The notes beneath the pieces were generated by a model. It was not told the DNA's origin and ran no database searches. It saw nothing but the letters and a program-made list of their open reading frames with translations. This document shows positions 1 to 64,000 of a DNA stretch of 64,000 bases, one piece after another. This stretch comes from Eubacteriales bacterium (GTDB lineage Bacteria > Bacillota > Clostridia > Oscillospirales > CAG-272), in assembly GCA_045532215.1 (NCBI GenBank), contig JAZSFM010000033.1, forward strand, positions 2,128 through 66,127. Reading direction: 5' to 3'. The stretch's first letter is position 1. Each line of letters opens with the position of its first letter. The position numbers and the translations under genes are program-made.

Positions 1-353
1 GTAATATCGAACTCTGCTTCCTGCTTAACGTTGAGGTTAGGATCCATAAAAGAAACAGTAACTTTCTTTACACCTACCGTTGCGGTAATATCGGCGGTGT
101 CAGAAAAAGTCAATTCTGCATAAACATAAGTTTTGTTTAGGGTTTCGTCATTATACTTTGCGGTTGCTTTGATACCGGAAAAGTCGACTTTTTCCCCTAC
201 GTAGTACTCGGTTTTTACCGAAGTGGGGTCAACGATAAAGGACTCGAGTTTGAGTGAACCTGCACCTTGGAACAGATTGCAGGAAGCAAACGGAAGCATC
301 ATTGCCAAAGTCAGCAAAATAGCCAAAAGTCTGGTTGAATTCTTAATTGTCAT
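1..353 (-). CDS. Lipoprotein, N-terminal part only (gene continues beyond the window start)
   Basis: ATG at 353-351 with AAGGAGGA at 368-361. Hand translation MTIKNSTRLLAILLTLAMMLPFASC... gives a signal peptide plus lipobox Cys. The frame stays open to position 1. Confidence 0.7.
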   Translation of the reverse strand, partial: MTIKNSTRLLAILLTLAMMLPFASCNLFQGAGSLKLESFIVDPTSVKTEYYVGEKVDFSGIKATAKYNDETLNKTYVYAELTFSDTADITATVGVKKVTVSFMDPNLNVKQEAEFDI

Positions 354-601
354 TTGAAATTCCTCCTTAAAATGGTGTTTTGGGAGTCTGCCTCCCATAA
401 TGAAAATTGGGATTTTTCGATGGAAAATCAGTTTTTGATTACGTCACCTCTATTTCCTTCATTAGTATTTTGGTGTTTGTTCTAATATGTTAATACCCTT
501 TGTTTACTAATAAATTTTGTTGCATTTGTACATAAAGCCGTTGGCAAATTACGACAAACGTCTGTGTTGTTTCATCAAATATTCAAATAAAATCTTGCTT
601 T

Positions 602-1069
602 TTATCTGCTTTTAATCACTATTGTTGTTTTTATGTTGTAACCATCGGTCGATTCAATCGTCACCGTAAGACTTCTGTTGTTTCTCAAGAACACAAAGGT
701 TTGTGTTGCTTCATCAAAGTGAACATAATTTTTTTCTTCAAACACAAACTTTACTTGCGAACTGTCTGCCGTGTGCGGCAAAACCTCATAATCGATGCGA
801 ACAACGTTAGGATTACTTGCAAGACTTTCGGGATCTTTGGTGTACTTTCCGTTTATAAACTCAAATCGGTATTCGGGAAGCCCCTCTTCGTTGATTTTGT
901 CTACCCCATAGATTTTTGGGGTCTCATTCATAACGGTGATACCATTGCATTTGATTTCCTGAACATACTCTACGCCGTCAAACTCTTTGATTGCGAGACC
1001 GAAAAAGTTAACAACGGCAATGGACGCGATATAAACGACAAGGATGACGATAACTATTGTTTTTTTCAT
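602..1069 (-). CDS. Hypothetical N-terminally membrane-anchored protein (155 aa)
   Basis: ORF track. N-terminal hydrophobic helix IVIVILVVYIASIAVVNFF. Its ATG overlaps the stop of the upstream gene (TAATG at 1067-1071), indicating translational coupling. Confidence 0.6.
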   Translation of the reverse strand: MKKTIVIVILVVYIASIAVVNFFGLAIKEFDGVEYVQEIKCNGITVMNETPKIYGVDKINEEGLPEYRFEFINGKYTKDPESLASNPNVVRIDYEVLPHTADSSQVKFVFEEKNYVHFDEATQTFVFLRNNRSLTVTIESTDGYNIKTTIVIKSR

Positions 1070-2853
1070 TATTGTTTCTCCTTGTAAAATGCTTTAATTT
1101 TAGAAAGATAGGTAAACACCTTAAATGCGGCAATCACAACCGCTACAATAGCGAGCTTTAACCACACTCCCACATCATTTCTTGAAGAAAGGAAGAGTGA
1201 GATGGCAAACACTGCAGCCGACATGACGATAGCACTTACGCCGGAGCTCGTTTCGTTGGGGTTGTTGGTTTGCTCGTTAAAGGTTGCATATTGCTTATAC
1301 TGCGGATTCATGATATCGCTCTCGGCACTGGAGAACAGATGCGTAAGATAGATGCCATAAATCATAATGCCCATCATAATGGCATCGTTTTGAGGAATTT
1401 TCGCTTCAATTGCGAAAATATTGATAGTGAAAGCCAATCCTGCAAGTGCTATGATCATCGGGAATAGCAATTTGGAGAACAACAGCGTTGCATACGGTGT
1501 GGGCTGCACCTTGTTGAGGTAGGAGCTGGAACCATCGCGGCTATAAACCGATGCTATATCGATATTTGTCATCAACATGATGAGCAACATAATAACAATG
1601 TTGAAGCAAATGGTCATCTGTGTTCCAATAAAACGCGTATTCATTGCCGAATAAATCTTGTTCAGCAAATAAATTGCCATTGGCATAACAACCACCAATA
1701 CACCGCCCAATTTAATAAACGAATTGGAGCGAACACCGATGATAAACTCTTTTTTGATTGCCGATAGGAACGGTATCGTTTTGCGATTGGCACGTGCCAA
1801 AATTTCATCCTTCTTTTTGAACTCAAAAGGAGTGGATGCCATACGGTAAAAGAGCGGCTTAGAGCACAGGAAGCAAAGCAGAAGCAATGCACATCCAATT
1901 CCTACCAAGATCAAAAACGTTCCGATTGTACCGGCATGGAACAAAAGCCCTTCAAAGCCAACAACCTTACCAACAATCATTTCGGTAACTATGCGCAGAG
2001 GCACAAGAACAGAAACAATATTTGCCACAATAGGGCTTGCCTCTGATTGAGGAGCGTTCAATTTGTCCGGAACGTCAATAAAGCCGAGGAATTTTTGCAT
2101 TTCGGTTCTAATATGATACCAGCTTTCCTCAAAGTTAATATCCGCAGGGATGAGGCCAATCAGCCACCACGCAAAAAGAATGATGCCTGTTCCCAACGCG
2201 ATATACAAAATATACTGAAATACCTTGAAACGATTGAGGAAGATATAGCCAAACATCACGGGGATAGAAAGCAATGCGGCAAATAAAACAGGAATGCTTG
2301 ATATCAGTACAAAAGTCAAAATTAACCAGGGGTAATAAAGCAATCCTTGGGGATTATGCAAACCATACTCTCTTACAACCAAGCCGTATGCGATGAACAT
2401 GGGAATGGTAAACATAAAACTCTTTCTAAACTCGTAAATATAGTAGGTCACAAGTTTAGAGAAGAACACGAGAGAAGGCGTTGCAGGAAACGTAAGAAGA
2501 ACGGTGTTATCTTTTGAAAAATAGAGAGACCTCATCAGCCCTATCGTATCGGTTACGAGCGAGAGCAGTAGCATCACGCCAAACACTATCGAAATGGCCG
2601 AAGCGGGGATGTCTTGTGCAGTCGAAAACAACTTAAACATCTTCGCAAAGGAGAATATAACTGCGATAATGGCGGTGATAGCCGCAAACTCAATAAAGAG
2701 CCAAGTCAATTTGAATATCAGCTTTCTCTTGGAGCGCATATAGCTCATATCCATTTTTTCTTTGAGCTGCATCTTGACCAACGTAACGAGTGCTCGCCAT
2801 TTTTCAAGGAAGGATTCAACAAATCCGCCCTTTTTCAGCTTTGCTTTCGTCAT
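1069..2853 (-). CDS. Polytopic membrane protein, probable permease partner of the adjacent ABC ATPase (594 aa)
   Basis: ORF track with many hydrophobic segments. AAGGAG SD upstream. ATGA start/stop overlap with the upstream gene at 2850-2853. Confidence 0.65.
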   Translation of the reverse strand: MTKAKLKKGGFVESFLEKWRALVTLVKMQLKEKMDMSYMRSKRKLIFKLTWLFIEFAAITAIIAVIFSFAKMFKLFSTAQDIPASAISIVFGVMLLLSLVTDTIGLMRSLYFSKDNTVLLTFPATPSLVFFSKLVTYYIYEFRKSFMFTIPMFIAYGLVVREYGLHNPQGLLYYPWLILTFVLISSIPVLFAALLSIPVMFGYIFLNRFKVFQYILYIALGTGIILFAWWLIGLIPADINFEESWYHIRTEMQKFLGFIDVPDKLNAPQSEASPIVANIVSVLVPLRIVTEMIVGKVVGFEGLLFHAGTIGTFLILVGIGCALLLLCFLCSKPLFYRMASTPFEFKKKDEILARANRKTIPFLSAIKKEFIIGVRSNSFIKLGGVLVVVMPMAIYLLNKIYSAMNTRFIGTQMTICFNIVIMLLIMLMTNIDIASVYSRDGSSSYLNKVQPTPYATLLFSKLLFPMIIALAGLAFTINIFAIEAKIPQNDAIMMGIMIYGIYLTHLFSSAESDIMNPQYKQYATFNEQTNNPNETSSGVSAIVMSAAVFAISLFLSSRNDVGVWLKLAIVAVVIAAFKVFTYLSKIKAFYKEKQ

Positions 2854-5111
2854 ACGGGTTCTCCTTTCGGCAAGGCGTGCCCTGCTGCCTCCTTTACGGA
2901 AACGGGAGATTGGGTGTTGCCATCGATCATGCCCATATAGAACGCCTCAAGCGGAACACCGCTTTCCTTGATTTCGGCAACAGTCTTGGTGCAAAGGATT
3001 TGTCCCTTGCGGATAATTGCAATGCGATCGCAAATGTTTTCTACAACGTCGATGATATGGCTGGAGAAGAATACGATATTGCCGCGAGATGCGTGCTCTT
3101 TCATGCATTCCTTAACTTGGAAGATAGATTCGGGGTCAAGACCTGTCAAGGGCTCGTCCAAAATCCAAATCTTGGGATTGTGAACCAATGCCGACATAAT
3201 CGTGATTTTTTGTTTCATGCCGTGCGAGTAGGTCTTCATCGGGTTATCGATAGCCGTTTCCAAACGGAATCTCTTTACGTATTCGGCAATGCGCTCGTCG
3301 CGATCTTTGCGAGATACGTTATAAAGGTCGGCAATGTAGTTGATATATTCTCTACCTGTCAAGTTTTCGTAGAGTGCGTAGTGGTCCGGCACAAAGCCAA
3401 TCTGCATCTTTGCCTCAACCGACTGTTTTTCTGCATCGTAACCCGAAATTTCAATTTGTCCCGAGGTGATGGTCTGAATACCAACAATCGACTTGATAAT
3501 GGTAGATTTACCTGCACCGTTGGGACCGAGGAAGCCAAAGATCTGGCCACCGTCAATTTCAAGGTTTGCCTTGTAAACCGCATAAACGTCGCTGGTGGAA
3601 TATCGTTTTGAAAAATCACGAAGGATCAACTTGCCTTCGTTTTGGGGATTCATAGGTTCCTGCATACTGCGTCCTGCAAGTTGTGCTTCAAGTGCAAGTC
3701 TATCTGCCTTGATCTTGCGGTTCCTTTCTGTAATAATTGCGTAGGTATCGGTAATTTCAAACGCCTGCTCATAGAGAAACCACATAGCAAACGAAAGCAC
3801 TATGTAGACTACAAAGTAGAGCGATTGATATACGGGATATATCAAAAGATTCAGATCTGCGAGTTTGAACTCAAATGTAATTTTGCGCAAATTCTCCGCC
3901 CAAGAGCCGAGCTTTTCGGCAATAAAATCGGAGTTGATGAAGAAGAAGTCAACCGAAAATCCTTTTGCAGTGAGCCAAGCGTTCATAAAAAGAACGAGCA
4001 AGTAGTATCCAAAGAATGCTACCAACGAGTAGATGAACTGCTTCATCTTGGGACGGTTGAAAATTCTCAAGCTCATCAAAAGCACGGGCAACATCATTGC
4101 CATATAGTGGTTACACCAAAATTGCAAAGACCCTGACGAAAGCCATCCGATGTCATCACCGATATTCGGCATGATCATTGCAAAGAATGCGCCAAGCACG
4201 TTGATGAAGATGGTAAAGTAGTAGAGCTTTTCCATTTTGAAAATCAACACCAAGGGAATGATGAACATTGCCGTGTTACAAAGGTGCAACGGCCATTGTT
4301 CCAAGCTGATAAAAACAGAAAAATCGTAATTGTAGCAGAAGGAAATCATTGTTGCCATACTGATGTAGAGGAGTGCGAATCTTCTTTGCTCGTACTCGCA
4401 TTTGGCAAACAAAAAATGCACCGCCAATGCAAATATAACCGATCCATAAAGCACAAGTCTGTGAGCCAATGTGAAATCGTTTATGATAATTGCGTCATTT
4501 CCCTTGCCGAAAATGGCTTGCGGTACCCAATGAGGCAATGCCATAAGCATCATACCCGCAAAAATCGCCAACGTTTTTAACAACTTTACAAACTTGAAAG
4601 CAGGGCGTCTCTGCCTTGTAATTTGATACAGAGCCAAAGCCAGTCCCACACCAAGCTCAATGGCAAAGATGAGGAGTCGGTAATGGAAGCCGTCTGCCAA
4701 GTCTCCGTCCTGCGCGCGGTTGAGGATAGGCAGTGCTGCAATAGAACCCGCGTAAACCGCAAATGCTGCATAGCGTGCGATAGGTGCTACAAGTGGGATA
4801 TGTTTTTCAAAAAACGGGTAAAGGATTGCCGCAAGCTGCACGGTGTAAATCAGCCAAAACAATGCAGCCGACAAAACGACCATTCCCCCACCCTGCGGGC
4901 CGAACGGAGAATAAACGTTGAGACCGATGGTGGATTGAATGAGCGGCTTTCCGCCAAAGAAACGGACAAAAAAGAGCGCCGAATAGATCAGCGCTACCAA
5001 CCGTGCGTTGCTCAAGCGCTCTCCAAAGATGTTCTTATTTCGCAAAAAGAATAAGAAAGCAAAAATTAACAAGCAGGATGCCAACGCGGCACCGTAGTAG
5101 AGATAGGTCAA
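2850..5111 (-). CDS. Fusion protein: about 480-aa polytopic membrane domain (YwaF/TMEM164-like, WPLHLCN motif) plus C-terminal ABC-2-type ATPase
   Basis: Walker A GPNGAGKST, signature-like YSHGMKQK, Walker B ILDEPLTGLD, H-loop SSHI. TTG start at 5111-5109 with GGAGGA 7 nt upstream. Confidence 0.8.
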   Translation of the reverse strand: MTYLYYGAALASCLLIFAFLFFLRNKNIFGERLSNARLVALIYSALFFVRFFGGKPLIQSTIGLNVYSPFGPQGGGMVVLSAALFWLIYTVQLAAILYPFFEKHIPLVAPIARYAAFAVYAGSIAALPILNRAQDGDLADGFHYRLLIFAIELGVGLALALYQITRQRRPAFKFVKLLKTLAIFAGMMLMALPHWVPQAIFGKGNDAIIINDFTLAHRLVLYGSVIFALAVHFLFAKCEYEQRRFALLYISMATMISFCYNYDFSVFISLEQWPLHLCNTAMFIIPLVLIFKMEKLYYFTIFINVLGAFFAMIMPNIGDDIGWLSSGSLQFWCNHYMAMMLPVLLMSLRIFNRPKMKQFIYSLVAFFGYYLLVLFMNAWLTAKGFSVDFFFINSDFIAEKLGSWAENLRKITFEFKLADLNLLIYPVYQSLYFVVYIVLSFAMWFLYEQAFEITDTYAIITERNRKIKADRLALEAQLAGRSMQEPMNPQNEGKLILRDFSKRYSTSDVYAVYKANLEIDGGQIFGFLGPNGAGKSTIIKSIVGIQTITSGQIEISGYDAEKQSVEAKMQIGFVPDHYALYENLTGREYINYIADLYNVSRKDRDERIAEYVKRFRLETAIDNPMKTYSHGMKQKITIMSALVHNPKIWILDEPLTGLDPESIFQVKECMKEHASRGNIVFFSSHIIDVVENICDRIAIIRKGQILCTKTVAEIKESGVPLEAFYMGMIDGNTQSPVSVKEAAGHALPKGEPV

Positions 5112-5192
5112 TGTATTTTCCTCCCGGGAAATTTTTTCAAAAAATCAGCCCCTATTTCGCTAAAAAAGGACTGATTTGCAATGTTTCGACTT

Positions 5193-5269
5193 TGGTCGGA
5201 GTGACAGGATTCGAACCTGCGGCCTCTTGGTCCCGAACCAAGCGCACTACCAAACTGTGCCACACCCCG
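5193..5269 (-). tRNA. tRNA-Pro (anticodon CGG), CCA encoded
   Basis: Reverse complement is CGGGGTGTGGCACAGTTTGGTAGTGCGCTTGGTTCGGGACCAAGAGGCCGCAGGTTCGAATCCTGTCACTCCGACCA. It folds by hand into a cloverleaf: 7-bp acceptor stem, anticodon loop TTCGGGA, T-loop GGTTCGAATCC. Confidence 0.9.
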
Positions 5270-5307
5270 AGAATGTTCCCTCTACCTTTTTTGTTGCCCT
5301 GTGCGAT

Positions 5308-5383
5308 TGGTGAGGGGACCGAACCGCCGAGTGCCGCTTTTGCGGCGCGAGGCTTCGCACATACCAAACTGTGCCACACCCCG
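5308..5383 (-). ncRNA. 76-nt tRNA-sized, tRNA-Pro-derived element (proximal copy) with a non-canonical fold
   Basis: The first 22 nt are identical to the tRNA-Pro 5' end and it ends in ACCA. The centre is a GC hairpin, GCCGC-AAAA-GCGGC. I found no anticodon arm or full acceptor pairing by hand. Confidence 0.4.
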
Positions 5384-5422
5384 AGAATGTTCCCTCTACC
5401 TTTTTTTGTTGCCCTGTGCGAT

Positions 5423-5498
5423 TGGTGAGGGGACCGAACCGCCGAGTGCCGCTTTTGCGGCGCGAGGCTTCGCACATACCAAACTGTGCCACACCCCG
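5423..5498 (-). ncRNA. 76-nt tRNA-sized, tRNA-Pro-derived element (distal copy), identical to 5308-5383
   Basis: Base-for-base identical to the proximal copy, and followed by the same 38-nt spacer. Confidence 0.4.
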
Positions 5499-5609
5499 AT
5501 TGTAGTTGTTACCGTTATTTTGTCACCTTGTGAAAGCGGTCACAAGAACGATTCTTTTGTGACGGAAATTTGTTGGTTTTGTGAAGACCTTTCAAATCAT
5601 TACTATGAC

Positions 5610-5638
5610 ATTATACCACAGCACTGTCATTTTGTCAA
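5610..5638 (-). promoter_or_regulatory. Sigma-A-type promoter driving the tRNA-like/tRNA-Pro array
   Basis: On the minus strand: TTGACA (5638-5633), 17 nt, TATAAT (5615-5610). Confidence 0.7.
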
Positions 5639-5702
5639 CCTTTTTTGCAAAATATTTTATATATTTATGGTAACAAATCTCTCCGCTCTACGAAAAATGA
5701 TG

Positions 5703-5743
5703 CAAAAACGGGAATTGAACCCGTTCACAGTTCAATTCCCGTT
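5703..5743 (-). terminator. Rho-independent terminator of the phosphatase operon
   Basis: 14-bp perfect stem AACGGGAATTGAAC / GTTCAATTCCCGTT (5707-5720 / 5730-5743), followed by a T-run on the minus strand. Confidence 0.8.
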
Positions 5744-5763
5744 CAAAAAATTACATTTTTTGA

Positions 5764-8730
5764 TTATCTTTCAACGATAAAGGTTCCATAAGCAATGGTT
5801 TCGTTGTTTCCAAAATCGTATCCCTCGAATACGATGTAATCCTCGTAAACGTGCACGATATGTCCGATGTCGGAATACGCCAACGAAGGAACATGAACAA
5901 GCGTCGCATATTCTCCACCATACGTGTTGATCATACGGTCAGCGCGTGTTTCATCAAATATCCTTTCGAAGGTTTCATGTGAATGTCCGTTGAGGAAAAT
6001 AATGTTTGTGTATTGCTTGAAATAAGCATCAAAACGCTTATAATCCTCTGTTTTTTCCATCATCAATAGGGTTGTGTTGTTAAAGTGCCCTACCTTATTC
6101 TCCATTTCAGTGTGGAAGAAGAGGAACACGGTGCGATCCTTATATTGCTCCAAACGATCTCCCAACCAATCGAGCTGATAATCATCCATCAAACGCGAGG
6201 TTGTTTTACCGTAATCGTAATAGACCTGATGCAAGAAGATGATCACACTGCCGTCGGGCAGTTCCACAACGTAGTCGAGGTCATTATCTTCGGTGTAAAT
6301 CGCTTGAAAATCGGTTTGATACTCAACAATATTTCTTGCGTACGTATCATACCATTCTCGTGAAAATCCCGTATATTTCGCCTCATGGTTGCCACTAACC
6401 GTATAGATAGGCATGTTGGGATTCATGGCATAAATTTCTTTGATTGCCTCACCGTGCAAGTAATATTCACGCTCGGTATTGTTGGTCGCGATATCACCGT
6501 TGATGCCTATCAGAATAGCGCCCTTTTGCGAAAGAATTTCGCCGGCGTTAATCAATCTGTCAAAGGACTTCGTCTCGGGGCCGTAACGCGTACCCTGATG
6601 TGTATCGGCAAGCGCACCAAAGTTGTAAAGTTCCTCTTGCGTGAACAATTGTTCAGCAGGAATATCAAACGAATAGGTATAAGAGCCGCTTTCGCTTACC
6701 GCAATAAGACAGCTTGCTCCTTTGGGAATTGCCGTGTAAGAGTGAATGGAAACCTCGGCAAATACGCCTTTTTTCAAGGGCACGGAATGGAGATAGGAAT
6801 AGTTTGGCAAAATGCCGTCGGCATTGCCCCAATAGAGGTAATAGGTTTCACTGCTTTCGGCAATCAAAGAAACGCTGCCGCCGGCAAAGCCGGGGGTGTC
6901 ATAGGTGAAAACGTAATCGATGATGCCAACTCCGGGGTTATCCTGTCCGCAATAGATGCACACGTCATTTTCATAGGTATGCACCTGCGTTGCGGGAACA
7001 GTTTCGATATAACGCTCACCGCAATCGCAAACGTAACTGATTTTGCCATCGGTAATGCAGGTTTCCTCTTGAATAACAGCTTCGAAGGAAAGGGTATGAA
7101 AATGGAGCTCACCAACCTTGACAAAGTAAAAATCACGGTAGTGCTGACACTTATCACTTGCCGATGCGGTAGTTATGTCAATGATATTCTCGCCCGCAAG
7201 CAATTTGACACGGATGCCGTACATATACGTGCCTTCCGTAGTGTCTCTTACGGTCTTATAATCGGTGCCCGCAAACGCGTGCGAGGTTTCGATAACTTGC
7301 TCATACAGGGTGCCCGCGTTGACGGTGTATTTTGCACCGCGGTTGTCTCCGTCTTTTAGACGAAGATACAAAACCATTTCATAAACACCCGTTTCGGGAG
7401 CAGTAACGCGGTAGACGAGATGCTGCGAGCCGTTGCTTGCAACATACCAATGCTGAATGTCGGCAGTTGTTGTTACGTTCACTGCGGTGGAAAGCGTTGT
7501 GTCATAGTCTCCTGCCCACACGTGCACAGAATCCTTTGCTTGGAAAATGTCAAGAAGCTCGGTGGAGAAGAAATAAATATCATCGCTTCCGTTACCGTCG
7601 TTATCGTACGTTGAGGAAACAGAGGTCATTTGCAGCTCTTTTTGACCACACGTACTACAAATTCCGCCCGAGTAGGTGTGCTCACGGGTTGCGGGAATAA
7701 CAGAAGTCTTGGTCTTGCCGCACGCACAATGGATGTTTTTGTATCCAACCTCACCACAGGTAGGCGTCTTGAGGACATCCCCCTCCTCATAGCGGTGGGA
7801 GTGGAATGCATCCACCTTTACAAAATAAAAATCTCTGTAGTGTTGGTTTTTGGGAGATGCGGAAGATTGCTCAATTTTGATCAAATTCTCTCCCTCTACA
7901 AGGTTGAGACGAATACCGTACATATAGGTACCAAGGGTACTTTCATCGCGGACGGTCAGATATCCGTCTTTTTCCGCAAAGGAATGCGAAGTTTGGAACA
8001 CTTGCTCATAATCGGTGCCCGCATTGACGGTGTATTTTGTGCCGCGCTCCTTGCTGTCCTTCATACGCAGATGGATCGCCATCTCATAAACGCCTGCCTC
8101 GGGAACGTTCACGCGGTAAACAATATACTGACCCGGGTCTTCTACATACCAATGCTTAATGTTTACAAACGTAGCACTTCCGACACTGTCGGAGGAAAGC
8201 GCGTCGTCGTAATCACCTGCCCAAACGTGCGTGCCGTTTTGGAAAGTGGTGAAGAGCTGTGTGGAAAAGTGATAAACATCGTTTTTACCGTCTCCGTCGG
8301 CATCATACGCCGATGGAACAGGCGTAAGCCCGAGAGAAGGATCGACTCCCCTACACCATACGCAGGATGTACCAGCGTATTGGTGAACCCCCGTTGCGGG
8401 AATCTTCGTTACTTCAGTCTTCCCGCAGGTACAGTCAGCTGTTTTTTCACCCTCTTCTTGACATGTGGGCGATTTTGTAACTGTTGGGTTCTCAAAAATG
8501 TGCTCGTGCGGTGGTTGCTCGGGAGTGGTTACATCCGGAGTAGTAACGTCGGGAGTGGTTACATCGGGAGTAGTCACTTCAGGTGTCGTCTCTTTCGGAG
8601 TAGTCACCGTTGGGGTAGTTGCTACAGGTGTTGTTTCCTGGGGTGTTGTTTGATTGGCAGAAAAATCACCGAACGTACAGCTACAGAGCAAAAGTGCCAA
8701 AACAAAAGCTAAAATATATATACGTTTCAT
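5764..8730 (-). CDS. Secreted lipoprotein (988 aa): Thr/Pro linker, three Cys-rich modules, two beta-sandwich (CBM-like) domains, C-terminal calcineurin-like metallophosphoesterase
   Basis: Signal peptide and lipobox MKRIYILAFVLALLLCSC. Metallophosphoesterase motifs ADTH, NGD, GNHE, FFH, GHSH. Confidence 0.8.
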   Translation of the reverse strand: MKRIYILAFVLALLLCSCTFGDFSANQTTPQETTPVATTPTVTTPKETTPEVTTPDVTTPDVTTPDVTTPEQPPHEHIFENPTVTKSPTCQEEGEKTADCTCGKTEVTKIPATGVHQYAGTSCVWCRGVDPSLGLTPVPSAYDADGDGKNDVYHFSTQLFTTFQNGTHVWAGDYDDALSSDSVGSATFVNIKHWYVEDPGQYIVYRVNVPEAGVYEMAIHLRMKDSKERGTKYTVNAGTDYEQVFQTSHSFAEKDGYLTVRDESTLGTYMYGIRLNLVEGENLIKIEQSSASPKNQHYRDFYFVKVDAFHSHRYEEGDVLKTPTCGEVGYKNIHCACGKTKTSVIPATREHTYSGGICSTCGQKELQMTSVSSTYDNDGNGSDDIYFFSTELLDIFQAKDSVHVWAGDYDTTLSTAVNVTTTADIQHWYVASNGSQHLVYRVTAPETGVYEMVLYLRLKDGDNRGAKYTVNAGTLYEQVIETSHAFAGTDYKTVRDTTEGTYMYGIRVKLLAGENIIDITTASASDKCQHYRDFYFVKVGELHFHTLSFEAVIQEETCITDGKISYVCDCGERYIETVPATQVHTYENDVCIYCGQDNPGVGIIDYVFTYDTPGFAGGSVSLIAESSETYYLYWGNADGILPNYSYLHSVPLKKGVFAEVSIHSYTAIPKGASCLIAVSESGSYTYSFDIPAEQLFTQEELYNFGALADTHQGTRYGPETKSFDRLINAGEILSQKGAILIGINGDIATNNTEREYYLHGEAIKEIYAMNPNMPIYTVSGNHEAKYTGFSREWYDTYARNIVEYQTDFQAIYTEDNDLDYVVELPDGSVIIFLHQVYYDYGKTTSRLMDDYQLDWLGDRLEQYKDRTVFLFFHTEMENKVGHFNNTTLLMMEKTEDYKRFDAYFKQYTNIIFLNGHSHETFERIFDETRADRMINTYGGEYATLVHVPSLAYSDIGHIVHVYEDYIVFEGYDFGNNETIAYGTFIVER
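8512..8646. repeat. Coding 15-bp tandem repeats (TTPxV Thr/Pro linker)
   Basis: Repeated GGAGTGGTTACATC(C/G)GGAGTAGT units encode VTTPD/VTTPE. Confidence 0.8.
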
Positions 8731-8766
8731 TTTTCGCCTCCTTAAACTTGAAATGTTATCTCATTT

Positions 8767-10386
8767 TTAGGAAATGGAAACAAGTGCAGGATATTGAACC
8801 GAATTGGTTCCCTCAATTTCAACGCCGAACAAAGCGGCAATGGTTTTGGGGATTTGAATGTTTTCAATGGTTTTTCCATCAAACACATCGGCATCGGCTC
8901 CGTAAGCAAATACAGGAACATTGGTAGGCGTGTGGTCGCCTGTTGTGTAGTAAAAATCGCCATTTGCCGCAATTTGCAAACCACCCGTTTCGTGGTCGGC
9001 GGTGATGATGACCATCGTGTCGGGGTTGTAGAATGCATACTCCATAAACAGACCGATTGCCTGATTGAAGCGCACCATTGCCAAATATGCCTCGGCGGCA
9101 CGGTTGTTGTGGCAATGTTTATCGATATACGCTTCTTCGTACATCATAAAGAAGCCATCCTCATCAAGGGAAAGTGTATTCAAAGTTCTTGTAATCGCGG
9201 CACGGAGTGCCATTATCTCTGCCTCGGTGTAGAAATTATAATTGCAATCAATGATTGTTCCGTATTGTTCGACCAATGCTGCCTGTGTTGCCAAAATGGC
9301 ATCTCCATCACCGCGGGTGTTCGCGTGTGCCGAGAAGGACGCGGGGGTTGCACCCGTTTGCCCCTCGGTGGACATAACGGCGGTGGCTTTGCCCTTTTGG
9401 GCTGCAAGCTCGGTAAGAGACGGAACGTCTTTCAAATTGCCATCCTTACCAATATAGCCGTTAACGGTCTTGTACCCCGAAGAGAGCGCGGTTCCTGCGG
9501 CGGCACTGTCGGTCGTGCCGGAGAGCGAATTGGTTCTTGCCTCGCCAATGTAGGGGAACAGATAACCATAGAAGAAATCTTCACCGTCACTGTAATTGGC
9601 AATGTTCGAATCTTTATACGCCTCAAAGAGTTTTGTTTGGTTAGGACCCATACCGTCACCGATGAGCAAAATGAAGTTTTCTGCCTTTTTGACAATCGGT
9701 GTGCAAATTGTGGTGGTTTGCGGTACGTCTGTATCAAAAATGGAGTCGGGGATGTAGGTTTCCACAAAATAGTAAGCCGCCGCGGCAATGATGAAGTAGT
9801 CCCCTTCCATTGCAATGTGATCCTCGTTAGCAAGGAATGCAAATTCAAATCCTTTGGTTGTAGCATCAAGACTTTGCGAAATGGGACGAACCGTTTCTCC
9901 TACAACGATTTCGTGCGCATTTACTGCATCGGATGCTTCAATAGACATTACCGAAAGTGTGATACCCGTACGCTTTTCAATCTCGTCTGCGATATACTCT
10001 GCGGCACGAACCGTGTAAGCCGATGCGTGCTCATCATAAACAACGACGTAAGAGGAAAGCGGATCGCCGCACAAGGTGGGCTCTTGAGGAGTGGTTTCTT
10101 CGGGCGTTGTAACTTCGGGCGTTGTAACTTCGGGAGTTGTAACTTCGGGAGTTGTGACTTCGGGAGTTGTGACTTCGGGAGTCGTGACTTCGGAAGTTGT
10201 TTCTACCGAAGTGGTTTCTCCAGGAGTGGTTTCAGCAGGTGTAGTGGCTACAGGGGTTGACACAGTGGGCGTGGTTCCTTCTGTAGCAGGAGGAGTGTCT
10301 TCGGGTGTTGACTTACACGCAGTCACAACAGCTAAAACGAGTATCGCCAAGCAAAGCAGTACGACGATTTTGAGCATCTTTTTCAT
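8767..10386 (-). CDS. Secreted lipoprotein alkaline phosphatase (PhoA family, 539 aa)
   Basis: Signal peptide and lipobox LAVVTAC. Alkaline phosphatase motifs GDGMG, TDSAAAGTA (Ser nucleophile), EEAYIDKHCH, TADHETGG, GDHT. Confidence 0.85.
   Translation of the reverse strand: MKKMLKIVVLLCLAILVLAVVTACKSTPEDTPPATEGTTPTVSTPVATTPAETTPGETTSVETTSEVTTPEVTTPEVTTPEVTTPEVTTPEVTTPEETTPQEPTLCGDPLSSYVVVYDEHASAYTVRAAEYIADEIEKRTGITLSVMSIEASDAVNAHEIVVGETVRPISQSLDATTKGFEFAFLANEDHIAMEGDYFIIAAAAYYFVETYIPDSIFDTDVPQTTTICTPIVKKAENFILLIGDGMGPNQTKLFEAYKDSNIANYSDGEDFFYGYLFPYIGEARTNSLSGTTDSAAAGTALSSGYKTVNGYIGKDGNLKDVPSLTELAAQKGKATAVMSTEGQTGATPASFSAHANTRGDGDAILATQAALVEQYGTIIDCNYNFYTEAEIMALRAAITRTLNTLSLDEDGFFMMYEEAYIDKHCHNNRAAEAYLAMVRFNQAIGLFMEYAFYNPDTMVIITADHETGGLQIAANGDFYYTTGDHTPTNVPVFAYGADADVFDGKTIENIQIPKTIAALFGVEIEGTNSVQYPALVSIS
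10078..10308. repeat. Coding Thr/Pro linker with about 7 near-perfect 15-bp repeats (EVTTP)
   Basis: GTTGTAACTTCGGG(C/A) repeats are visible at about 10095-10195. Confidence 0.85.
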
Positions 10387-10424
10387 AATTTTTAACTCCT
10401 TTTACTTCATTTTGGGGAGCGTTT

Positions 10425-12857
10425 TTATTTTTCGATGATGTAGGTTGCGTATGCAAATGTTTCTCCTTGCACGAATTCGTAGCCCTCAAATACGATGCAA
10501 GTTTCATAGACGTGTACGATATAGCCCTCGGAACGGCCGTTGCCGCTGCCTACCAGAACACGGGGAGTGGAGCAAGCAGGAATGTGTACCATGGTTGCAT
10601 AAGTGCCATCTTTGTCGTCGATGTTCTTGTCATAATTGGTCTTGCCGGGCTTGGGTGTAACCAACTGCGCGTCAAATGCCCAGTGGGAGTGACCGCTGAA
10701 ATAAACTACGTTTGTGTACTTTGTAAAGTATTCGTCAAATTTCTGATATTCCACGGTAGAGCTGATCATGGGCAGACCGTACTCGTTTCCGTTTGTGCTT
10801 GCGTCGCCTACTTGCTCATCCATAAAGGTGTGGAAGAAGAAGAACACGGTTCTATCCTTATACTGTTCCAATCTTCCCTCCAACCACTCAAGCTGATAGT
10901 CGTCAACAAGACGAGAGGTCGAATAACTGTAATCGTAATACTTTTGGTGGAAATAAATCATAACACTTCCATCCGGAAGTTCAACTACATAGTCAAGTTC
11001 ATTACCATCAAAATAGAGATAGGTCAGGTCGCTATCGTATTCCACTACGCTGCGTGCATATTGCATATACCAATCGTAGGAGAAGCCCGTGTATTTTGCT
11101 TCGTGGTTACCCGTTGTGGTAAAGATGGGCATATCCGGAGCGAAGCCGTAGATCTCTTTGATGGCTTTTTCGTGCAAAATGTATTCGGATTCTTCGTTGT
11201 TGTAGGAGAAATCGCCGCAAATACCAATGGTGATAGCGCCCTTTTCGTAGAGCACCTTGGCAGCATTGACAAAATGGTTGTAAGGAATGGATGTTGAGCC
11301 ATAACGAACACCTTGGTGTGTATCCGAAAGTGCGCCAAAGACATAAAGTTCATCTTCGGTCAGCAGACGCGTTGCGGGGATTGTGTAGGAATATGTGATT
11401 GTTTTATCACCGCTAACGGCAATGAGACGGGTTGCTCCCTTGGGGATAGCGGTAAAGGACTGAATGGTAACTTCTGCTTCTATATTGGCTGCAAACTCGT
11501 CGGAATATAGCATGGTGTAATCCTTGAGTTGCCCGTTGGCATCTGCCCAATAAAAGGTGTAAACGTCATCGGTTTCGGGCAGGAAAGTCAATGTACCGCC
11601 TGCAAATCCGGGCTTGTCATAAAGGAAATCGTACTCGAGAATGCCTGCGGGAACGTAAACTCTGCCGCATCCTGTGCAAACTTCATTTACATAGGTGTGG
11701 TTATTGGTTGCGGGAAGAATTGTTGTTTTGGTCAAACCGCAAGAGCAGGTTGCAACCTTTTCACCGTCTGCACCGCAGGTCACTTCTTTGGTAACGGTTT
11801 CGTTTTCAAAACTGTGAAGATGGAACTCGCCAACCTTTACAAAGTAGAAATCACGGTAGTGTTGACACTTGGGGCTCTTGGAAGATTGCTCAATCTTGAT
11901 AATATTCTCACCTGCAACAAGGTTAACACGGATACCGTACATATAGGTGGTTAAGGTTTCAGGGTCGCGCATTTGTGAGCAGTTCATACCCGTGTAGCCG
12001 TAAGAGGTTTCAAATACTTGTTCGTTATCGGTGCCGGGATTGACAGTGTATTTTGTTCCGCGTTCTTGGTCATCCTTCATACGGAAATGAATAGCCATTT
12101 CATACGTACCCGTTTCGGGAACGGTTACTTTGTAAAGGATGAATTCAGCAGGGTTTTGGTTCTCGGTTACGTACCAGTGGTAGATTTTGGATGCCTCTGC
12201 TCTGCTGACACGAGACTCAGGCATATAATCTCCCGCCCAAACATGAACACCATTTTGGAATTCTTCGAGCAATTTGGTAGAGAAATTGTAAACCTCCTTC
12301 TTTCCGTCACCATCAGCGTCGTAAACGGAGGGAGAAGCATACAGCGGAATGGGGCTATAGTTGCACCACATGCAAGCACCGTTGAAATAGTTGTGCTCGC
12401 CCGTTGCGGGGATGATGGTCGTTTGCGTGTCGCCGCAAACAGAACAGGTAACAGATTCTATGCCCGCTTTGGCGCAGGTAGGTTTCTGCGTTACAACAGG
12501 TGACTGATACGCGTGTTCACCGGTAACGTCAAAGTTGGTTTCTATCGTCTCACCACAGGAACACACCTCTCTTTTTAAGCCGGGCTGTGTGCAGGTGGGC
12601 TCAATGAAAGTCTCTGTTCTGAAATTGTGTACATGAGGTTGTTCAGAGGGAGTTGTTTCTGCAGGAGTTGTGTCTGCAGGAGTTGTGTCTGCAGGGGTTG
12701 TGTCTGCAGGGGTTGTGTCTGTAGGGGCTGTTGTTTGGGGAGTTGTTTGTGGAGTTGTTTGTTGGGGACCTTGCGTGGTGTAATTTTCAAAATCCCCTTC
12801 AAGACAACTGCAAAGCAATAGCGCTAAAAGGGCAAGTAAAAGACATATTTTTTTCAT
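10425..12857 (-). CDS. Secreted lipoprotein (810 aa), paralog of 5764-8730: TP linker, Cys-rich modules, one CBM-like domain, metallophosphoesterase
   Basis: Signal peptide and lipobox LLALLALLLCSC. Motifs SDTH, CGD, GNHE, FFH, GHSH. Long collinear similarity to the 988-aa protein. Confidence 0.8.
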   Translation of the reverse strand: MKKICLLLALLALLLCSCLEGDFENYTTQGPQQTTPQTTPQTTAPTDTTPADTTPADTTPADTTPAETTPSEQPHVHNFRTETFIEPTCTQPGLKREVCSCGETIETNFDVTGEHAYQSPVVTQKPTCAKAGIESVTCSVCGDTQTTIIPATGEHNYFNGACMWCNYSPIPLYASPSVYDADGDGKKEVYNFSTKLLEEFQNGVHVWAGDYMPESRVSRAEASKIYHWYVTENQNPAEFILYKVTVPETGTYEMAIHFRMKDDQERGTKYTVNPGTDNEQVFETSYGYTGMNCSQMRDPETLTTYMYGIRVNLVAGENIIKIEQSSKSPKCQHYRDFYFVKVGEFHLHSFENETVTKEVTCGADGEKVATCSCGLTKTTILPATNNHTYVNEVCTGCGRVYVPAGILEYDFLYDKPGFAGGTLTFLPETDDVYTFYWADANGQLKDYTMLYSDEFAANIEAEVTIQSFTAIPKGATRLIAVSGDKTITYSYTIPATRLLTEDELYVFGALSDTHQGVRYGSTSIPYNHFVNAAKVLYEKGAITIGICGDFSYNNEESEYILHEKAIKEIYGFAPDMPIFTTTGNHEAKYTGFSYDWYMQYARSVVEYDSDLTYLYFDGNELDYVVELPDGSVMIYFHQKYYDYSYSTSRLVDDYQLEWLEGRLEQYKDRTVFFFFHTFMDEQVGDASTNGNEYGLPMISSTVEYQKFDEYFTKYTNVVYFSGHSHWAFDAQLVTPKPGKTNYDKNIDDKDGTYATMVHIPACSTPRVLVGSGNGRSEGYIVHVYETCIVFEGYEFVQGETFAYATYIIEK
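12636..12779. repeat. Coding 15-bp tandem repeats (TTPAD linker)
   Basis: GCAGG(A/G)GTTGTGTCT occurs 4 times around 12655-12720. Confidence 0.8.
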
Positions 12858-12913
12858 AATTGTTCTCCTTACCTAAAAAAGTGAAGTGACTTGTACCGTT
12901 TTTTAGTAATTTT

Positions 12914-12943
12914 ATTATATCACTTGCCGTCTCACTCTGTCAA
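12914..12943 (-). promoter_or_regulatory. Promoter of the phosphatase operon
   Basis: On the minus strand: TTGACA (12943-12938), 18 nt, TATAAT (12919-12914). Confidence 0.6.
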
Positions 12944-12978
12944 GAGCATTTCGTAAACTTTTATTCACTTAAAAGATA

Positions 12979-13007
12979 TTGAAATTCGCGCGCGAGCGTG
13001 ATATAAT
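12979..13007 (+). promoter_or_regulatory. Promoter of the GTPase-NYN gene
   Basis: TTGAAA (12979-12984), 17 nt, TATAAT (13002-13007). Confidence 0.6.
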
Positions 13008-13038
13008 AATATAAAAACTGACAGAAAGGAGACAGAAC

Positions 13039-15618
13039 GTGAAGAAAAAGCTTACCATTGGCATCCTCGCGCACGTTGATGCAGGGAAAACAACGCTCTC
13101 GGAAGCGATGCTTTATTTGTGTGGAAAAATTCGAACCATCGGCCGTGTTGACCATCGCAATACCTATCTTGACACCAACGCAGTGGAACGCGAGCGCGGC
13201 ATTACTGTTTTTTCAAAGCAAGCGCGATTTTCCACACCCGTGTGCGATTTTATTCTGCTCGACACCCCCGGACACGTGGATTTTTCAGCCGAAGCCGAGC
13301 GCACGCTGACTCTCCTTGATTACGCCATTTTGGTAGTGAGTGCAGCCGACGGTGTGCAAAATCACACCCGCACACTCTGGCAACTGTTGGAGTATTACCA
13401 CGTTCCTACCTTCCTTTTTGTCAACAAAACCGATATTTCCATAAAACTTGCCGAGGAAATGGAAGAGGAGCTTGCAAATGCACTCTCACCACGTTGCGTG
13501 GCCTTTTTTGAGGCGCAAAACGACAGCGAACGAGACGAAAAGTTGGCAATGGCGGATGAAGCGTTTTTGGAATCCTTTTCGGCAGGTGAAACCATCACCA
13601 ACGAGGAAATTGCCACAGCAGTCGTTGAGCGTCGGCTCTTCCCTACTCTGTTCGGCTCTGCTCTGCGCCTGACAGGTGTTGAGCACTTGTTGCACACTCT
13701 TGACCGTTTTACCCTCTCTCCCCTTTACGAAAGCACCGAATTTGGCGCACGTGTATTCAAAATTGCACGCGACGGCAACATACGCCTGACCTATCTCAAA
13801 GTGACGGGCGGCATTCTCCGCGCGCGTGACGAGATCACCTATTTTAGCGCGGACGGTCAAAAAATGCGCGAAAAAGTCAATCAGTTGCGTCTGTATTCGG
13901 GTGAAAAATTCGAGCAGGTCGACTCTGCCGAGGTTGGTGAAATCTGCGCTGTGGTCGGTCTTTCTGCTACATTTATCGGACAGGGGCTTGGATTTGAAAG
14001 TGATGCAGGTCGCCCCATACTCGAGCCCGTGCTTTCCTACCGTATCGCGCTCCCCAAGGACTGCGATCCGATGCTTTACTTCCCAAAGCTCAAAGAACTC
14101 GAAGAAGAAGAGCCCTCTTTGCACCTGTTGTGGAACAGTGAACTCGGGCAAATTGAAGTACGACTGATGGGTCAGGTGCAAATTGAACTCTTACGTCGTC
14201 TTATCTTAGACCGTTTTGGCATTGATTGTGAACTCGATGCAGGCAGAATTCTTTACAAAGAGAAACCCGCGGCACGTTCGCTCGGCATCGGACACTTTGA
14301 GCCGCTCCGTCACTATGCCGAGGTACAGCTCCTCATCGAGCCGCGCCCTGCGGGCTCGGGGCTCTCCTTTGACGTGCATCTACCCCCAAATGCACTTGAC
14401 CTAAATTGGCAACGCTTAATTCTCTTTAACCTGTATGAAAAAGTTCACCGCGGAACGCTCATTGGCGCGATGCTGACCGATGCAAAAATCACGCTTGTTG
14501 CGGCACGTGCGCATCTAAAACACACCGAGGGTGGCGATTTTCGCGAGGCAACCTTGCGCGCGGTTCGTCAAGGATTGATGCAATCAGGATGTGTTTTGCT
14601 CGAACCCTATTACAAATTCCGCATTGATCTCCCATCCTCTTTTGTGGGGCGTGCAATGTCGGATTTGCAAATGCGCGCGGCAACTTTTGAAGTTGAAAGC
14701 GCAACAGATGAAAGAACCGTAATCGCAGGTCGCGCACCCGTTGCAACGCTTCACGATTATCCACGAGAGCTCATTTCCTACACGCGTGGCGAGGGGCATA
14801 TTTCTTGCACGTCTGACGGTTACGAACCCTGCCACAATCAAGAAGAAGTGGTTACTGTCGCTCACTATGACCCCGTTGCAGACCCCGAAAACACTCCACA
14901 CTCTGTTTTTTGCGAGCACGGAGCAGGTGTTGTTGTTCCTTGGAATGAGGTGGAAGCGTGGAAGCACATTGAGGCGGACGTTTCGCTTGCCGAAAGTGCT
15001 GCCAACATTCTACCCGCTCCGCGCAAGCTTGCCAATAAATATCAACTCAGCGATGACGAAATCGAAGCTTTGATGTTGCGCTCCTTTGGCCCCATTCGAC
15101 GCCGTCAATATAGCGAGAAACGCATCAATGCTGCCAAAGAAGAGAAGAAACGCCCCCACAAAAAACCACAACTGCAAAGGCATATGGTCATTGTGGATGG
15201 CTACAACGTCATTTGGGCGTGGGACTCTTTGCGCGAGGTGGCAGAGTTCAGCTTGGAAAAAGCTCGCGAGACACTCATGGATATTTTGAGCAACTACGTC
15301 GCCTTTACCAAAACCGAATTGACGCTTGTGTTTGATGCCTATCTCGTTCCCGACGGTGCGGGCTCAGAAATCTCTCACGATGGCTACCGTATCGTCTATA
15401 CCAAAGAAAATCAAACGGCCGATGCCTACATTGAAAAAATGATGCATGAGCTCGGCCCCAACTACAACATTCGCATGGTTTCGGGTGACAAGCTCTTGCA
15501 GTTCTCTGCCGTTCACTCGGGTATCTTGCGCGTCACCGCCGCCGAATTTGAAGCCGAGGTCACTGCTGTTGGCGAAGAAATCACCGACTTTATTAAAAAA
15601 CTTGCTCAAAAGCAATAA
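13039..15618 (+). CDS. TetM/EF-G-like translational GTPase fused to a C-terminal YacP/Rae1-type NYN (PIN-like) nuclease domain (859 aa)
   Basis: GTG start with AAGGAG upstream. G motifs AHVDAGKTT, DTPGH, NKTD. The C-terminal VIVDGYNVIWAW...VFDAYLV...YTKENQTADAYIEK resembles B. subtilis Rae1/YacP. Confidence 0.8.
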   Translation: MKKKLTIGILAHVDAGKTTLSEAMLYLCGKIRTIGRVDHRNTYLDTNAVERERGITVFSKQARFSTPVCDFILLDTPGHVDFSAEAERTLTLLDYAILVVSAADGVQNHTRTLWQLLEYYHVPTFLFVNKTDISIKLAEEMEEELANALSPRCVAFFEAQNDSERDEKLAMADEAFLESFSAGETITNEEIATAVVERRLFPTLFGSALRLTGVEHLLHTLDRFTLSPLYESTEFGARVFKIARDGNIRLTYLKVTGGILRARDEITYFSADGQKMREKVNQLRLYSGEKFEQVDSAEVGEICAVVGLSATFIGQGLGFESDAGRPILEPVLSYRIALPKDCDPMLYFPKLKELEEEEPSLHLLWNSELGQIEVRLMGQVQIELLRRLILDRFGIDCELDAGRILYKEKPAARSLGIGHFEPLRHYAEVQLLIEPRPAGSGLSFDVHLPPNALDLNWQRLILFNLYEKVHRGTLIGAMLTDAKITLVAARAHLKHTEGGDFREATLRAVRQGLMQSGCVLLEPYYKFRIDLPSSFVGRAMSDLQMRAATFEVESATDERTVIAGRAPVATLHDYPRELISYTRGEGHISCTSDGYEPCHNQEEVVTVAHYDPVADPENTPHSVFCEHGAGVVVPWNEVEAWKHIEADVSLAESAANILPAPRKLANKYQLSDDEIEALMLRSFGPIRRRQYSEKRINAAKEEKKRPHKKPQLQRHMVIVDGYNVIWAWDSLREVAEFSLEKARETLMDILSNYVAFTKTELTLVFDAYLVPDGAGSEISHDGYRIVYTKENQTADAYIEKMMHELGPNYNIRMVSGDKLLQFSAVHSGILRVTAAEFEAEVTAVGEEITDFIKKLAQKQ

Positions 15619-15624
15619 AAAAGC

Positions 15625-15668
15625 TACCCCGTGTGTGCAAAAATGCACAGACGGGGTATTGTTTTTTT
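15625..15668. terminator. Bidirectional Rho-independent terminator between convergent genes
   Basis: Hairpin TACCCCGTGTGTGCA-AAAA-TGCACAGACGGGGTA with one mismatch, an A-run before and a T-run after. Confidence 0.8.
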
Positions 15669-18600
15669 AGTCTTTGGTTTTGATAATTTTAACGGGCTTA
15701 ATCATCTTAATCTTGAGCATAGGAATGATAAGCGAGATGACTGTGAGGACACCAACAAGAATGCAGTTATCTCTTACAATACCCTTTTGGAATGTCAGGA
15801 ATTTCAAATCAAGCATAACATGACCGGGCGCGATGCGACGCAGAGATTCAACCAAAACATCGTTTGCAAGGTCGATAAAGTAGTAGTATCCCACCGCTGC
15901 AAGCACACAGGTAAGAATAGCAATGAGGAACATCTGCAAACCAAATACCGTTGCAACGGTTCCGTTTTGCGTACCGAGTGCTTTCAAAATACCAATTTCG
16001 TGCATCTTATCTCTAATAACTCTTGTGGAGAAGTTGATAAGGATGAAAATAACACCTGCGCAAAGAACAATCGCAACGAGCTCGAAGATCGGAATGAATA
16101 CGTCAACCGCTTTGGTCATTGTGTGGATACCTTCCAAAATAAAGCTTTGGGGTTGGTAATTCATATCTGCTGCACTATCCAAAACACCGCCAAGACCTTG
16201 GTTGCCGTCAAAATAAAGGGCACTTTCACGAATGTTGTCCTTCAGGAAAAGTTGGTAAACATTATCGCCTGCATAAAAAGTTGCTCCCGTATAGGAGTGG
16301 AGTGCGATAATGGTTACTTCTTTTTCAAACATCACAGATTCGTGCGCTTCATCATCGTAATCATATTGGGAAAGCGTTACGGTATGCGGAACAAATTGAT
16401 CAAAATTGAGAGATGTGTACTCTGTTCCAAATACCTCGTTGTATCTTTCGTAGTTCATAACAACGCAATCATCCGGCACATAGTCACCCATTGCTGCTTG
16501 GGTACCGATACACTCTTTGTTTTCATTATAGAATGCATAGAACGCATAGGTTCTAATTGCAATTGCTGCAAACTCGGTGATCTTTGCCCCCTCGGGAATT
16601 TCAATATAGTCAGAAATCCAACCGGTTGTACCACTGGCACCCGTAGTTGTGTTCGCACCGGTAAGAATATCGATACCAATTCCTTTTGTGGGATCCAAAT
16701 CCTTATTTGATGTAAAGTTCATCAACTCTTTGGAGATCGGCTCATTGTCATCAAAGCGAAGAAGTGCGCATTCTCTCGTAGAAACTTCGTCAGTAAGACC
16801 GTAAGCACGGTCTACATCATCGTTAAACGCAACGCGAATGTATTTTGCACCTTCGGGGATTTCAGGCAATGCCGTTGTGTACATAAATGAACCCTTGAGG
16901 AGAGATTCGTAATCGGCAGTATTTTGGCGATAGTTATACGAAAGAACAATGGGGTTGTTTTCCGCCACCAAGTCCACCTTGTTGTTAAAACTCAAGCGGT
17001 AGTGAGGTGTTTGCAGGGTTGCTAACGAGGTTTTGTACAAGTCCTCTTCAAAATTGGGATTGGTGGTAAAGCAGTAGCCAAGCGTGCCGTAAATTTCGCT
17101 AGTCAGTTTTTGAAACTCTTCCATTTCGTAAAGATCCGAAATGTTGAAACTCTTGACATCTTTCAACGAATCAAGGAAATCTTGATAGCGTTCTTTGTAA
17201 CCAGTGTAAATAATACCGTTTACATATCCCTGCTCTAATGTACTGCTGGGATTGAGAAATTTGCCCAAAATATCCTCATAGGTCTTATGTTTGTATTTCG
17301 TGTTGGTTGCCAATACCGCATCGGCAACATAGTCGGTAATGAGAACACCATACGGTTTGAATTCATCTTCATCCAGCTTTACAACGTAGGTAACTTCACC
17401 AAACTTTTGTTGCAAGAATTCTTCATCTACGATCAATGTACCAAGTGTTTCGCTAATGTAGGGACTATTTGTGAAATAGCTACCACCGAGAGCCCAACGG
17501 TGGCTTCGCCACCTGATAGGAAGAGTGTAACTCAATACAGGATAAATTTTTCCTTTATAGCCGGAATCATAGAAGAATTGAACATCTCCCTCATCGTTTT
17601 CAAGGCGGTAACGTCTGCCATACTGTTGTGTCATCTCATCGTTAAACGCCTTATTTAGTAGCAGCGTGTCTTGCTTAGCTTGTTGCATCTCTTCGGCAAT
17701 GATTGCACTCGAATCAAATCCGATAATGGTTTGCGCCAAGGCCATAATCACCATAACCACCGCTACCATAAAGCTCGAAACGCCAATCATCACCGCGCGG
17801 CTCTTGAGGAATTTGCGGCTCAGGCGCATCTTTTTGGAAAAACGGAGCTTTTCTTTTTCGATTTCTACCCTTTCACCCTCCGGAATTCTGACACGAGCAG
17901 AAACGAATTTATCTCTCTGCTTAACAAAACGACTGCGGGGACGAGAGTTGATAAAGGCAATATCATTGTCGCTGAGTTCTCTTCCCTCAGGATAGAGAAT
18001 GATATCGTCAATAGCGGTAACGCAGTTGCCAACCTTAGGGTTGCGGGTGTAGTCGCCGCAAACTTGTCCGTCCTCCAGTTCAATGATACGGTCCGCATAG
18101 TTTTTCGCATCGCGAATATTATGCGAAACAATCAGGATCAGACGCTCGCGTGCAAGATTTTGCAGCAAAGCAATAATTGAGGTTGCCGTGTTGGGGTCAA
18201 GGTTACCTGTGGGCTCATCGGCAAGAATAACCTTGGGATCCTTTACAATCGCACGCGCAATTGCAACACGTTGACGTTCACCGCCACTCAATTCAGAGGG
18301 GTAACGTCTTTCGTATCCTGCAAGACCTACACGCGCAAGCGCTTCGCTGATGCGACCTTGGTCTCTCATGCGGCGCAGGTGCAGGGAGGTTGCAATATTT
18401 TCGTATACCGTCAATTCTTCGATCAGGTGGTAATCCTGGAAGATAAAGCCGATGTGCGTATTACGGTAGTTGCACAGTTGACGCTCACTCAGGCGAGAAA
18501 TATCATTGCCGTTCACCTCAATGGACCCATATGTGATTTTATCAAGACCCCCTATGAGGTTGAGCAAAGTGGATTTACCACTACCGCTTTTACCCAATAC

Positions 18601-18708
18601 AAAAACGAGACCGGCATCCGGCAAATCAAGACTAACATTGGTCAGTGCATAGCCCTTTTTGCCGTGTTTAGAACGGTAAACCTTGCACAGGGATGTGATT
18701 TTAATCAT
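15667..18708 (-). CDS. MacB-type ABC transporter, fused ATPase plus FtsX-like permease with a large extracytoplasmic domain (1013 aa)
   Basis: [38 protein letters not shown]-terminal transmembrane helices after a long soluble insert. Confidence 0.85.
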
Positions 18709-18751
18709 TTCAATTTCCTCACTTCTGTTGATGAAAATTTGACTATTTAAT

Positions 18752-18780
18752 ATTATAACATATAATTCTACATTTGTAAA
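18752..18780 (-). promoter_or_regulatory. Promoter of the 1013-aa MacB-like gene
   Basis: On the minus strand: TTTACA (18780-18775), 17 nt, TATAAT (18757-18752), preceded by TG. Confidence 0.55.
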
Positions 18781-18925
18781 GAGAATTCGACAATTTTCTT
18801 AAAAAATGAAGTCGGTACGGCTTTTTTCGCATTTGCTCATTTGCACCGAAAAGCGGAGCGCCGAAAGGCAAAGCAAAAGCCATACCAAAACAAGTCCTAA
18901 CTTTATTGTTTTTTACAAGAACAGT

Positions 18926-18972
18926 ACAAAAAACACCACCGTATATGCAAAAACCGCACATACGGTGGTGTT
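18926..18972 (-). terminator. Rho-independent terminator of the 888-aa MacB-like gene
   Basis: 13-bp stem AACACCACCGTAT / ATACGGTGGTGTT, with a T-run on the minus strand. Confidence 0.8.
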
Positions 18973-18975
18973 TTA

Positions 18976-21600
18976 TTAGTCTTTTGTTTTAATGATTTTG
19001 ACGGGTTTAATAACCTTGACCTTGATCATGGATGGGATCAGCGCCACGAGTGCAAGCACAGTAACGAGAATACAATTTTCGATTGCAATTTCCGCTTGGA
19101 AAGTTAGAAAATCAAGATCCAGCACGATATGCGTGGGAGCCAAGCGTTTGAGCGACTCAATCAGCACATCGTTGGCAATATCGATGAAAAAGTAGTAACC
19201 TACCACCGAAAGAAGGCAAGTCAAAAACGCAATCAACAGCACCTGCAAGCCAAAAACCGTACCGACGGTTCCGTTTTGTGCGCCAAGTGCTTTGAGAATA
19301 CCGATTTCGTGCATCTTATCCTTAATCATACGCGAGGAGAAATTGAAGAGGATAAATATGACACCCACACACAGGACAATGGCAATAAGCTCGAAAATCG
19401 GAATGAATACGTCCACAGCTCGAGTCATTGTGTGAATTCCCTCAACCACCGACGTGTATTGGGTATAACCCAAATCGTTTGCCACCTCCATAGCGGCACT
19501 GATGCCATCGGCACCGTTGAGATACACGCCAACCGCAAACAAGCTTTGTTGCGCAAATTCTTGGTAGGTTTGTTTGCTAACCACCATGGTAGCATTCCTA
19601 TCGGTATTCGAATTGATTGACCAAAAACCTTTTATGGTAACTTCTTTTGACCACAGCGGATTTTGGTTTTGAAGATCATAATACCGGTAATGCGTGAGTG
19701 TGATCTTATGAGGTACAAATTCCTGATAATTGCTCTCGTCGTAGTTTGTACCGAAAATATCGTTGTATTTTTGGTAGGACATCAAAATTTCATCATCGTT
19801 CAGCTCCACACCAAGCCAGTCATCCGTTCTGGCCTGCGGTCGATACAATGTGATGTAATTGAGGCCACTGAAATTCAATTTGTGGTGCCACACGATCTCA
19901 CAGGGGTAATTTTTGCCAAAGGCGATGGAAAAATCGGGATTGAGCGAGTAACCGAATCCGAGGAAAGAATAAATCTCATTGTTGAAATTGATCATATCGG
20001 GATCTTCTGCAAGATCGGAAACATTTTTAACATCTCCGCGCAAAACAGAATCGCACAAATTCTTGTATCGGTCACGATATCCTGTTTCAACAATACCGTT
20101 GATGTATCCGCGGTATCCGTAGAGGTCGCCCCAAGTATAGTAGCCCAGCAATTCCTCATAGGATTTATTTAAGTATGCTTCGTTGTGCAGACGAATAGCA
20201 TCTGCCACGTAGTCGGTAATTACAATACCGCCCGGATGGAATTCATCCAACTTAGCCAAATACTTCACCTCGCCGAGTTTTTCCTCAAAAAATGCTTCGT
20301 CAACTACAATGGTGCCGAGCAATGCCCTTACATAAACCGAATTTGCCGTTAAAAAAGAACTGCTCCAGCCAGCCGAAAATTCACTTGAGGAATCCTGTAT
20401 CGGCATAAAGAAATTGTAAATCTTGTAGATTTCGCCTGTGTATCCGGCGTCTGTCATTTGCTGTATCTCTCGGTCGGAAATTTCGACAAAAAAGTCCTGC
20501 CCTTCCTCACCAAATGCTGCTTTTTCTACAGGGGTAATTTGTTTGAGCATCATCATTGAGGTAGCGTTTGCCTTTTTGATTTCATTGGAAATGACAGCAT
20601 CGGAATCGAATGTAATAACGGTTTGCGCCAAGGAAAGAATAATCATAATAACCGCCACCATAAAGCTGTAAAGTGCAATGGCAACCGTTTTGCGCTTGAG
20701 GAAAAAGCGACTCAGGCGCATCTTTTTAAGAAAACTCAGTTTTTCTTTGATAATTTCTACAAACTTTGCCTCATTGGTACACTCGGGGGTGTGCGCGTAT
20801 TGGGTTCGGCTCTTGACAAGCCGACGCGAGGTGTTTGCGTTAATGAGCGCAATGTCTTCGTCGTTCAATTCTCTGCCCTCGGGATAGAGCAACAGATTGC
20901 CGGACACCTTGATACCGCCAATAGTTCCCGCAACACGTGTATAGTCGCCTGTTACACAACCGTTTGCAAGCTCGATAATGCGGTCGGCATAAGCGTATGC
21001 ATCGCGGCGATTGTGAGAGACGATCAGAATGAGGTGTTCACGCGCAAGACTGCGGAGCAGCTTGATAATAGAGGTGGCCGTTTGCGCATCCAAATTTCCC
21101 GTTGGCTCGTCTGCAAGGATAATACGCGGTTGTTTGACAATAGCGCGGGCAATGGCAACACGTTGACGCTCACCGCCACTGAGTTCGGAGGGATAGCGTC
21201 CTTCATAGCCCATCAATCCCACTCTTTTCAATGCAATGCTCACAAGATCGCTATCTTCCATACGGCGCAAATCCAACGAAAGAGCGATATTGTCGTAAAC
21301 CGTTAATTCTTCGATGAGATGATAATCTTGAAAGATAAATCCAATGTGTGAGTTGCGATAGTTGCACATCTGCCTCTCGCAAATGTGTGAAATATCATTG
21401 CCATCCACCTCGATTTTACCGCTTGTTACCCTATCCAACCCACCAATAAGATTGAGCAAAGTAGATTTTCCACTTCCGCTCTTTCCAAGCACAAACACAA
21501 GGCCCGTATCGGGCAATGTCAAGGTGACATCTTTGAGCGCTTGGCACTTTTTGCGTTTTTTGGAACGGTAGACCTTTGTCAGGGCTATAATCTTGATCAT
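18976..21600 (-). CDS. MacB-type ABC transporter paralog (ATPase plus FtsX-like permease, about 874 aa)
   Basis: Same motifs as 15667-18708. The start was moved to MIKIIALTKVY (ATG 21600-21598, GGAGAG SD), matching the paralog's N-terminus [11 protein letters not shown]. Confidence 0.85.
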   Translation of the reverse strand: MIKIIALTKVYRSKKRKKCQALKDVTLTLPDTGLVFVLGKSGSGKSTLLNLIGGLDRVTSGKIEVDGNDISHICERQMCNYRNSHIGFIFQDYHLIEELTVYDNIALSLDLRRMEDSDLVSIALKRVGLMGYEGRYPSELSGGERQRVAIARAIVKQPRIILADEPTGNLDAQTATSIIKLLRSLAREHLILIVSHNRRDAYAYADRIIELANGCVTGDYTRVAGTIGGIKVSGNLLLYPEGRELNDEDIALINANTSRRLVKSRTQYAHTPECTNEAKFVEIIKEKLSFLKKMRLSRFFLKRKTVAIALYSFMVAVIMIILSLAQTVITFDSDAVISNEIKKANATSMMMLKQITPVEKAAFGEEGQDFFVEISDREIQQMTDAGYTGEIYKIYNFFMPIQDSSSEFSAGWSSSFLTANSVYVRALLGTIVVDEAFFEEKLGEVKYLAKLDEFHPGGIVITDYVADAIRLHNEAYLNKSYEELLGYYTWGDLYGYRGYINGIVETGYRDRYKNLCDSVLRGDVKNVSDLAEDPDMINFNNEIYSFLGFGYSLNPDFSIAFGKNYPCEIVWHHKLNFSGLNYITLYRPQARTDDWLGVELNDDEILMSYQKYNDIFGTNYDESNYQEFVPHKITLTHYRYYDLQNQNPLWSKEVTIKGFWSINSNTDRNATMVVSKQTYQEFAQQSLFAVGVYLNGADGISAAMEVANDLGYTQYTSVVEGIHTMTRAVDVFIPIFELIAIVLCVGVIFILFNFSSRMIKDKMHEIGILKALGAQNGTVGTVFGLQVLLIAFLTCLLSVVGYYFFIDIANDVLIESLKRLAPTHIVLDLDFLTFQAEIAIENCILVTVLALVALIPSMIKVKVIKPVKIIKTKD

Positions 21601-21640
21601 AACGTCTCTCCGATTTCGTTTTGAAACATAATTTATACAC

Positions 21641-21669
21641 ATTATAACACAGTTTTTGCATTTTGTAAA
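21641..21669 (-). promoter_or_regulatory. Promoter of the 874-aa MacB-like gene
   Basis: On the minus strand: TTTACA (21669-21664), 17 nt, TATAAT (21646-21641). Same layout as the paralog's promoter. Confidence 0.55.
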
Positions 21670-21732
21670 GTCCCCCCAAAATGCAGACCACCCCGTACGC
21701 CAAAAACGCGTACAGGGTGTCTCTTTTTGAAA

Positions 21733-23520
21733 TTATTCGTCTGACTCGTTCGAAAAAATAAGCTTATACAAATTGGAATAGTAATCCCAATTCTCTGCTT
21801 TTTGGATACTTTCCCATTCTTCGGGAGTGCCATCAAAGATAATTTCACGCAATTCCCAGCCGTAAGCGAGTGCTTCTCTGCAAATATATTGCAAGTTGTT
21901 GGGGAGAGTAACTCGCAACAGAGTGGTGGAAGCAAAAAACAAATGCTCGCAAAGCCCTATGGTATCGCTGCGCAAAACAACTTCTTCCATTCCCTTATCG
22001 AAGTCAACCGCCCATTTGCCAACGTAGGAAACACCGTTTTCCACTTGGAGCAAAGCATTACAATTTTCAAAAGCATCGCCGCCAATATGCGTAACACTTT
22101 CGGGAATCGTCAATTCACTCAAATTTTTGCAATCGGAAAAAGCACCGCTGCCAATGAAGGTAACACTTTCGGGAATATCGATGCGATACAAATTTGCGCA
22201 ACCTGAAAATACACCTGCTGCTATCTTTTCGAGTCCTTGCGAGAGGTGGACATTTTCCAGCTTCCAGCACTGTGAAAATGCAAAACTATCAATAGAGGTA
22301 ACGCTATCGGGAATATCAATGCTTTTCAGGGTTGAACATTGCGAAAACGCATTTCCCCCGATGCTTTTCAGCCCTTGCGGCAAGGTGACGTTTACAAGCT
22401 TTGTGCAATAGCCAAAGCAGAAAAAAGGAATCTCTTCTATTCCTACGGGCAAAACAATACTTGCCAAACTACTGCAGTTAAAAAATGCATATTCGCCTAT
22501 GCTTGTTACACCGGAGGGAATGGTGATGCTTTCGAGTCTTGTGCAAGAAGAGAAAGCAGATTCGCCAATACTTTTCAATCCGTCGGGAAGAATGATACTT
22601 TCAAGGTTGGAACAATAATTAAACACCTTGGGTTCCAATACGGTAATTCCCTTGGGTATTATAACGCTTTTCAAGTTGTAGCAAGAATCAAACGCGCTCT
22701 CACCGATTCGAGTAACACTTTGCGGAATGTGGATGCTTTTGAGTTCGTCACAGTTGTAAAACGCTCGGGGGCCGATTTCCACCAACGTATCGGGAAGTAT
22801 GATTTCTTCAAGATTTTTACACCACCGAAAAGCGCGCTCACTGATAACCGTAACAGTTCGGGGAAGTGTGATGCTTTTCAGTGTTTCACAATCCTCAAAC
22901 GCCCCCACCATAATAGACGTAACGTGATAACCGCAGAAGTTTTCGGGAACGATAACATTCTCGTCGGTGCAGTTACCGATGCCTGCTACCGAGAAGGTTT
23001 TGCCATCGGGATTGATGGCATAAGCAAGCCCTACCGAACCCGTTGCGGGGATGAGTTCCTCATCAAGCTTTGCACCGCAATGCTCACAGAACTGACATTT
23101 CAGTCCGGGTTCTCTTGCATCGGGATCCTCGGGTGTGGGAATTTTGATGGTTGGTTCTCTTTCAACCACCCAAGCACCTGCAAAATGCGGCAAAAGAGCA
23201 ACTACTCTCATCTCACTCTCTCCACATGCACAAAGACGTGTCTCCTCTCCATTTTCGGAGCAGGTTGCATCTTTGGTTATTTGCCATTCACCAAAAATAT
23301 GATTGTGCAAAGGGAGCGTGAGCTCGGGAGGGGTGGGATCATCGGGTTGCAACCAAAGCACTGCACCAATGATAACAGCTACCATAAGACAAAAGCAAGC
23401 CGCAAGCGTTCCCCATTTGACCCAATTTTGCGCCACGTGTCGCCTTTTTTGAGGTGCTGCATCTAAAATCCATTGCGGATCAATGTCTCGCAACGCATCA
23501 AAAATATTCTTGTCGTTCAT
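21733..23520 (-). CDS. Single-pass membrane protein, probable anti-sigma factor, with a Cys-rich module and a BspA-type leucine-rich-repeat ectodomain (595 aa)
   Basis: ATGA overlap with the sigma gene. Transmembrane helix WGTLAACFCLMVAVIIGAVLWL. About 14 repeats of IPxSVTxIGxxAFxxCxxLxSI. Confidence 0.7.
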   Translation of the reverse strand: MNDKNIFDALRDIDPQWILDAAPQKRRHVAQNWVKWGTLAACFCLMVAVIIGAVLWLQPDDPTPPELTLPLHNHIFGEWQITKDATCSENGEETRLCACGESEMRVVALLPHFAGAWVVEREPTIKIPTPEDPDAREPGLKCQFCEHCGAKLDEELIPATGSVGLAYAINPDGKTFSVAGIGNCTDENVIVPENFCGYHVTSIMVGAFEDCETLKSITLPRTVTVISERAFRWCKNLEEIILPDTLVEIGPRAFYNCDELKSIHIPQSVTRIGESAFDSCYNLKSVIIPKGITVLEPKVFNYCSNLESIILPDGLKSIGESAFSSCTRLESITIPSGVTSIGEYAFFNCSSLASIVLPVGIEEIPFFCFGYCTKLVNVTLPQGLKSIGGNAFSQCSTLKSIDIPDSVTSIDSFAFSQCWKLENVHLSQGLEKIAAGVFSGCANLYRIDIPESVTFIGSGAFSDCKNLSELTIPESVTHIGGDAFENCNALLQVENGVSYVGKWAVDFDKGMEEVVLRSDTIGLCEHLFFASTTLLRVTLPNNLQYICREALAYGWELREIIFDGTPEEWESIQKAENWDYYSNLYKLIFSNESDE

Positions 23521-24080
23521 CCTTCAAACCCCTCCTTTCCCAAAAATTCTTTCAACTTCAGGCGTGTGCGCAGCATCAGCATTGCCACAGCACTTTCTTT
23601 CATCCCAAATTCTTCGGCAATCTCCGCAATGGAAGTCACATACCAATAGCGGCGTACGAATATCGTTCTCGTTTTTTGAGGCAATGACTTCAAAAAACGG
23701 TTAAGAGCATCGCGCAAAGCAACGCTTTTTCCGATATCCGTACCTTCGTCACCATCGGGAATACACTCCGATAGTTCGTGCAAAACCATAGGCATCTGTC
23801 CGCCTCCACGCTTTTTTGCCGTTTTTTCATCATAGCGATCCAATGCCAATTGGTTGCTGATCATCCCCACGTATCCCTTAAGCGGATCTGGGCGATTGGG
23901 CGGAATGGTGTTCCAAGTTTTGAGATATGTATCGTTCACAATCTCCTCGGCATCCTCGTTGTCGGACAGAATTTGATAGGCGATATAGTGGCAATATCGC
24001 CCATACTTTTTATCCGTTTCGGTGATGGCATCCTCGGAACGCGCCCAATACAGATCTACAATCTGTTTATCTTCCATCAT
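23517..24080 (-). CDS. ECF-like sigma-70 family RNA polymerase sigma factor (187 aa)
   Basis: Region 2-like segment EDAEEIVNDTYLKTW and region 4 HTH SIAEIAEEFGMKESAVAMLMLRTRLKLKEFL. Confidence 0.8.
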   Translation of the reverse strand: MMEDKQIVDLYWARSEDAITETDKKYGRYCHYIAYQILSDNEDAEEIVNDTYLKTWNTIPPNRPDPLKGYVGMISNQLALDRYDEKTAKKRGGGQMPMVLHELSECIPDGDEGTDIGKSVALRDALNRFLKSLPQKTRTIFVRRYWYVTSIAEIAEEFGMKESAVAMLMLRTRLKLKEFLGKEGFEG

Positions 24081-24259
24081 TTGTGTCTCTCCTTTGCTGG
24101 GCAGATTTTCTCTTTCACCCTAATAAACGAGAAAATCACTGCCCACATCACGCAAATGCAAAATTTATTTTATTATAGCATATTTTTTCTGACTTGTATA
24201 TACAAAAGTGGACAAATACCATCATTTGGATAGCATTTGTCCACTCAATATTGATATTG

Positions 24260-25891
24260 TTAAAGCGTTTTCATATAATCCTCAAGTTCACTCTTGATGA
24301 CCGAGACCTGCGGACCGTAAACGACCTGCACACCGCCGCCGCGGCGAATGACACCGCGTGCACCGCTTGCCTTGAGAAGATCATCGGAAACGAGCCCTTC
24401 ATCCTTGACCGTCACACGCAAGCGTGTGGCACAGCAATCGAGCGTCACGATATTCTCGTGACCACCGAGACCTTCCAAAATCAGCTTGGAAATGCTGTGG
24501 TCAGCATCACTCTTTTGCGCACTTTTCTTTTCGTTGTAATCTGCACGGGTGTAGAGCTTGACCTCGTCCTCTCCCTCTTCGCGTCCGGGCGTTGCATAGT
24601 TGCGACGACGGATGAGAAAACGGAACAAGAAGAAATACACGATAAAATAGATTGCTCCCACCAAGGGGATCATCAGCCAGTTCGTTTTTTCGTTGCCTTG
24701 CAGAATACCAAAAAGCGTCAAATCGATAAGACCGCCCGAGAATGTCATTCCCACGCTAACATTCAAAAGATGCATCAGCATATAAGCAAGTCCTGCCAGC
24801 ACCGAGTGGATGACGTAAAGAATGGGAGCGACAAACAAGAAAGTGAACTCGATGGGCTCTGTAATACCCGTGAGCATCGACGTCAGCGCCGCAGAAAGAA
24901 GCAAACCGCCTGCCACTTTTCTCTTTTCGGGGCGCGCACAGGTGTACATTGCCAACGCCGCACCCGGCAACCCGAAGATCATCAGCGGGAATTTACCGCT
25001 CATAAAACGGCACGCCTCCACCGAGAAGCGCGTGGTGTTGGGAGATGCCAATTCTGCAAAGAAGATATTTTGTGCACCGTAAACCATAACACCGTCGATC
25101 ATAGCCGAACCGCCCACACCCGTTTGCCAGAACGGCAAATAGAATACGTGGTGCAATCCAAACGGAATTAAGATACGCTCGATAAAACCGTAGATGAGCG
25201 TTCCCGCATACCCTGAGCGCAATACAAGGTCGCCAAGGGCATAAATGCCCGTTTGCACAAAGGGCCACAAAAAGAACATCAAAACGCCCACAAGAATATA
25301 CGCCAAAGTAGAAATGATGGGCACAAAGCGTGTGCCGCCAAAAAAGGAAATGACGGTGGGCAGCTTGATTTTATAAAATCGGTTGTGCAACCACGCCACG
25401 CCAAGTCCGACGATAATACCGCCAAACACACCCATCTGCAAGGAAGGAATACCGACGACGTTGGCGACCGTTCCCTCGGGCATCGCCCCCGCGGCAAGCT
25501 TGCCGCTGATGGAGAGCAAGGTACTGATGGTCTTGTGCATAACAAAGAACGCAATCGCTGCCGAAAGAGTTGCGGTCGCTTTTTCATTTTCTGCCATACC
25601 AAGTGCCACACCCATTGCAAACAGAAGCGGCAGGTTGTCGAAAATGACCGTTCCCACCGACGCCAAGAGCGAGAAAACGGTGTACGGCACCGTACCCGGT
25701 CCCATAATCTTTAACAGGTTATATGCTTCGAGCGTTGCCTCATTGGTAAAGGACGCGCCCACGCCCAAAAGAAGCCCGGCTATGGGTAAAAGCGCGATGG
25801 GGAGCATAAATGCGCGCCCTACGCGTTGCAAAATTTCAAAAAATCCGGAGCCGAATTTTTGTTTCTTTCCAATCGCTTGTGTATCTGTCAT
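24260..25891 (-). CDS. PTS glucose/N-acetylglucosamine-family EIICB component
   Basis: EIIC membrane core (GRAFMLPIALLPIAGLLLG) and C-terminal EIIB with LDCCATRLRV. Start trimmed to MTDTQ (ATG 25891-25889), in an ATGA overlap with the EIIA stop. Confidence 0.85.
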   Translation of the reverse strand: MTDTQAIGKKQKFGSGFFEILQRVGRAFMLPIALLPIAGLLLGVGASFTNEATLEAYNLLKIMGPGTVPYTVFSLLASVGTVIFDNLPLLFAMGVALGMAENEKATATLSAAIAFFVMHKTISTLLSISGKLAAGAMPEGTVANVVGIPSLQMGVFGGIIVGLGVAWLHNRFYKIKLPTVISFFGGTRFVPIISTLAYILVGVLMFFLWPFVQTGIYALGDLVLRSGYAGTLIYGFIERILIPFGLHHVFYLPFWQTGVGGSAMIDGVMVYGAQNIFFAELASPNTTRFSVEACRFMSGKFPLMIFGLPGAALAMYTCARPEKRKVAGGLLLSAALTSMLTGITEPIEFTFLFVAPILYVIHSVLAGLAYMLMHLLNVSVGMTFSGGLIDLTLFGILQGNEKTNWLMIPLVGAIYFIVYFFLFRFLIRRRNYATPGREEGEDEVKLYTRADYNEKKSAQKSDADHSISKLILEGLGGHENIVTLDCCATRLRVTVKDEGLVSDDLLKASGARGVIRRGGGVQVVYGPQVSVIKSELEDYMKTL

Positions 25892-26370
25892 AACGATCCT
25901 TTCCCCATGAGTGTGTAGCACATTACGGCATCCTTGCCGCCTATGCAAGCCCCTGGCTTGTATTCAATGTTTTCAATTTTATCGGGTTCTGTAACCACTA
26001 CCGAGCAGATAGCGGAAAGTCCGCGGGAGCGAATGAGGTCAATATCCGCCTCGGCGATTAGATCCCCTGCGTGTACACGATCTCCTGCCGACACGTGCGA
26101 GACAAAACCCTCGCCCGCAAGACTGACGGTATCAACACCAATGTGCACAAGCACGTCTGCACCGCCATCACTCAAGATGGTAAATGCGTGGCGCGAATCG
26201 GTTACCGACTCGATTTTTCCACCAACGGGTGCGAAAAAACGCCCCTCGACGGGCTCTATTCCAATCCCCTCGCCCAATAATCCTTGTGCGAAAACCTCAT
26301 CGGGAACCGCCGAAAGTGGCAACGTTTTGCCCGTGCAGGCAGCGAGGAGACATTCCTTTTTATTTTCCAT
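25888..26370 (-). CDS. PTS EIIA, glucose family
   Basis: VLVHIGVDTVSLAGEGFVSHV with the two conserved His residues. Start set to MENKKE (GGAGGA SD). Confidence 0.85.
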   Translation of the reverse strand: MENKKECLLAACTGKTLPLSAVPDEVFAQGLLGEGIGIEPVEGRFFAPVGGKIESVTDSRHAFTILSDGGADVLVHIGVDTVSLAGEGFVSHVSAGDRVHAGDLIAEADIDLIRSRGLSAICSVVVTEPDKIENIEYKPGACIGGKDAVMCYTLMGKGSL

Positions 26371-26390
26371 TGTTTTATCCTCCAAAAGCG

Positions 26391-28037
26391 TTACTGGCAC
26401 GCAAGCACGCGCTCGCGCAATTCCAAAAGATAGGGTGCGGAGACCGAAAGCTCATCCACACGCATATCGCAAAAGCGTTGCGTGAGGGAAAGATCGGCGG
26501 CAAGCTCTCCGCAAATGCCGATCCATCCGCCTCTCTCGTGAATGGCATTCGCCGCCGATGCAATCAAACGAAGAACGGGCTCGCGATTTTCTCGACAAAG
26601 CTCTTCGACGTGCGGATTTTGTCGATCTGCCGCCAAGGTATACTGCAAAAGATCGTTCGTCCCCACCGAGAAAAAGTCGACCTCGGTGGCAAGCTCTCGG
26701 CACATAATAGCGGCAGCGGGCGTTTCGATCATAATGCCCACCTCAAGGTTTTTGTCATAATCTTGACCGCGCAGTGAGAGCGTTTGCATACACTCGGAAA
26801 TCAACTCGCGGCAGGCACGGATTTCATCGACGCTCACAATCATCGGGAGCATCAAGGCAACCTTGCCGTGTGCCGATGCGCGCAAAATGGCGCGTATTTG
26901 CTCGCAAAAAAGTGTTCTCTCGCGCAAACAAAGTCGCACGCCACGCAAACCGAGGGCGGGATTTTCCTCTCGCGGCAGCGTGAGATAGGAAACTTGCTTA
27001 TCGGCACCGATGTCAAGCGTGCGAATAACAACGCGCCGCCCCTGCATTCGCTCGGTGACTGCTTTGTAACTTTGATAGAGCCGCTCCTCGTCGGGGGCGC
27101 GGTCGAGGGAAAGGTATAAAAACTCGCTCCGCAAGAGTCCAATGCCATCAGCACCTTGCGAGAGTGCCGTTTCAACCTCCTCCTCACCACCAACGTTGGC
27201 ATAAATGAGGACGCGGTTACCGTTTTTTGTAACGGCAGGTTTGCCCAACAACATATGCAAGGTGCGCTCGCGTGCCGATGCAATCTCGGCGTTTTTTGCA
27301 CAACGTGTGGCAAAAATCTCTCTTTCTTCCTCGCCGGGCGAGAGCGTGAGCGTCTGCGCGGCGGCATCAAGAAGTGCGATTGTGCCATCGAATTCTTGCG
27401 AAATTTCTCCCGTACAAATCAGTGCGGGAATGCCCATCGCACGTGCCAAAATGGCGGTGTGCGAGTTGGGAGAACCCTCAAACGTGACAAACCCCAAGAG
27501 TGTCGCGCGGTCGAGGCCTACCGTTTGCGAGGGAGTCAAATCTTTCGCCACAAGGATATAAGGTTCATCATCTGACTGCTCTATGGGCTTGTATTCCCCT
27601 GACAAGTGAGAAAGCAGTTGTGAGCAAACATCAGCAATATCAGCAGCACGCGCGCAGAGATAAGGGTCATCCAGAGCGGCAAGTTCCTGTGAGAGAGCAT
27701 CCGATGCCGCTTGCACCGCCGCCTCGGCAGAAGAACCGCCCGCAAGAGACCGTTCTATGCGTTCAAGCAAATCCTCGTCCTCAAGGATCATCGCGTGAAT
27801 GGCGAAAATCTCGGCGGCATCAACCCCGATATCTTCCTCTGCTGTTTTCTGCAAATGAGAGATCGAGCGCCCTACAGAAGAGATGGCGTCATAAAGACGC
27901 GCGCGTTCTTTCTCTATTCCCTGCCCTTTTTCGTCACTTTTTTGCACGGACGTGTGCAAAAAAAGCAGTTTGCCAACGGCACATCCCTGCCCGATGCCCG
28001 TGCCGCGTACAACTTCAGTTTTCGATTGTTTCATCAT
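26391..28037 (-). CDS. ptsI: Phosphoenolpyruvate-protein phosphotransferase (PTS Enzyme I)
   Basis: Full-length EI-like sequence (GGPNSHTAILARAMGIPA-type SHTAILARAMGIPALI; FFSVGTNDLLQY). Start at MMKQSK overlaps the 3' end of ptsH. Confidence 0.9.
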   Translation of the reverse strand: MMKQSKTEVVRGTGIGQGCAVGKLLFLHTSVQKSDEKGQGIEKERARLYDAISSVGRSISHLQKTAEEDIGVDAAEIFAIHAMILEDEDLLERIERSLAGGSSAEAAVQAASDALSQELAALDDPYLCARAADIADVCSQLLSHLSGEYKPIEQSDDEPYILVAKDLTPSQTVGLDRATLLGFVTFEGSPNSHTAILARAMGIPALICTGEISQEFDGTIALLDAAAQTLTLSPGEEEREIFATRCAKNAEIASARERTLHMLLGKPAVTKNGNRVLIYANVGGEEEVETALSQGADGIGLLRSEFLYLSLDRAPDEERLYQSYKAVTERMQGRRVVIRTLDIGADKQVSYLTLPREENPALGLRGVRLCLRERTLFCEQIRAILRASAHGKVALMLPMIVSVDEIRACRELISECMQTLSLRGQDYDKNLEVGIMIETPAAAIMCRELATEVDFFSVGTNDLLQYTLAADRQNPHVEELCRENREPVLRLIASAANAIHERGGWIGICGELAADLSLTQRFCDMRVDELSVSAPYLLELRERVLACQ

Positions 28038-28314
28038 TGACAACCACTCCCATAGGGTTCCATTGCGTGCGGCAAAAGCGCTCCAATTCAACCGCTGCCC
28101 TCTCCTCATCCTCGCCCGTGATGGAAAAGGTCAAGGTCGTGCCACAAACGGCCCCCAACATCATAAGGGAGATCAGACGTTTAGCGTCGGCCGTTTTACC
28201 GTTTGCCTTGACCGTAATGCTCGACGCAAATTGTTTAGCACACGCCGTAAGCCGGCCCGCCGGGCGCGCGTGCATGCCGTCTTTATCCTGGATGGTATAG
28301 GTAAATTCTTTCAT
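28015..28314 (-). CDS. ptsH: Phosphocarrier protein HPr (99 aa, slightly extended C-terminus)
   Basis: MKEFTYTIQDKDGMHARPAGRL contains the active-site His motif. GAGGAG SD. The long upstream extension in the ORF track was discarded. Confidence 0.85.
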   Translation of the reverse strand: MKEFTYTIQDKDGMHARPAGRLTACAKQFASSITVKANGKTADAKRLISLMMLGAVCGTTLTFSITGEDEERAAVELERFCRTQWNPMGVVVNDETIEN

Positions 28315-28486
28315 TCTGCTACTCCTCTTGGCAGTCACTTTCTCGCGTAACCGCCGATTTTTGCCTTTGCTTCTATTTTGCCATTTTGTACACAGATTAT
28401 ACCGAACATGATTGTAAAACGTTTTTTTGTAAAAAACAACAAAAAACGGCTCTTTCCATTTGGAAAAAGCCGTTTTATTGTACGGA

Positions 28487-28813
28487 TCAACGATAATAAA
28501 CGTAGAAAACAATAATCGTTCGTTCGCGGCCGTCGTGCTCAAGGTCGGGGGCGGTGATAACAACGCCATCCTTGGATAGCAACTCCCACGCTTGCATTTG
28601 TTCGATTTTGCAGCGAAAGATAACGTCGGAAGATGCAAACACGATGAGCTCATCGTTGCGGATATTGAGTCCGCCATTGCGCCCGATAACTTCATCAACG
28701 TCGTTGATCTTTTCGGTAACGTAGCGGATGTGGTGATTCGCCATCTGACGCGCCATCTCCCAACGGTACGCTTTGCTGTTGGGGTCTTTTTTTCGGGAAA
28801 AGAGCTTGAACAT
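28487..28813 (-). CDS. Hypothetical protein (108 aa)
   Basis: ORF track, clean intergenic context. No motif recognised. Confidence 0.5.
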   Translation of the reverse strand: MFKLFSRKKDPNSKAYRWEMARQMANHHIRYVTEKINDVDEVIGRNGGLNIRNDELIVFASSDVIFRCKIEQMQAWELLSKDGVVITAPDLEHDGRERTIIVFYVYYR

Positions 28814-28840
28814 AGTCTATCTCCTTTTATCTTTCAATCA

Positions 28841-30019
28841 TCAAAACGCGACTTTCTTATTGCCCACCAAGAACGCCTTTGCTGCGAGGTATTCCTCTTG
28901 CAGGCGTTTGGCTTCGGGGGAGTTTTGGTCAAAGTTGCGGCGTTTGAGAGCGCGCAACATAATATTTTTTGGAGTTTCTTCGGGGTCGATGAGCTCAAGT
29001 GCACTCACGGTATATCCACACGCCTCCAAGCGTTTGAGACGCAAAGCATCGGTTGCGGCATCGCACAGCTTTTGGCGCAGCATAGAGTGCTTTGCAATAA
29101 AGGACAACGCCTCACAATCCAGTGTGTGGTTCATTTCGTGGTGACAACAGGGGGTGGAAAGAATAACGTCTGCTTGCCACTCGGTCGCCTTGTTCAGCAC
29201 AAAGTCGGTAGCAATGTCGCAGGCGTGCAGAGAAATAACCAAATGCACGTGCTCGTTACATTCATATTTATTGACGTCACCGCAGAGGAACTCCAGACCG
29301 TCAAAACCGAGTTTTTGTGCGACCTCGTTGCAATAAGCAACCACGTCGGGTTTGAGGTCAACGCCCGTCATACGCACGTCACGTCCCAAAACTTCGGTGA
29401 AATAGTGATACGCTGCAAAGGAAAGATAGCTCTTGCCGCAACACAAATCGCAAATACGGAGCGTTCCCGTAGTGGGAAGATGTTCGATGCAATCGCAGAT
29501 GAGCTCTAAAAAGCGGTTTATCTGACGGAATTTGGATTGTCTCTTATCGCGCACACGACCATTTTCGTCACTAACATCCAAGAGTTTGAGAAAGGGCTCG
29601 CCTCCCGAAAGAATATAATTCTTTTCGCGGTTGTTGCTCTCGATTTTGGCACATGGGGCATAATTTTGCTCCAGCGCTCGCGCAAGCTTCTCACCGCCAA
29701 TGAGCGTCACCTTTCCTTTTTTTGAGGAGCGCAGTTCGCAATCCCCAAGAGTGGTCAGCAGATTGATCTGCGCCCAATCGGATGCTACCTCAAAAAGGCG
29801 ATGGATGTCATCTGGCAGGATATTTTCGTGCAACGCCTTGTTATCGGCGCGCAGCGTTTCGGCTTGTAACACGGTCTTGCCGCCTACGCGACGCAAGGTC
29901 AGCGTGCATTTGACGTTTGCGACATCTGTGGGTTTGGAGAGCACGGCTTTTTTGAGTGCTCCCTTTTGTGCCGCCAGAGAGATCAGTTCAACGATTTTTT
30001 GGTATGCTTCATTTGTCAT
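28841..30019 (-). CDS. Class I SAM-dependent methyltransferase (392 aa)
   Basis: Motif I-like ICDLCCGKSYLSF. Overlaps the plsY-like stop by 11 nt. Confidence 0.6.
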   Translation of the reverse strand: MTNEAYQKIVELISLAAQKGALKKAVLSKPTDVANVKCTLTLRRVGGKTVLQAETLRADNKALHENILPDDIHRLFEVASDWAQINLLTTLGDCELRSSKKGKVTLIGGEKLARALEQNYAPCAKIESNNREKNYILSGGEPFLKLLDVSDENGRVRDKRQSKFRQINRFLELICDCIEHLPTTGTLRICDLCCGKSYLSFAAYHYFTEVLGRDVRMTGVDLKPDVVAYCNEVAQKLGFDGLEFLCGDVNKYECNEHVHLVISLHACDIATDFVLNKATEWQADVILSTPCCHHEMNHTLDCEALSFIAKHSMLRQKLCDAATDALRLKRLEACGYTVSALELIDPEETPKNIMLRALKRRNFDQNSPEAKRLQEEYLAAKAFLVGNKKVAF

Positions 30020-30758
30020 CGTCGGAACCCTCGGCTTTCTTCTTTTTTAGATAAGTGCTAAAATAGAATTTTTCTTCTTTTCCATCTTGCACACGGCGAT
30101 AATTTTTTCGATGTGCCAAAATAACGGCAAGCATAACAAATACAGCCGTTGCCATTTGCAATCCGTCATTTGCAAACGCTTTGACAAAAAACGGATAAAG
30201 ACCCGCAATGGCAACCGAACCGAACGCTACCAACTTGGTAGCAAATACCGAAAGAACAAAAACAAACAAAAGCAACAGTGCAATAATGGGATGTAAAGCC
30301 GCCGCTGAACCAATCATCGTGACCACACCCTTGCCGCCTTGCATGTGGAAAAACAGGGGGAACAAATTGCCAAACACAACAAAGAACATAGCAAGTCCGG
30401 CTCCGTTGGCTTCCCAAATCAATCTGCCCACCCAAATAGCGGCATAACCGATGCAAAACTCGCAAACGGCACTGATAATCGTCATTTTTTTGCCATAAGA
30501 AAGCAACATATTGTAAGTCCCTGCCGTTTTTCTGCCAAGGGTACGAATATCCGCTCCGCAGATGTGGCGAGAAATGAGAATAGCAGGCGAAATGCTACCC
30601 AAAAGATAGGGAATGACAATGCAAAGGAAAGCGCCAAAAATATTGACGGCAATACTCGCATTGACTGAAAGATCAAAATGCGTGATCACCCAGTCTACCA
30701 AATTCCACACCTTTTGTATCACCGGCACTTCCTGTGCCGCTGTTAAAAACAAGTTCAT
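30009..30758 (-). CDS. plsY: PlsY-like glycerol-3-phosphate acyltransferase with an N-terminal extension
   Basis: YLLGSISPAILISR...DIRTLG and FGNLFPLFFHMQGGKGVVT resemble PlsY motifs, though the match is divergent. Confidence 0.6.
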   Translation of the reverse strand: MNLFLTAAQEVPVIQKVWNLVDWVITHFDLSVNASIAVNIFGAFLCIVIPYLLGSISPAILISRHICGADIRTLGRKTAGTYNMLLSYGKKMTIISAVCEFCIGYAAIWVGRLIWEANGAGLAMFFVVFGNLFPLFFHMQGGKGVVTMIGSAAALHPIIALLLLFVFVLSVFATKLVAFGSVAIAGLYPFFVKAFANDGLQMATAVFVMLAVILAHRKNYRRVQDGKEEKFYFSTYLKKKKAEGSDDDK

Positions 30759-30768
30759 AGGACCTCCA

Positions 30769-31848
30769 TCAGAAGAGTTCGATCAATTCCTTCGGGCTCT
30801 TGGTAAAGTTGCGAATGCTACCGTCGTTGCAAACGGCAACCATATCCTCAATACGGCAACCGTACTTGCCTTCAATGTAAATACCGGGCTCAAAGGTAAC
30901 GACGTGTCCACGCTCAAGAACGTCTGCGTTATCTGCCTTGGGAGAGAGGCGGGGTTCTTCATGAATGAACATTCCCACACCGTGACCGAGAGAGTGACCG
31001 AAGCAGCCCTTGTAACCCGCGCCGTGAATAACGTTGCGCGCAGCGGTATCAAGCGCGTGGCAGGATACACCCTCAGCGGCTGCTTCAAGAGCAACCGTTT
31101 GTGCCAACAGTACGGTATTGTAAACCTTTTTGATTTCTTCATCGGCACGGCCGAGAACAATGGTACGCGTCATATCCGAGCAGTACCCATCAACGCGTGC
31201 GCCGAAATCCATTGTCAAAAAGCCCTTTTCCAACTTGACGGGACGCGGTACACCGTGAGGACGAGAGGAGTTTGTGCCCGATACCGCAATGGTATCAAAC
31301 GCCAAACTTTGCGCGCCTTGGCGACGCATGAACATTTCAAGCTCCAAAGCAACGTCAATTTCGGTCATCTCGGGAGTGAGCACCTTGAGGATGTGTGCAA
31401 ATGCCGCGTCGGTAACGTTTTGTGCACGCGCGATCTTTTCCAATTCCTCATCGCTCTTGTGCAAGCGCAAACGCGTCAGGAGTGCCGAAGCGCCGCCAAC
31501 AAGAGTGATGCCAACAAAGGTTTTGCTGTAACGCTCGTAGGTGGCATAAGAAAGATTATCTTCTTCAATTGCTACGCGCGCACAGTTATGCTCACCAAGC
31601 AGTGTGCGAATGGCATCCGTGGCTCCCTTTTCGGGGGTGAGAACCTGCATACCTGCAACGGCTTGCTCCTTTGCCGCTTCTACGTAGCGGAAGTCGGTAA
31701 TCAAATACGCATCCTTTTGCATAACCAATACAACACCGTCGTGGAATTCAAAGCCCGACAGATAATGTTGGTTGAGTTGATCGCTGATAATAGCGGCATC
31801 ATAGCCGTTTTCTATGAGTAATGCTTGAAAATTCTTCAAATTTGACAT
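30769..31848 (-). CDS. Xaa-Pro aminopeptidase/dipeptidase (M24 family)
   Basis: HSLGHGVGMFIHEEP and VVTFEPGIY motifs. Start trimmed to MSNLKNF (ATG 31848-31846, AAGAGGA SD). Confidence 0.8.
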   Translation of the reverse strand: MSNLKNFQALLIENGYDAAIISDQLNQHYLSGFEFHDGVVLVMQKDAYLITDFRYVEAAKEQAVAGMQVLTPEKGATDAIRTLLGEHNCARVAIEEDNLSYATYERYSKTFVGITLVGGASALLTRLRLHKSDEELEKIARAQNVTDAAFAHILKVLTPEMTEIDVALELEMFMRRQGAQSLAFDTIAVSGTNSSRPHGVPRPVKLEKGFLTMDFGARVDGYCSDMTRTIVLGRADEEIKKVYNTVLLAQTVALEAAAEGVSCHALDTAARNVIHGAGYKGCFGHSLGHGVGMFIHEEPRLSPKADNADVLERGHVVTFEPGIYIEGKYGCRIEDMVAVCNDGSIRNFTKSPKELIELF

Positions 31849-32000
31849 ATCAAAATCCTCTTTTCTTTTCCTTTTCTTCATTATATCACAAAAAAGCAAA
31901 AAAGTATAGTACCTACAAAAATTTTTTCGCTTCTCTTTTGCGACAAATTTATCAAGGGCGTAGCGGTATAATAGGGACAGAGACAAAGGAGGAAGCCCAT

Positions 32001-32858
32001 ATGGTACAAGAAGTTTACGTTGATCTTTATTTTCTCATCAATACTTGCATGAATTTGCTGACGCTGATGATCAGCGCGACGCTCCTCCATCGAAAAGTCA
32101 GCCGCGCGCGCGCGTGGCTTGCCGCCTCGGCGGGAGGACTTTGGGCTGTGGTAGCTCTTTTTGGGGGCGTGGAAGGATTTTGGGGGCTTCTCTGCGATGC
32201 CGCCGTCATCTTTTTGATGTGTGCCGCTGTATTTGTTTCTAAAAAGACAACCTTTTGGGGGCTATTCAAATGCACAGTCGTCGGCGTGCTGACGTCGATG
32301 ATCCTCGGTGGCGTGATGACTGCTCTCTATTCCCTCTTCAATCGCATCAAGCTCCCTTTAAGCGATACACAAGAAAGCAGTGGCTCAATCCTCATCTTCG
32401 CGCTGATTGCAGCTCTTGCAGGGCTTGCCACAGTGCAGGGGGGACGGTTCCTCGGACTTTCAAAAAAAAGCAAATACGTGACCGTGAGTGCCGATCTGTT
32501 TGGCAAAACCGTAACCCTGCGCGCCTTGGTGGACACAGGAAATCACCTACGCGAGCCAATCAGCGGCCGTAGCGTGATTGTTGCCGATAAGGAACATATT
32601 CTTGCGGCTCTGCCCCCATCGCTCTCTGTGGCGCTCAAAAGCCCCTATGCCGAGAAGTGGCTTTCGGATGAGCGTTACGCCACACACATTCGTCTTGTCC
32701 CCACCAACACCGCAACGGGAAGGCAAATGCTGCCTGCCATTTTGCCTGATCGCCTCACCCTTACCGATGGCAAAGAAACCTACCCTGCCGATTATTTGAT
32801 TGCGCCGGCATCTATAGAGAGCACCTCTGATTTTGATGCCGTAATCGCTATGAACTGA
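32001..32858 (+). CDS. spoIIGA: Sigma-E processing aspartic protease SpoIIGA
   Basis: VYVDLYFLINTCMNLLTL N-terminus, LVDTGNHLREPISG motif, AAAGGAGGA SD. Lies immediately upstream of sigE. Confidence 0.85.
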   Translation: MVQEVYVDLYFLINTCMNLLTLMISATLLHRKVSRARAWLAASAGGLWAVVALFGGVEGFWGLLCDAAVIFLMCAAVFVSKKTTFWGLFKCTVVGVLTSMILGGVMTALYSLFNRIKLPLSDTQESSGSILIFALIAALAGLATVQGGRFLGLSKKSKYVTVSADLFGKTVTLRALVDTGNHLREPISGRSVIVADKEHILAALPPSLSVALKSPYAEKWLSDERYATHIRLVPTNTATGRQMLPAILPDRLTLTDGKETYPADYLIAPASIESTSDFDAVIAMN

Positions 32859-32876
32859 ACCCCCAAGGAGGACTTT

Positions 32877-33575
32877 ATGACTTGGTTCAACCGCCTGCGG
32901 CTAAAAATTGCCGCCCTGTTTTGTAAACCCAGAGATCTCTATTACATCAACGGCCCCGATACTCTCCCCACACCGCTCTCGGCAGAGGAAGAACCCGACT
33001 GCATTGAACACATCGACGAAGATGACGTGCGCGCACGCCTGATTGAACACAATCTGCGTCTTGTTGTTTACGTTGCCAAAAAGTTCGAGAACGTAGGCAC
33101 GGGAATTGAAGATTTGATCTCCATCGGCACCGTCGGGCTGATTAAGGCGATCAACACCTTTCGTGCCGACAAAAGCATCAAGCTTGCTACCTATGCCTCG
33201 CGGTGCATCGAAAACGAGATTTTGATGTATATTCGCAAAAACAGTTCACAAAAAACAGCCATCTCTATCGATGAACCGCTCAACACCGATTGGGATGGCA
33301 ACGAGCTTCTCCTCTCCGACGTTTTGGGCAGTGACGAAGAAAGCATCTCTTATGAATTGGAGCAACGAGAAGAACGGCAAATGGTACGCGATGCTGTTTG
33401 CAAGCTTGCTCCGAGGGAGCGCGAGTTGATCGAGTTGCGTTATGGGATGCGCACAGGCAAAGAAATGACACAAAAAGAGGTCGCCGACCTATTGGGAATT
33501 TCACAATCCTATATTTCGCGCTTGGAAAAGCGCATCCTCTCTTCCCTGCGAGAAAATCTTGCGGGAAAAATATAA
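32877..33575 (+). CDS. sigE: Sporulation sigma factor SigE (pro-sigma-E)
   Basis: YYINGPDTLPTPLSAEEE pro-sequence junction. NLRLVVYVAKKF, GLIKAINTF and region 4 HTH VADLLGISQSYISRLEKR. Confidence 0.9.
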   Translation: MTWFNRLRLKIAALFCKPRDLYYINGPDTLPTPLSAEEEPDCIEHIDEDDVRARLIEHNLRLVVYVAKKFENVGTGIEDLISIGTVGLIKAINTFRADKSIKLATYASRCIENEILMYIRKNSSQKTAISIDEPLNTDWDGNELLLSDVLGSDEESISYELEQREERQMVRDAVCKLAPRERELIELRYGMRTGKEMTQKEVADLLGISQSYISRLEKRILSSLRENLAGKI

Positions 33576-33580
33576 AAAAA

Positions 33581-33616
33581 ATCACTCATCCGCAAAGCGG
33601 ATGAGTGATTTTTTCT
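33581..33616. terminator. Rho-independent terminator after sigE (bidirectional context)
   Basis: 13-bp perfect stem ATCACTCATCCGC-AAA-GCGGATGAGTGAT flanked by an A-run and a T-run. Confidence 0.85.
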
Positions 33617-33629
33617 CTTTCAATTATAC

Positions 33630-33998
33630 CTAGAGGGTATTCTTTACGGAGCGACCCATATCGACCAAAGCTTCCTTCAGTTGATCGAACGTGAAAACGC
33701 CAGTGAAGTGCAGAACTACAAATGCTGCGATAGCAATAATAGTCAGAACTGCAAGAGTACCGTACATACGTGCGAAGTTAGCAACGTTGCGGTCCTTTGC
33801 CTTAGCAGCCTTGCACCAAGCTACGATCCAACCAATTACAGGAATGATGTAGAGCAAACCACGGAAGAAGTAGCCCCAACCGGTAATAGGTCTGTAAGAA
33901 ACGGGAAGCTTCTTTTCGATCTCCTTAAGTTGCTTTCTCTTGGAGAGCTTCTTAGGAGCCTTAACCTTCTTGACTTTCTCAACTTTCGTCTTTTTCAT
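33630..33998 (-). CDS. Small membrane protein with a Lys-rich N-terminus (122 aa), paralog A
   Basis: MKKTKVEKVKKVKAPKK...SYRPITGWGYFFRGLLYIIPVIGW. Shares its architecture with 34237-34557. Confidence 0.6.
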   Translation of the reverse strand: MKKTKVEKVKKVKAPKKLSKRKQLKEIEKKLPVSYRPITGWGYFFRGLLYIIPVIGWIVAWCKAAKAKDRNVANFARMYGTLAVLTIIAIAAFVVLHFTGVFTFDQLKEALVDMGRSVKNTL

Positions 33999-34236
33999 AA
34001 TTTTTTCACCCTTTCCTCTGACTATGTCAGAATGTTTTACACTAATAGATTACCACTTTTTTGTGAATTTGTCAAGAGGTATTTTGCTTTTTTTTGAAAA
34101 ATATATCATTTTTTTTACGACTTTTTACGATTTTTAGTAAAAAAAAAACCAAAATAACAAAAAATGCGCAAAAGTAGAACAAAAAGCAATCAGCAAAAAG
34201 GAAATTTCCTTGGACTGATTGCTCTTTGTTTATCTG

Positions 34237-34557
34237 TTAAATTTTCAAAAGTCCGGTAGCAAGCGCTGCAATAACACCGGCAATCAAAAGCACGGTAAAG
34301 AGCACAAAACCGCGAGCATAACTACGGCCGTGGCGGCTCTTGCCATTGATTGCATGGATAATCATAAATGTCCAACCAAGTACAGGAATGATGTACAAAA
34401 GAGTGCGCCAAAAGTAACTCCAAGAGGAGAGCGGTCTGTAGGAAGGCGGCAACAATTCTTCTACCGACTTGAGTGTTGCCTTGGGCTCTTTCAGCTTTTT
34501 GATTTTTCTTGTCTTAAATTTAGGTTCCTTTTCAACCTTGATTTTTTCCTTTTTCAT
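34237..34557 (-). CDS. Small membrane protein with a Lys-rich N-terminus (106 aa), paralog B
   Basis: MKKEKIKVEKEPKFKTRK...SYRPLSSWSYFWRTLLYIIPVLGW. Confidence 0.6.
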   Translation of the reverse strand: MKKEKIKVEKEPKFKTRKIKKLKEPKATLKSVEELLPPSYRPLSSWSYFWRTLLYIIPVLGWTFMIIHAINGKSRHGRSYARGFVLFTVLLIAGVIAALATGLLKI

Positions 34558-34694
34558 TTTTTCACCCTTTCTTTGACCAATGCCAAAATATTACACCTAT
34601 AGAATAGCACTTTTTTGCTCTGATTGCAAGGTTTTTTGTCAAATTTTAATACTTTCTTCACAAACGGACAGCCGTTATTCGCAAAAAACAGAAA

Positions 34695-35237
34695 TCAGAG
34701 CGAATATTCCATATAAGGTTCACCGTCCAGACGCTTCCAAGTCAGTTGTCCATTTTCAAGAATCAAATATCCGTGCGGACTGTTTTCTTTAGGGATCGAG
34801 ACCGAACCGGGGTTGATATAAAGATAGTCCTCGTGCTCAACACATTTGGGAATATGCGTATGCCCGTGCAACAAAACGTCCCCCTTACCGAGGGGCGGCA
34901 ACTTTTGCTCATTGTAAACGTGACCGTGTGTGGCATAGATCATCCGCTCACCTACCGCAAGAATAGCATAGTCGGCAAGCACGGGGAAATTCAAAACCAT
35001 TTGGTCAACCTCGGTATCGCAATTTCCGCGTACGCAAAGCAGTTTTTCTTTAATACCGTTGAGCATTTCGATGACTTGCTTAGGTACATAATCGCGCGGC
35101 AAATCGTTGCGAGGACCATGGTAAAGCACGTCCCCCAGAAGCAGCAGTTTATTCGCGCCCTCGCGTTCAAAAGCGGCTAAAAGTTCTCGACAATAGTAAG
35201 CCGAGCCGTGAATATCGGATGCGATCATCCATTTCAT
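34695..35237 (-). CDS. YfcE/MJ0936-family metallophosphoesterase (phosphodiesterase)
   Basis: SDIHGS, LLGDVLYHGPRN, GNCD, THGH and HGHTH motifs. Confidence 0.8.
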   Translation of the reverse strand: MKWMIASDIHGSAYYCRELLAAFEREGANKLLLLGDVLYHGPRNDLPRDYVPKQVIEMLNGIKEKLLCVRGNCDTEVDQMVLNFPVLADYAILAVGERMIYATHGHVYNEQKLPPLGKGDVLLHGHTHIPKCVEHEDYLYINPGSVSIPKENSPHGYLILENGQLTWKRLDGEPYMEYSL

Positions 35238-35250
35238 CTTTCAAGTCTCC

Positions 35251-36609
35251 TCAATTCTTTAAGCTGTGAATCGGTGCAGGTATTCTTCCGCCTCTGCGAA
35301 TGAATTGTGAGGGCGAGTAGGTGTTGATTGCCATAATGGGAGCGGTACCCAACAATCCACCAAACTCTACGCTTTCGCCTGCTTTTTTGCCATATGCGGG
35401 AATAATGCGCACTGCCGTTGTTTTGGTGTTGACAACACCAATGGAGATTTCGTCGGCGATGATACCATTGATAACGTCCTCGGGAGTGTCACCGGGAACA
35501 GCAATCATATCAAGACCAACCGAGCAGACCGCCGACATTGCCTCAAGCTTCTCCAAGGAAAGTGCTCCGCGCTCCACTGCGGCAATCATGCCTGCATCCT
35601 CGGAAACGGGGATAAACGCGCCGGAAAGGCCTCCTACGTGCGAGGATGCCATAACGCCACCCTTTTTGACGGCATCGTTAAGCATTGCAAGTGCCGCCGT
35701 GGTGCCGTGAGCACCGCAGGACTCAAGTCCCATCCCCTCAAGGATGTATGCCACCGAGTCGCCGATGGCGGGAGTGGGCGCGAGGGAGAGGTCTACAATA
35801 CCAAAGGGAGTATTGAGACGTCTTGCCGCCTCGTTTGCCACGAGTTGACCGACACGTGTGATCTTAAATGCAGTTTTTTTGATAACGTCTGCGAGTTCGG
35901 AAAGGTTGCAGTCCCCTGCCCGACGAATGGCAGATGCCACCACACCGGGGCCGCTGACGCCTACGTTGATAGCCGCCTCGGGTTCACCGATGCCGCAGAA
36001 TGCGCCTGCCATAAACGGGTTATCCTCGGGAACGTTTGCAAACACAACGAGCTTTGCACAAGCAATGGAGTTCTCGTCACGCGTCAGGTATGCCGCGCGT
36101 TTGATGGCAGAACCCATCAGGGCAATGGCATCCATATTGATGCCCGCTTTGGTGGATGCCACGTTGACAGAGGAACAAACGTTTCTCGTTTCGGACAGTG
36201 CCTCGGGGATGATGGAAATAAGATTTTTCGCTCCCTCGGTCATTCCCTTTTGCACAAGGGCGGAAAAACCGCCGATAAAGTTGATGCCAAGCGTATCGGC
36301 AGCGCGTTGCAAGGTGTGCGCGATCTTGAGGTATCCCTCGGGAGATGCCGCACCTCCTACAAGCGATATGGGCGTGACAGAGACGCGCTTGTTCACAATC
36401 GGGATGCCGTACATCTTTTCGATGTCGTTGCCCGTTACAACAAGTCGCTCGGCACGCGTGGTAATTTTGTCATAGATTTTATCACAAAGACGATCCACGT
36501 CCTCGCTCACGCAATCCCACAGAGAGATGCCCATGGTGATGGTGCGTATGTCGAGGTTTTCCTCGCGGATCATATTGATGGTTTCTAAAACATCTTGCGT
36601 ATTGATCAT
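35251..36609 (-). CDS. UPF0210 (DUF711, PFL-like) family protein
   Basis: N-terminus [24 protein letters not shown] is typical of UPF0210. Paired with the upstream ACT protein, as is usual for this family. Confidence 0.75.
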
Positions 36610-36621
36610 TTTGCCAACCCC

Positions 36622-36891
36622 TTAGATATGATGCATGGTGTTGAAGATGTCCTCGTGCATAGCGTGGATCATCAGTCCCTTGCCCTCGCCAAGTGCCTTA
36701 AGCGCATCGGCAAAATCGGCAAACTCTACGTCAAGAGCATCAATGTCAGCGAGCATAATCATTGCAAAATACTCGGAGAGTACACTTTGCGTGATATCGA
36801 GAATGTTTGCGCGATATTTTGCGCAAACTGCCGCCACATCGGCAATAATTCCAACGGTATCCTTACCCGTTACGGTGATAACTGCTTTCAT
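36622..36891 (-). CDS. ACT-domain protein (UPF0237 family)
   Basis: MKAVITVTGKDTVGIIADVAAVCAKYRANILDI. Start trimmed to the ATG at 36891-36889 (AAAGGTGGA SD). Confidence 0.75.
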   Translation of the reverse strand: MKAVITVTGKDTVGIIADVAAVCAKYRANILDITQSVLSEYFAMIMLADIDALDVEFADFADALKALGEGKGLMIHAMHEDIFNTMHHI

Positions 36892-37030
36892 AAAAAGATC
36901 CACCTTTCATCTTTTTTGCTTATCTTTAATTATAATAGATTATGAAATGAAAGTCAATAGCAAATCTATATGAAAATCCATCTTCAAAGAAACTGTTGGA
37001 GGATATTTTTGACAAATCCCCCCAAGGCGG

Positions 37031-37059
37031 TTGACAAACCCCTCTTTTTGTGGTATAAT
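37031..37059 (+). promoter_or_regulatory. Promoter of 37088-37639
   Basis: TTGACA (37031-37036), 17 nt, TATAAT (37054-37059). Confidence 0.65.
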
Positions 37060-37087
37060 AAGGAAAACGATTTTGGAGGTACTGATT

Positions 37088-37639
37088 ATGAACAGCGATT
37101 CCGGTTTTGGTTCGAGCGGCGCTCCCTTTGAATATGACGTTGCCGAAGCCAATAACAAAGCTCTCAAAACAAAAAAATTACTCTTTATTGTTGGATACGT
37201 ATTGTATGGCGCAATTATTTTGGGCGTTGGCGCAATGGCAAAAATCATTTTGCCCCTTTTGTGCTTCATTCCCCTCTCTTTGTGGATCATTGTTTGGCTC
37301 ACTTGGAGATTTACGCAAGTGGAATACGAGTACTCCTTCTTCTCCGGCGTACTCACCGTCAGCCGCGTTCTTGGCAACCGCACACGCAAAAAGTTGGCAG
37401 AAGTTCGCATTCAACAGTTTTCGGCTGTATTCCCTGCCGAAGAAGCAAACCAATCCAAGGTTGAAGCTTGGGGTGCTCAAAACACCATTTTTGCCGCATC
37501 CGAGGCAAATGCCGAAAATCTTTGGATCGCCCTTTGGGAAGATGCCGAGAGCGGCAAACGTTGCGCTCTGTATTTCGAGCCCAACGAAAAAGCAATTAAA
37601 ATTTTGAAATACTACAACGCCTCTGCAATGGCGAAATAA
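37088..37639 (+). CDS. Hypothetical two-transmembrane protein (183 aa)
   Basis: ATG at 37088 with a GGAGG SD. Hydrophobic hairpin LLFIVGYVLYGAIILGV...LLCFIPLSLWIIVWL. Confidence 0.6.
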   Translation: MNSDSGFGSSGAPFEYDVAEANNKALKTKKLLFIVGYVLYGAIILGVGAMAKIILPLLCFIPLSLWIIVWLTWRFTQVEYEYSFFSGVLTVSRVLGNRTRKKLAEVRIQQFSAVFPAEEANQSKVEAWGAQNTIFAASEANAENLWIALWEDAESGKRCALYFEPNEKAIKILKYYNASAMAK

Positions 37640-37652
37640 GAACATAACAAAA

Positions 37653-37685
37653 ACAGCTCACCAAACGGTGAGCTGTTTTATTTTT
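37653..37685 (+). terminator. Rho-independent terminator
   Basis: ACAGCTCACC-AAAC-GGTGAGCTGT followed by a T-run. Confidence 0.8.
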
Positions 37686-38226
37686 CTGTTTTTTGATGTT
37701 TATGATACCATCTCATCGGATTTTTGATAACATAATTGATATGTTCTTCGTAATCCTTTGCATCCCGAATAACGTGGTCATAAAAAGACCGTTGCCATAT
37801 ATTTTCCCCATACTCTTTGTTGTAGAAACGTTTGAACGTGGAAACAAACGACGTCACACTCGAATGTTGCTTTGTAGGGGGCGACGTCCTCGACGCCCCG
37901 CCCACTTCGGCATCCAACACGCGCAAAAGAATGTGGATGTGATCGGGCATAATGACGTATTTTTCAACGTCTATATCCTCGTAAAAATCATTTAATTGAA
38001 GAATGTATTTTTCCGCAAGTTTTCCACACGCCAAAAGCTCGACCTTTGCCACATTAACATCGTCGCTTTGCGGGGCGTCGAGGACGTCGCCCCCTACAAT
38101 GTTAGATAGCAATGGCATTTTATGCACGGTGCAAATCGTAACAAAGTATGCCGTTGGGATGTTATAATCAAATACTTGCAAACGTGTGTTTTTACGAGTT
38201 GGCAATTTCTTTTCAATGTCCATCAT
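37678..38226 (-). CDS. IS200-like/RAYT-like HUH Y1 transposase-family protein (182 aa), stand-alone
   Basis: YFVTICT, HUH motif PDHIHILL, C-terminal Tyr region HINYVIKNPMRW. No IS ends recognised. Confidence 0.65.
   Translation of the reverse strand: MMDIEKKLPTRKNTRLQVFDYNIPTAYFVTICTVHKMPLLSNIVGGDVLDAPQSDDVNVAKVELLACGKLAEKYILQLNDFYEDIDVEKYVIMPDHIHILLRVLDAEVGGASRTSPPTKQHSSVTSFVSTFKRFYNKEYGENIWQRSFYDHVIRDAKDYEEHINYVIKNPMRWYHKHQKTEK
37872..37901. repeat. Left arm of a 30-bp perfect inverted repeat inside the Y1 transposase-like ORF
   Basis: TTGTAGGGGGCGACGTCCTCGACGCCCCGC is the exact reverse complement of 38070-38099. Confidence 0.95.
38070..38099. repeat. Right arm of the 30-bp perfect inverted repeat
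   Basis: GCGGGGCGTCGAGGACGTCGCCCCCTACAA. The arms are separated by 168 bp. Confidence 0.95.
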
Positions 38227-38258
38227 ATCTTCTTATGGTGCAGCGACGGCGATCTTAT

Positions 38259-38459
38259 TTATTCTTTTGTTTTGTTATACCTTACAAGGTTTGCGATCGC
38301 GGCGACGAGAGATGCTACCACGCACAATATATGCAAAATCGTCAAAACAGGATACGTGGGATCTCCGTCAATGAAATCTACAGCAAGCGTTGCAGACCAA
38401 ATGCCTGTTGTGATAAACCACAATAGCGGTACCCATAAAGGTGTTCTTGTTGTCTTCAT
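38259..38459 (-). CDS. Small two-transmembrane protein (66 aa)
   Basis: Start trimmed to MKTTRTPLWVPLLWF (ATG 38459-38457, GAGGAAAA SD). Lies directly downstream of the FAD protein gene. Confidence 0.5.
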   Translation of the reverse strand: MKTTRTPLWVPLLWFITTGIWSATLAVDFIDGDPTYPVLTILHILCVVASLVAAIANLVRYNKTKE

Positions 38460-38478
38460 AACAGTTTTTCCTCTACGT

Positions 38479-39849
38479 TTATTTTCCTTCGGCAATCTGT
38501 CTTGCAACGTATACGCCGCTGGCGGATGCGTGCGAGAGAGAGTGGGTGATGCCGCTGCCGTCGCCAATGATATAGAGACCGTCGTATTTTGTTTCGAGGT
38601 GCTCGTTGACCTTGACTTCCATATTGTAGAATTTCACTTCTACGCCATAGAGAAGCGTATCATCATTTGCGGTACCGGGGGCGATCTTATCAAGCGCGTA
38701 GACCATTTCGATGATGCCGTCGAGAATACGCTTGGGGAGAACCAAACTCAAGTCACCGGGGGTAGCATTGAGTGTGGGAGTGACAAAAGACTCCTCGATT
38801 CTCTTTGCTGTGGAGCGTTGACCGCGAATGAGGTCACCAAAGCGTTGCACAATAACGCCACCGCCAAGCATATTGCTCAAACGTGCGATCGATTCGCCAT
38901 AGCCGTTAGAATCCTTAAAGGGTTCGGAGAAATGCTTTGCAACAAGCAGTGCAAAGTTTGTGTTTGCCGTGTGCTTTGCAGGGTCCTCATAGCTGTGTCC
39001 GTTAACGGTAATGATGCCGTTGGTGTTCTCATTAACAACCGCTCCGCGAGGATTCATACAGAAGGTGCGCACCTTATCGCCGTACTTGGGCGTGCGGTAC
39101 ACAATCTTGCTTTCGTAAAGCTCATCGGTCAGGTGAGAGAAAACCTCTGCGGGAAGCTCGACGCGTACACCGATATCTACGCGGCTCGACTCGGTGGGAA
39201 TATCCATCTCGCGGCAAACATTCTCCATCCATTTGGAGCCGCTGCGTCCGACAGAGATGATACACTTCTCTGCCGTATATTCCTTTTTGCCGCAAAAGAT
39301 GCGGTAGCCGCCTTCCTCGCGTGCAATTCTATCTACGGGAGTGTCGAAGAAGAACTCCACCTTATCACGAAGATGATTATAGAGGTTCTCAAGCACCACG
39401 TAGTTGATATCTGTGCCAAGATGGCGAACCGATGCATCGAGGAGATGCAGGTCGTTTTGCATACAGATCTTCTTAAATTTACTGCCTGCAGTGGAATAGA
39501 GTTTTGTACCCTCACCACCATGAAGCATATTGATCTCGTCGACATATTTCATCAGATCGATTGCCTTTTGCTTGCCGATGTATTGATAAAGCGTGCCGCC
39601 AAAATCGTTGGTGATGTTATATTTGCCATCGGAAAAAGCACCCGCGCCGCCAAAGCCGCTCATAATGGAGCAGGATTTGCACTCGATGCATGTTTTGATC
39701 TTTTCACCGTCGATGGGACATTTGCGCTTTGCGAGGGCATGTCCTGCTTCGAAAACGGCAATTTTGAGCGAGGGATTGAGCTTTGCAAGCTCATAAGCCG
39801 AAAAAATTCCGCCGGGTCCCGCTCCGATAATGATAACATCGTAATTCAT
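38479..39849 (-). CDS. NAD(P)/FAD-dependent oxidoreductase (COG2509-like, 456 aa)
   Basis: N-terminal dinucleotide fold YDVIIIGAGPGGIFSAYEL. GGAGGA SD. Confidence 0.75.
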   Translation of the reverse strand: MNYDVIIIGAGPGGIFSAYELAKLNPSLKIAVFEAGHALAKRKCPIDGEKIKTCIECKSCSIMSGFGGAGAFSDGKYNITNDFGGTLYQYIGKQKAIDLMKYVDEINMLHGGEGTKLYSTAGSKFKKICMQNDLHLLDASVRHLGTDINYVVLENLYNHLRDKVEFFFDTPVDRIAREEGGYRIFCGKKEYTAEKCIISVGRSGSKWMENVCREMDIPTESSRVDIGVRVELPAEVFSHLTDELYESKIVYRTPKYGDKVRTFCMNPRGAVVNENTNGIITVNGHSYEDPAKHTANTNFALLVAKHFSEPFKDSNGYGESIARLSNMLGGGVIVQRFGDLIRGQRSTAKRIEESFVTPTLNATPGDLSLVLPKRILDGIIEMVYALDKIAPGTANDDTLLYGVEVKFYNMEVKVNEHLETKYDGLYIIGDGSGITHSLSHASASGVYVARQIAEGK

Positions 39850-39908
39850 ATATTTCCTCCAAAAAGGTTTTGACAGTAAAATACGGGCTTGCGCCCGTTT
39901 CCTATCCT

Positions 39909-39937
39909 ATTATACCATATCTTTACGCACTTGTCAA
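39909..39937 (-). promoter_or_regulatory. Promoter of the FAD oxidoreductase gene
   Basis: On the minus strand: TTGACA (39937-39932), 17 nt, TATAAT (39914-39909). The leader carries the hairpin ACGGGC-GCAA-GCCCGT. Confidence 0.7.
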
Positions 39938-40067
39938 GGGGGGATTTCACAACACCAACGTTGCTCGAAATCCTCCCTTTACACAAGAAATCCTTTTATC
40001 CGTTCACCTAAAGCGCAACAAGACGGTCACCCTGCGGTGACCGTTTAACATTATTTATCATCTTTTT

Positions 40068-40376
40068 TTAATTTTTACTCTTGTTCTCTTTGATGCGGAC
40101 AACAAAATTGAGGTTGATAAGCTCCATAGAACCGTTCTTTCCTAAGAGGATGGCATTTTCGGTTACTTCCTCAACAATGCCCTTGAACTGGTTATCCATG
40201 GAGTAAATGGTACATTCTTTACCAATAAATCTTTTTGCGAGTTCAAACATTTTGGTGTTTTCCTTTCTTGTTTGTTTCAAAATTTGTTGCATGAGTACCG
40301 TTTTGCGACGTCGGTTTTGATTGCTGAATATCACAAACCATAGTAGGAAAATCGGTAAATACGTTGAATATTCCAT
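40068..40376 (-). CDS. Hypothetical protein with an N-terminal transmembrane helix (102 aa)
   Basis: ORF track only. Confidence 0.45.
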   Translation of the reverse strand: MEYSTYLPIFLLWFVIFSNQNRRRKTVLMQQILKQTRKENTKMFELAKRFIGKECTIYSMDNQFKGIVEEVTENAILLGKNGSMELINLNFVVRIKENKSKN

Positions 40377-40394
40377 TCTGTCACCTCCGCCAAC

Positions 40395-40781
40395 TCACTC
40401 TGTTTGGTCGGGAGCATCGGTTGGTTCAACCTTGGCTTTCTTTTCTTTTTTCTTCTTGCCCATGAGTGCCTCTTTGGCCTTTTGATACATCTGTTGCAAA
40501 ACAGCCAGCGTTTTTTCGTCCTTTGGGAAAAACCATTTCAAAAAAGCAATGGCAATGGGAACGGTAATGAGCTTTTCGGGCGTGAACGGAAGCCAAAGAA
40601 ACGCCAGATAGGTGGTTCCCACGGCGAACATCCAGCCGATGTCGTAGAATGTACCAACACCAATAAAAATATAACACCAACCGTTGGTAATCATCCATGC
40701 CAAACCAAAGCAGAACAAGAAGCGAGGGTTCAAGAGAAATTGTATTATCTTTTTGAGTTTTTCTTTGATTTTTTCCTTCAT
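40395..40781 (-). CDS. Hypothetical membrane protein with a Lys-rich C-terminal tail (128 aa)
   Basis: ORF track, with three hydrophobic segments. Confidence 0.5.
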   Translation of the reverse strand: MKEKIKEKLKKIIQFLLNPRFLFCFGLAWMITNGWCYIFIGVGTFYDIGWMFAVGTTYLAFLWLPFTPEKLITVPIAIAFLKWFFPKDEKTLAVLQQMYQKAKEALMGKKKKEKKAKVEPTDAPDQTE

Positions 40782-40901
40782 TTTCTCTTCCCCCTTTCTT
40801 TTTTGAGTTCTCTATATTATTATAGCATAGACATAGCAAAATGTAAATAAGAACGGCAAAATTTTCTCAAAATTTTGCCGTTCTTATTGATATATCGTTG
40901 C

Positions 40902-41252
40902 CTACGGATTTCCGTTTGCATCGGTTTTGACAACCGAGAACACGTTGAGCACCTGACCGGGCAAAGAAAGTGCAACCTTGCCGTCAAAAGAGATGCGCAA
41001 ATGGTCGCCAATCTTATATTTGGGACAGCCCTCAATGTTGGTGTTAACAATAATTTTTTCGCCAACATAGAAATTGCCGTTGCCCGTGTGGGTGACTTCC
41101 ATCAGGCACCCGCGTTCTTCAATGTCAATCACCTTGCCCGTAAAATAAGGGTTTTCGGTATCCAGCTCTTCAGGCGTTGTGGGTTGCTTTTTGCAAGCAC
41201 AAACGGCCAATAAACAAGTCAGCACCAAGCCAACCAACAAAACTTTTTTCAT
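40902..41252 (-). CDS. Small lipoprotein (116 aa)
   Basis: Start trimmed to MKKVLLVGLVLTCLLAVCAC (signal peptide plus lipobox). AAGGAG SD. Confidence 0.65.
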   Translation of the reverse strand: MKKVLLVGLVLTCLLAVCACKKQPTTPEELDTENPYFTGKVIDIEERGCLMEVTHTGNGNFYVGEKIIVNTNIEGCPKYKIGDHLRISFDGKVALSLPGQVLNVFSVVKTDANGNP

Positions 41253-41398
41253 AGCATAAAACTCCTTTGTTTTTGTCGAACCATATAGATTATACCACAA
41301 AACTGTCGAAAAGTAAATAGGATAGCGCGATTTTGTGAAAGTTTCCTTTCTTTCATTTTATCGGACAATATTTCAAAAAAACAAATCTTCGCAACTTT

Positions 41399-41660
41399 CT
41401 ATATGTCATCCTGAGCGAAGGAAGGCGTGAGCGCCGACCGAAGTCGAAGTTTTTTCGAGCGAGGAGCGAGGAAAAACCAAGGAGCGATAGCGACGATGGG
41501 ATCTCTTAACGAGTTTGTGTGGCTTGCCACAACAAATGTAACTTTTCCTTTGAAAAGCCACCGAGACTCGTTACGAGATCCTGCAAATCGCTCTGCGCTT
41601 TGCGCTTTCACCTCGTTCCTCACTCGGTGAAAGTTCGACTCCGCTCAGGATGACATATAG
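41399..41660. mobile_element. 262-bp foldback (MITE/REP-like) element with 19-bp perfect terminal inverted repeats
   Basis: CTATATGTCATCCTGAGCG (41399-41417) and CGCTCAGGATGACATATAG (41642-41660). The interior halves are also imperfectly complementary. Confidence 0.7.
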
Positions 41661-41756
41661 TAGCATAATTTAGTTATAGCCATTAACCCCCTACAAAGCA
41701 AAACGCCCCCCACCGAAAACGATGGGGGCGATATTTTCATCATAAGTTAGAACATC

Positions 41757-42005
41757 TCATTCTTTGTTCTCGAATTGGTTGAGCCGTTCTTCCAAAGTCT
41801 TCACTCTCTTTTCCAATGCCTCTATGCTCTCCCCGAAGGCAAATAAAAAAATTGATAAAACCAATGCGGCTCCTATTTCAATCAAAATCGGGTCACCGCT
41901 TTCAAACAATTTCCATCCACCGAAAAACACGATCAGATAAATGACCAAAAAGCAAAGGACAAATACACCCGCCCACTTCAAAAGACGCTTCATTTTGTGT
42001 GTCAT
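41757..42005 (-). CDS. Small membrane protein (82 aa)
   Basis: ORF track. Two hydrophobic helices and a charged C-terminal helix. Confidence 0.5.
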   Translation of the reverse strand: MTHKMKRLLKWAGVFVLCFLVIYLIVFFGGWKLFESGDPILIEIGAALVLSIFLFAFGESIEALEKRVKTLEERLNQFENKE

Positions 42006-42036
42006 AAATTATTTCTCCTTAACGTTCAAGTCGGTT

Positions 42037-42399
42037 TTATTGACTGCCCAAAATCTCTTGCTGGCGTTTTTTGCTAAAGCCCTTGAGGATGAGGTTATAG
42101 GACTTATCCGCCATCTCTTTGAGCAATTCGTCGGGAACCTTTCCGTCGGGCTTGACAGAGTTCCAATGGATCTTGTTCATGTAAAAGCCCGGGATGATAT
42201 CCTCGTATTGCTCGCGCAAGAACTCGCCCTCAAGAGGATCGAGCTTGAGTGTGATGTAGTAGGGCTGATCGCGGTCATCCAGACACACAGCCAAAAACAT
42301 TTTGTCGCCGATCATATAGCGAACCCAGTTCCAGTTCTCAGTGTTTTTCGTCACACCCGGTTTTTGCATCAGGTATTCATCAAGCCACGTGTATCGCAT
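42037..42399 (-). CDS. MmcQ/YjbR-family protein (120 aa)
   Basis: GDKMFLAV...YMNKIHWNSV...SYNLI pattern is typical of YjbR-like proteins. Confidence 0.6.
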   Translation of the reverse strand: MRYTWLDEYLMQKPGVTKNTENWNWVRYMIGDKMFLAVCLDDRDQPYYITLKLDPLEGEFLREQYEDIIPGFYMNKIHWNSVKPDGKVPDELLKEMADKSYNLILKGFSKKRQQEILGSQ

Positions 42400-42416
42400 A
42401 GATCTCTTCCCTCTCT

Positions 42417-42662
42417 TTATTCAAGATTTCTCAGGTTGTCGATTCTCTCGGAGTTTTCGGATGCCGCCCACTCTTTGAGCGTCTCACAAGGAAATTGTGG
42501 GCATTTTCCGCAGTGCTCCTGCCCTTTTTCGGCGTTGCATTTGTAGAGGTCACATTCGCCCCAAAAGACCTTTCCCTCGATTGTTTTGCAGCCCTTGCAG
42601 CCTTGCTCGACCTTGAACTTGCAGGAATCGCAGTCGATTCCGCAGATAGAATAGTTTGCCAT
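42417..42662 (-). CDS. Cys-rich small protein (DUF3795-like, 81 aa)
   Basis: MANYSICGIDCDSCKFKVEQGCKGC...CGKCPQFPC. GGAGGG SD. Confidence 0.55.
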   Translation of the reverse strand: MANYSICGIDCDSCKFKVEQGCKGCKTIEGKVFWGECDLYKCNAEKGQEHCGKCPQFPCETLKEWAASENSERIDNLRNLE

Positions 42663-42695
42663 GTTAATTCCCTCCAAAAAATTTAAGCTGTTAGA

Positions 42696-42860
42696 TTACT
42701 TCTCCTTCACAAACAGAGATACAACTCCGCAAGCAACGCCGCCAAATGCAAATATGATGGAGAGAAGCTCCGGTAATTTGCTGCTGTTCCCCATCCCGAA
42801 TGTATTTAACCAAATGGCAAAAAGCAAAAGGATGCAACCAAAAATCGGCAGTTTTTTCAT
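42696..42860 (-). CDS. Small membrane protein (54 aa), below the ORF-track size cutoff
   Basis: Hand translation MKKLPIFGCILLLFAIWLNTFGMGNSSKLPELLSIIFAFGGVACGVVSLFVKEK. GGAGGTG SD upstream. Confidence 0.5.
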   Translation of the reverse strand: MKKLPIFGCILLLFAIWLNTFGMGNSSKLPELLSIIFAFGGVACGVVSLFVKEK

Positions 42861-43228
42861 ATAGATTCACCTCCGTTTTGTAAATTCAAGTTTATCTATC
42901 TGTTACATTATATCATAAAATTCCCGAAATGTAAATAGAACAATAAGAAAAAATGAAACATTTTGCCCACGCTACCCAATGCTACATTGCTTTGTATGCA
43001 GAAGAAGTCAGGATTACAAAAACGGTATTGTCTGCTTTGTTTTTAGAATGCTTTCAAACTTTATAAACGCCACCTGCTTTTTATCGTTCTAATGAAAGCT
43101 CACTTAAATTAAGATTGTATTTTCTATTAAAACTTTCTGTTGTTAGAAAAATGGGGCAAACAAATTGCAGGCAAAAGTTCAAAAGTTTATTTTATGCTCT
43201 AAAATTTGTTGAAAAAACGTAAAATTTC

Positions 43229-43257
43229 TTGAAAAAAAGTAAAATCTGTGCTATAAT
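43229..43257 (+). promoter_or_regulatory. Strong promoter of the AT-rich two-gene cassette
   Basis: TTGAAA (43229-43234), 17 nt, TGCTATAAT extended -10 (43252-43257). The -35 region is duplicated (TTGAAAAAACGTAAAAT / TTGAAAAAAAGTAAAAT at 43208 and 43229). Confidence 0.7.
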
Positions 43258-43290
43258 GGTCACATAATTACAAATTGGGGGAACTTAATA

Positions 43291-43590
43291 ATGATTATTA
43301 TACAAATGAAAAAAGATAACGATGTTTTGAATATCATAAAAAAGCAAAATTTTGAACAATTGAATATAGAATTCATGGAAAGTAATTCTTTAGGATTCGA
43401 TTCTATTATTCAGATTTTCATTCCAATTTCTTCTATTCTTGCTCCTGTTGTTTCATCTATAGTTAGTAAAGTTTTGGAAACAAAGAAAATCATTATTAAA
43501 TACAAGGATGTTGAAATATCTGCTGGTTCATACAAAGAGTTTGAAAAGGCGTTACAACTAATTGATAAACAAAAAAATCATGAAAATTGA
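43291..43590 (+). CDS. Hypothetical small protein with a central hydrophobic helix (99 aa)
   Basis: ORF track. IIQIFIPISSILAPVVSSIVSKVL. Very AT-rich codon usage. Confidence 0.55.
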   Translation: MIIIQMKKDNDVLNIIKKQNFEQLNIEFMESNSLGFDSIIQIFIPISSILAPVVSSIVSKVLETKKIIIKYKDVEISAGSYKEFEKALQLIDKQKNHEN

Positions 43591-44704
43591 AGAACTAATT
43601 AAATTAACAATATTGGAACACCCGTGTCCTAGAATACTTGAAAATGCAAACTTATCTATTAAATATGAAACTTTTGCCCAAAAACAGGGGGTTAGTTTTA
43701 TGGAAACGTATAGTACTTCTGTTTTCCCAAGGCTTGTTTCTAATATACAAAAACAGGAATACTGTTTAGTTTGGGATAATCATTTTTGGGATTTGTATCA
43801 ACACTTTCTGTTAGCCATAAAGGAAATAGAGTTGAACAGAATGAATGATATTACATCATATGATTTTTTCGCTTCAGTATATAATATTTTCTTGTGTACG
43901 AAATTTTATAGGCAACCCTTTCTCTCACTAGTCTTTGCGAAATATTATGCTGCTACAGGATTTTTTGTGCCACCATATTATATAGAAAATGCTATAACCC
44001 ACAATTTAGACTTGCATGATGCTACTCGATGCTTGCGGTATTGTAAAGATTTTGTGTTTTTTCATGAAATTCACCATGCTCTATATCAGCAACAAAAGGA
44101 AGAAAAAATATTAAATTTCGCATTTATTAGACAAGAGTGTGAAATTTTAAAAAAATCATCATTGCCGCAGGAAACACAAGACTTAATACAAAATTTTCTA
44201 AATATGTCCGACGAGGTCTTACTAGAAGAACTTTGTTGTGATGTGAATAGCATATGTTCTGTTTGCTATCTATTTTCAAATAATGGTTCATATTCTAAAG
44301 ACATCACCGAAGATATTATAAAATCTATTCGTCTTATAACACTTTTTATAAACAATCTAAAAAGAATGGAGATAGTGTATAACCAATATCCTAAAACAAA
44401 GGACTTTGATGCTCTCTCAGAAAGTAATACATTTAAAAACAGCATTATCGAAAAAGAAATAAGAAATTATGTGGTGTTTTTTATTGCGAGAAAATTGATG
44501 GGATTTTATACCGACTTCAATTCGGATTCTGATTTTTTCCTTAACGACAATATGTTTTATCAACATTATCGCCCATATTCGGACATACTCCACCCTGACC
44601 ATATAGAAAAAGTATATACTGAAGCAAAATTTTATTCAAAAAACTTTAGTCCATCCGAATGTTCTATCGCCAGAGATATAATTATAGGTTGGCATAAAAG
44701 ATAG
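43580..44704 (+). CDS. Hypothetical HExxH-motif protein, putative metallopeptidase-like (374 aa from the ATG; the ORF track offers a TTG at 43562)
   Basis: FFHEIHHALY motif with acidic EELCCD about 45 aa downstream. Its start overlaps the end of the upstream ORF. Confidence 0.6.
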   Translation: MKIEELIKLTILEHPCPRILENANLSIKYETFAQKQGVSFMETYSTSVFPRLVSNIQKQEYCLVWDNHFWDLYQHFLLAIKEIELNRMNDITSYDFFASVYNIFLCTKFYRQPFLSLVFAKYYAATGFFVPPYYIENAITHNLDLHDATRCLRYCKDFVFFHEIHHALYQQQKEEKILNFAFIRQECEILKKSSLPQETQDLIQNFLNMSDEVLLEELCCDVNSICSVCYLFSNNGSYSKDITEDIIKSIRLITLFINNLKRMEIVYNQYPKTKDFDALSESNTFKNSIIEKEIRNYVVFFIARKLMGFYTDFNSDSDFFLNDNMFYQHYRPYSDILHPDHIEKVYTEAKFYSKNFSPSECSIARDIIIGWHKR

Positions 44705-44737
44705 ATTTTTGACAAACTTATAGAAATGGATGAAAAT

Positions 44738-44770
44738 CCCCCGAAAACCCAGTGTTTTCGGGGGCGTTTT
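44738..44770. terminator. Bidirectional terminator between the cassette and rpsI
   Basis: CCCCCGAAAAC-CCAGT-GTTTTCGGGGG, followed by CGTTTT. Confidence 0.8.
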
Positions 44771-44780
44771 GAACAAATAA

Positions 44781-45182
44781 TTATCTCTTGGAAAATTGAG
44801 GTGCACGACGTGCAGCTTTGAGACCGTACTTCTTTCTTTCCTTCATACGAGGATCGCGAGTAAGGAAGCCTGCTGCCTTGAGTGCGGGTCTGTACTCTGC
44901 GTCTGCTGCAACGAGAGCACGAGCGAGGCCGTGGCGGATTGCGCCTGCTTGACCGGAGATACCGCCGCCGTTTACGGTTGCGATAATATCAAACTTACCT
45001 TCGGTGCCGGTTACGCCAAAGGGTTGGTTAACGATGAGCTTCAAGGTCTCGAGACCGAAGTAATCGTCGATGTCACGCTTGTTGATGGTGATAACGCCGG
45101 TGCCGGGAACGATGCGAACGCGAGCAACGGACTTCTTTCTTCTGCCGGTTCCGTAGAAATAGGGCTTAGCACTTGTATACAT
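44781..45182 (-). CDS. rpsI: 30S ribosomal protein S9
   Basis: [19 protein letters not shown]...[16 protein letters not shown]. Confidence 0.95.
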
Positions 45183-45207
45183 TCGTTATGTCCTTCCTTT
45201 CTCTTGA

Positions 45208-45636
45208 TCAAAACTCGTAAGCTTCGGGCTTTTGTGCCTCGTGCTTGTGAGCCTCGCCGGCGTAAACCTTGAGACGAGTAAATGCCTTTGCACCCAAGGT
45301 GTTCTTGGGAAGCATGCCCTTAATAGCGAGCTCCATTGCTCTCTCGGGCTTGGTTGCCATCATGGTCTTTGCTTGAACGGCCTTCATGCCGCCAATGTAA
45401 CCGGAGTGATGATAGTAGTATTTTTGTTCCATCTTCTTACCGGTAAGAACTGCCTTATCAGCGTTGATAACGATAACGAAGTTGCCGCAGTCCACGTGAG
45501 GGGTGAATTCGGGAGCATTTTTGCCGCGCAGAAGATCTGCAGCCGCAACAGCGGTCTTACCCATGGGCTTGCCTGCTGCGTCCAGAATGTACCACTTGCG
45601 AACTACATTTTCTTTCTTTTGCATAAATGTAGACAT
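45208..45636 (-). CDS. rplM: 50S ribosomal protein L13
   Basis: [20 protein letters not shown]...[10 protein letters not shown]. Confidence 0.95.
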
Positions 45637-45683
45637 TGTAGGGTTCCTCCAACAAAATTAATAGAATTTTTTCATGCTCGCAT

Positions 45684-45712
45684 ATTATAACATAAACAGG
45701 AACGCTTGTCAA
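45684..45712 (-). promoter_or_regulatory. rplM-rpsI promoter
   Basis: On the minus strand: TTGACA (45712-45707), 17 nt, TATAAT (45689-45684), preceded by CTTTTCAAAAAGGGG. Confidence 0.75.
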
Positions 45713-45903
45713 CCCCTTTTTGAAAAGTTTTTTTGATTTTTTAATTTAGCATTATGCAATCTCTGTTTTTCTCGTTTTTTCTCGTTTTTTCATATCATTT
45801 GCTCGCTCGTCACAAATAAAATTTTTTTTGCGATTTTTGTGAAAAATGACAAAAAAGAGGAATAACGGCAAAATCTCCGCTATTCCCTCTTTTTATTCTA
45901 TCA

Positions 45904-46362
45904 TTATGTATTCGTTTCGGAGTTCTCCTTGAGAACCTTCAATTCCTCAAGGAAGGAGTCGATATCCTTAAACTCGCGATAAACCGATGCAAAGCGCACA
46001 TATGCAACCTCGTCGCGCTCGCGCAGCTTGCGCATAACGATCTCGCCGAGGTCGGTGGAGGTAATCTCCTGACGCAGGGCGTTTTGAAGTTCTGCCTCGA
46101 TCTCGTTGACAAGAAGGACCGCATCCACAGGACGCTTTTCGGTCGCCTTGAGCACGCCTGCAAGCAACTTTTGCTTGTCGAACAGCTCCTTGCTGCCGCT
46201 CTTTTTGATAACGAAGATTTGTTGCATTTCGAGCGTTTCGAAGGTGGTAAAGCGCTTTTGGCACTTTTCGCACTCACGACGACGACGAATGCTGTTGCCC
46301 TCAACGGTGGGGCGAGAGTCGATTACTTTGCTTTCCGGAAAACCACAACCCGGACATTTCAT
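45904..46362 (-). CDS. nrdR: Transcriptional repressor NrdR
   Basis: [18 protein letters not shown]...[17 protein letters not shown] zinc ribbon plus ATP-cone. Start trimmed to MKCPGCG. Confidence 0.9.
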
Positions 46363-46467
46363 AACTGTGTTCCCTTGCGCCCGACGGTGCGGACGCTCCT
46401 TTTTTCCCAAATTCTCTATTAGTATATCACATTTTTTAGGATATGTAAAGAGTTTTTTGGATATTTT

Positions 46468-46734
46468 TTACGCATATTGCAATTCCTGCATCACGTCATC
46501 AAGTGCGCAAGGCGTCACACACCCCTCGCGAATGCAACAATAATGCCCAAATGCACGTGCAAGATCTGCCCCTGCTTCCGCCTCGCAAGTCTCCTCTCCA
46601 AGCGATATACGGATAAAATAACGGTGCATAACCTCGCCCGGCAACAGCAAAAACCGATAGGTCAACTGCATTCCTCCAAAATATACGTGATCTTCGCACA
46701 GCGCGATTGTTTGCTTGTGGATTGATCTCTCCAT
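46468..46734 (-). CDS. Hypothetical small protein (88 aa)
   Basis: ORF track. Loose resemblance to 62757-62993 (C-terminal C..(x)..P..L.DV motif). Confidence 0.45.
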   Translation of the reverse strand: MERSIHKQTIALCEDHVYFGGMQLTYRFLLLPGEVMHRYFIRISLGEETCEAEAGADLARAFGHYCCIREGCVTPCALDDVMQELQYA

Positions 46735-47088
46735 TGTCTTTTCCTCATTCTTTCATAATTGCGGCACAGATTTTGCCTACCATTATTATAACATAATGGA
46801 TTTTTGCCAAATCTTAACGGAAAAAGGGATATTTTGTCGAAATCGCACAGAGGTCTGCTTGCTTTCGTCCCGTGTCCTGCTGCCGTTACTCATAAATATG
46901 TAAGAATTGATGAATGGGATACCAAAATATTCACAAAAATTTTTTCGTGTTGCATATTTCGCTCAACGATATGCAATCTTTGCCACACTTGGCAAACATT
47001 TTGCATAGATTTTGGAGCGTTTTTATGGTATGATGAAGACAAGATCAAAAATATGCAAAAAGCATAAATATGCACTAAAGGAGATGCT

Positions 47089-47322
47089 ATGAAGCTCGCA
47101 AACATTCGGCCGCTCGGGAAATATTCCCGTCTGATTTTACATATCGAATTACCAATCACTTTGGGCGCGTCTCTGCTCTTTCTCTTTTCCTATCTCGCAG
47201 AACGCATCACCGCCCCTGTTTTTGCCGCGCAAGAATACGCCCAGCTGACACCCTATCTGCTCTTTCCCCTCATCATCACCGCTTTTAGTGTTCTGCTGGT
47301 GGAGAGATTGACGATGGAGTGA
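47089..47322 (+). CDS. Small membrane protein (77 aa)
   Basis: AAGGAG SD and two hydrophobic helices. Confidence 0.55.
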   Translation: MKLANIRPLGKYSRLILHIELPITLGASLLFLFSYLAERITAPVFAAQEYAQLTPYLLFPLIITAFSVLLVERLTME

Positions 47323-47350
47323 TTTGTTTATTTGTCAATGACCGTAAAAA

Positions 47351-47372
47351 GCGAGCCGCAAAAGCGGCTCGC
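47351..47372. terminator. Bidirectional terminator hairpin
   Basis: GCGAGCCGC-AAAA-GCGGCTCGC with an A-run and T-rich flanks, between convergent genes. Confidence 0.8.
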
Positions 47373-47385
47373 TTGAGTTGTTTGA

Positions 47386-49539
47386 TTATTGGGCTACGTA
47401 GTTATAATGAACAGTAGCGTTTGTTAGCGCAGAGTTATCCTCGCCAATGGTTACGTTGCCCCATTGCTCGGCACTTCCCTTGTAATATACGTTTGCAAGT
47501 GCGTTGCAGGAAAGAAATGCACCGTCGCTGATTCTTGTTACACTTGTGGGAATGACGATCTCCGTCAGCTTTGTGCAGGAGTCGAAGGTATTGCCCAAAA
47601 TTTTGACAACTCCATTGGGAATGGCAATGCTTTGCAAGTTTGAGCAATACTCAAACGCACAAGAACCAATGCTCGTCACGCTTGCGGGAAGCGCGACACT
47701 TGCAAGATTATAACAATGGCCGAATGCTCTGCTTTCAATTTTGGTAACCGAGTCAGGAATTGTTACGCTGGTAAGCTTGGTGCAATCATGGAACGCATTC
47801 TCGCCGATGGTAGTTACTCTGTACCAAGTTCCCTCACTCTCAAAAACAGCAGGGATAACGAGATTTTCACCTTCGACACCGGTGTAGCCAACCAACTCGC
47901 GGTTTTCGGCGGTAACGGTAAAAGCGGTGGGGGTAACGGTTTGACTATAGGAATCACCGCAAGGGCAAGTATATGTCGTGTAGCCATCTTCGGTTGCGGT
48001 GGGGGGAGTAACTACAGAGGTGTAGCTGTGTTCCCCTATAGCCGGAACAATTTCTTGTGCTACAAGAATTTCACAGCAAACATCGCAATGACTACCTTCC
48101 GTCAGTCCTGTTTTCGTGCAAGTGGGTGCAACCGCTTCGTCGATTATTTCGGTGTGTCCGTTTGCTTTTACGATTGTTTGTGCAATGAGAACTTCCCCAC
48201 AAACGCCACAATGCTTGCCTTCTGTCAAACCGGTTTCCGTGCAAGTGGGTGTAACCATTTCGTCAATTACTTCGGTGTGTCCGTTTACTTTTACGATTGT
48301 TTGTGCAATGAGAACTTCATTGCAAATGCCGCAATGCTTCCCCTCGGTCAAACCTGTTTCGGTACAGGTAGCAGCTACCGCCGCATCAACAACCTCGGTG
48401 TGACCAAGAGCAATGATTGTAAGGGTTTCGGTATATCCGCACTCAGTACAGTATCTTTGCTTGATTCCGCTTGCTATACAAGTTGCCTCTTTGAGGGTGA
48501 ACCACTCACCGAACGTATGCTCAACCGTGGGCGGATCTTGCCATACGGTGCCTACGTTTACGGGATTTTCGGGATCATCGGAATAGGTAATCCACAAACA
48601 ACCATCAATAATTTCTACTTTGATAATGCCGTGACCTGCCTCGCCTTGAGGTCCTTGTTCACCCTGCGGTCCTTGAGGACCTACGGGCCCTTGTTCGCCT
48701 TGTTCACCTTGGGGACCTTGAGGACCTACGGGACCCTGTTCTCCTTGTTCCCCTTGTGGACCTTGAGGTCCTACGGGGCCTTGTTCGCCCTGTTCACCCT
48801 GCGGTCCTTGTGGACCTACAGGACCTTGTTCGCCCTGCTCACCTTGGGGACCTTGAGGACCTACAGGACCTTGTTCGCCTTGTTCACCCTGCGGCCCTTG
48901 AGGACCTACGGGTCCTTGTTCGCCTTGTTCACCCTGAGGGCCTTGCGGTCCTTGAGGGCCTACGGAACCTTGTTCTCCTTGTTCACCCTGCGGTCCTTGA
49001 GGACCTACGGGACCTTGTTCTCCTTGTTCACCCTGCGGTCCTTGAGGACCTACAGGACCTTGTTCGCCCTGTTCACCCTGCGGTCCTTGAGGACCTACGG
49101 GGCCTTGCTCGCCTTGTTCACCTTGGGGACCTTGAGGACCTACGGGACCCTGTTCTCCTTGTTCCCCTTGTGGACCTTGAGGACCTACGGGGCCTTGCTC
49201 ACCGATTGCGCCGGTTTCGCCCTTATCGCCTTTGTCTCCGGTCGCTTTTACGCCAAGAGATACCCAAGTATTTCCTCCGTCGTAAGAAGCTTCCCAAATA
49301 TTTTCGTCATTGATTCGCAGTTGCGGAGTGATGCCATCTTTGCCATCTTCTCCGTTTTGTCCATCTTCTCCATTTTCGCCCTTTTCGCCGGGGACACCTT
49401 GGAGACCTCGTTCTCCTTGAGGCCCCTGTTCACCTTGAAGTCCTTGTAGACCTATAGAACTGCTCTCGCAAGATGCAAATGCGCCTACACAGCACAAAAG
49501 CAAAGCAAGTGTTAATAGCAAAGGAAGAATTTTTCCCAT
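47386..49539 (-). CDS. Surface lipoprotein (717 aa): collagen-like G-x-y tracts, four to five Cys-rich modules, C-terminal BspA-type LRR
   Basis: Signal peptide and lipobox [26 protein letters not shown] about 12 times. LRR repeats IPxSVTxIxxxAFxxCxxL. Confidence 0.85.
48628..49239. repeat. Coding 45-bp tandem repeat array (collagen-like triple-helix tract)
   Basis: CCTTGAGGACCTACGGG(A/G)CCTTGTTC(G/T)CCTTGTTCACC-type units recur about a dozen times. Confidence 0.9.
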
Positions 49540-49584
49540 GATCTTTCCCTTTTCACGTTTCAGCCCGTCGGCATATATGCGCCA

Positions 49585-49613
49585 ATTATATCATATTTGT
49601 CGAACTTTGTCAA
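49585..49613 (-). promoter_or_regulatory. Promoter of the collagen-like lipoprotein gene
   Basis: On the minus strand: TTGACA (49613-49608), 17 nt, TATAAT (49590-49585). Confidence 0.7.
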
Positions 49614-49713
49614 CCGATCTATATTTTAATAGAAGATATCCAACAAATCCCATAGATAAAGAATTGCAAAAATACACATTTATAAAAAAATAAAACTTTT
49701 TTTCAAAAAGGGC

Positions 49714-49742
49714 TTGACAAAAGAAAGTAAATAATGTATAAT
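49714..49742 (+). promoter_or_regulatory. tRNA-Arg promoter
   Basis: TTGACA (49714-49719), 17 nt, TGTATAAT (49737-49742), preceded by TTTTCAAAAAGGGC. Confidence 0.75.
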
Positions 49743-49766
49743 ATCAAGGTACGAAAAATCGCATAT

Positions 49767-49843
49767 GTGCCTTTAGCTCAGCCGGATAGAGTGTTTGGCT
49801 ACGAACCAAAAGGTCGGGGGTTCGAGTCCCTCAAGGCACGCCA
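49767..49843 (+). tRNA. tRNA-Arg (anticodon ACG), CCA encoded
   Basis: GTGCCTTTAGCTCAGCCGGATAGAGTGTTTGGCTACGAACCAAAAGGTCGGGGGTTCGAGTCCCTCAAGGCACGCCA. Cloverleaf folded by hand; anticodon loop CTACGAA. Confidence 0.9.
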
Positions 49844-49846
49844 AAA

Positions 49847-49884
49847 AGAAGCATCCATCGCCAAACGATGGATGCTTCTTTTTG
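49847..49884 (+). terminator. Rho-independent terminator after tRNA-Arg
   Basis: 14-bp stem AGAAGCATCCATCG-CCAAA-CGATGGATGCTTCT plus TTTTT. Confidence 0.85.
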
Positions 49885-49902
49885 TTCTTGTCTTTATTAA
49901 CG

Positions 49903-49996
49903 CAGAACCCCACAAATTTTTGCGCGCAAAAATTTGTTATAACGTGCGCACAGTGTCTTTCGCATTCTGCTGCATAGTACGCACGTTTGGGTTCTG
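49903..49996. other. Unassigned structured segment: possible three-way junction containing a 26-bp perfect palindrome
   Basis: Outer pairing CAGAACCC (49903-10) with GGGTTCTG (49989-96). Palindrome ACAAATTTTTGCGCGCAAAAATTTGT (49912-37). Second hairpin AACGTGCG (49941-48) with CGCACGTT (49980-87). Confidence 0.35.
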
Positions 49997-50022
49997 AACC
50001 CCTCTGCCTCCAACAAATAAGG

Positions 50023-50066
50023 AACAGTAGATTGATACCATCGTATCGATCTACTGTTTTCTTTTT
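50023..50066 (+). terminator. Rho-independent terminator (first of two in tandem)
   Basis: Stem AACAGTAGAT...ATCTACTGTT with an inner extension, then TTTTCTTTTT. Confidence 0.75.
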
Positions 50067-50074
50067 ATCGTTAA

Positions 50075-50120
50075 AAGATTGGTATTCGTTAAATTGCCGA
50101 TATGCCAATCTTATCTTTTT
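50075..50120 (+). terminator. Rho-independent terminator-like hairpin (second of two)
   Basis: AAGATTGG...CCAATCTT followed by ATCTTTTT. Confidence 0.55.
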
Positions 50121-50329
50121 GGTTGCAATTTTCACTTCACCTCGTGCGCAAACGTATTGCAAACAAGACCAAAGCAAAGCATACCCTCGAAACCTTGCGC
50201 TTGTCCGAAGAAATTATGAACTCCTAAAAAAATTCAGGATTAACAAAACGCAAACATTTCGCAAAAAAATCAAAAACAATCGCGGAATATAATGGTATCA
50301 CAAAATAAAACGAAAGCAGGTAACAAAAA

Positions 50330-50692
50330 ATGAACAGAAACGATCAATACACAGCGGAAAGAATTCGCACACAGTACACAGCAAGACAAACCACAGAGCT
50401 CGATATGCTTCGCGCTCTGGATGCTAAGGTAAAACGCCCCGCAAGAGGATTTGCATATTTCTTTGGTAGTCTCTCCGCCATCATTATGGGCGCAGGTATG
50501 AGCTTAATTATGACCGACATCGGCACGTATCTTGGAATTGCGAACACTATGACTCTTGGCGTTGCAATCGGTGTTGTAGGGTTGTTTATGGCGATTATCA
50601 ATTATCCTATCTATCGCGGTATTTTGAACCGTCGCAAGGCATTATACGGTGGAGAGATTCTTTCATTGAGCAACAGAATCATCAATCGCTAA
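50330..50692 (+). CDS. Two-transmembrane protein (120 aa), paralog of 53976-54392
   Basis: Shared pattern: helical N-terminus (ELDMLRALDAKV vs RLRRLDASV), GMSL(I/C)MT, a second helix, then YPIY(R/N)xILN. Confidence 0.6.
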   Translation: MNRNDQYTAERIRTQYTARQTTELDMLRALDAKVKRPARGFAYFFGSLSAIIMGAGMSLIMTDIGTYLGIANTMTLGVAIGVVGLFMAIINYPIYRGILNRRKALYGGEILSLSNRIINR

Positions 50693-50718
50693 TAACAATC
50701 ATAATAAAAGGAGAAAAA

Positions 50719-51018
50719 ATGGGATTTTTTAAGAAAGTATTTTCCGATATGAAGGCAAGCGCAAAAGCGCAACATGAGGTTGACAAGGCGAATTTTGAGG
50801 CAGCAAAAGCCGAAAGCCGTGCAAATTTTGAACAAAACAGAGGCCGCAACACCTTTGCAAAAGCAAAGGCAGATGCCAAAAAGCACTGGGATGACGCTCA
50901 CATGAGCCCTTCCGAAAGAGCTGCGCAAATGCAGGCAGAGCGCGAAGCACAAATCGCAGCAGCACAACAACGCACAGCCGCAGCCAACGCTCGTTACGAC
51001 GCGGCAAAAAAGAAGTAA
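50719..51018 (+). CDS. Ala/Lys/Glu-rich helical protein (99 aa)
   Basis: ORF track with AAAGGAGAAAAA SD. Low-complexity sequence. Confidence 0.5.
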   Translation: MGFFKKVFSDMKASAKAQHEVDKANFEAAKAESRANFEQNRGRNTFAKAKADAKKHWDDAHMSPSERAAQMQAEREAQIAAAQQRTAAANARYDAAKKK

Positions 51019-51220
51019 AAATCGACAGCATCAGCGAGGCGTCGGGGAGGCGGCTCGCTCGGTGGCGGTATGCTACTCTTTATGATGGTTTCGATGATCA
51101 CGCCCTTGAACTCGACTATCATCAATGTTCTGCTCTGTGCGGTAGGCGGTCTGCTCTTTGCCATTGGCCTGGGCGCCATCAGTAAGGTTGTTCTCCAAAA
51201 GACAAGTCTTGTGTAACCCT

Positions 51221-51260
51221 AAGGACAACGTATTTTTTGCGTTGTCCTTTCATTTTTTTA
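51221..51260 (+). terminator. Rho-independent terminator
   Basis: AAGGACAACG...CGTTGTCCTT followed by TCATTTTTTT. Confidence 0.75.
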
Positions 51261-51349
51261 TGGAATTCCATCAAACGTAAACAAAACTTTAACATTTGGG
51301 TGTTATAATAAACACATACAATCCCAAAATCTGTTTTTTGGAGGTCAAT

Positions 51350-52021
51350 ATGTTCAAAATTTTGATTGTTGAGGATGACAGAGACCTGAACCGCAGTGTG
51401 TGTTCTTTTTTGAACAATTCGGGCTACGAAGCGATTGGTTGCCTTGATGCAGAAAGTGCCTACGACGAAATGTACAAGACCACTTTTGACTGTATCGTAT
51501 CGGATATCATGATGCCGAACATTGATGGCTTTGAGTTTGCCAAAACCGTGCGCTCGCTCAACAACGATATTCCGATTTTGTTTATGACTGCCCGTGACGA
51601 TTTCGCATCCAAGCAGAGAGGATTCCGTATCGGAATTGACGATTATATGACCAAGCCAATCGACCTTGACGAGCTGTTCCTGCGCATCGGCGCGCTTCTT
51701 CGCCGATCCAAGATCGCATCGAGCCGCCGTCTTGAAGTGGGCAATTTCGTGATGGATGCAGATGAAAGAAGCGCATCGTTGAATGGTGAGGAAATATCCC
51801 TAACTGCGAGAGAGTTCGACCTTCTCTACAAGCTCCTTTCCTACCCCAAAAAGACCTTTACGCGCACACAGCTGATGGACGAATTCTGGGACGTAGATAC
51901 GCAAACGAGCACTCGCACGGTTGACGTGTATATGACCAAGCTCCGCGCCAAGCTCTCGGAATGCAATTCCTTTGAGATACAAACTGTCCACGGTCTTGGC
52001 TATAAGGCGGTGATCAAATGA
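51350..52021 (+). CDS. OmpR-family response regulator (223 aa)
   Basis: MFKILIVEDD receiver domain (DIMMP) and winged-helix C-terminus (VDVYMTKLRAKL...VHGLGYK). Start trimmed; GGAGG SD. Confidence 0.9.
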   Translation: MFKILIVEDDRDLNRSVCSFLNNSGYEAIGCLDAESAYDEMYKTTFDCIVSDIMMPNIDGFEFAKTVRSLNNDIPILFMTARDDFASKQRGFRIGIDDYMTKPIDLDELFLRIGALLRRSKIASSRRLEVGNFVMDADERSASLNGEEISLTAREFDLLYKLLSYPKKTFTRTQLMDEFWDVDTQTSTRTVDVYMTKLRAKLSECNSFEIQTVHGLGYKAVIK

Positions 52022-53115
52022 AAGACCCAAATGCAACAAAAAGGATATTAAGTACAATCAGTAATTTCTTCATCTTCTTTTTACTTGCCGCTTTTGTAAG
52101 TACTTGCTGCATTATGCTGTTTATTTCTGCATTGCAGGGTTCCATAGGCCACGAATTTACAAAGGAAGAAATCACGGTAGCTGCTAAAATAACAATGCTC
52201 AACGTAATTCTTTTGAGCATCGTTATGTCCGTTGTAGATTATCTTCGCCGTAAATTTACTGTAGAGCGTCCCGTAAAACGAATTACCGATGCCACCTCAA
52301 AAATGATTGAAGGAGATTTCAGCGTTCGCATTGAACCCGTTTCAAAATTTGCGACGGATGATAGCTTCAATGAAATTATAGAGTGTATCAATAAAATGGC
52401 TGAGGAACTTTCGGGAGTGGAGACACTCCGCACCGATTTTATCGCGAACGTATCCCATGAAATGAAAACGCCGCTTGCCGTTATGCAGAACTACGGAACG
52501 CTTTTGCAAGCTCCCGATCTGACGGAAGAAAAGCGTATTGAATATGCGAAAGCAATCACCGATGCCTCGCGCCGTCTTGCCGATATGATGACGAATATCC
52601 TCAAACTCAACCGCCTTGAAAATCAACAGATCTATCCGCAAATAGAAAAATATAACCTCGGAGAGCAGCTTTGCGAGGGGCTTTTGCAGTATGAAAGCAC
52701 ATGGGAAAGAAAGAACATCGAAATTGAAACCGATATTGCGGATGACGTACTCGTTTCCGCCGATGCGGAGCTTTTGTCGCTCGTATGGAATAACCTTTTC
52801 TCCAACGCCTTCAAGTTTACCGAAGACGGCGGCAAGGTAACGCTCACACTCACGGCAGATGAAAAATATGCTACCGTAAAAATAGCCGATACGGGATGCG
52901 GAATGAGTCATGATGTTGGCACACATATTTTTGAAAAATTCTACCAAGGTGACACCTCTCACGCCACGCAAGGCAACGGACTCGGTCTGGCTCTTGTCAA
53001 ACGCGTGGTCGACATTATGCAAGGAGAGATCGGCGTAGAAAGTGCCGTTGGTGTTGGTACGACCTTTACAGTAAAGATACGGGGGGCTGAAAATGAATTG
53101 GAAGAAAATCGGTAA
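52018..53115 (+). CDS. Sensor histidine kinase (365 aa)
   Basis: Two transmembrane helices, H-box SHEMKTPLA, N/G boxes NLFSNAFKFT, DTGCGM, GLGLALVK. ATGA overlap with the response regulator gene. Confidence 0.9.
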   Translation: MKDPNATKRILSTISNFFIFFLLAAFVSTCCIMLFISALQGSIGHEFTKEEITVAAKITMLNVILLSIVMSVVDYLRRKFTVERPVKRITDATSKMIEGDFSVRIEPVSKFATDDSFNEIIECINKMAEELSGVETLRTDFIANVSHEMKTPLAVMQNYGTLLQAPDLTEEKRIEYAKAITDASRRLADMMTNILKLNRLENQQIYPQIEKYNLGEQLCEGLLQYESTWERKNIEIETDIADDVLVSADAELLSLVWNNLFSNAFKFTEDGGKVTLTLTADEKYATVKIADTGCGMSHDVGTHIFEKFYQGDTSHATQGNGLGLALVKRVVDIMQGEIGVESAVGVGTTFTVKIRGAENELEENR

Positions 53116-53983
53116 GGCATTGCTTTTTCCACACATCGTCATTATGATCTCTCTCGTTCCCCTTGCCACCATTCTGCTTGTTGGCTCTATGGTGTTTGTG
53201 GGAACAGAGTCGCCCATCGCCTATATTTCCTACGTGCTTGCCGCCTATACTTTGACAATTTGGTGTATGAAAATACCGCACTTAGTCCGTTTTTTCAAAA
53301 TGTTTAAGGAGAAAAACAAATACGCGAGAAGATGGCAAGACGATACGCGTCTTCGCGTGAATGTGTCCCTCTACGGCTCACTTGCGTGGAACGCATTGTA
53401 CGGACTTTTTCAACTGTGGCTCGGCTTTTATCACCATACCTTTTGGTTTTATTCACTCGGCGCGTACTATATCTGCCTTGGCGTGATGCGCTTTTTCTTG
53501 CTTTTGCACACAAGAAAGTACGCCCCCGGCGAAAAAATGCAAACCGAGATTGTGAAATATCGCGCCTGCGGATGGGTATTTCTTATCATGAATCTTGCGC
53601 TTGCGCTGATCATCTTCTTTATGGTCTATTGGAACAGAACCTTCGAGCATCATATGATCACGGCGATTGCGATGGCGGCATATACCTTTACCGCATTTGC
53701 AATAGCCATTGTTAACGTAGTGAAATATCAAAAATACAATAGCCCCGTCTTTTCTGCATCCAAAGCTATCAGCTTGGCGGCGGCACTCGTGTCAATGCTG
53801 ACACTTGAATCTACGGTGCTCACAACCTTCGGTGACGGAACGATGACGGCTATTACACAGAAATGGATGCTCGGTGCAACGGGCGGCGTTATCTCCGTTC
53901 TCATTCTTGCCACGGCAATTTATATGATCGTCGTGGGCACAAAAAAACTAAAACAATTCAAATCAGAGGTTGAAAATGGATAA
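53093..53983 (+). CDS. Polytopic membrane protein co-transcribed with the two-component system (296 aa)
   Basis: ORF track, with at least 6 hydrophobic helices. Overlaps the 3' end of the kinase gene. Confidence 0.6.
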   Translation: MNWKKIGKALLFPHIVIMISLVPLATILLVGSMVFVGTESPIAYISYVLAAYTLTIWCMKIPHLVRFFKMFKEKNKYARRWQDDTRLRVNVSLYGSLAWNALYGLFQLWLGFYHHTFWFYSLGAYYICLGVMRFFLLLHTRKYAPGEKMQTEIVKYRACGWVFLIMNLALALIIFFMVYWNRTFEHHMITAIAMAAYTFTAFAIAIVNVVKYQKYNSPVFSASKAISLAAALVSMLTLESTVLTTFGDGTMTAITQKWMLGATGGVISVLILATAIYMIVVGTKKLKQFKSEVENG

Positions 53984-54392
53984 TAACAATCAAGAAAAAA
54001 GCAGATTTGCCTATACCTACTCCGCAAAAGAGCAGGCAGAACTGAAGCGCATCCGTGAAAAATATACTACGCCGACAGAAGCCGAGGACAAAATGGCTCG
54101 ATTGCGTCGACTTGATGCAAGCGTAACACAGACCGCTCAGGTCGTAGCTCTTGTGTTCGGTGTCATGGGCGCACTCATTCTCGGCTTTGGGATGAGTCTT
54201 TGTATGACCAACATTGGTAAAATTCTCGGTTCGCATAGAGATATGGCTATGGTCATCGGCATCGTTGTCGGAGTTATCGGCGGTGTTCTCGCAAGTCTCG
54301 CATATCCTATCTACAACGCCATTCTTAACGCAAAACGCAAGAAACTCGCACCGGAGATTATCAGACTTGCCGACGAGCTTATAAGAAGTTGA
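53976..54392 (+). CDS. Two-transmembrane protein (138 aa), paralog of 50330-50692
   Basis: ATG at 53976 with an AGAGG SD. GFGMSLCMTNIG...YPIYNAILNAKRKKL. Confidence 0.6.
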   Translation: MDNNNQEKSRFAYTYSAKEQAELKRIREKYTTPTEAEDKMARLRRLDASVTQTAQVVALVFGVMGALILGFGMSLCMTNIGKILGSHRDMAMVIGIVVGVIGGVLASLAYPIYNAILNAKRKKLAPEIIRLADELIRS

Positions 54393-54695
54393 GCAAATGA
54401 GCGAAAACCTAATGAAGGATACGGCGAATTATTTAGGGCGGACCGGTCAATAAGCAATGTATCATTTCCGCTTTCAAAGATGTATTGCATTAAAGAGAGG
54501 GGTATTACACAAAAAAACGGTAACCAATGATGTTTTCAATGTTTTTTCGTTTTTGTTACCATTTTCAACCTATTTAGGCAGAAGCAAGGAGAGAAAGCTG
54601 ATCTTCAGGTGTTCTACTTGGACTCCAGACAGAACATTGAAAAAATCTTTGTTTTAACAAAAGTGCAATTTTCTTTTCTTTTTTCAAAAAAGGGG

Positions 54696-54724
54696 TTGAC
54701 AAACAAAAACGCGTGTGCTATAAT
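54696..54724 (+). promoter_or_regulatory. tRNA-Pro(GGG) promoter
   Basis: TTGACA (54696-54701), 17 nt, TGCTATAAT (54719-54724), preceded by TTTTCAAAAAAGGGG. Confidence 0.75.
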
Positions 54725-54753
54725 ATTAAGGGCGACCCGATAGGGTGGACGAT

Positions 54754-54829
54754 CTGGGTGTGGCGCAGCTGGTAGCGCGCTACCTTGGGGTGGTAGAGGC
54801 CGCAAGTTCAAGTCTTGTCACTCAGACCA
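54754..54829 (+). tRNA. tRNA-Pro (anticodon GGG), CCA encoded
   Basis: CTGGGTGTGGCGCAGCTGGTAGCGCGCTACCTTGGGGTGGTAGAGGCCGCAAGTTCAAGTCTTGTCACTCAGACCA. Anticodon loop TTGGGGT. Confidence 0.9.
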
Positions 54830-54830
54830 A

Positions 54831-54877
54831 ACACGACTCTGTTGAACCGTAGGGAACAACAGAGTCGTGTTTTTTTA
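54831..54877 (+). terminator. Rho-independent terminator after tRNA-Pro(GGG)
   Basis: 14-bp stem ACACGACTCTGTTG...CAACAGAGTCGTGT plus TTTTTTT. Confidence 0.85.
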
Positions 54878-55030
54878 TTATACTATAAGCAGAAAGATGA
54901 GCACATAGTAGTGTCCTAGGCATTTATCGTTATTTTATCATTTCAAAATTAGCGTGTGTTTCTCGTTTTGCAAAATGTCCGAGAAGTACTAAATTCTCCC
55001 AAAAGATACGTCAATATATGCCTATATTCC

Positions 55031-55243
55031 TCATTTTTCGCCAATGCTCATTTTTTTTATACTTCTTTTAATACTCCTTGTCAAGACTAACGGCGAAGCG
55101 CATGGCTGCGGATTTTCTTCGCTTATTTTGGGGATTTCACCTCGTATACAACCAGTGTTAGAATCATAATAAGTAACCGCTATTGTTTTTTCAAACCGAG
55201 TATTACACAATAATCGATTGTACATTTTTTCTAATGTTCTCAT
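55031..55243 (-). CDS. Hypothetical small protein (70 aa), coupled to the upstream 2TM protein gene
   Basis: ATG at 55243 with an AAGAGGT SD lying across the stop of the upstream gene. Confidence 0.5.
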   Translation of the reverse strand: MRTLEKMYNRLLCNTRFEKTIAVTYYDSNTGCIRGEIPKISEENPQPCASPLVLTRSIKRSIKKMSIGEK

Positions 55244-55254
55244 AATATACCTCT

Positions 55255-56226
55255 TTATTCTATTTCTTGAATCATATTAACAAGATGCTCTTCTAAAAAT
55301 GGATAAAGCAGTTGAGCGAAAATAGTAGCGAATGTGGTAAGTGCATCTACTAATTCTTGCTCATTATCTGTGAATGTTCTTAAGCTATCTACGCATAAGA
55401 ATGCAAGATAATGATCATTGCCTTTTGTATTGTCCTTACCAAATTCTTTTATTACATTAGAAACAAATTGCTTCTTCTGCTTTATGGGGATCACTATCGT
55501 CGATTTGTAATATCTAAGATATCGTGGATCTGGATTGCGATATTCCTTGCCGCAATTTTCGTAACTTTTTTTGAGCTCCTCTAGATTTCTTGACACCCAG
55601 GGAAAACCACAATTTTTTTGGCTTGTATCTAATATTTCTAGAAAACTCGTATTATTTGATACTTTTTGACAATTATCATCCTTATCTGACCGTTCAGTAT
55701 AGTTCTCACATGCTCTTGCGATCGTTTGTGTTGACCAAGTACTGGGATCATCATCTAAAATATCCAGTGCCTTTATTTCCTTTATACACACACCAAACGA
55801 ACATTTCTCATCCAAATATATTTGAAAAAGCAATTCAAAGCACTTTTTGATTTTTTCACAAACACTATTCAAATGAACTTTTAATGCTGAACGTGATATC
55901 TTATTCTCGCTTTTTATAAATGCGGAAACCAATCCAACACTGCTAGCATATTGTGAAAGTTGATCACATAGTTGCCTCATTCCTTTTGCTTGATGTTCTA
56001 TAACCGTCGCTTTCACTTGTTTATGTAAAAACCATTTTCGAACAGTATAGAAAATAAGAATCATTATACCAATAAAAGTGAAAATCCAACATGAAAATGC
56101 CAAATATTCATTTTTTAAAAAACCACTTACAACACTTACTATTGTTCCAACTATAGTAAAAATGAAAGATACTAATAGCGTGTAAGGATTATTTACGAAA
56201 TTGTTAATTCTGTCTTTGTTGTTCAT
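55255..56226 (-). CDS. Two-transmembrane protein with an about 230-aa cytoplasmic domain (possibly GAF-like), 323 aa
   Basis: Start at MNNKDR (AGAGGA SD). Transmembrane helices LLVSFIFTIVGTIVSVVSGF and FSCWIFTFIGIMILIFY. C-terminal YKSTIVIPI...YLAFLCVDS pattern. Confidence 0.6.
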   Translation of the reverse strand: MNNKDRINNFVNNPYTLLVSFIFTIVGTIVSVVSGFLKNEYLAFSCWIFTFIGIMILIFYTVRKWFLHKQVKATVIEHQAKGMRQLCDQLSQYASSVGLVSAFIKSENKISRSALKVHLNSVCEKIKKCFELLFQIYLDEKCSFGVCIKEIKALDILDDDPSTWSTQTIARACENYTERSDKDDNCQKVSNNTSFLEILDTSQKNCGFPWVSRNLEELKKSYENCGKEYRNPDPRYLRYYKSTIVIPIKQKKQFVSNVIKEFGKDNTKGNDHYLAFLCVDSLRTFTDNEQELVDALTTFATIFAQLLYPFLEEHLVNMIQEIE

Positions 56227-56384
56227 AATACATCCTCTGCATTCGAAAATTTGCGCTTTTGTGAATAAATAATTATTTTTTTGCAACAATTGTATTGATT
56301 TACTATTCCACCTTTTTGCGGAATTCTTCTGCGCACTTAAAATTTACACAACCAAATCAACCCTTAAATTATTAGCACATTTAT

Positions 56385-56413
56385 ATTATATCAGATATTT
56401 TTGATTATCTCAA
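56385..56413 (-). promoter_or_regulatory. Promoter of the 2TM-protein operon
   Basis: On the minus strand: TTGAGA (56413-56408), 17 nt, TATAAT (56390-56385). Confidence 0.6.
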
Positions 56414-56692
56414 TACTTGTTTTTCATTTTTTTGAGGATTTTATGATTGTTATGTAAAATTTATTGATTTTTAGTATTTTCACAAAATTGTTATTTCCTT
56501 TAAAATTGTGAAAAATTCAACCTCAGCCTATCCGTTTTCGTGATATTTGTCAACATATACAAATGATACTATATCTATATAACCATTTTTTGATGGAGCA
56601 TATGTTTGGGTTTCAAAGCACCATTTGCTAGTTTTTCATAGTAGCAGCATAAACCTTTTATAAAGATAATAAATCAATTTTTTTGTTTTTGG

Positions 56693-58723
56693 CTATTGGA
56701 GTGCCCTATTAATTTTTATCATAAGGTTTTCTGCTTGACCTATCTCGTGAGGTTGCAAATCATTCAAACTATGATCGCGAGACCAACGAATAAATGCCTT
56801 AGCTAACTTGTATTTGGAAAAATCAGTCTTAGCAACACTTTGTATAATGTCGACTATCGGGCGCGTTGGTTGTGATTGTGCAATTGCAATGGCATCCCAC
56901 CCACATTGCTCCTTTGCTATGGTTAGGAGTGTGTCGCGTAACAAATCCTCTATTTCTGAATTTGATACTGAACCTGTATACACATCCTTTGTTCTAAGAA
57001 TTTTTTTTGCCCCTACCGCGTTTACCAATGTATCTTGTTTGGCAGCTTTATCTCCTTCGGCATCAGAATCTAATAATGCTGCAATTTTCATATTTTGCGC
57101 ATGCAGTATCGTAGCAAAATAAACCACTTTACTTGCACAATTAGCTGGAATCAAAGCAATTTGGTCGTTAATACCGTTTTTTCCACCAGCTTTTAATAAG
57201 GCCGAGAGACTTTCCAAATACCACATATCCGTCAATCCTTCAAGTAGAAGATTCTTCTCATGGAAGAATAAACTTTGAGCTAAATCATATCCTAATGCTT
57301 CTTGAAGTGGCAGCATTGCACCGCTATCATTTGCGGTTAACGAAACGTTAACTTTTGTACCTATTGTTCTATCTGTCATTTCGATCACACGAACTTTGTC
57401 CAATTCATTTGCTCCAACAAGAAACGGCGAATGTGTAGTATAGATTGTCTGATTTTTTGTACTAAGTTTCGAAAGCGTTTCACGGAATTCTGCTTGCTTC
57501 AAAGCGTGCAGACTCTGACCCGGTTCATCTAAAAGAAGAATCGCATTTTTATGCTTATCTGATGCTTCCGCGAAGAACACCGCATAAAACGAAACCATCC
57601 ATTGAAAACCTTCGGAACGTTGGTCCAACTCAACTTCAACCCCCAAATCATCTTCAACAACAACTTTCAGATATTGTCCATCGGCTTTGATTCTTAATTT
57701 GTTAGCATCTCGACCATCTTGCTTAGGATTCCATATTTCGCAAATCGAGTTTGTAAGTCGAATAGTTGCGGCATTCAATTGATAGTCACGTTTATCCAAT
57801 TGCTTTCGGTACTCTTCGTACTGGTCTGGTCTGCTTATATCATATCTAGAAACATCTCCTGCGGCAGCTAATTCTTTTGCAGTAAATCCTAAAAACTTAA
57901 GCAAGCATGAATTTCCATAATCATACTGTTTATCATCTAAAATATTTCTTTCCAAGCGTTCTGCAAGTTTTTTTAAATGCAAAACCGGTCTAATTCTAAA
58001 ATAATTGCTAAAAAGTATAAACTTGGGCATTCGAGTTTTAAATATCTCAAGTATTCTCTTGCGTTCTGCTGGTTTTTCTAACGCTTCAAGCAATCGATCA
58101 TAACGATTTTCTTCCGTTGTATTACCATCTGCCAAGTATGACACATTGCCTTTAATCCATGTAAAAAGTTGTTTGGCTTTCTCAATAGATATTATGCTCT
58201 CCATTTGTAATCCTGATACAACTTCATCATATCCACCTTGAATTTTTGTTTGCTTCTCCTCAAGTTCTCCATTTGTTAAGCTAGTATTCTTATAATGCTG
58301 GCAGAGTTTCAAAAGATCTTTCTCGATTTCTGAAAAGGCCAATGGTGGAGAAACATTCTCAAGTTTGTACCATGCAGAGTTATCCAAATTGCGTCCAAAA
58401 ATATATATCGCATTATGGTAGGCTTCAGGCAATTCCACTTTGTCTTCATCCTCTAAGGAAAAATGCCCTTCTACCACGGTGAATTTGCTTGGGTCTATTC
58501 TCCCTTTCTTAATATCTTCATCGTATTTTGAACGAGGATAATCTCTAAGAGGATCAAATTTATCAACGCCCTCTGGTGGATTCATTTTTTGTAAAGCATG
58601 TAATACTGCAGTCTTACCGGCTTCATTAGGACCTACTAAAATAGTCTTGTCTTCTTCAATATCAAAATAACCAGTATCAATGATACTCCGGTATCCTTGC
58701 ACTCTTGCTTTTACTAAACGCAT
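56693..58723 (-). CDS. OLD-family nuclease: ABC/SMC-like ATPase plus C-terminal TOPRIM domain (676 aa)
   Basis: Walker A GPNEAGKT, signature-like RSEGFQW, Walker B ILLLDEPGQSLH, YTTHSP. TOPRIM residues LLLEGLTD and LLDSDAEGD. AAGGAG SD. Confidence 0.8.
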   Translation of the reverse strand: MRLVKARVQGYRSIIDTGYFDIEEDKTILVGPNEAGKTAVLHALQKMNPPEGVDKFDPLRDYPRSKYDEDIKKGRIDPSKFTVVEGHFSLEDEDKVELPEAYHNAIYIFGRNLDNSAWYKLENVSPPLAFSEIEKDLLKLCQHYKNTSLTNGELEEKQTKIQGGYDEVVSGLQMESIISIEKAKQLFTWIKGNVSYLADGNTTEENRYDRLLEALEKPAERKRILEIFKTRMPKFILFSNYFRIRPVLHLKKLAERLERNILDDKQYDYGNSCLLKFLGFTAKELAAAGDVSRYDISRPDQYEEYRKQLDKRDYQLNAATIRLTNSICEIWNPKQDGRDANKLRIKADGQYLKVVVEDDLGVEVELDQRSEGFQWMVSFYAVFFAEASDKHKNAILLLDEPGQSLHALKQAEFRETLSKLSTKNQTIYTTHSPFLVGANELDKVRVIEMTDRTIGTKVNVSLTANDSGAMLPLQEALGYDLAQSLFFHEKNLLLEGLTDMWYLESLSALLKAGGKNGINDQIALIPANCASKVVYFATILHAQNMKIAALLDSDAEGDKAAKQDTLVNAVGAKKILRTKDVYTGSVSNSEIEDLLRDTLLTIAKEQCGWDAIAIAQSQPTRPIVDIIQSVAKTDFSKYKLAKAFIRWSRDHSLNDLQPHEIGQAENLMIKINRALQ

Positions 58724-59163
58724 AATTACATCTCCTTTTTATTTAAAAATTTTTTCAATTTTAAAATGCTTACTAAACATCATCCTTACATAAAATGCAA
58801 ATGGGATAATTTTGTTTTACGGCTCAAATAAAAAACATAAGAACTATAAATCTTTACTTTTATTATGGCCTAACACATGTTAATGAATCTCCTGTTTTTT
58901 GCCCTCCGTTGTGTCTATCGTAGCACAGTTCTCGTATATGTCAAAGTCTAAAAAAAAAAGCGTTAAATTTGAATAAATTAGTTTGAAAGTCAAGTAGCAA
59001 TACTCGGCTTTTTTCTTTTTATGCTGTTTTTTTCAGAGAAGCTTGTCCTGTAATTGGCTCGACACTTTGACATATACAATCTTTTGTTAGAAGATACCTT
59101 GTTTCACCGAACGGTGCTTCTCTGCCCCTGCCGGAAGGCAAATAAAAAATAAGGAGAATAAGA

Positions 59164-59463
59164 ATGAAAAAAGTTGTTTACTCAGTAACAAGATATCGGA
59201 AAGAGGAAATGCTCAAGCTATCAGGTCTTGGTTATATCACAGATACAGATCTGATCATTGCTTGTGTAAGTCAAAAAGGAAAGCCTTATATTCGCGTATT
59301 CGAAGATTGCATTAAGAATTGCTATCCTATCCCTGATAAGCCCGGTGAATACAAAGGTAGTTGTTATGAAATTCACGAGGTTCAAATTGATACCGGAAAA
59401 GACAATTATGAAACTCGTGAGGTTGAACACGAATACAAGATCTGGTATAAGTTAGCAGACTAA
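59164..59463 (+). CDS. Hypothetical protein (99 aa), mobile-element module
   Basis: ORF track with AAGGAG SD. First gene of a tightly packed plus-strand operon. Confidence 0.55.
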   Translation: MKKVVYSVTRYRKEEMLKLSGLGYITDTDLIIACVSQKGKPYIRVFEDCIKNCYPIPDKPGEYKGSCYEIHEVQIDTGKDNYETREVEHEYKIWYKLAD

Positions 59464-59482
59464 TAAGAAAGGAGATAAAACA

Positions 59483-59893
59483 ATGAAGCTTACACTTGCA
59501 AATGTTAAATCGCTCAAAAAAGATGCTTCCCCACTATACAAGCGTGTCTGCAATTATGTCATAGACGAATGGGGAAACTATGACGATAAGGTAAACATCT
59601 TTACCGATGTTCTATATTACGGATGCCAATCGGGAACGGTTGGTTTTTTGATTTATTACAGCGATACCGTCAGGTTTTATAAACAATACAAAGCGGAGAT
59701 CGATGAACTCCTATACACGTATATGAATGAAACAGGACTCTATTCCCTTCCTGAATTGTTTGGTGAAAAATGGGATAAGGAAGATCCTCTTGGAAACAAC
59801 GACTTTAACATGAACCTACTTGCTTGGTTTGGTTTCGAAGAAACGCTCAGAAACATCGGTTACAAATTCGAAAAAGTAGAAAACAAAATATAA
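59483..59893 (+). CDS. Hypothetical protein (136 aa), mobile-element module
   Basis: ORF track with AAGGAG SD. Confidence 0.55.
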   Translation: MKLTLANVKSLKKDASPLYKRVCNYVIDEWGNYDDKVNIFTDVLYYGCQSGTVGFLIYYSDTVRFYKQYKAEIDELLYTYMNETGLYSLPELFGEKWDKEDPLGNNDFNMNLLAWFGFEETLRNIGYKFEKVENKI

Positions 59894-59907
59894 AAAGGAG
59901 AATGATT

Positions 59908-60321
59908 ATGGCAACTACAAAATTGGAAAGAAAGAACAAAGCAATTGAGATTATGACAAAGATGAACATTTACAAACCCCACATAAAAGGCTTTCAAGAA
60001 AACGACCACGTATGCTTTTTTGAATACTACGCTGGCTTTTGGGCTTATCAAGAGCCGGAACTGCAAAAAAAGATAGAAGAAATCGAATCGCAGTATAACT
60101 GTACTGTTTATGCTATCACACACGAATACACCGAGTTTGGAGAGTGCTATTCCCTGCTCCTTGTTACCAACTATAAAAGTGAATGGAAAACCCTTGTCAC
60201 CACTGAGGGGAATACACATTATGCTTTTGCTTATGTTTGGAACAAAGATGATGACTTCTGTTCGGAATTTGGAACGATTGGTGTCAGAAGCTTTGGTGGT
60301 GGCATTACAAGAGTTGCATAA
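59908..60321 (+). CDS. Hypothetical protein (137 aa), mobile-element module
   Basis: Start trimmed to MATTKLERK (AAAGGAG 7 nt upstream). Confidence 0.55.
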   Translation: MATTKLERKNKAIEIMTKMNIYKPHIKGFQENDHVCFFEYYAGFWAYQEPELQKKIEEIESQYNCTVYAITHEYTEFGECYSLLLVTNYKSEWKTLVTTEGNTHYAFAYVWNKDDDFCSEFGTIGVRSFGGGITRVA

Positions 60322-60338
60322 TAACAGGAGGGATAAGA

Positions 60339-60995
60339 ATGGTTACAATAAATCTAACTGCTGTTGGAGCAGAACAAGAATTGATTAAGAAATACCTTAC
60401 GGAAAACGCAAGTGATTCTCTTGCTGAGAAAATCAATAATGGTATCCGCATCGAAAAAGATGGGAAAACATTAATCAGCAAAAAGACACTTAACGGATTT
60501 ATGAAATATGCAAACGAAGAAGCCCGAAAGCTTGCAGCCAAAGGCGCTACTTCTGCTTGCGTCGAAGACAAAGTTGTATATGGTTGGGCTATTCACTATT
60601 TTGAAGAAGATTCGATAGAGGGCACACTTTATAACGAAGATGGAACGGAATACAAGCCGCCTAAATCTAACAAATCAAAGCCAACCGTCTCCTCTTCCGT
60701 CTCTAACAAAACGTCTATTGTTACCTCTAAAGAACCTGCAGGACAACTCTCTCTATTCGATTTTACTGATAATACAGAGGATTCTTGTGAGGATGATAAT
60801 GCTATAGAAGAAATCGAGGAAACTACAGATGAGATAAAAGAAATTTCCACAGTACACGTGCCACAACCGGATGGTTCTGATCTTTGCGTCGATACTGAAA
60901 CAGGTGAGGTAATTGAAGAATCTCAAAACACGACAGATGAACTGATAGCCATTCTGTTTAACATTCTGCAAGAAGATTTGGAGGTGCAACTATAA
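60339..60995 (+). CDS. PcfK-like protein (family that includes anti-CRISPR AcrIIA9), 218 aa
   Basis: N-terminal domain ending VVYGWAIHYFEEDSIEG resembles the PcfK-like signature (..FGMAxHYYxEDxI..) as recalled from memory. Acidic, low-complexity C-terminus. Lies next to a PcfJ-like gene. Confidence 0.5.
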   Translation: MVTINLTAVGAEQELIKKYLTENASDSLAEKINNGIRIEKDGKTLISKKTLNGFMKYANEEARKLAAKGATSACVEDKVVYGWAIHYFEEDSIEGTLYNEDGTEYKPPKSNKSKPTVSSSVSNKTSIVTSKEPAGQLSLFDFTDNTEDSCEDDNAIEEIEETTDEIKEISTVHVPQPDGSDLCVDTETGEVIEESQNTTDELIAILFNILQEDLEVQL

Positions 60996-62308
60996 TGAAG
61001 ATAGAAAAGATCAAGCCGATTCCAAAATACCTAGTTGAAAGAATTAAAAAGCTCGATATGAAGAAAGTTAAAAAGCCAACCAAACAAGTACGATTTTATT
61101 CGTATCTTACAAAGAATGACGGTGAGCTTGTAAAGGTTACTGTTGCCGTTAGAAACAATCGAAATGATTGGCACTACAAGCAAGTTGCCGTTCACGGAAT
61201 TGACTCGGACAAATGCTTTGTAAAGGATATGGTTCGTTTCTTTATGGGAACACTTGCAGTTGGTTGGTACGAAGAAGGTCTTTCAAAATCACCAAAATGG
61301 TATGAAGATCCCGAATGGGGATGGCACTATGACAAATCCTTTGACCCATTCGCACCTTGTCTGAACCTTGAATATGCCAAGAAATTCCCGGAGCACAAAT
61401 ACAGTGCTATTGACCTATATGAATTCAACGACATCATTCCCTATCTGCGCAGACACAGACAGTATCCGCAAACAGAGTATCTTGTAAAGCTTGGACTTTA
61501 CAATTTAACTCGCAGCATTCAAATACTGCGCTTGCTTGGCAAAAACAAAAGCTTTCAAAAATGGATCGCCAAACATCGTGCTATACTTTCGAGTCGTGGA
61601 TTTTACGTTTCGGCAATTATGGCTGCTTTTAAGAAAGGAATCGCTTTAGAAGAAGCACAAAAATACGAAGAAGCCAAAAAGAGCCTGTGTGCCGATAAAG
61701 ACCTCGCACCAATTCGCCAAATGCTGAATCACGAATATGTAGACTACCTTAATTACATAGGTACAAAAAGAATCTCTCATCGTTTGTATTTGGACTATCT
61801 GCGTGCATGCAATTATCTTGGGTTGGATATGACAATAGAGCGTAATCGTTTCCCCCACGATTTTCACCGTTGGCACGACATTCGCATTGATGAATACAAC
61901 AGCAAAAAGGCAGAAGCGGATAAAGAAAAACGCAAAGAGCTCTATACCAAGTTTGCATCGATTGCGGAGAAGTATCTGCCTTTGCAAAAAGATAAGGATA
62001 ACGTTTATATCGTGCTGATTGCAAAGAGCCCTGCAGAACTGATGCAAGAAGGCAATGCTCTACACCATTGCGTTGGCTCGTATGGCTACGATCAAAAGTT
62101 TGTACGCGAAGAAACGCTCATCTTCTTTATTCGCAACGCAGAAAAGCCCGATGTTCCTTTTGTTACGGTAGAATACTCTTTGCGAACACAAAAGATATTA
62201 CAGTGCTATGCCGATCACAATCAAGCACCGGAACCCGACGTTACCGATTTTGTTAACGAAAAGTGGTTGCCTTATGCCAAAAGGCAGCTCAAAAAGATAG
62301 CCGCATAA
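60995..62308 (+). CDS. PcfJ-like protein (437 aa)
   Basis: C-terminal EGNALHHCVGSYGYDQKFVREETLIFFIR motif is typical of PcfJ-like proteins of conjugative elements. Confidence 0.6.
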   Translation: MKIEKIKPIPKYLVERIKKLDMKKVKKPTKQVRFYSYLTKNDGELVKVTVAVRNNRNDWHYKQVAVHGIDSDKCFVKDMVRFFMGTLAVGWYEEGLSKSPKWYEDPEWGWHYDKSFDPFAPCLNLEYAKKFPEHKYSAIDLYEFNDIIPYLRRHRQYPQTEYLVKLGLYNLTRSIQILRLLGKNKSFQKWIAKHRAILSSRGFYVSAIMAAFKKGIALEEAQKYEEAKKSLCADKDLAPIRQMLNHEYVDYLNYIGTKRISHRLYLDYLRACNYLGLDMTIERNRFPHDFHRWHDIRIDEYNSKKAEADKEKRKELYTKFASIAEKYLPLQKDKDNVYIVLIAKSPAELMQEGNALHHCVGSYGYDQKFVREETLIFFIRNAEKPDVPFVTVEYSLRTQKILQCYADHNQAPEPDVTDFVNEKWLPYAKRQLKKIAA

Positions 62309-62321
62309 GGAGGTAGACAAA

Positions 62322-62636
62322 ATGGCAAATCATTTTAGAATTACTGCATATCACGCAGAGCAAAACATTTCGGTTATTCTTGATAGCAACGGACGATTTG
62401 AAAAACTCTGGCAATTCAGCTCGTTCTTGGTCAACAAAGGATTCAAAATTATAGAGGTCGCCACCTCGGACAAGCTCGTATATGATCCATTTCCCTTAAT
62501 TGCAAAAGAATCAAATAAAATACTGTTACGTAGCATTGCAAAAGATCTGCCGATGATACAAGAAGTCATTTATCAAGACCGCCCTTGTAAAGCCATTTGC
62601 GTAAACGATAAAACCTATGGACAATTTGTTACATAA
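62322..62636 (+). CDS. Hypothetical protein (104 aa), mobile-element module
   Basis: ORF track with AGGAGG SD. Confidence 0.55.
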   Translation: MANHFRITAYHAEQNISVILDSNGRFEKLWQFSSFLVNKGFKIIEVATSDKLVYDPFPLIAKESNKILLRSIAKDLPMIQEVIYQDRPCKAICVNDKTYGQFVT

Positions 62637-62651
62637 GGAAAAGGTAACAGG

Positions 62652-62696
62652 ATCCCCGAGCAAAGCGAGATCACCCGTATTGCTCGGGGATTTTTA
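62652..62696 (+). terminator. Rho-independent terminator of the plus-strand module
   Basis: ATCCCCGAGCAA...TTGCTCGGGGAT plus TTTTT. Confidence 0.85.
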
Positions 62697-62756
62697 GTGT
62701 AAGTAAATTGTTAGAAACAGTCTTGGTCAAATACCGTTTTCCAACAAAATTCGACA

Positions 62757-62993
62757 TTAAACAGTTGCGAAAAAGTCAGCCACGACATCTTGCAGATGAA
62801 TCGGATCAAGTTTTTGAGAATTGCAACGTTCCACCAATTCTTCAATCAACTGAACATCTGCCGAAAGATCCGATACGGAAATTAATACAGTTATAACACC
62901 ATCGTATTCTGTCACAACTGCAATTCCGTAGCCAATTCTTGTAGTACTACCGCTTTGGTACGTATTTTGAACAACGATGTATCTATATTCCAT
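62757..62993 (-). CDS. Hypothetical small protein (78 aa) downstream of the XRE regulator
   Basis: Start trimmed to MEYRYIVVQ (AAGGAGGG SD). Confidence 0.55.
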   Translation of the reverse strand: MEYRYIVVQNTYQSGSTTRIGYGIAVVTEYDGVITVLISVSDLSADVQLIEELVERCNSQKLDPIHLQDVVADFFATV

Positions 62994-63033
62994 CCGAAGC
63001 CCTCCTTTCTTAGAATCTCCGTTTGACAATCGT

Positions 63034-63255
63034 TCAGTTCAAAACGGGAATACAAGAATTGAGTTCTTCAAGGTCAATACCTAAAGCTGCCGAAATGTTT
63101 AGAACACTCGATAGCTTTGGATCAGAATCGCCAAGTTCAATTTCTTCCAGTCCTTTGTAACTCATTCCACAAAGCTCTGCGGCTTTCTCAATACTCAAGC
63201 CAAGAGTTTCTCTTCGTTCGCGCACCATTCGACCAAAATGTTGCGTTTTCGTCAT
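63034..63255 (-). CDS. XRE-family helix-turn-helix transcriptional regulator (73 aa)
   Basis: RERRETLGLSIEKAAELCGMSYKGLEEIELG is a classic HTH_3 pattern. Confidence 0.85.
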   Translation of the reverse strand: MTKTQHFGRMVRERRETLGLSIEKAAELCGMSYKGLEEIELGDSDPKLSSVLNISAALGIDLEELNSCIPVLN

Positions 63256-63387
63256 AATATCACCTCCTTTCCTGAACAGTTTAGGAGGAAATATGTCGAA
63301 TTACAAAGAACTGTAGTTACTAATTGTGTTTAATTTGTAAACATTAATATATTGCTCAGAGAAAAGTTTGTTTGAAAATAATTGTTT

Positions 63388-63558
63388 TCACTGGCTTTTC
63401 TGTTCTTGCTTTTCTATATTATTCAGATATTCAACTATTCCGCTATAGGTGTCGTGCTTTTGATAATACTCATCGATAACACTTTTATTCCCATGTTTAT
63501 CAATATAGCATTGAATGGCGGATATTATTTTCATTGTTTCATTAGCAAAATCACTCAT
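63388..63558 (-). CDS. Hypothetical small protein (56 aa), below the ORF-track cutoff
   Basis: Hand translation MSDFANETMKIISAIQCYIDKHGNKSVIDEYYQKHDTYSGIVEYLNNIEKQEQKSQ. AAGGAG SD 5 nt upstream. Confidence 0.45.
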   Translation of the reverse strand: MSDFANETMKIISAIQCYIDKHGNKSVIDEYYQKHDTYSGIVEYLNNIEKQEQKSQ

Positions 63559-63590
63559 ACGCTCTCCTTATACCGCTTAATTTGTTTCTG

Positions 63591-64000
63591 TTATTGATAC
63601 TTACTTGCTTGCAAGTTGAACAGCTCGGCGTATTTACCGTTCTTTTTCAAAAGCTCAAAGTGTGAGCCTTGCTCAATGATGTGCCCATCATCGATGACGA
63701 GGATCTTATCGGCAAGTGTTGTATTGGAAAGACGGTGTGAGATGGTAACCGAGCTTTTCCCCTCGCTCAGACGGTAGAGTTGCTCGAAAATGCGATCCTC
63801 CGAAATAGGATCAAGCGCGGCAGAGGGCTCGTCAAGAATCATATACTCGCTATCCTTAAAATAAGCTCTCGCAAGTCCTACAAGCTGCCATTGACCGCCC
63901 GAAAGGTCTTTTGCATTGTCGGCATAATAGCGACCGAGAACACTGTCAAAGCCATTTTCCCAATCCTTGATGATCTCGCTTACGCCGCTGATGTCGCAGG
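63591..64000 (-). CDS. ABC exporter ATP-binding domain, C-terminal part (gene continues beyond the window end)
   Basis: Hand translation upstream of the track ORF gives LSGGQWQLVGLARAYFKDSEYMILDEPSAALD (signature plus Walker B). H-loop TISHRL. Confidence 0.85.
   Translation of the reverse strand, partial: CDISGVSEIIKDWENGFDSVLGRYYADNAKDLSGGQWQLVGLARAYFKDSEYMILDEPSAALDPISEDRIFEQLYRLSEGKSSVTISHRLSNTTLADKILVIDDGHIIEQGSHFELLKKNGKYAELFNLQASKYQ

What the first reader, a model, noticed from the sequence alone, without database searches (positions are those of the whole stretch)
56693..58723. Stand-alone OLD-family ATPase-TOPRIM nuclease as the anchor of a candidate defence locus
The 676-aa protein has an ABC/SMC-type ATPase (GPNEAGKT ... 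RSEGFQW ... ILLLDEPGQSLH ... YTTHSP) interrupted by a long helical insert. Its C-terminal TOPRIM domain carries the catalytic Glu (LLLEGLTD) and DxD (LLDSDAEGD). Established knowledge: OLD-family proteins are anti-phage effectors (P2 Old, Gabija GajA, PARIS-related). Here there is no UvrD-like GajB partner and no separate DUF4435 gene. The nearest same-strand neighbour is an uncharacterised 2TM protein operon 466 bp downstream with its own promoter. The protein may be a class-1-type solitary OLD, or part of an undescribed pairing.
Basis: partly seen in the sequence, partly recalled or inferred. Interest (0 to 1): 0.6.

Follow-up and report, generated by a model that had tools for sequence, protein, structure and literature searches.

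The report
Stand-alone OLD nuclease on mobile element
This gene encodes an intact single-gene OLD-type ATPase–nuclease, most likely an anti-phage defence protein carried as cargo on a mobile element of a gut Clostridia bacterium; the proposed partnership with its membrane-protein neighbour is not conserved, so this is an ordinary but untested member of a known kind.

Summary

It is an OLD-family protein. The best PADLOC model is Old. The best solved-structure match, by family profile and by fold, is Thermus scotoductus Class 1 OLD (6P74), well ahead of GajA, PtuA and AriA.

No UvrD helicase, DUF4435 gene or reverse transcriptase was found where I looked, and the Rfam scan gave only the tRNA. 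Across 55 homolog loci the flanking genes vary: restriction-modification modules, other ATPases, TnpV. DNA homology stops at the ORF ends, so the gene moves as a single-gene cassette.

The downstream 2TM protein (GAF-like domain) and its 70-aa partner form a separate, rare two-gene cassette. It occurs without OLD in five other contexts. The closest OLD relative (92% identity) has a different gene in that slot. The "undescribed pairing" is not supported.

This is a Class-1-type solitary OLD from a large, uncharacterised "long" clade of about 650-700 aa, above the 500-600 aa filter used in a published Class 1 phylogeny. Its trigger and substrate are unknown.

The parts
56693..58723 (-). OLD-family ATPase-TOPRIM gene, 676 aa plus stop codon
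   Evidence: ORF listing. Pfam AAA_15, AAA_21 and OLD-like_TOPRIM. PADLOC best model is Old, 2e-26. AF2 model has pLDDT 87.4. Foldseek top hit is 6P74.
58610..58633 (-). Walker A / P-loop, GPNEAGKT, residues 31-38
   Evidence: G31, G36 and K37 are invariant in the 41-sequence alignment A2, which reaches down to 23-30% identity.
57731..58348 (-). Helical insertion inside the ATPase (residues ~126-331). Presumed dimerisation or recognition domain. Most variable part of the protein.
   Evidence: AF2 secondary structure shows helices 134-231 and 250-331. Identity among 120 close homologs is 40-58% for residues 101-225, against 85-98% in the catalytic cores. DNA homology to more distant homologs drops out between window 58030 and 58370.
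57599..57619 (-). ABC signature-like motif, RSEGFQW, residues 369-375
   Evidence: S370 and G372 are at least 90% conserved in A2.
57506..57541 (-). Walker B and D-loop, ILLLDEPGQSLH, residues 395-406
   Evidence: D399 is invariant. E400 and H406 are at least 90% conserved. The stretch aligns to TsOLD, P2 Old and YbjD.
57425..57442 (-). H-loop, YTTHSP, residues 428-433
   Evidence: H431 is at least 90% conserved.
56984..57268 (-). TOPRIM nuclease core, residues ~486-580. Carries E495, D552 and D554 (metal A) and D499 (metal B).
   Evidence: Pfam OLD-like_TOPRIM over 486-554. E495 is invariant. D499, D552 and D554 are at least 90% conserved. The profile alignment to TsOLD puts E495 opposite the Glu of the TsOLD VEGYGD motif and the DSD opposite the TsOLD DED motif. 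Roles are assigned from PMC7049728.
56696..56959 (-). C-terminal helical bundle, residues 589-676. Carries E590-x-E592 (putative second metal-B ligands) and conserved K637.
   Evidence: AF2 helices 591-674. E592 is invariant and K637 is at least 90% conserved. The E-x-E pattern resembles P2 Old D541/E543. This assignment is an inference.
58917..58944 (-). Promoter-like site upstream of the OLD gene (TTGACA, 16 nt spacer, TACGAT, with TG)
   Evidence: Consensus scan, 10 of 12 matches. This is a pattern match only.
55255..56226 (-). Adjacent but independent gene: 323-aa protein with two N-terminal membrane helices and a GAF-like domain
   Evidence: No Pfam, NCBIfam or PHROG hit, and only a marginal PADLOC 'gop' hit (E 6e-4). 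Only 15 homologs were found. AF2 pLDDT is 85. Foldseek returns GAF domains at E about 2e-3. It is absent from the loci of other OLD homologs.
55031..55243 (-). 70-aa ORF, the conserved partner of the 2TM/GAF-like gene (not of OLD)
   Evidence: tblastn finds it directly downstream of the 2TM homolog in L015-L021, and gene calls place a 54-62 aa ORF in the same position in L073-L075.
54754..54829 (+). tRNA-Pro (GGG) at the edge of the low-GC island. Likely integration site of the element.
   Evidence: ARAGORN and Rfam. GC falls from about 0.45 to 0.30-0.40 beyond it. The integration role is inferred.

Best explanation
The gene encodes a solitary, Class-1-type OLD-family enzyme. It has an ABC/SMC-like ATPase with a large, fast-evolving helical insert, fused to a TOPRIM two-metal nuclease and a short C-terminal helical bundle. 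It is a self-contained single-gene cassette (ORF plus ribosome-binding site) sitting in a variable cargo slot of an integrative or conjugative element next to tRNA-Pro in a Clostridia genome. Most likely it is an anti-phage, or more generally anti-invader, defence protein. By analogy with Thermus OLD, the helical inserts would mediate dimerisation. An infection cue, read through the variable insert or the ATPase cycle, would license the TOPRIM site to cut nucleic acid. The substrate would be either DNA, by nicking or 5'-3' degradation as in Ts and Vc OLD, or tRNA anticodon stems as in P2 Old. The result would be a block of invader replication or abortive infection. Shown here: domain architecture, conserved catalytic residues, family affinity, absence of conserved partners, and carriage on mobile elements. 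Inferred: the defence role, oligomerisation, trigger and substrate.
For: Architecture and motifs. Family affinity: PADLOC Old scores 2e-26, against GajA 3e-15 and retron I-B ATPase-Toprim 2e-10. The C-terminal part alone hits Old at 7e-8 and gives no AriB hit. The family profile scores TsOLD 6P74 at 4e-22, against PtuA 7e-10, GajA 1e-8 and AriA 4e-7. The Foldseek top hit is 6P74 at 1.1e-11. hhalign against P2 Old gives 97.7% probability and E 1.9e-12; against YbjD it gives 88.9%. Solitary status: 55 homolog loci have varied neighbours. DNA homology is confined to the ORF plus about 20-40 bp upstream. OLD and upstream-gene divergences are incongruent. Relatives at 50-53% identity on Sinorhizobium and Paracoccus plasmids are lone genes. 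Mobile-element setting: PcfJ, PcfK and DUF7222 upstream, tRNA-Pro and a GC drop at the edge. Homologs sit beside TnpV, Mob, integrase and restriction-modification genes. Functional precedents for Class 1 OLDs: PMC12392090, PMC12445682, PMC13261556, PMC7049728.
Against: There is no experimental evidence for this clade. The protein is 676 aa, outside the 500-600 aa range used to delimit Class 1 in PMC12392090. Unlike TsOLD it has a C-terminal helical bundle. Global TM-scores to 6P74 are low (0.29 and 0.37), as is common for multi-domain models. In most homolog loci the gene lies 14-94 bp after a same-strand restriction-modification-type gene, so co-transcription or functional coupling there is not excluded. 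At least one OLD class, archaeal Cran1, is not a defence protein (PMC12796447). The TOPRIM domain of YbjD is dispensable for its phenotype (PMC13261556).
Confidence: 0.8

Rival explanations
1. OLD and the downstream 2TM/GAF-like plus 70-aa cassette form a new three-gene defence system, with a nuclease sensor and a membrane effector.
For: All three genes are on the same strand and adjacent. No terminator-like site lies between them. All three share the low GC content. The L016 contig shows the same arrangement, but it is the same element.
Against: The nearest OLD homolog, at 92% identity, has another gene in that slot, and homology breaks at the OLD stop. No 2TM homolog occurs in the other OLD loci. 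The cassette occurs without OLD in L017, L018, L019-21, L073-74 and L075. It has its own promoter-like site scoring 11 of 12. OLD has thousands of homologs and the 2TM protein has 15.
Confidence: 0.04
2. This OLD clade is an accessory nuclease of restriction-modification-like modules (methyltransferase, then a DUF262/HNH or other endonuclease, then OLD). The window copy would be a detached remnant of such an operon.
For: In 16 of 55 loci OLD directly follows an EcoRI-like methyltransferase and a GmrSD_N/HNH gene. Other loci place it 14-94 bp after HsdS/type IIG genes, after two C5-methyltransferases plus a 382-aa gene, or after ATPase_2/DUF234. The association recurs even where the upstream pair is only 39% identical while OLD is 92% identical.
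Against: The upstream modules are of unrelated types. The window, L013, L007-12 and the Sinorhizobium and Paracoccus plasmids have no such gene. Divergences are incongruent and homology is limited to the ORF, which indicates independent cassette movement. Many of the 16 loci are copies of one element. Clustering with restriction-modification genes is what defence islands generally look like.
Confidence: 0.1
3. The protein is not a defence factor. It serves the mobile element or the host in DNA maintenance, for example replication, segregation or entry exclusion, as the archaeal OLD Cran1 serves the cell cycle.
For: It is encoded divergently from conjugative-element genes (PcfJ, PcfK, DUF7222). 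Plasmid relatives lie near ParB or metal-resistance genes. There is a non-defence OLD precedent (PMC12796447).
Against: Distribution is patchy and horizontal, and the position within elements is variable. Neighbours are enriched in restriction-modification, Abi and toxin-antitoxin genes. The insert is hypervariable, typical of genes in arms races. The gene is not conserved within the element backbone and is truncated in L015.
Confidence: 0.06

Closest known systems
Class 1 OLD nucleases (Thermus scotoductus OLD, PDB 6P74; phage P2 Old; Vibrio cholerae Vc OLD; E. coli YbjD/OldB)
   Same: [quoted passage not shown] The gene stands alone in variable neighbourhoods. TsOLD is the best PDB match by sequence profile (4e-22) and by fold (1.1e-11). 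P2 Old aligns at 97.7% probability.
   Different: It is 676 aa, against 528 (Ts), 586 (P2) and 552 (YbjD). The extra length lies mostly in a larger two-part helical insert, plus a C-terminal helical bundle of about 85 aa that TsOLD lacks. Identity to TsOLD over the Foldseek alignment is only 12%. The clade is usually embedded in defence islands on mobile elements, whereas a 2023 review describes Class 1 genes as not being near other defence genes. There are no functional data.
Gabija GajA (Class 2 OLD)
   Same: ATPase-TOPRIM fusion of similar overall size, with a C-terminal helical region after the TOPRIM domain. PADLOC GajA models hit at 1e-15 to 1e-10.
   Different: No UvrD-like GajB was found next to it in the window or in the homolog-locus neighbours that were annotated. 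The AF2 model shows no large helical insertion within the TOPRIM domain. Profile and fold matches to GajA are much weaker than to TsOLD (1e-8 against 4e-22; Foldseek rank 40).
PARIS AriA/AriB (Class 4) and retron I-B OLD (Class 3)
   Same: ABC ATPase of the AAA_15/AAA_21 type. These systems pair an ATPase with a TOPRIM nuclease.
   Different: The TOPRIM domain is fused rather than a separate DUF4435 protein, and the C-terminal part gives no AriB hit. No reverse transcriptase or retron RNA lies nearby. The PADLOC I-B ATPase-Toprim model scores only 2e-10.

Membership tests
OLD family (ATPase-TOPRIM nucleases) | N-terminal ABC-type ATPase with Walker A, signature, Walker B, D-loop and H-loop | tested here: met
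   Pfam AAA_15 1.4e-21 and AAA_21 1.7e-15. Motif positions and conservation. The fold matches OLD, SMC and PtuA ATPase heads.
OLD family (ATPase-TOPRIM nucleases) | C-terminal TOPRIM domain with the catalytic Glu and DxD | tested here: met
   PF20469 scores above its gathering threshold. E495 is invariant and D552/D554 are at least 90% conserved. These residues align to the TsOLD TOPRIM Glu and DxD motifs.
OLD family (ATPase-TOPRIM nucleases) | Metal-dependent nuclease and ATPase activities | not testable with these tools
   Needs biochemistry.
Class 1 OLD | Stand-alone gene with no conserved partner (no UvrD helicase, reverse transcriptase/ncRNA or separate DUF4435 gene) | tested here: met
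   Window neighbours. The 55 homolog loci have heterogeneous neighbours. Homology is limited to the ORF.
Class 1 OLD | Closer in sequence and structure to Class 1 references than to Classes 2-4 | tested here: met
   TsOLD 4e-22 against GajA 1e-8, PtuA 7e-10 and AriA 4e-7. Foldseek rank 1 is 6P74. PADLOC Old is the best model. No formal phylogeny was built.
Class 1 OLD | Length about 500-600 aa, the operational cut-off used in published Class 1 surveys | tested here: not met
   The protein is 676 aa. Most full-length relatives listed among the best 150 hits are about 600-700 aa. The cut-off is quoted in PMC12392090. This is a working filter, not a mechanistic criterion.
Class 1 OLD | No C-terminal helical domain after the TOPRIM domain (as in TsOLD) | tested here: not met
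   The AF2 model has five helices over residues 591-674. TsOLD is described as lacking this domain in PMC7049728. Whether P2 Old has one was not tested.
Gabija (Class 2 OLD, GajA/GajB) | [quoted passage not shown] | tested here: not met
   The downstream gene is a 2TM/GAF-like protein. No helicase was seen among the annotated neighbours of the homolog loci.
PARIS (Class 4) | AriA ATPase together with an AriB DUF4435 TOPRIM protein | tested here: not met
   No DUF4435 or AriB hit for the C-terminal part or for the neighbours. The PADLOC 'AriA' hits appear to be generic AAA_15/AAA_21-type models, judging from their lengths of 373 and 304.
Retron type I-B (Class 3 OLD) | Adjacent reverse transcriptase and msr/msd non-coding RNA | tested here: not met
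   No reverse-transcriptase domain in the neighbours. No Rfam retron RNA in 54-60 kb.

The most novel reading that the evidence does not exclude
The long OLD clade (about 650-700 aa) is a functionally distinct sixth kind of OLD. Its enlarged, hypervariable two-part helical insert would be a direct sensor of invader proteins or nucleic acids. It would preferentially work as a back-up nuclease co-transcribed with restriction-modification modules on mobile elements, explaining its repeated placement 14-94 bp after methyltransferase/endonuclease genes. The window copy would then be an autonomous promoter-bearing derivative.
Probability: 0.12. Interest if true: 0.55.

Novelty: new member of a known kind. 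Interest (0 to 1): 0.3.

Why it matters
Solitary (Class 1) OLD proteins are the least understood branch of a widespread defence family. Only P2 Old, Vc OLD and YbjD have phenotypes, and their targets differ (tRNA or DNA nicking; YbjD's target is unknown).

This gene represents a large, cross-phylum clade: 757 representative clusters at E<=1e-30. It occurs on elements of gut Clostridia and on plasmids of Proteobacteria and Actinobacteria. Records label it only as 'AAA family ATPase'. Published Class 1 surveys that filter at 500-600 aa would miss it.

It would be a reasonable candidate for testing whether one OLD gene is enough for defence, and for finding which domain senses infection. It does not by itself reveal a new principle.

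Tried and rejected
1. Pairing with the 2TM operon. Rejected on context comparisons. I first counted L015 and L016 as independent OLD-less contexts. blastn then showed they are the same element as the window and include the OLD 3' end, so they were discarded as evidence.

2. Fused PARIS (AriA-AriB). Rejected. The C-terminal part matches Old and not AriB or DUF4435, and the AriA hits appear to be generic AAA_15/AAA_21-type models.

3. Gabija or retron membership. Rejected for lack of a helicase or a reverse transcriptase with its RNA.

4. MADS. Only a weak NCBIfam MAD3 hit (E 0.0019, far below the cut-off), so it was not pursued.

5. A conserved partner at deeper divergence. Sinorhizobium, Paracoccus and Microbacterium relatives have none in common. 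Only the Enterobacterales relatives at 30% identity share a 161-aa upstream gene, which has no Pfam hit.

6. The 629-aa gene after the 2TM cassette in L073. It is not OLD; it has a Peptidase_M78/IrrE-like domain.

7. Phage carriage. No relatives in IMG/VR, and only two weak hits in GenBank phages.

8. Exact-sequence look-up of the window protein. Not on record.

9. Direct repeats of the tRNA 3' end that would delimit the element. None were found within the window.
Full report
**Observation**

Window 56693..58723 on the minus strand is an uninterrupted 676-codon ORF. It has an AGGAG ribosome-binding site, and a promoter-like TTGACA-16-TACGAT site lies about 200 bp upstream.
- Walker A, residues 31-38.
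- ABC signature-like RSEGFQW, residues 369-375.
- Walker B and D-loop, residues 395-406.
- H-loop, residues 428-433.
- TOPRIM Glu495 and Asp499.
- DxD at residues 552-554.

Pfam reports AAA_15 over residues 1-436 (1.4e-21), AAA_21, and OLD-like_TOPRIM over 486-554, above its gathering score.

**What the protein is**

- PADLOC's best model is Old (2e-26). GajA models (about 1e-15 and weaker) and the retron I-B ATPase-Toprim model (2e-10) come next. The 'AriA' hits appear to be generic AAA_15/AAA_21-type models, judging from their lengths.
- The C-terminal 228 residues alone hit Old (7e-8) and give no AriB hit.
- Against PDB sequences, the single protein finds Thermus scotoductus Class 1 OLD (6P74) first.
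- A profile of 41 family members, down to about 25% identity, scores 6P74 at 4e-22. PtuA scores 7e-10, GajA 1e-8 and AriA 4e-7.
- An AlphaFold2 model has mean pLDDT 87.4. Its top Foldseek hit is 6P74 (E 1.1e-11), with GajA around rank 40.
- hhalign of the family profile against phage P2 Old gives 97.7% probability (E 1.9e-12). Against E. coli YbjD it gives 88.9%.
- In the 41-sequence alignment G31, G36, K37, D399, E495 and E592 are invariant. E400, H406, H431, D499, D552, D554 and K637 are at least 90% conserved.
- Mapped onto the published Ts and P2 OLD catalytic sets (PMC7049728), the metal-A ligands are E495, D552 and D554. D499 is one metal-B ligand. E590-x-E592 are the probable remaining metal-B ligands; this last assignment is an inference.

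**Anatomy**

The model shows the following layout:
- ATPase N-lobe, residues 1-125.
- A large two-part helical insertion, helices 134-231 and 250-331.
- ATPase C-lobe, residues 340-450.
- A compact TOPRIM core, residues 490-577, without a large internal insertion.
- A five-helix C-terminal bundle, residues 591-674.

Among 120 homologs at 70-92% identity, residues 101-225 are the most variable (40-58% identity). The catalytic cores are 85-98% identical. DNA similarity to more distant homologs drops out in the same segment.

**Context in the window**

- The gene lies in a low-GC stretch (0.30-0.40, against about 0.45 for the flanking DNA) that begins just after tRNA-Pro(GGG) at 54754-54829.
- Divergently upstream are genes typical of conjugative elements: a 99-aa ORF, DUF7222, PcfK and PcfJ. 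A DUF6514/HTH pair follows further on.
- The chromosomal side carries a two-component system (read from the sequence, not scanned) and membrane proteins.
- No UvrD helicase, DUF4435 or reverse-transcriptase domain was found in the flanking ORFs scanned, or in the ten ORFs scanned in the 1-26 kb part of the window.
- The Rfam scan of 54-60 kb found only the tRNA above threshold.

**Is there a partner?**

I collected 55 loci with homologs of 57-92% identity from assemblies, GTDB genomes and metagenomes and compared their neighbours.
- The commonest neighbour is TnpV, on the opposite strand downstream, in 20 of 55 loci. It is a marker of a mobilisable-element family.
- Next is an EcoRI-like methyltransferase plus GmrSD_N/HNH pair directly upstream, in 16 of 55 loci. 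Most of these are copies of one element.
- Other loci have Mrr plus type IIG/HsdS genes, two C5-methyltransferases plus an unknown 382-aa gene, ATPase_2/DUF234, or AAA_14/DUF4143 plus a type III restriction-modification system.
- Divergences are incongruent. Between L001 and L030 OLD is 92% identical but the HNH gene is 39%. Between L026 and L042 OLD is 89% identical and the upstream genes are unrelated.
- Nucleotide homology to the window starts 20-40 bp before the ATG and ends at the stop codon.
- Full-length relatives at 50-53% identity on Sinorhizobium and Paracoccus plasmids are lone genes annotated 'AAA family ATPase'.

The gene therefore moves as a single-gene cassette. By the context-based definition (PMC10568477, PMC12796447) it is a Class 1 OLD.

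**The 2TM neighbour**

- The 323-aa protein (55255..56226) has no Pfam, NCBIfam or PHROG match. Its only PADLOC hit is a marginal one to 'gop' (E 6e-4).
- Only 15 homologs were found among 5.8 billion proteins.
- The model (pLDDT 85) has two N-terminal helices read as membrane-spanning, a long helix, and a GAF-like alpha/beta domain. Foldseek hits to GAF domains are at E about 2e-3.
- A 54-83 aa ORF follows it in every locus. This pair occurs without OLD next to an integrase remnant (L017), TnpV (L018), HTH genes (L019-21), sigma-factor-like and unknown genes (L073-74), and a phage endolysin (L075).
- L015 and L016, which I first took as OLD-less contexts, are 98.8% identical to window 54913-57307. 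They are simply the same element.
- The OLD homolog closest to the window (L013, 92%) shares the upstream backbone but has an unrelated AAA_15/21 ATPase gene downstream. Homology ends about 16 nt before the OLD stop.

The two cassettes are independent occupants of a variable cargo slot.

**Mechanism**

The best-supported reading is an ATP-regulated, probably dimeric, TOPRIM two-metal nuclease acting as a single-gene immunity factor of the mobile element. The variable helical insert is the candidate recognition or dimerisation module. Class 1 precedents differ in trigger and substrate:
- P2 Old cuts tRNA anticodon stems after RecBCD inhibition (PMC12445682).
- Vc OLD nicks DNA independently of ATP (PMC12392090).
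- Ts OLD degrades DNA (PMC7049728).
- YbjD acts without its TOPRIM domain (PMC13261556).

The substrate here cannot be inferred from sequence.

**Comparison and novelty**

- The protein is a member of the OLD family. It meets the contextual and similarity criteria of Class 1.
- It fails two descriptive ones: the 500-600 aa length range and the absence of a C-terminal helical domain.
- It belongs to a large clade that is mostly 640-700 aa: 6846 representative clusters at E<=1e-3 and 757 at E<=1e-30.
- The clade is spread across Bacillota, Proteobacteria and Actinobacteria, on plasmids and integrative elements, and is rare in phages.
- Contrary to a 2023 review's remark that Class 1 genes are not near other defence genes, this clade often sits next to restriction-modification or other defence-type genes.

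I rate it a new member of a known kind, with modest interest (0.3). It is a sound candidate for testing solitary OLD defence in Gram-positive gut bacteria, but it is not a new principle.

Noticed in passing
window 55031-56226 (-); L017-L021, L073-L075: A rare two-gene cassette with only 15 homologs. It encodes a 2TM protein with a GAF-like domain (conserved motifs STQTIAR, NTSF, YxNPD, YYKSTIVVPI, FLCxDS) and a 54-83 aa partner. It is found next to TnpV, an integrase remnant or a phage endolysin, so it may be a membrane-acting cargo or defence module. Foldseek also gives a weak resemblance to the periplasmic domain of T4 holin T in its complex with antiholin RI (6pxe).
   Followed up: partly
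L013 3829-4314: In the closest relative of the element (OLD 92% identical), the slot downstream of OLD holds a different AAA_15/AAA_21-type ATPase gene. This slot is a variable cargo hotspot.
   Followed up: partly
L001-L006, L026, L030, L034-L041: A recurrent same-strand array of EcoRI-like methyltransferase(s), a GmrSD_N(DUF262)/HNH endonuclease and OLD. It persists even where the upstream pair is only 39% identical while OLD is 92% identical. It could be a preferred insertion site or a functional coupling.
   Followed up: partly
L069 4505-4990 and L070 4505-4990 (Enterobacter and Klebsiella plasmids): Distant relatives (30% identity) of the long OLD clade have a conserved 161-aa gene with no Pfam hit ending 10 bp before the OLD start. 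This may be a two-gene variant in Enterobacterales.
   Followed up: no
L015 1-700: A metagenomic copy of the same element has OLD truncated at about codon 486 by unrelated sequence, plus a 1-nt deletion. It is either a decaying copy or a chimeric assembly.
   Followed up: no
window 13039-15618 (+): A single 859-aa ORF combines EF-G-like GTPase domains (GTP_EFTU, EFG_IV, EFG_C) with a C-terminal YacP-like NYN nuclease domain. This is an unusual fusion.
   Followed up: no
window 54754-54872: tRNA-Pro(GGG) is followed at once by a perfect 16-bp inverted repeat (54829-54844 / 54857-54872). GC then drops, marking the edge of the acquired island. No repeat of the tRNA 3' end was found inside the window.
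   Followed up: partly
window 47386-49539 (-) and 21733-23520 (-): Surface-type proteins with BspA-type leucine-rich repeats. One also carries collagen triple-helix repeats.
   Followed up: no
window 63591-63842 (-): An 83-aa ORF resembling the C-terminal end of an ABC-transporter ATPase, judged by reading the sequence (no Pfam hit). It is probably a gene fragment inside the element.
   Followed up: no
L068 1543-4932 (Microbacterium plasmid): A 42%-identical OLD relative lies directly after a 1129-aa HEPN_Swt1-DUF499 protein and is flanked by IS3 elements. This is another defence-type neighbourhood.
   Followed up: no
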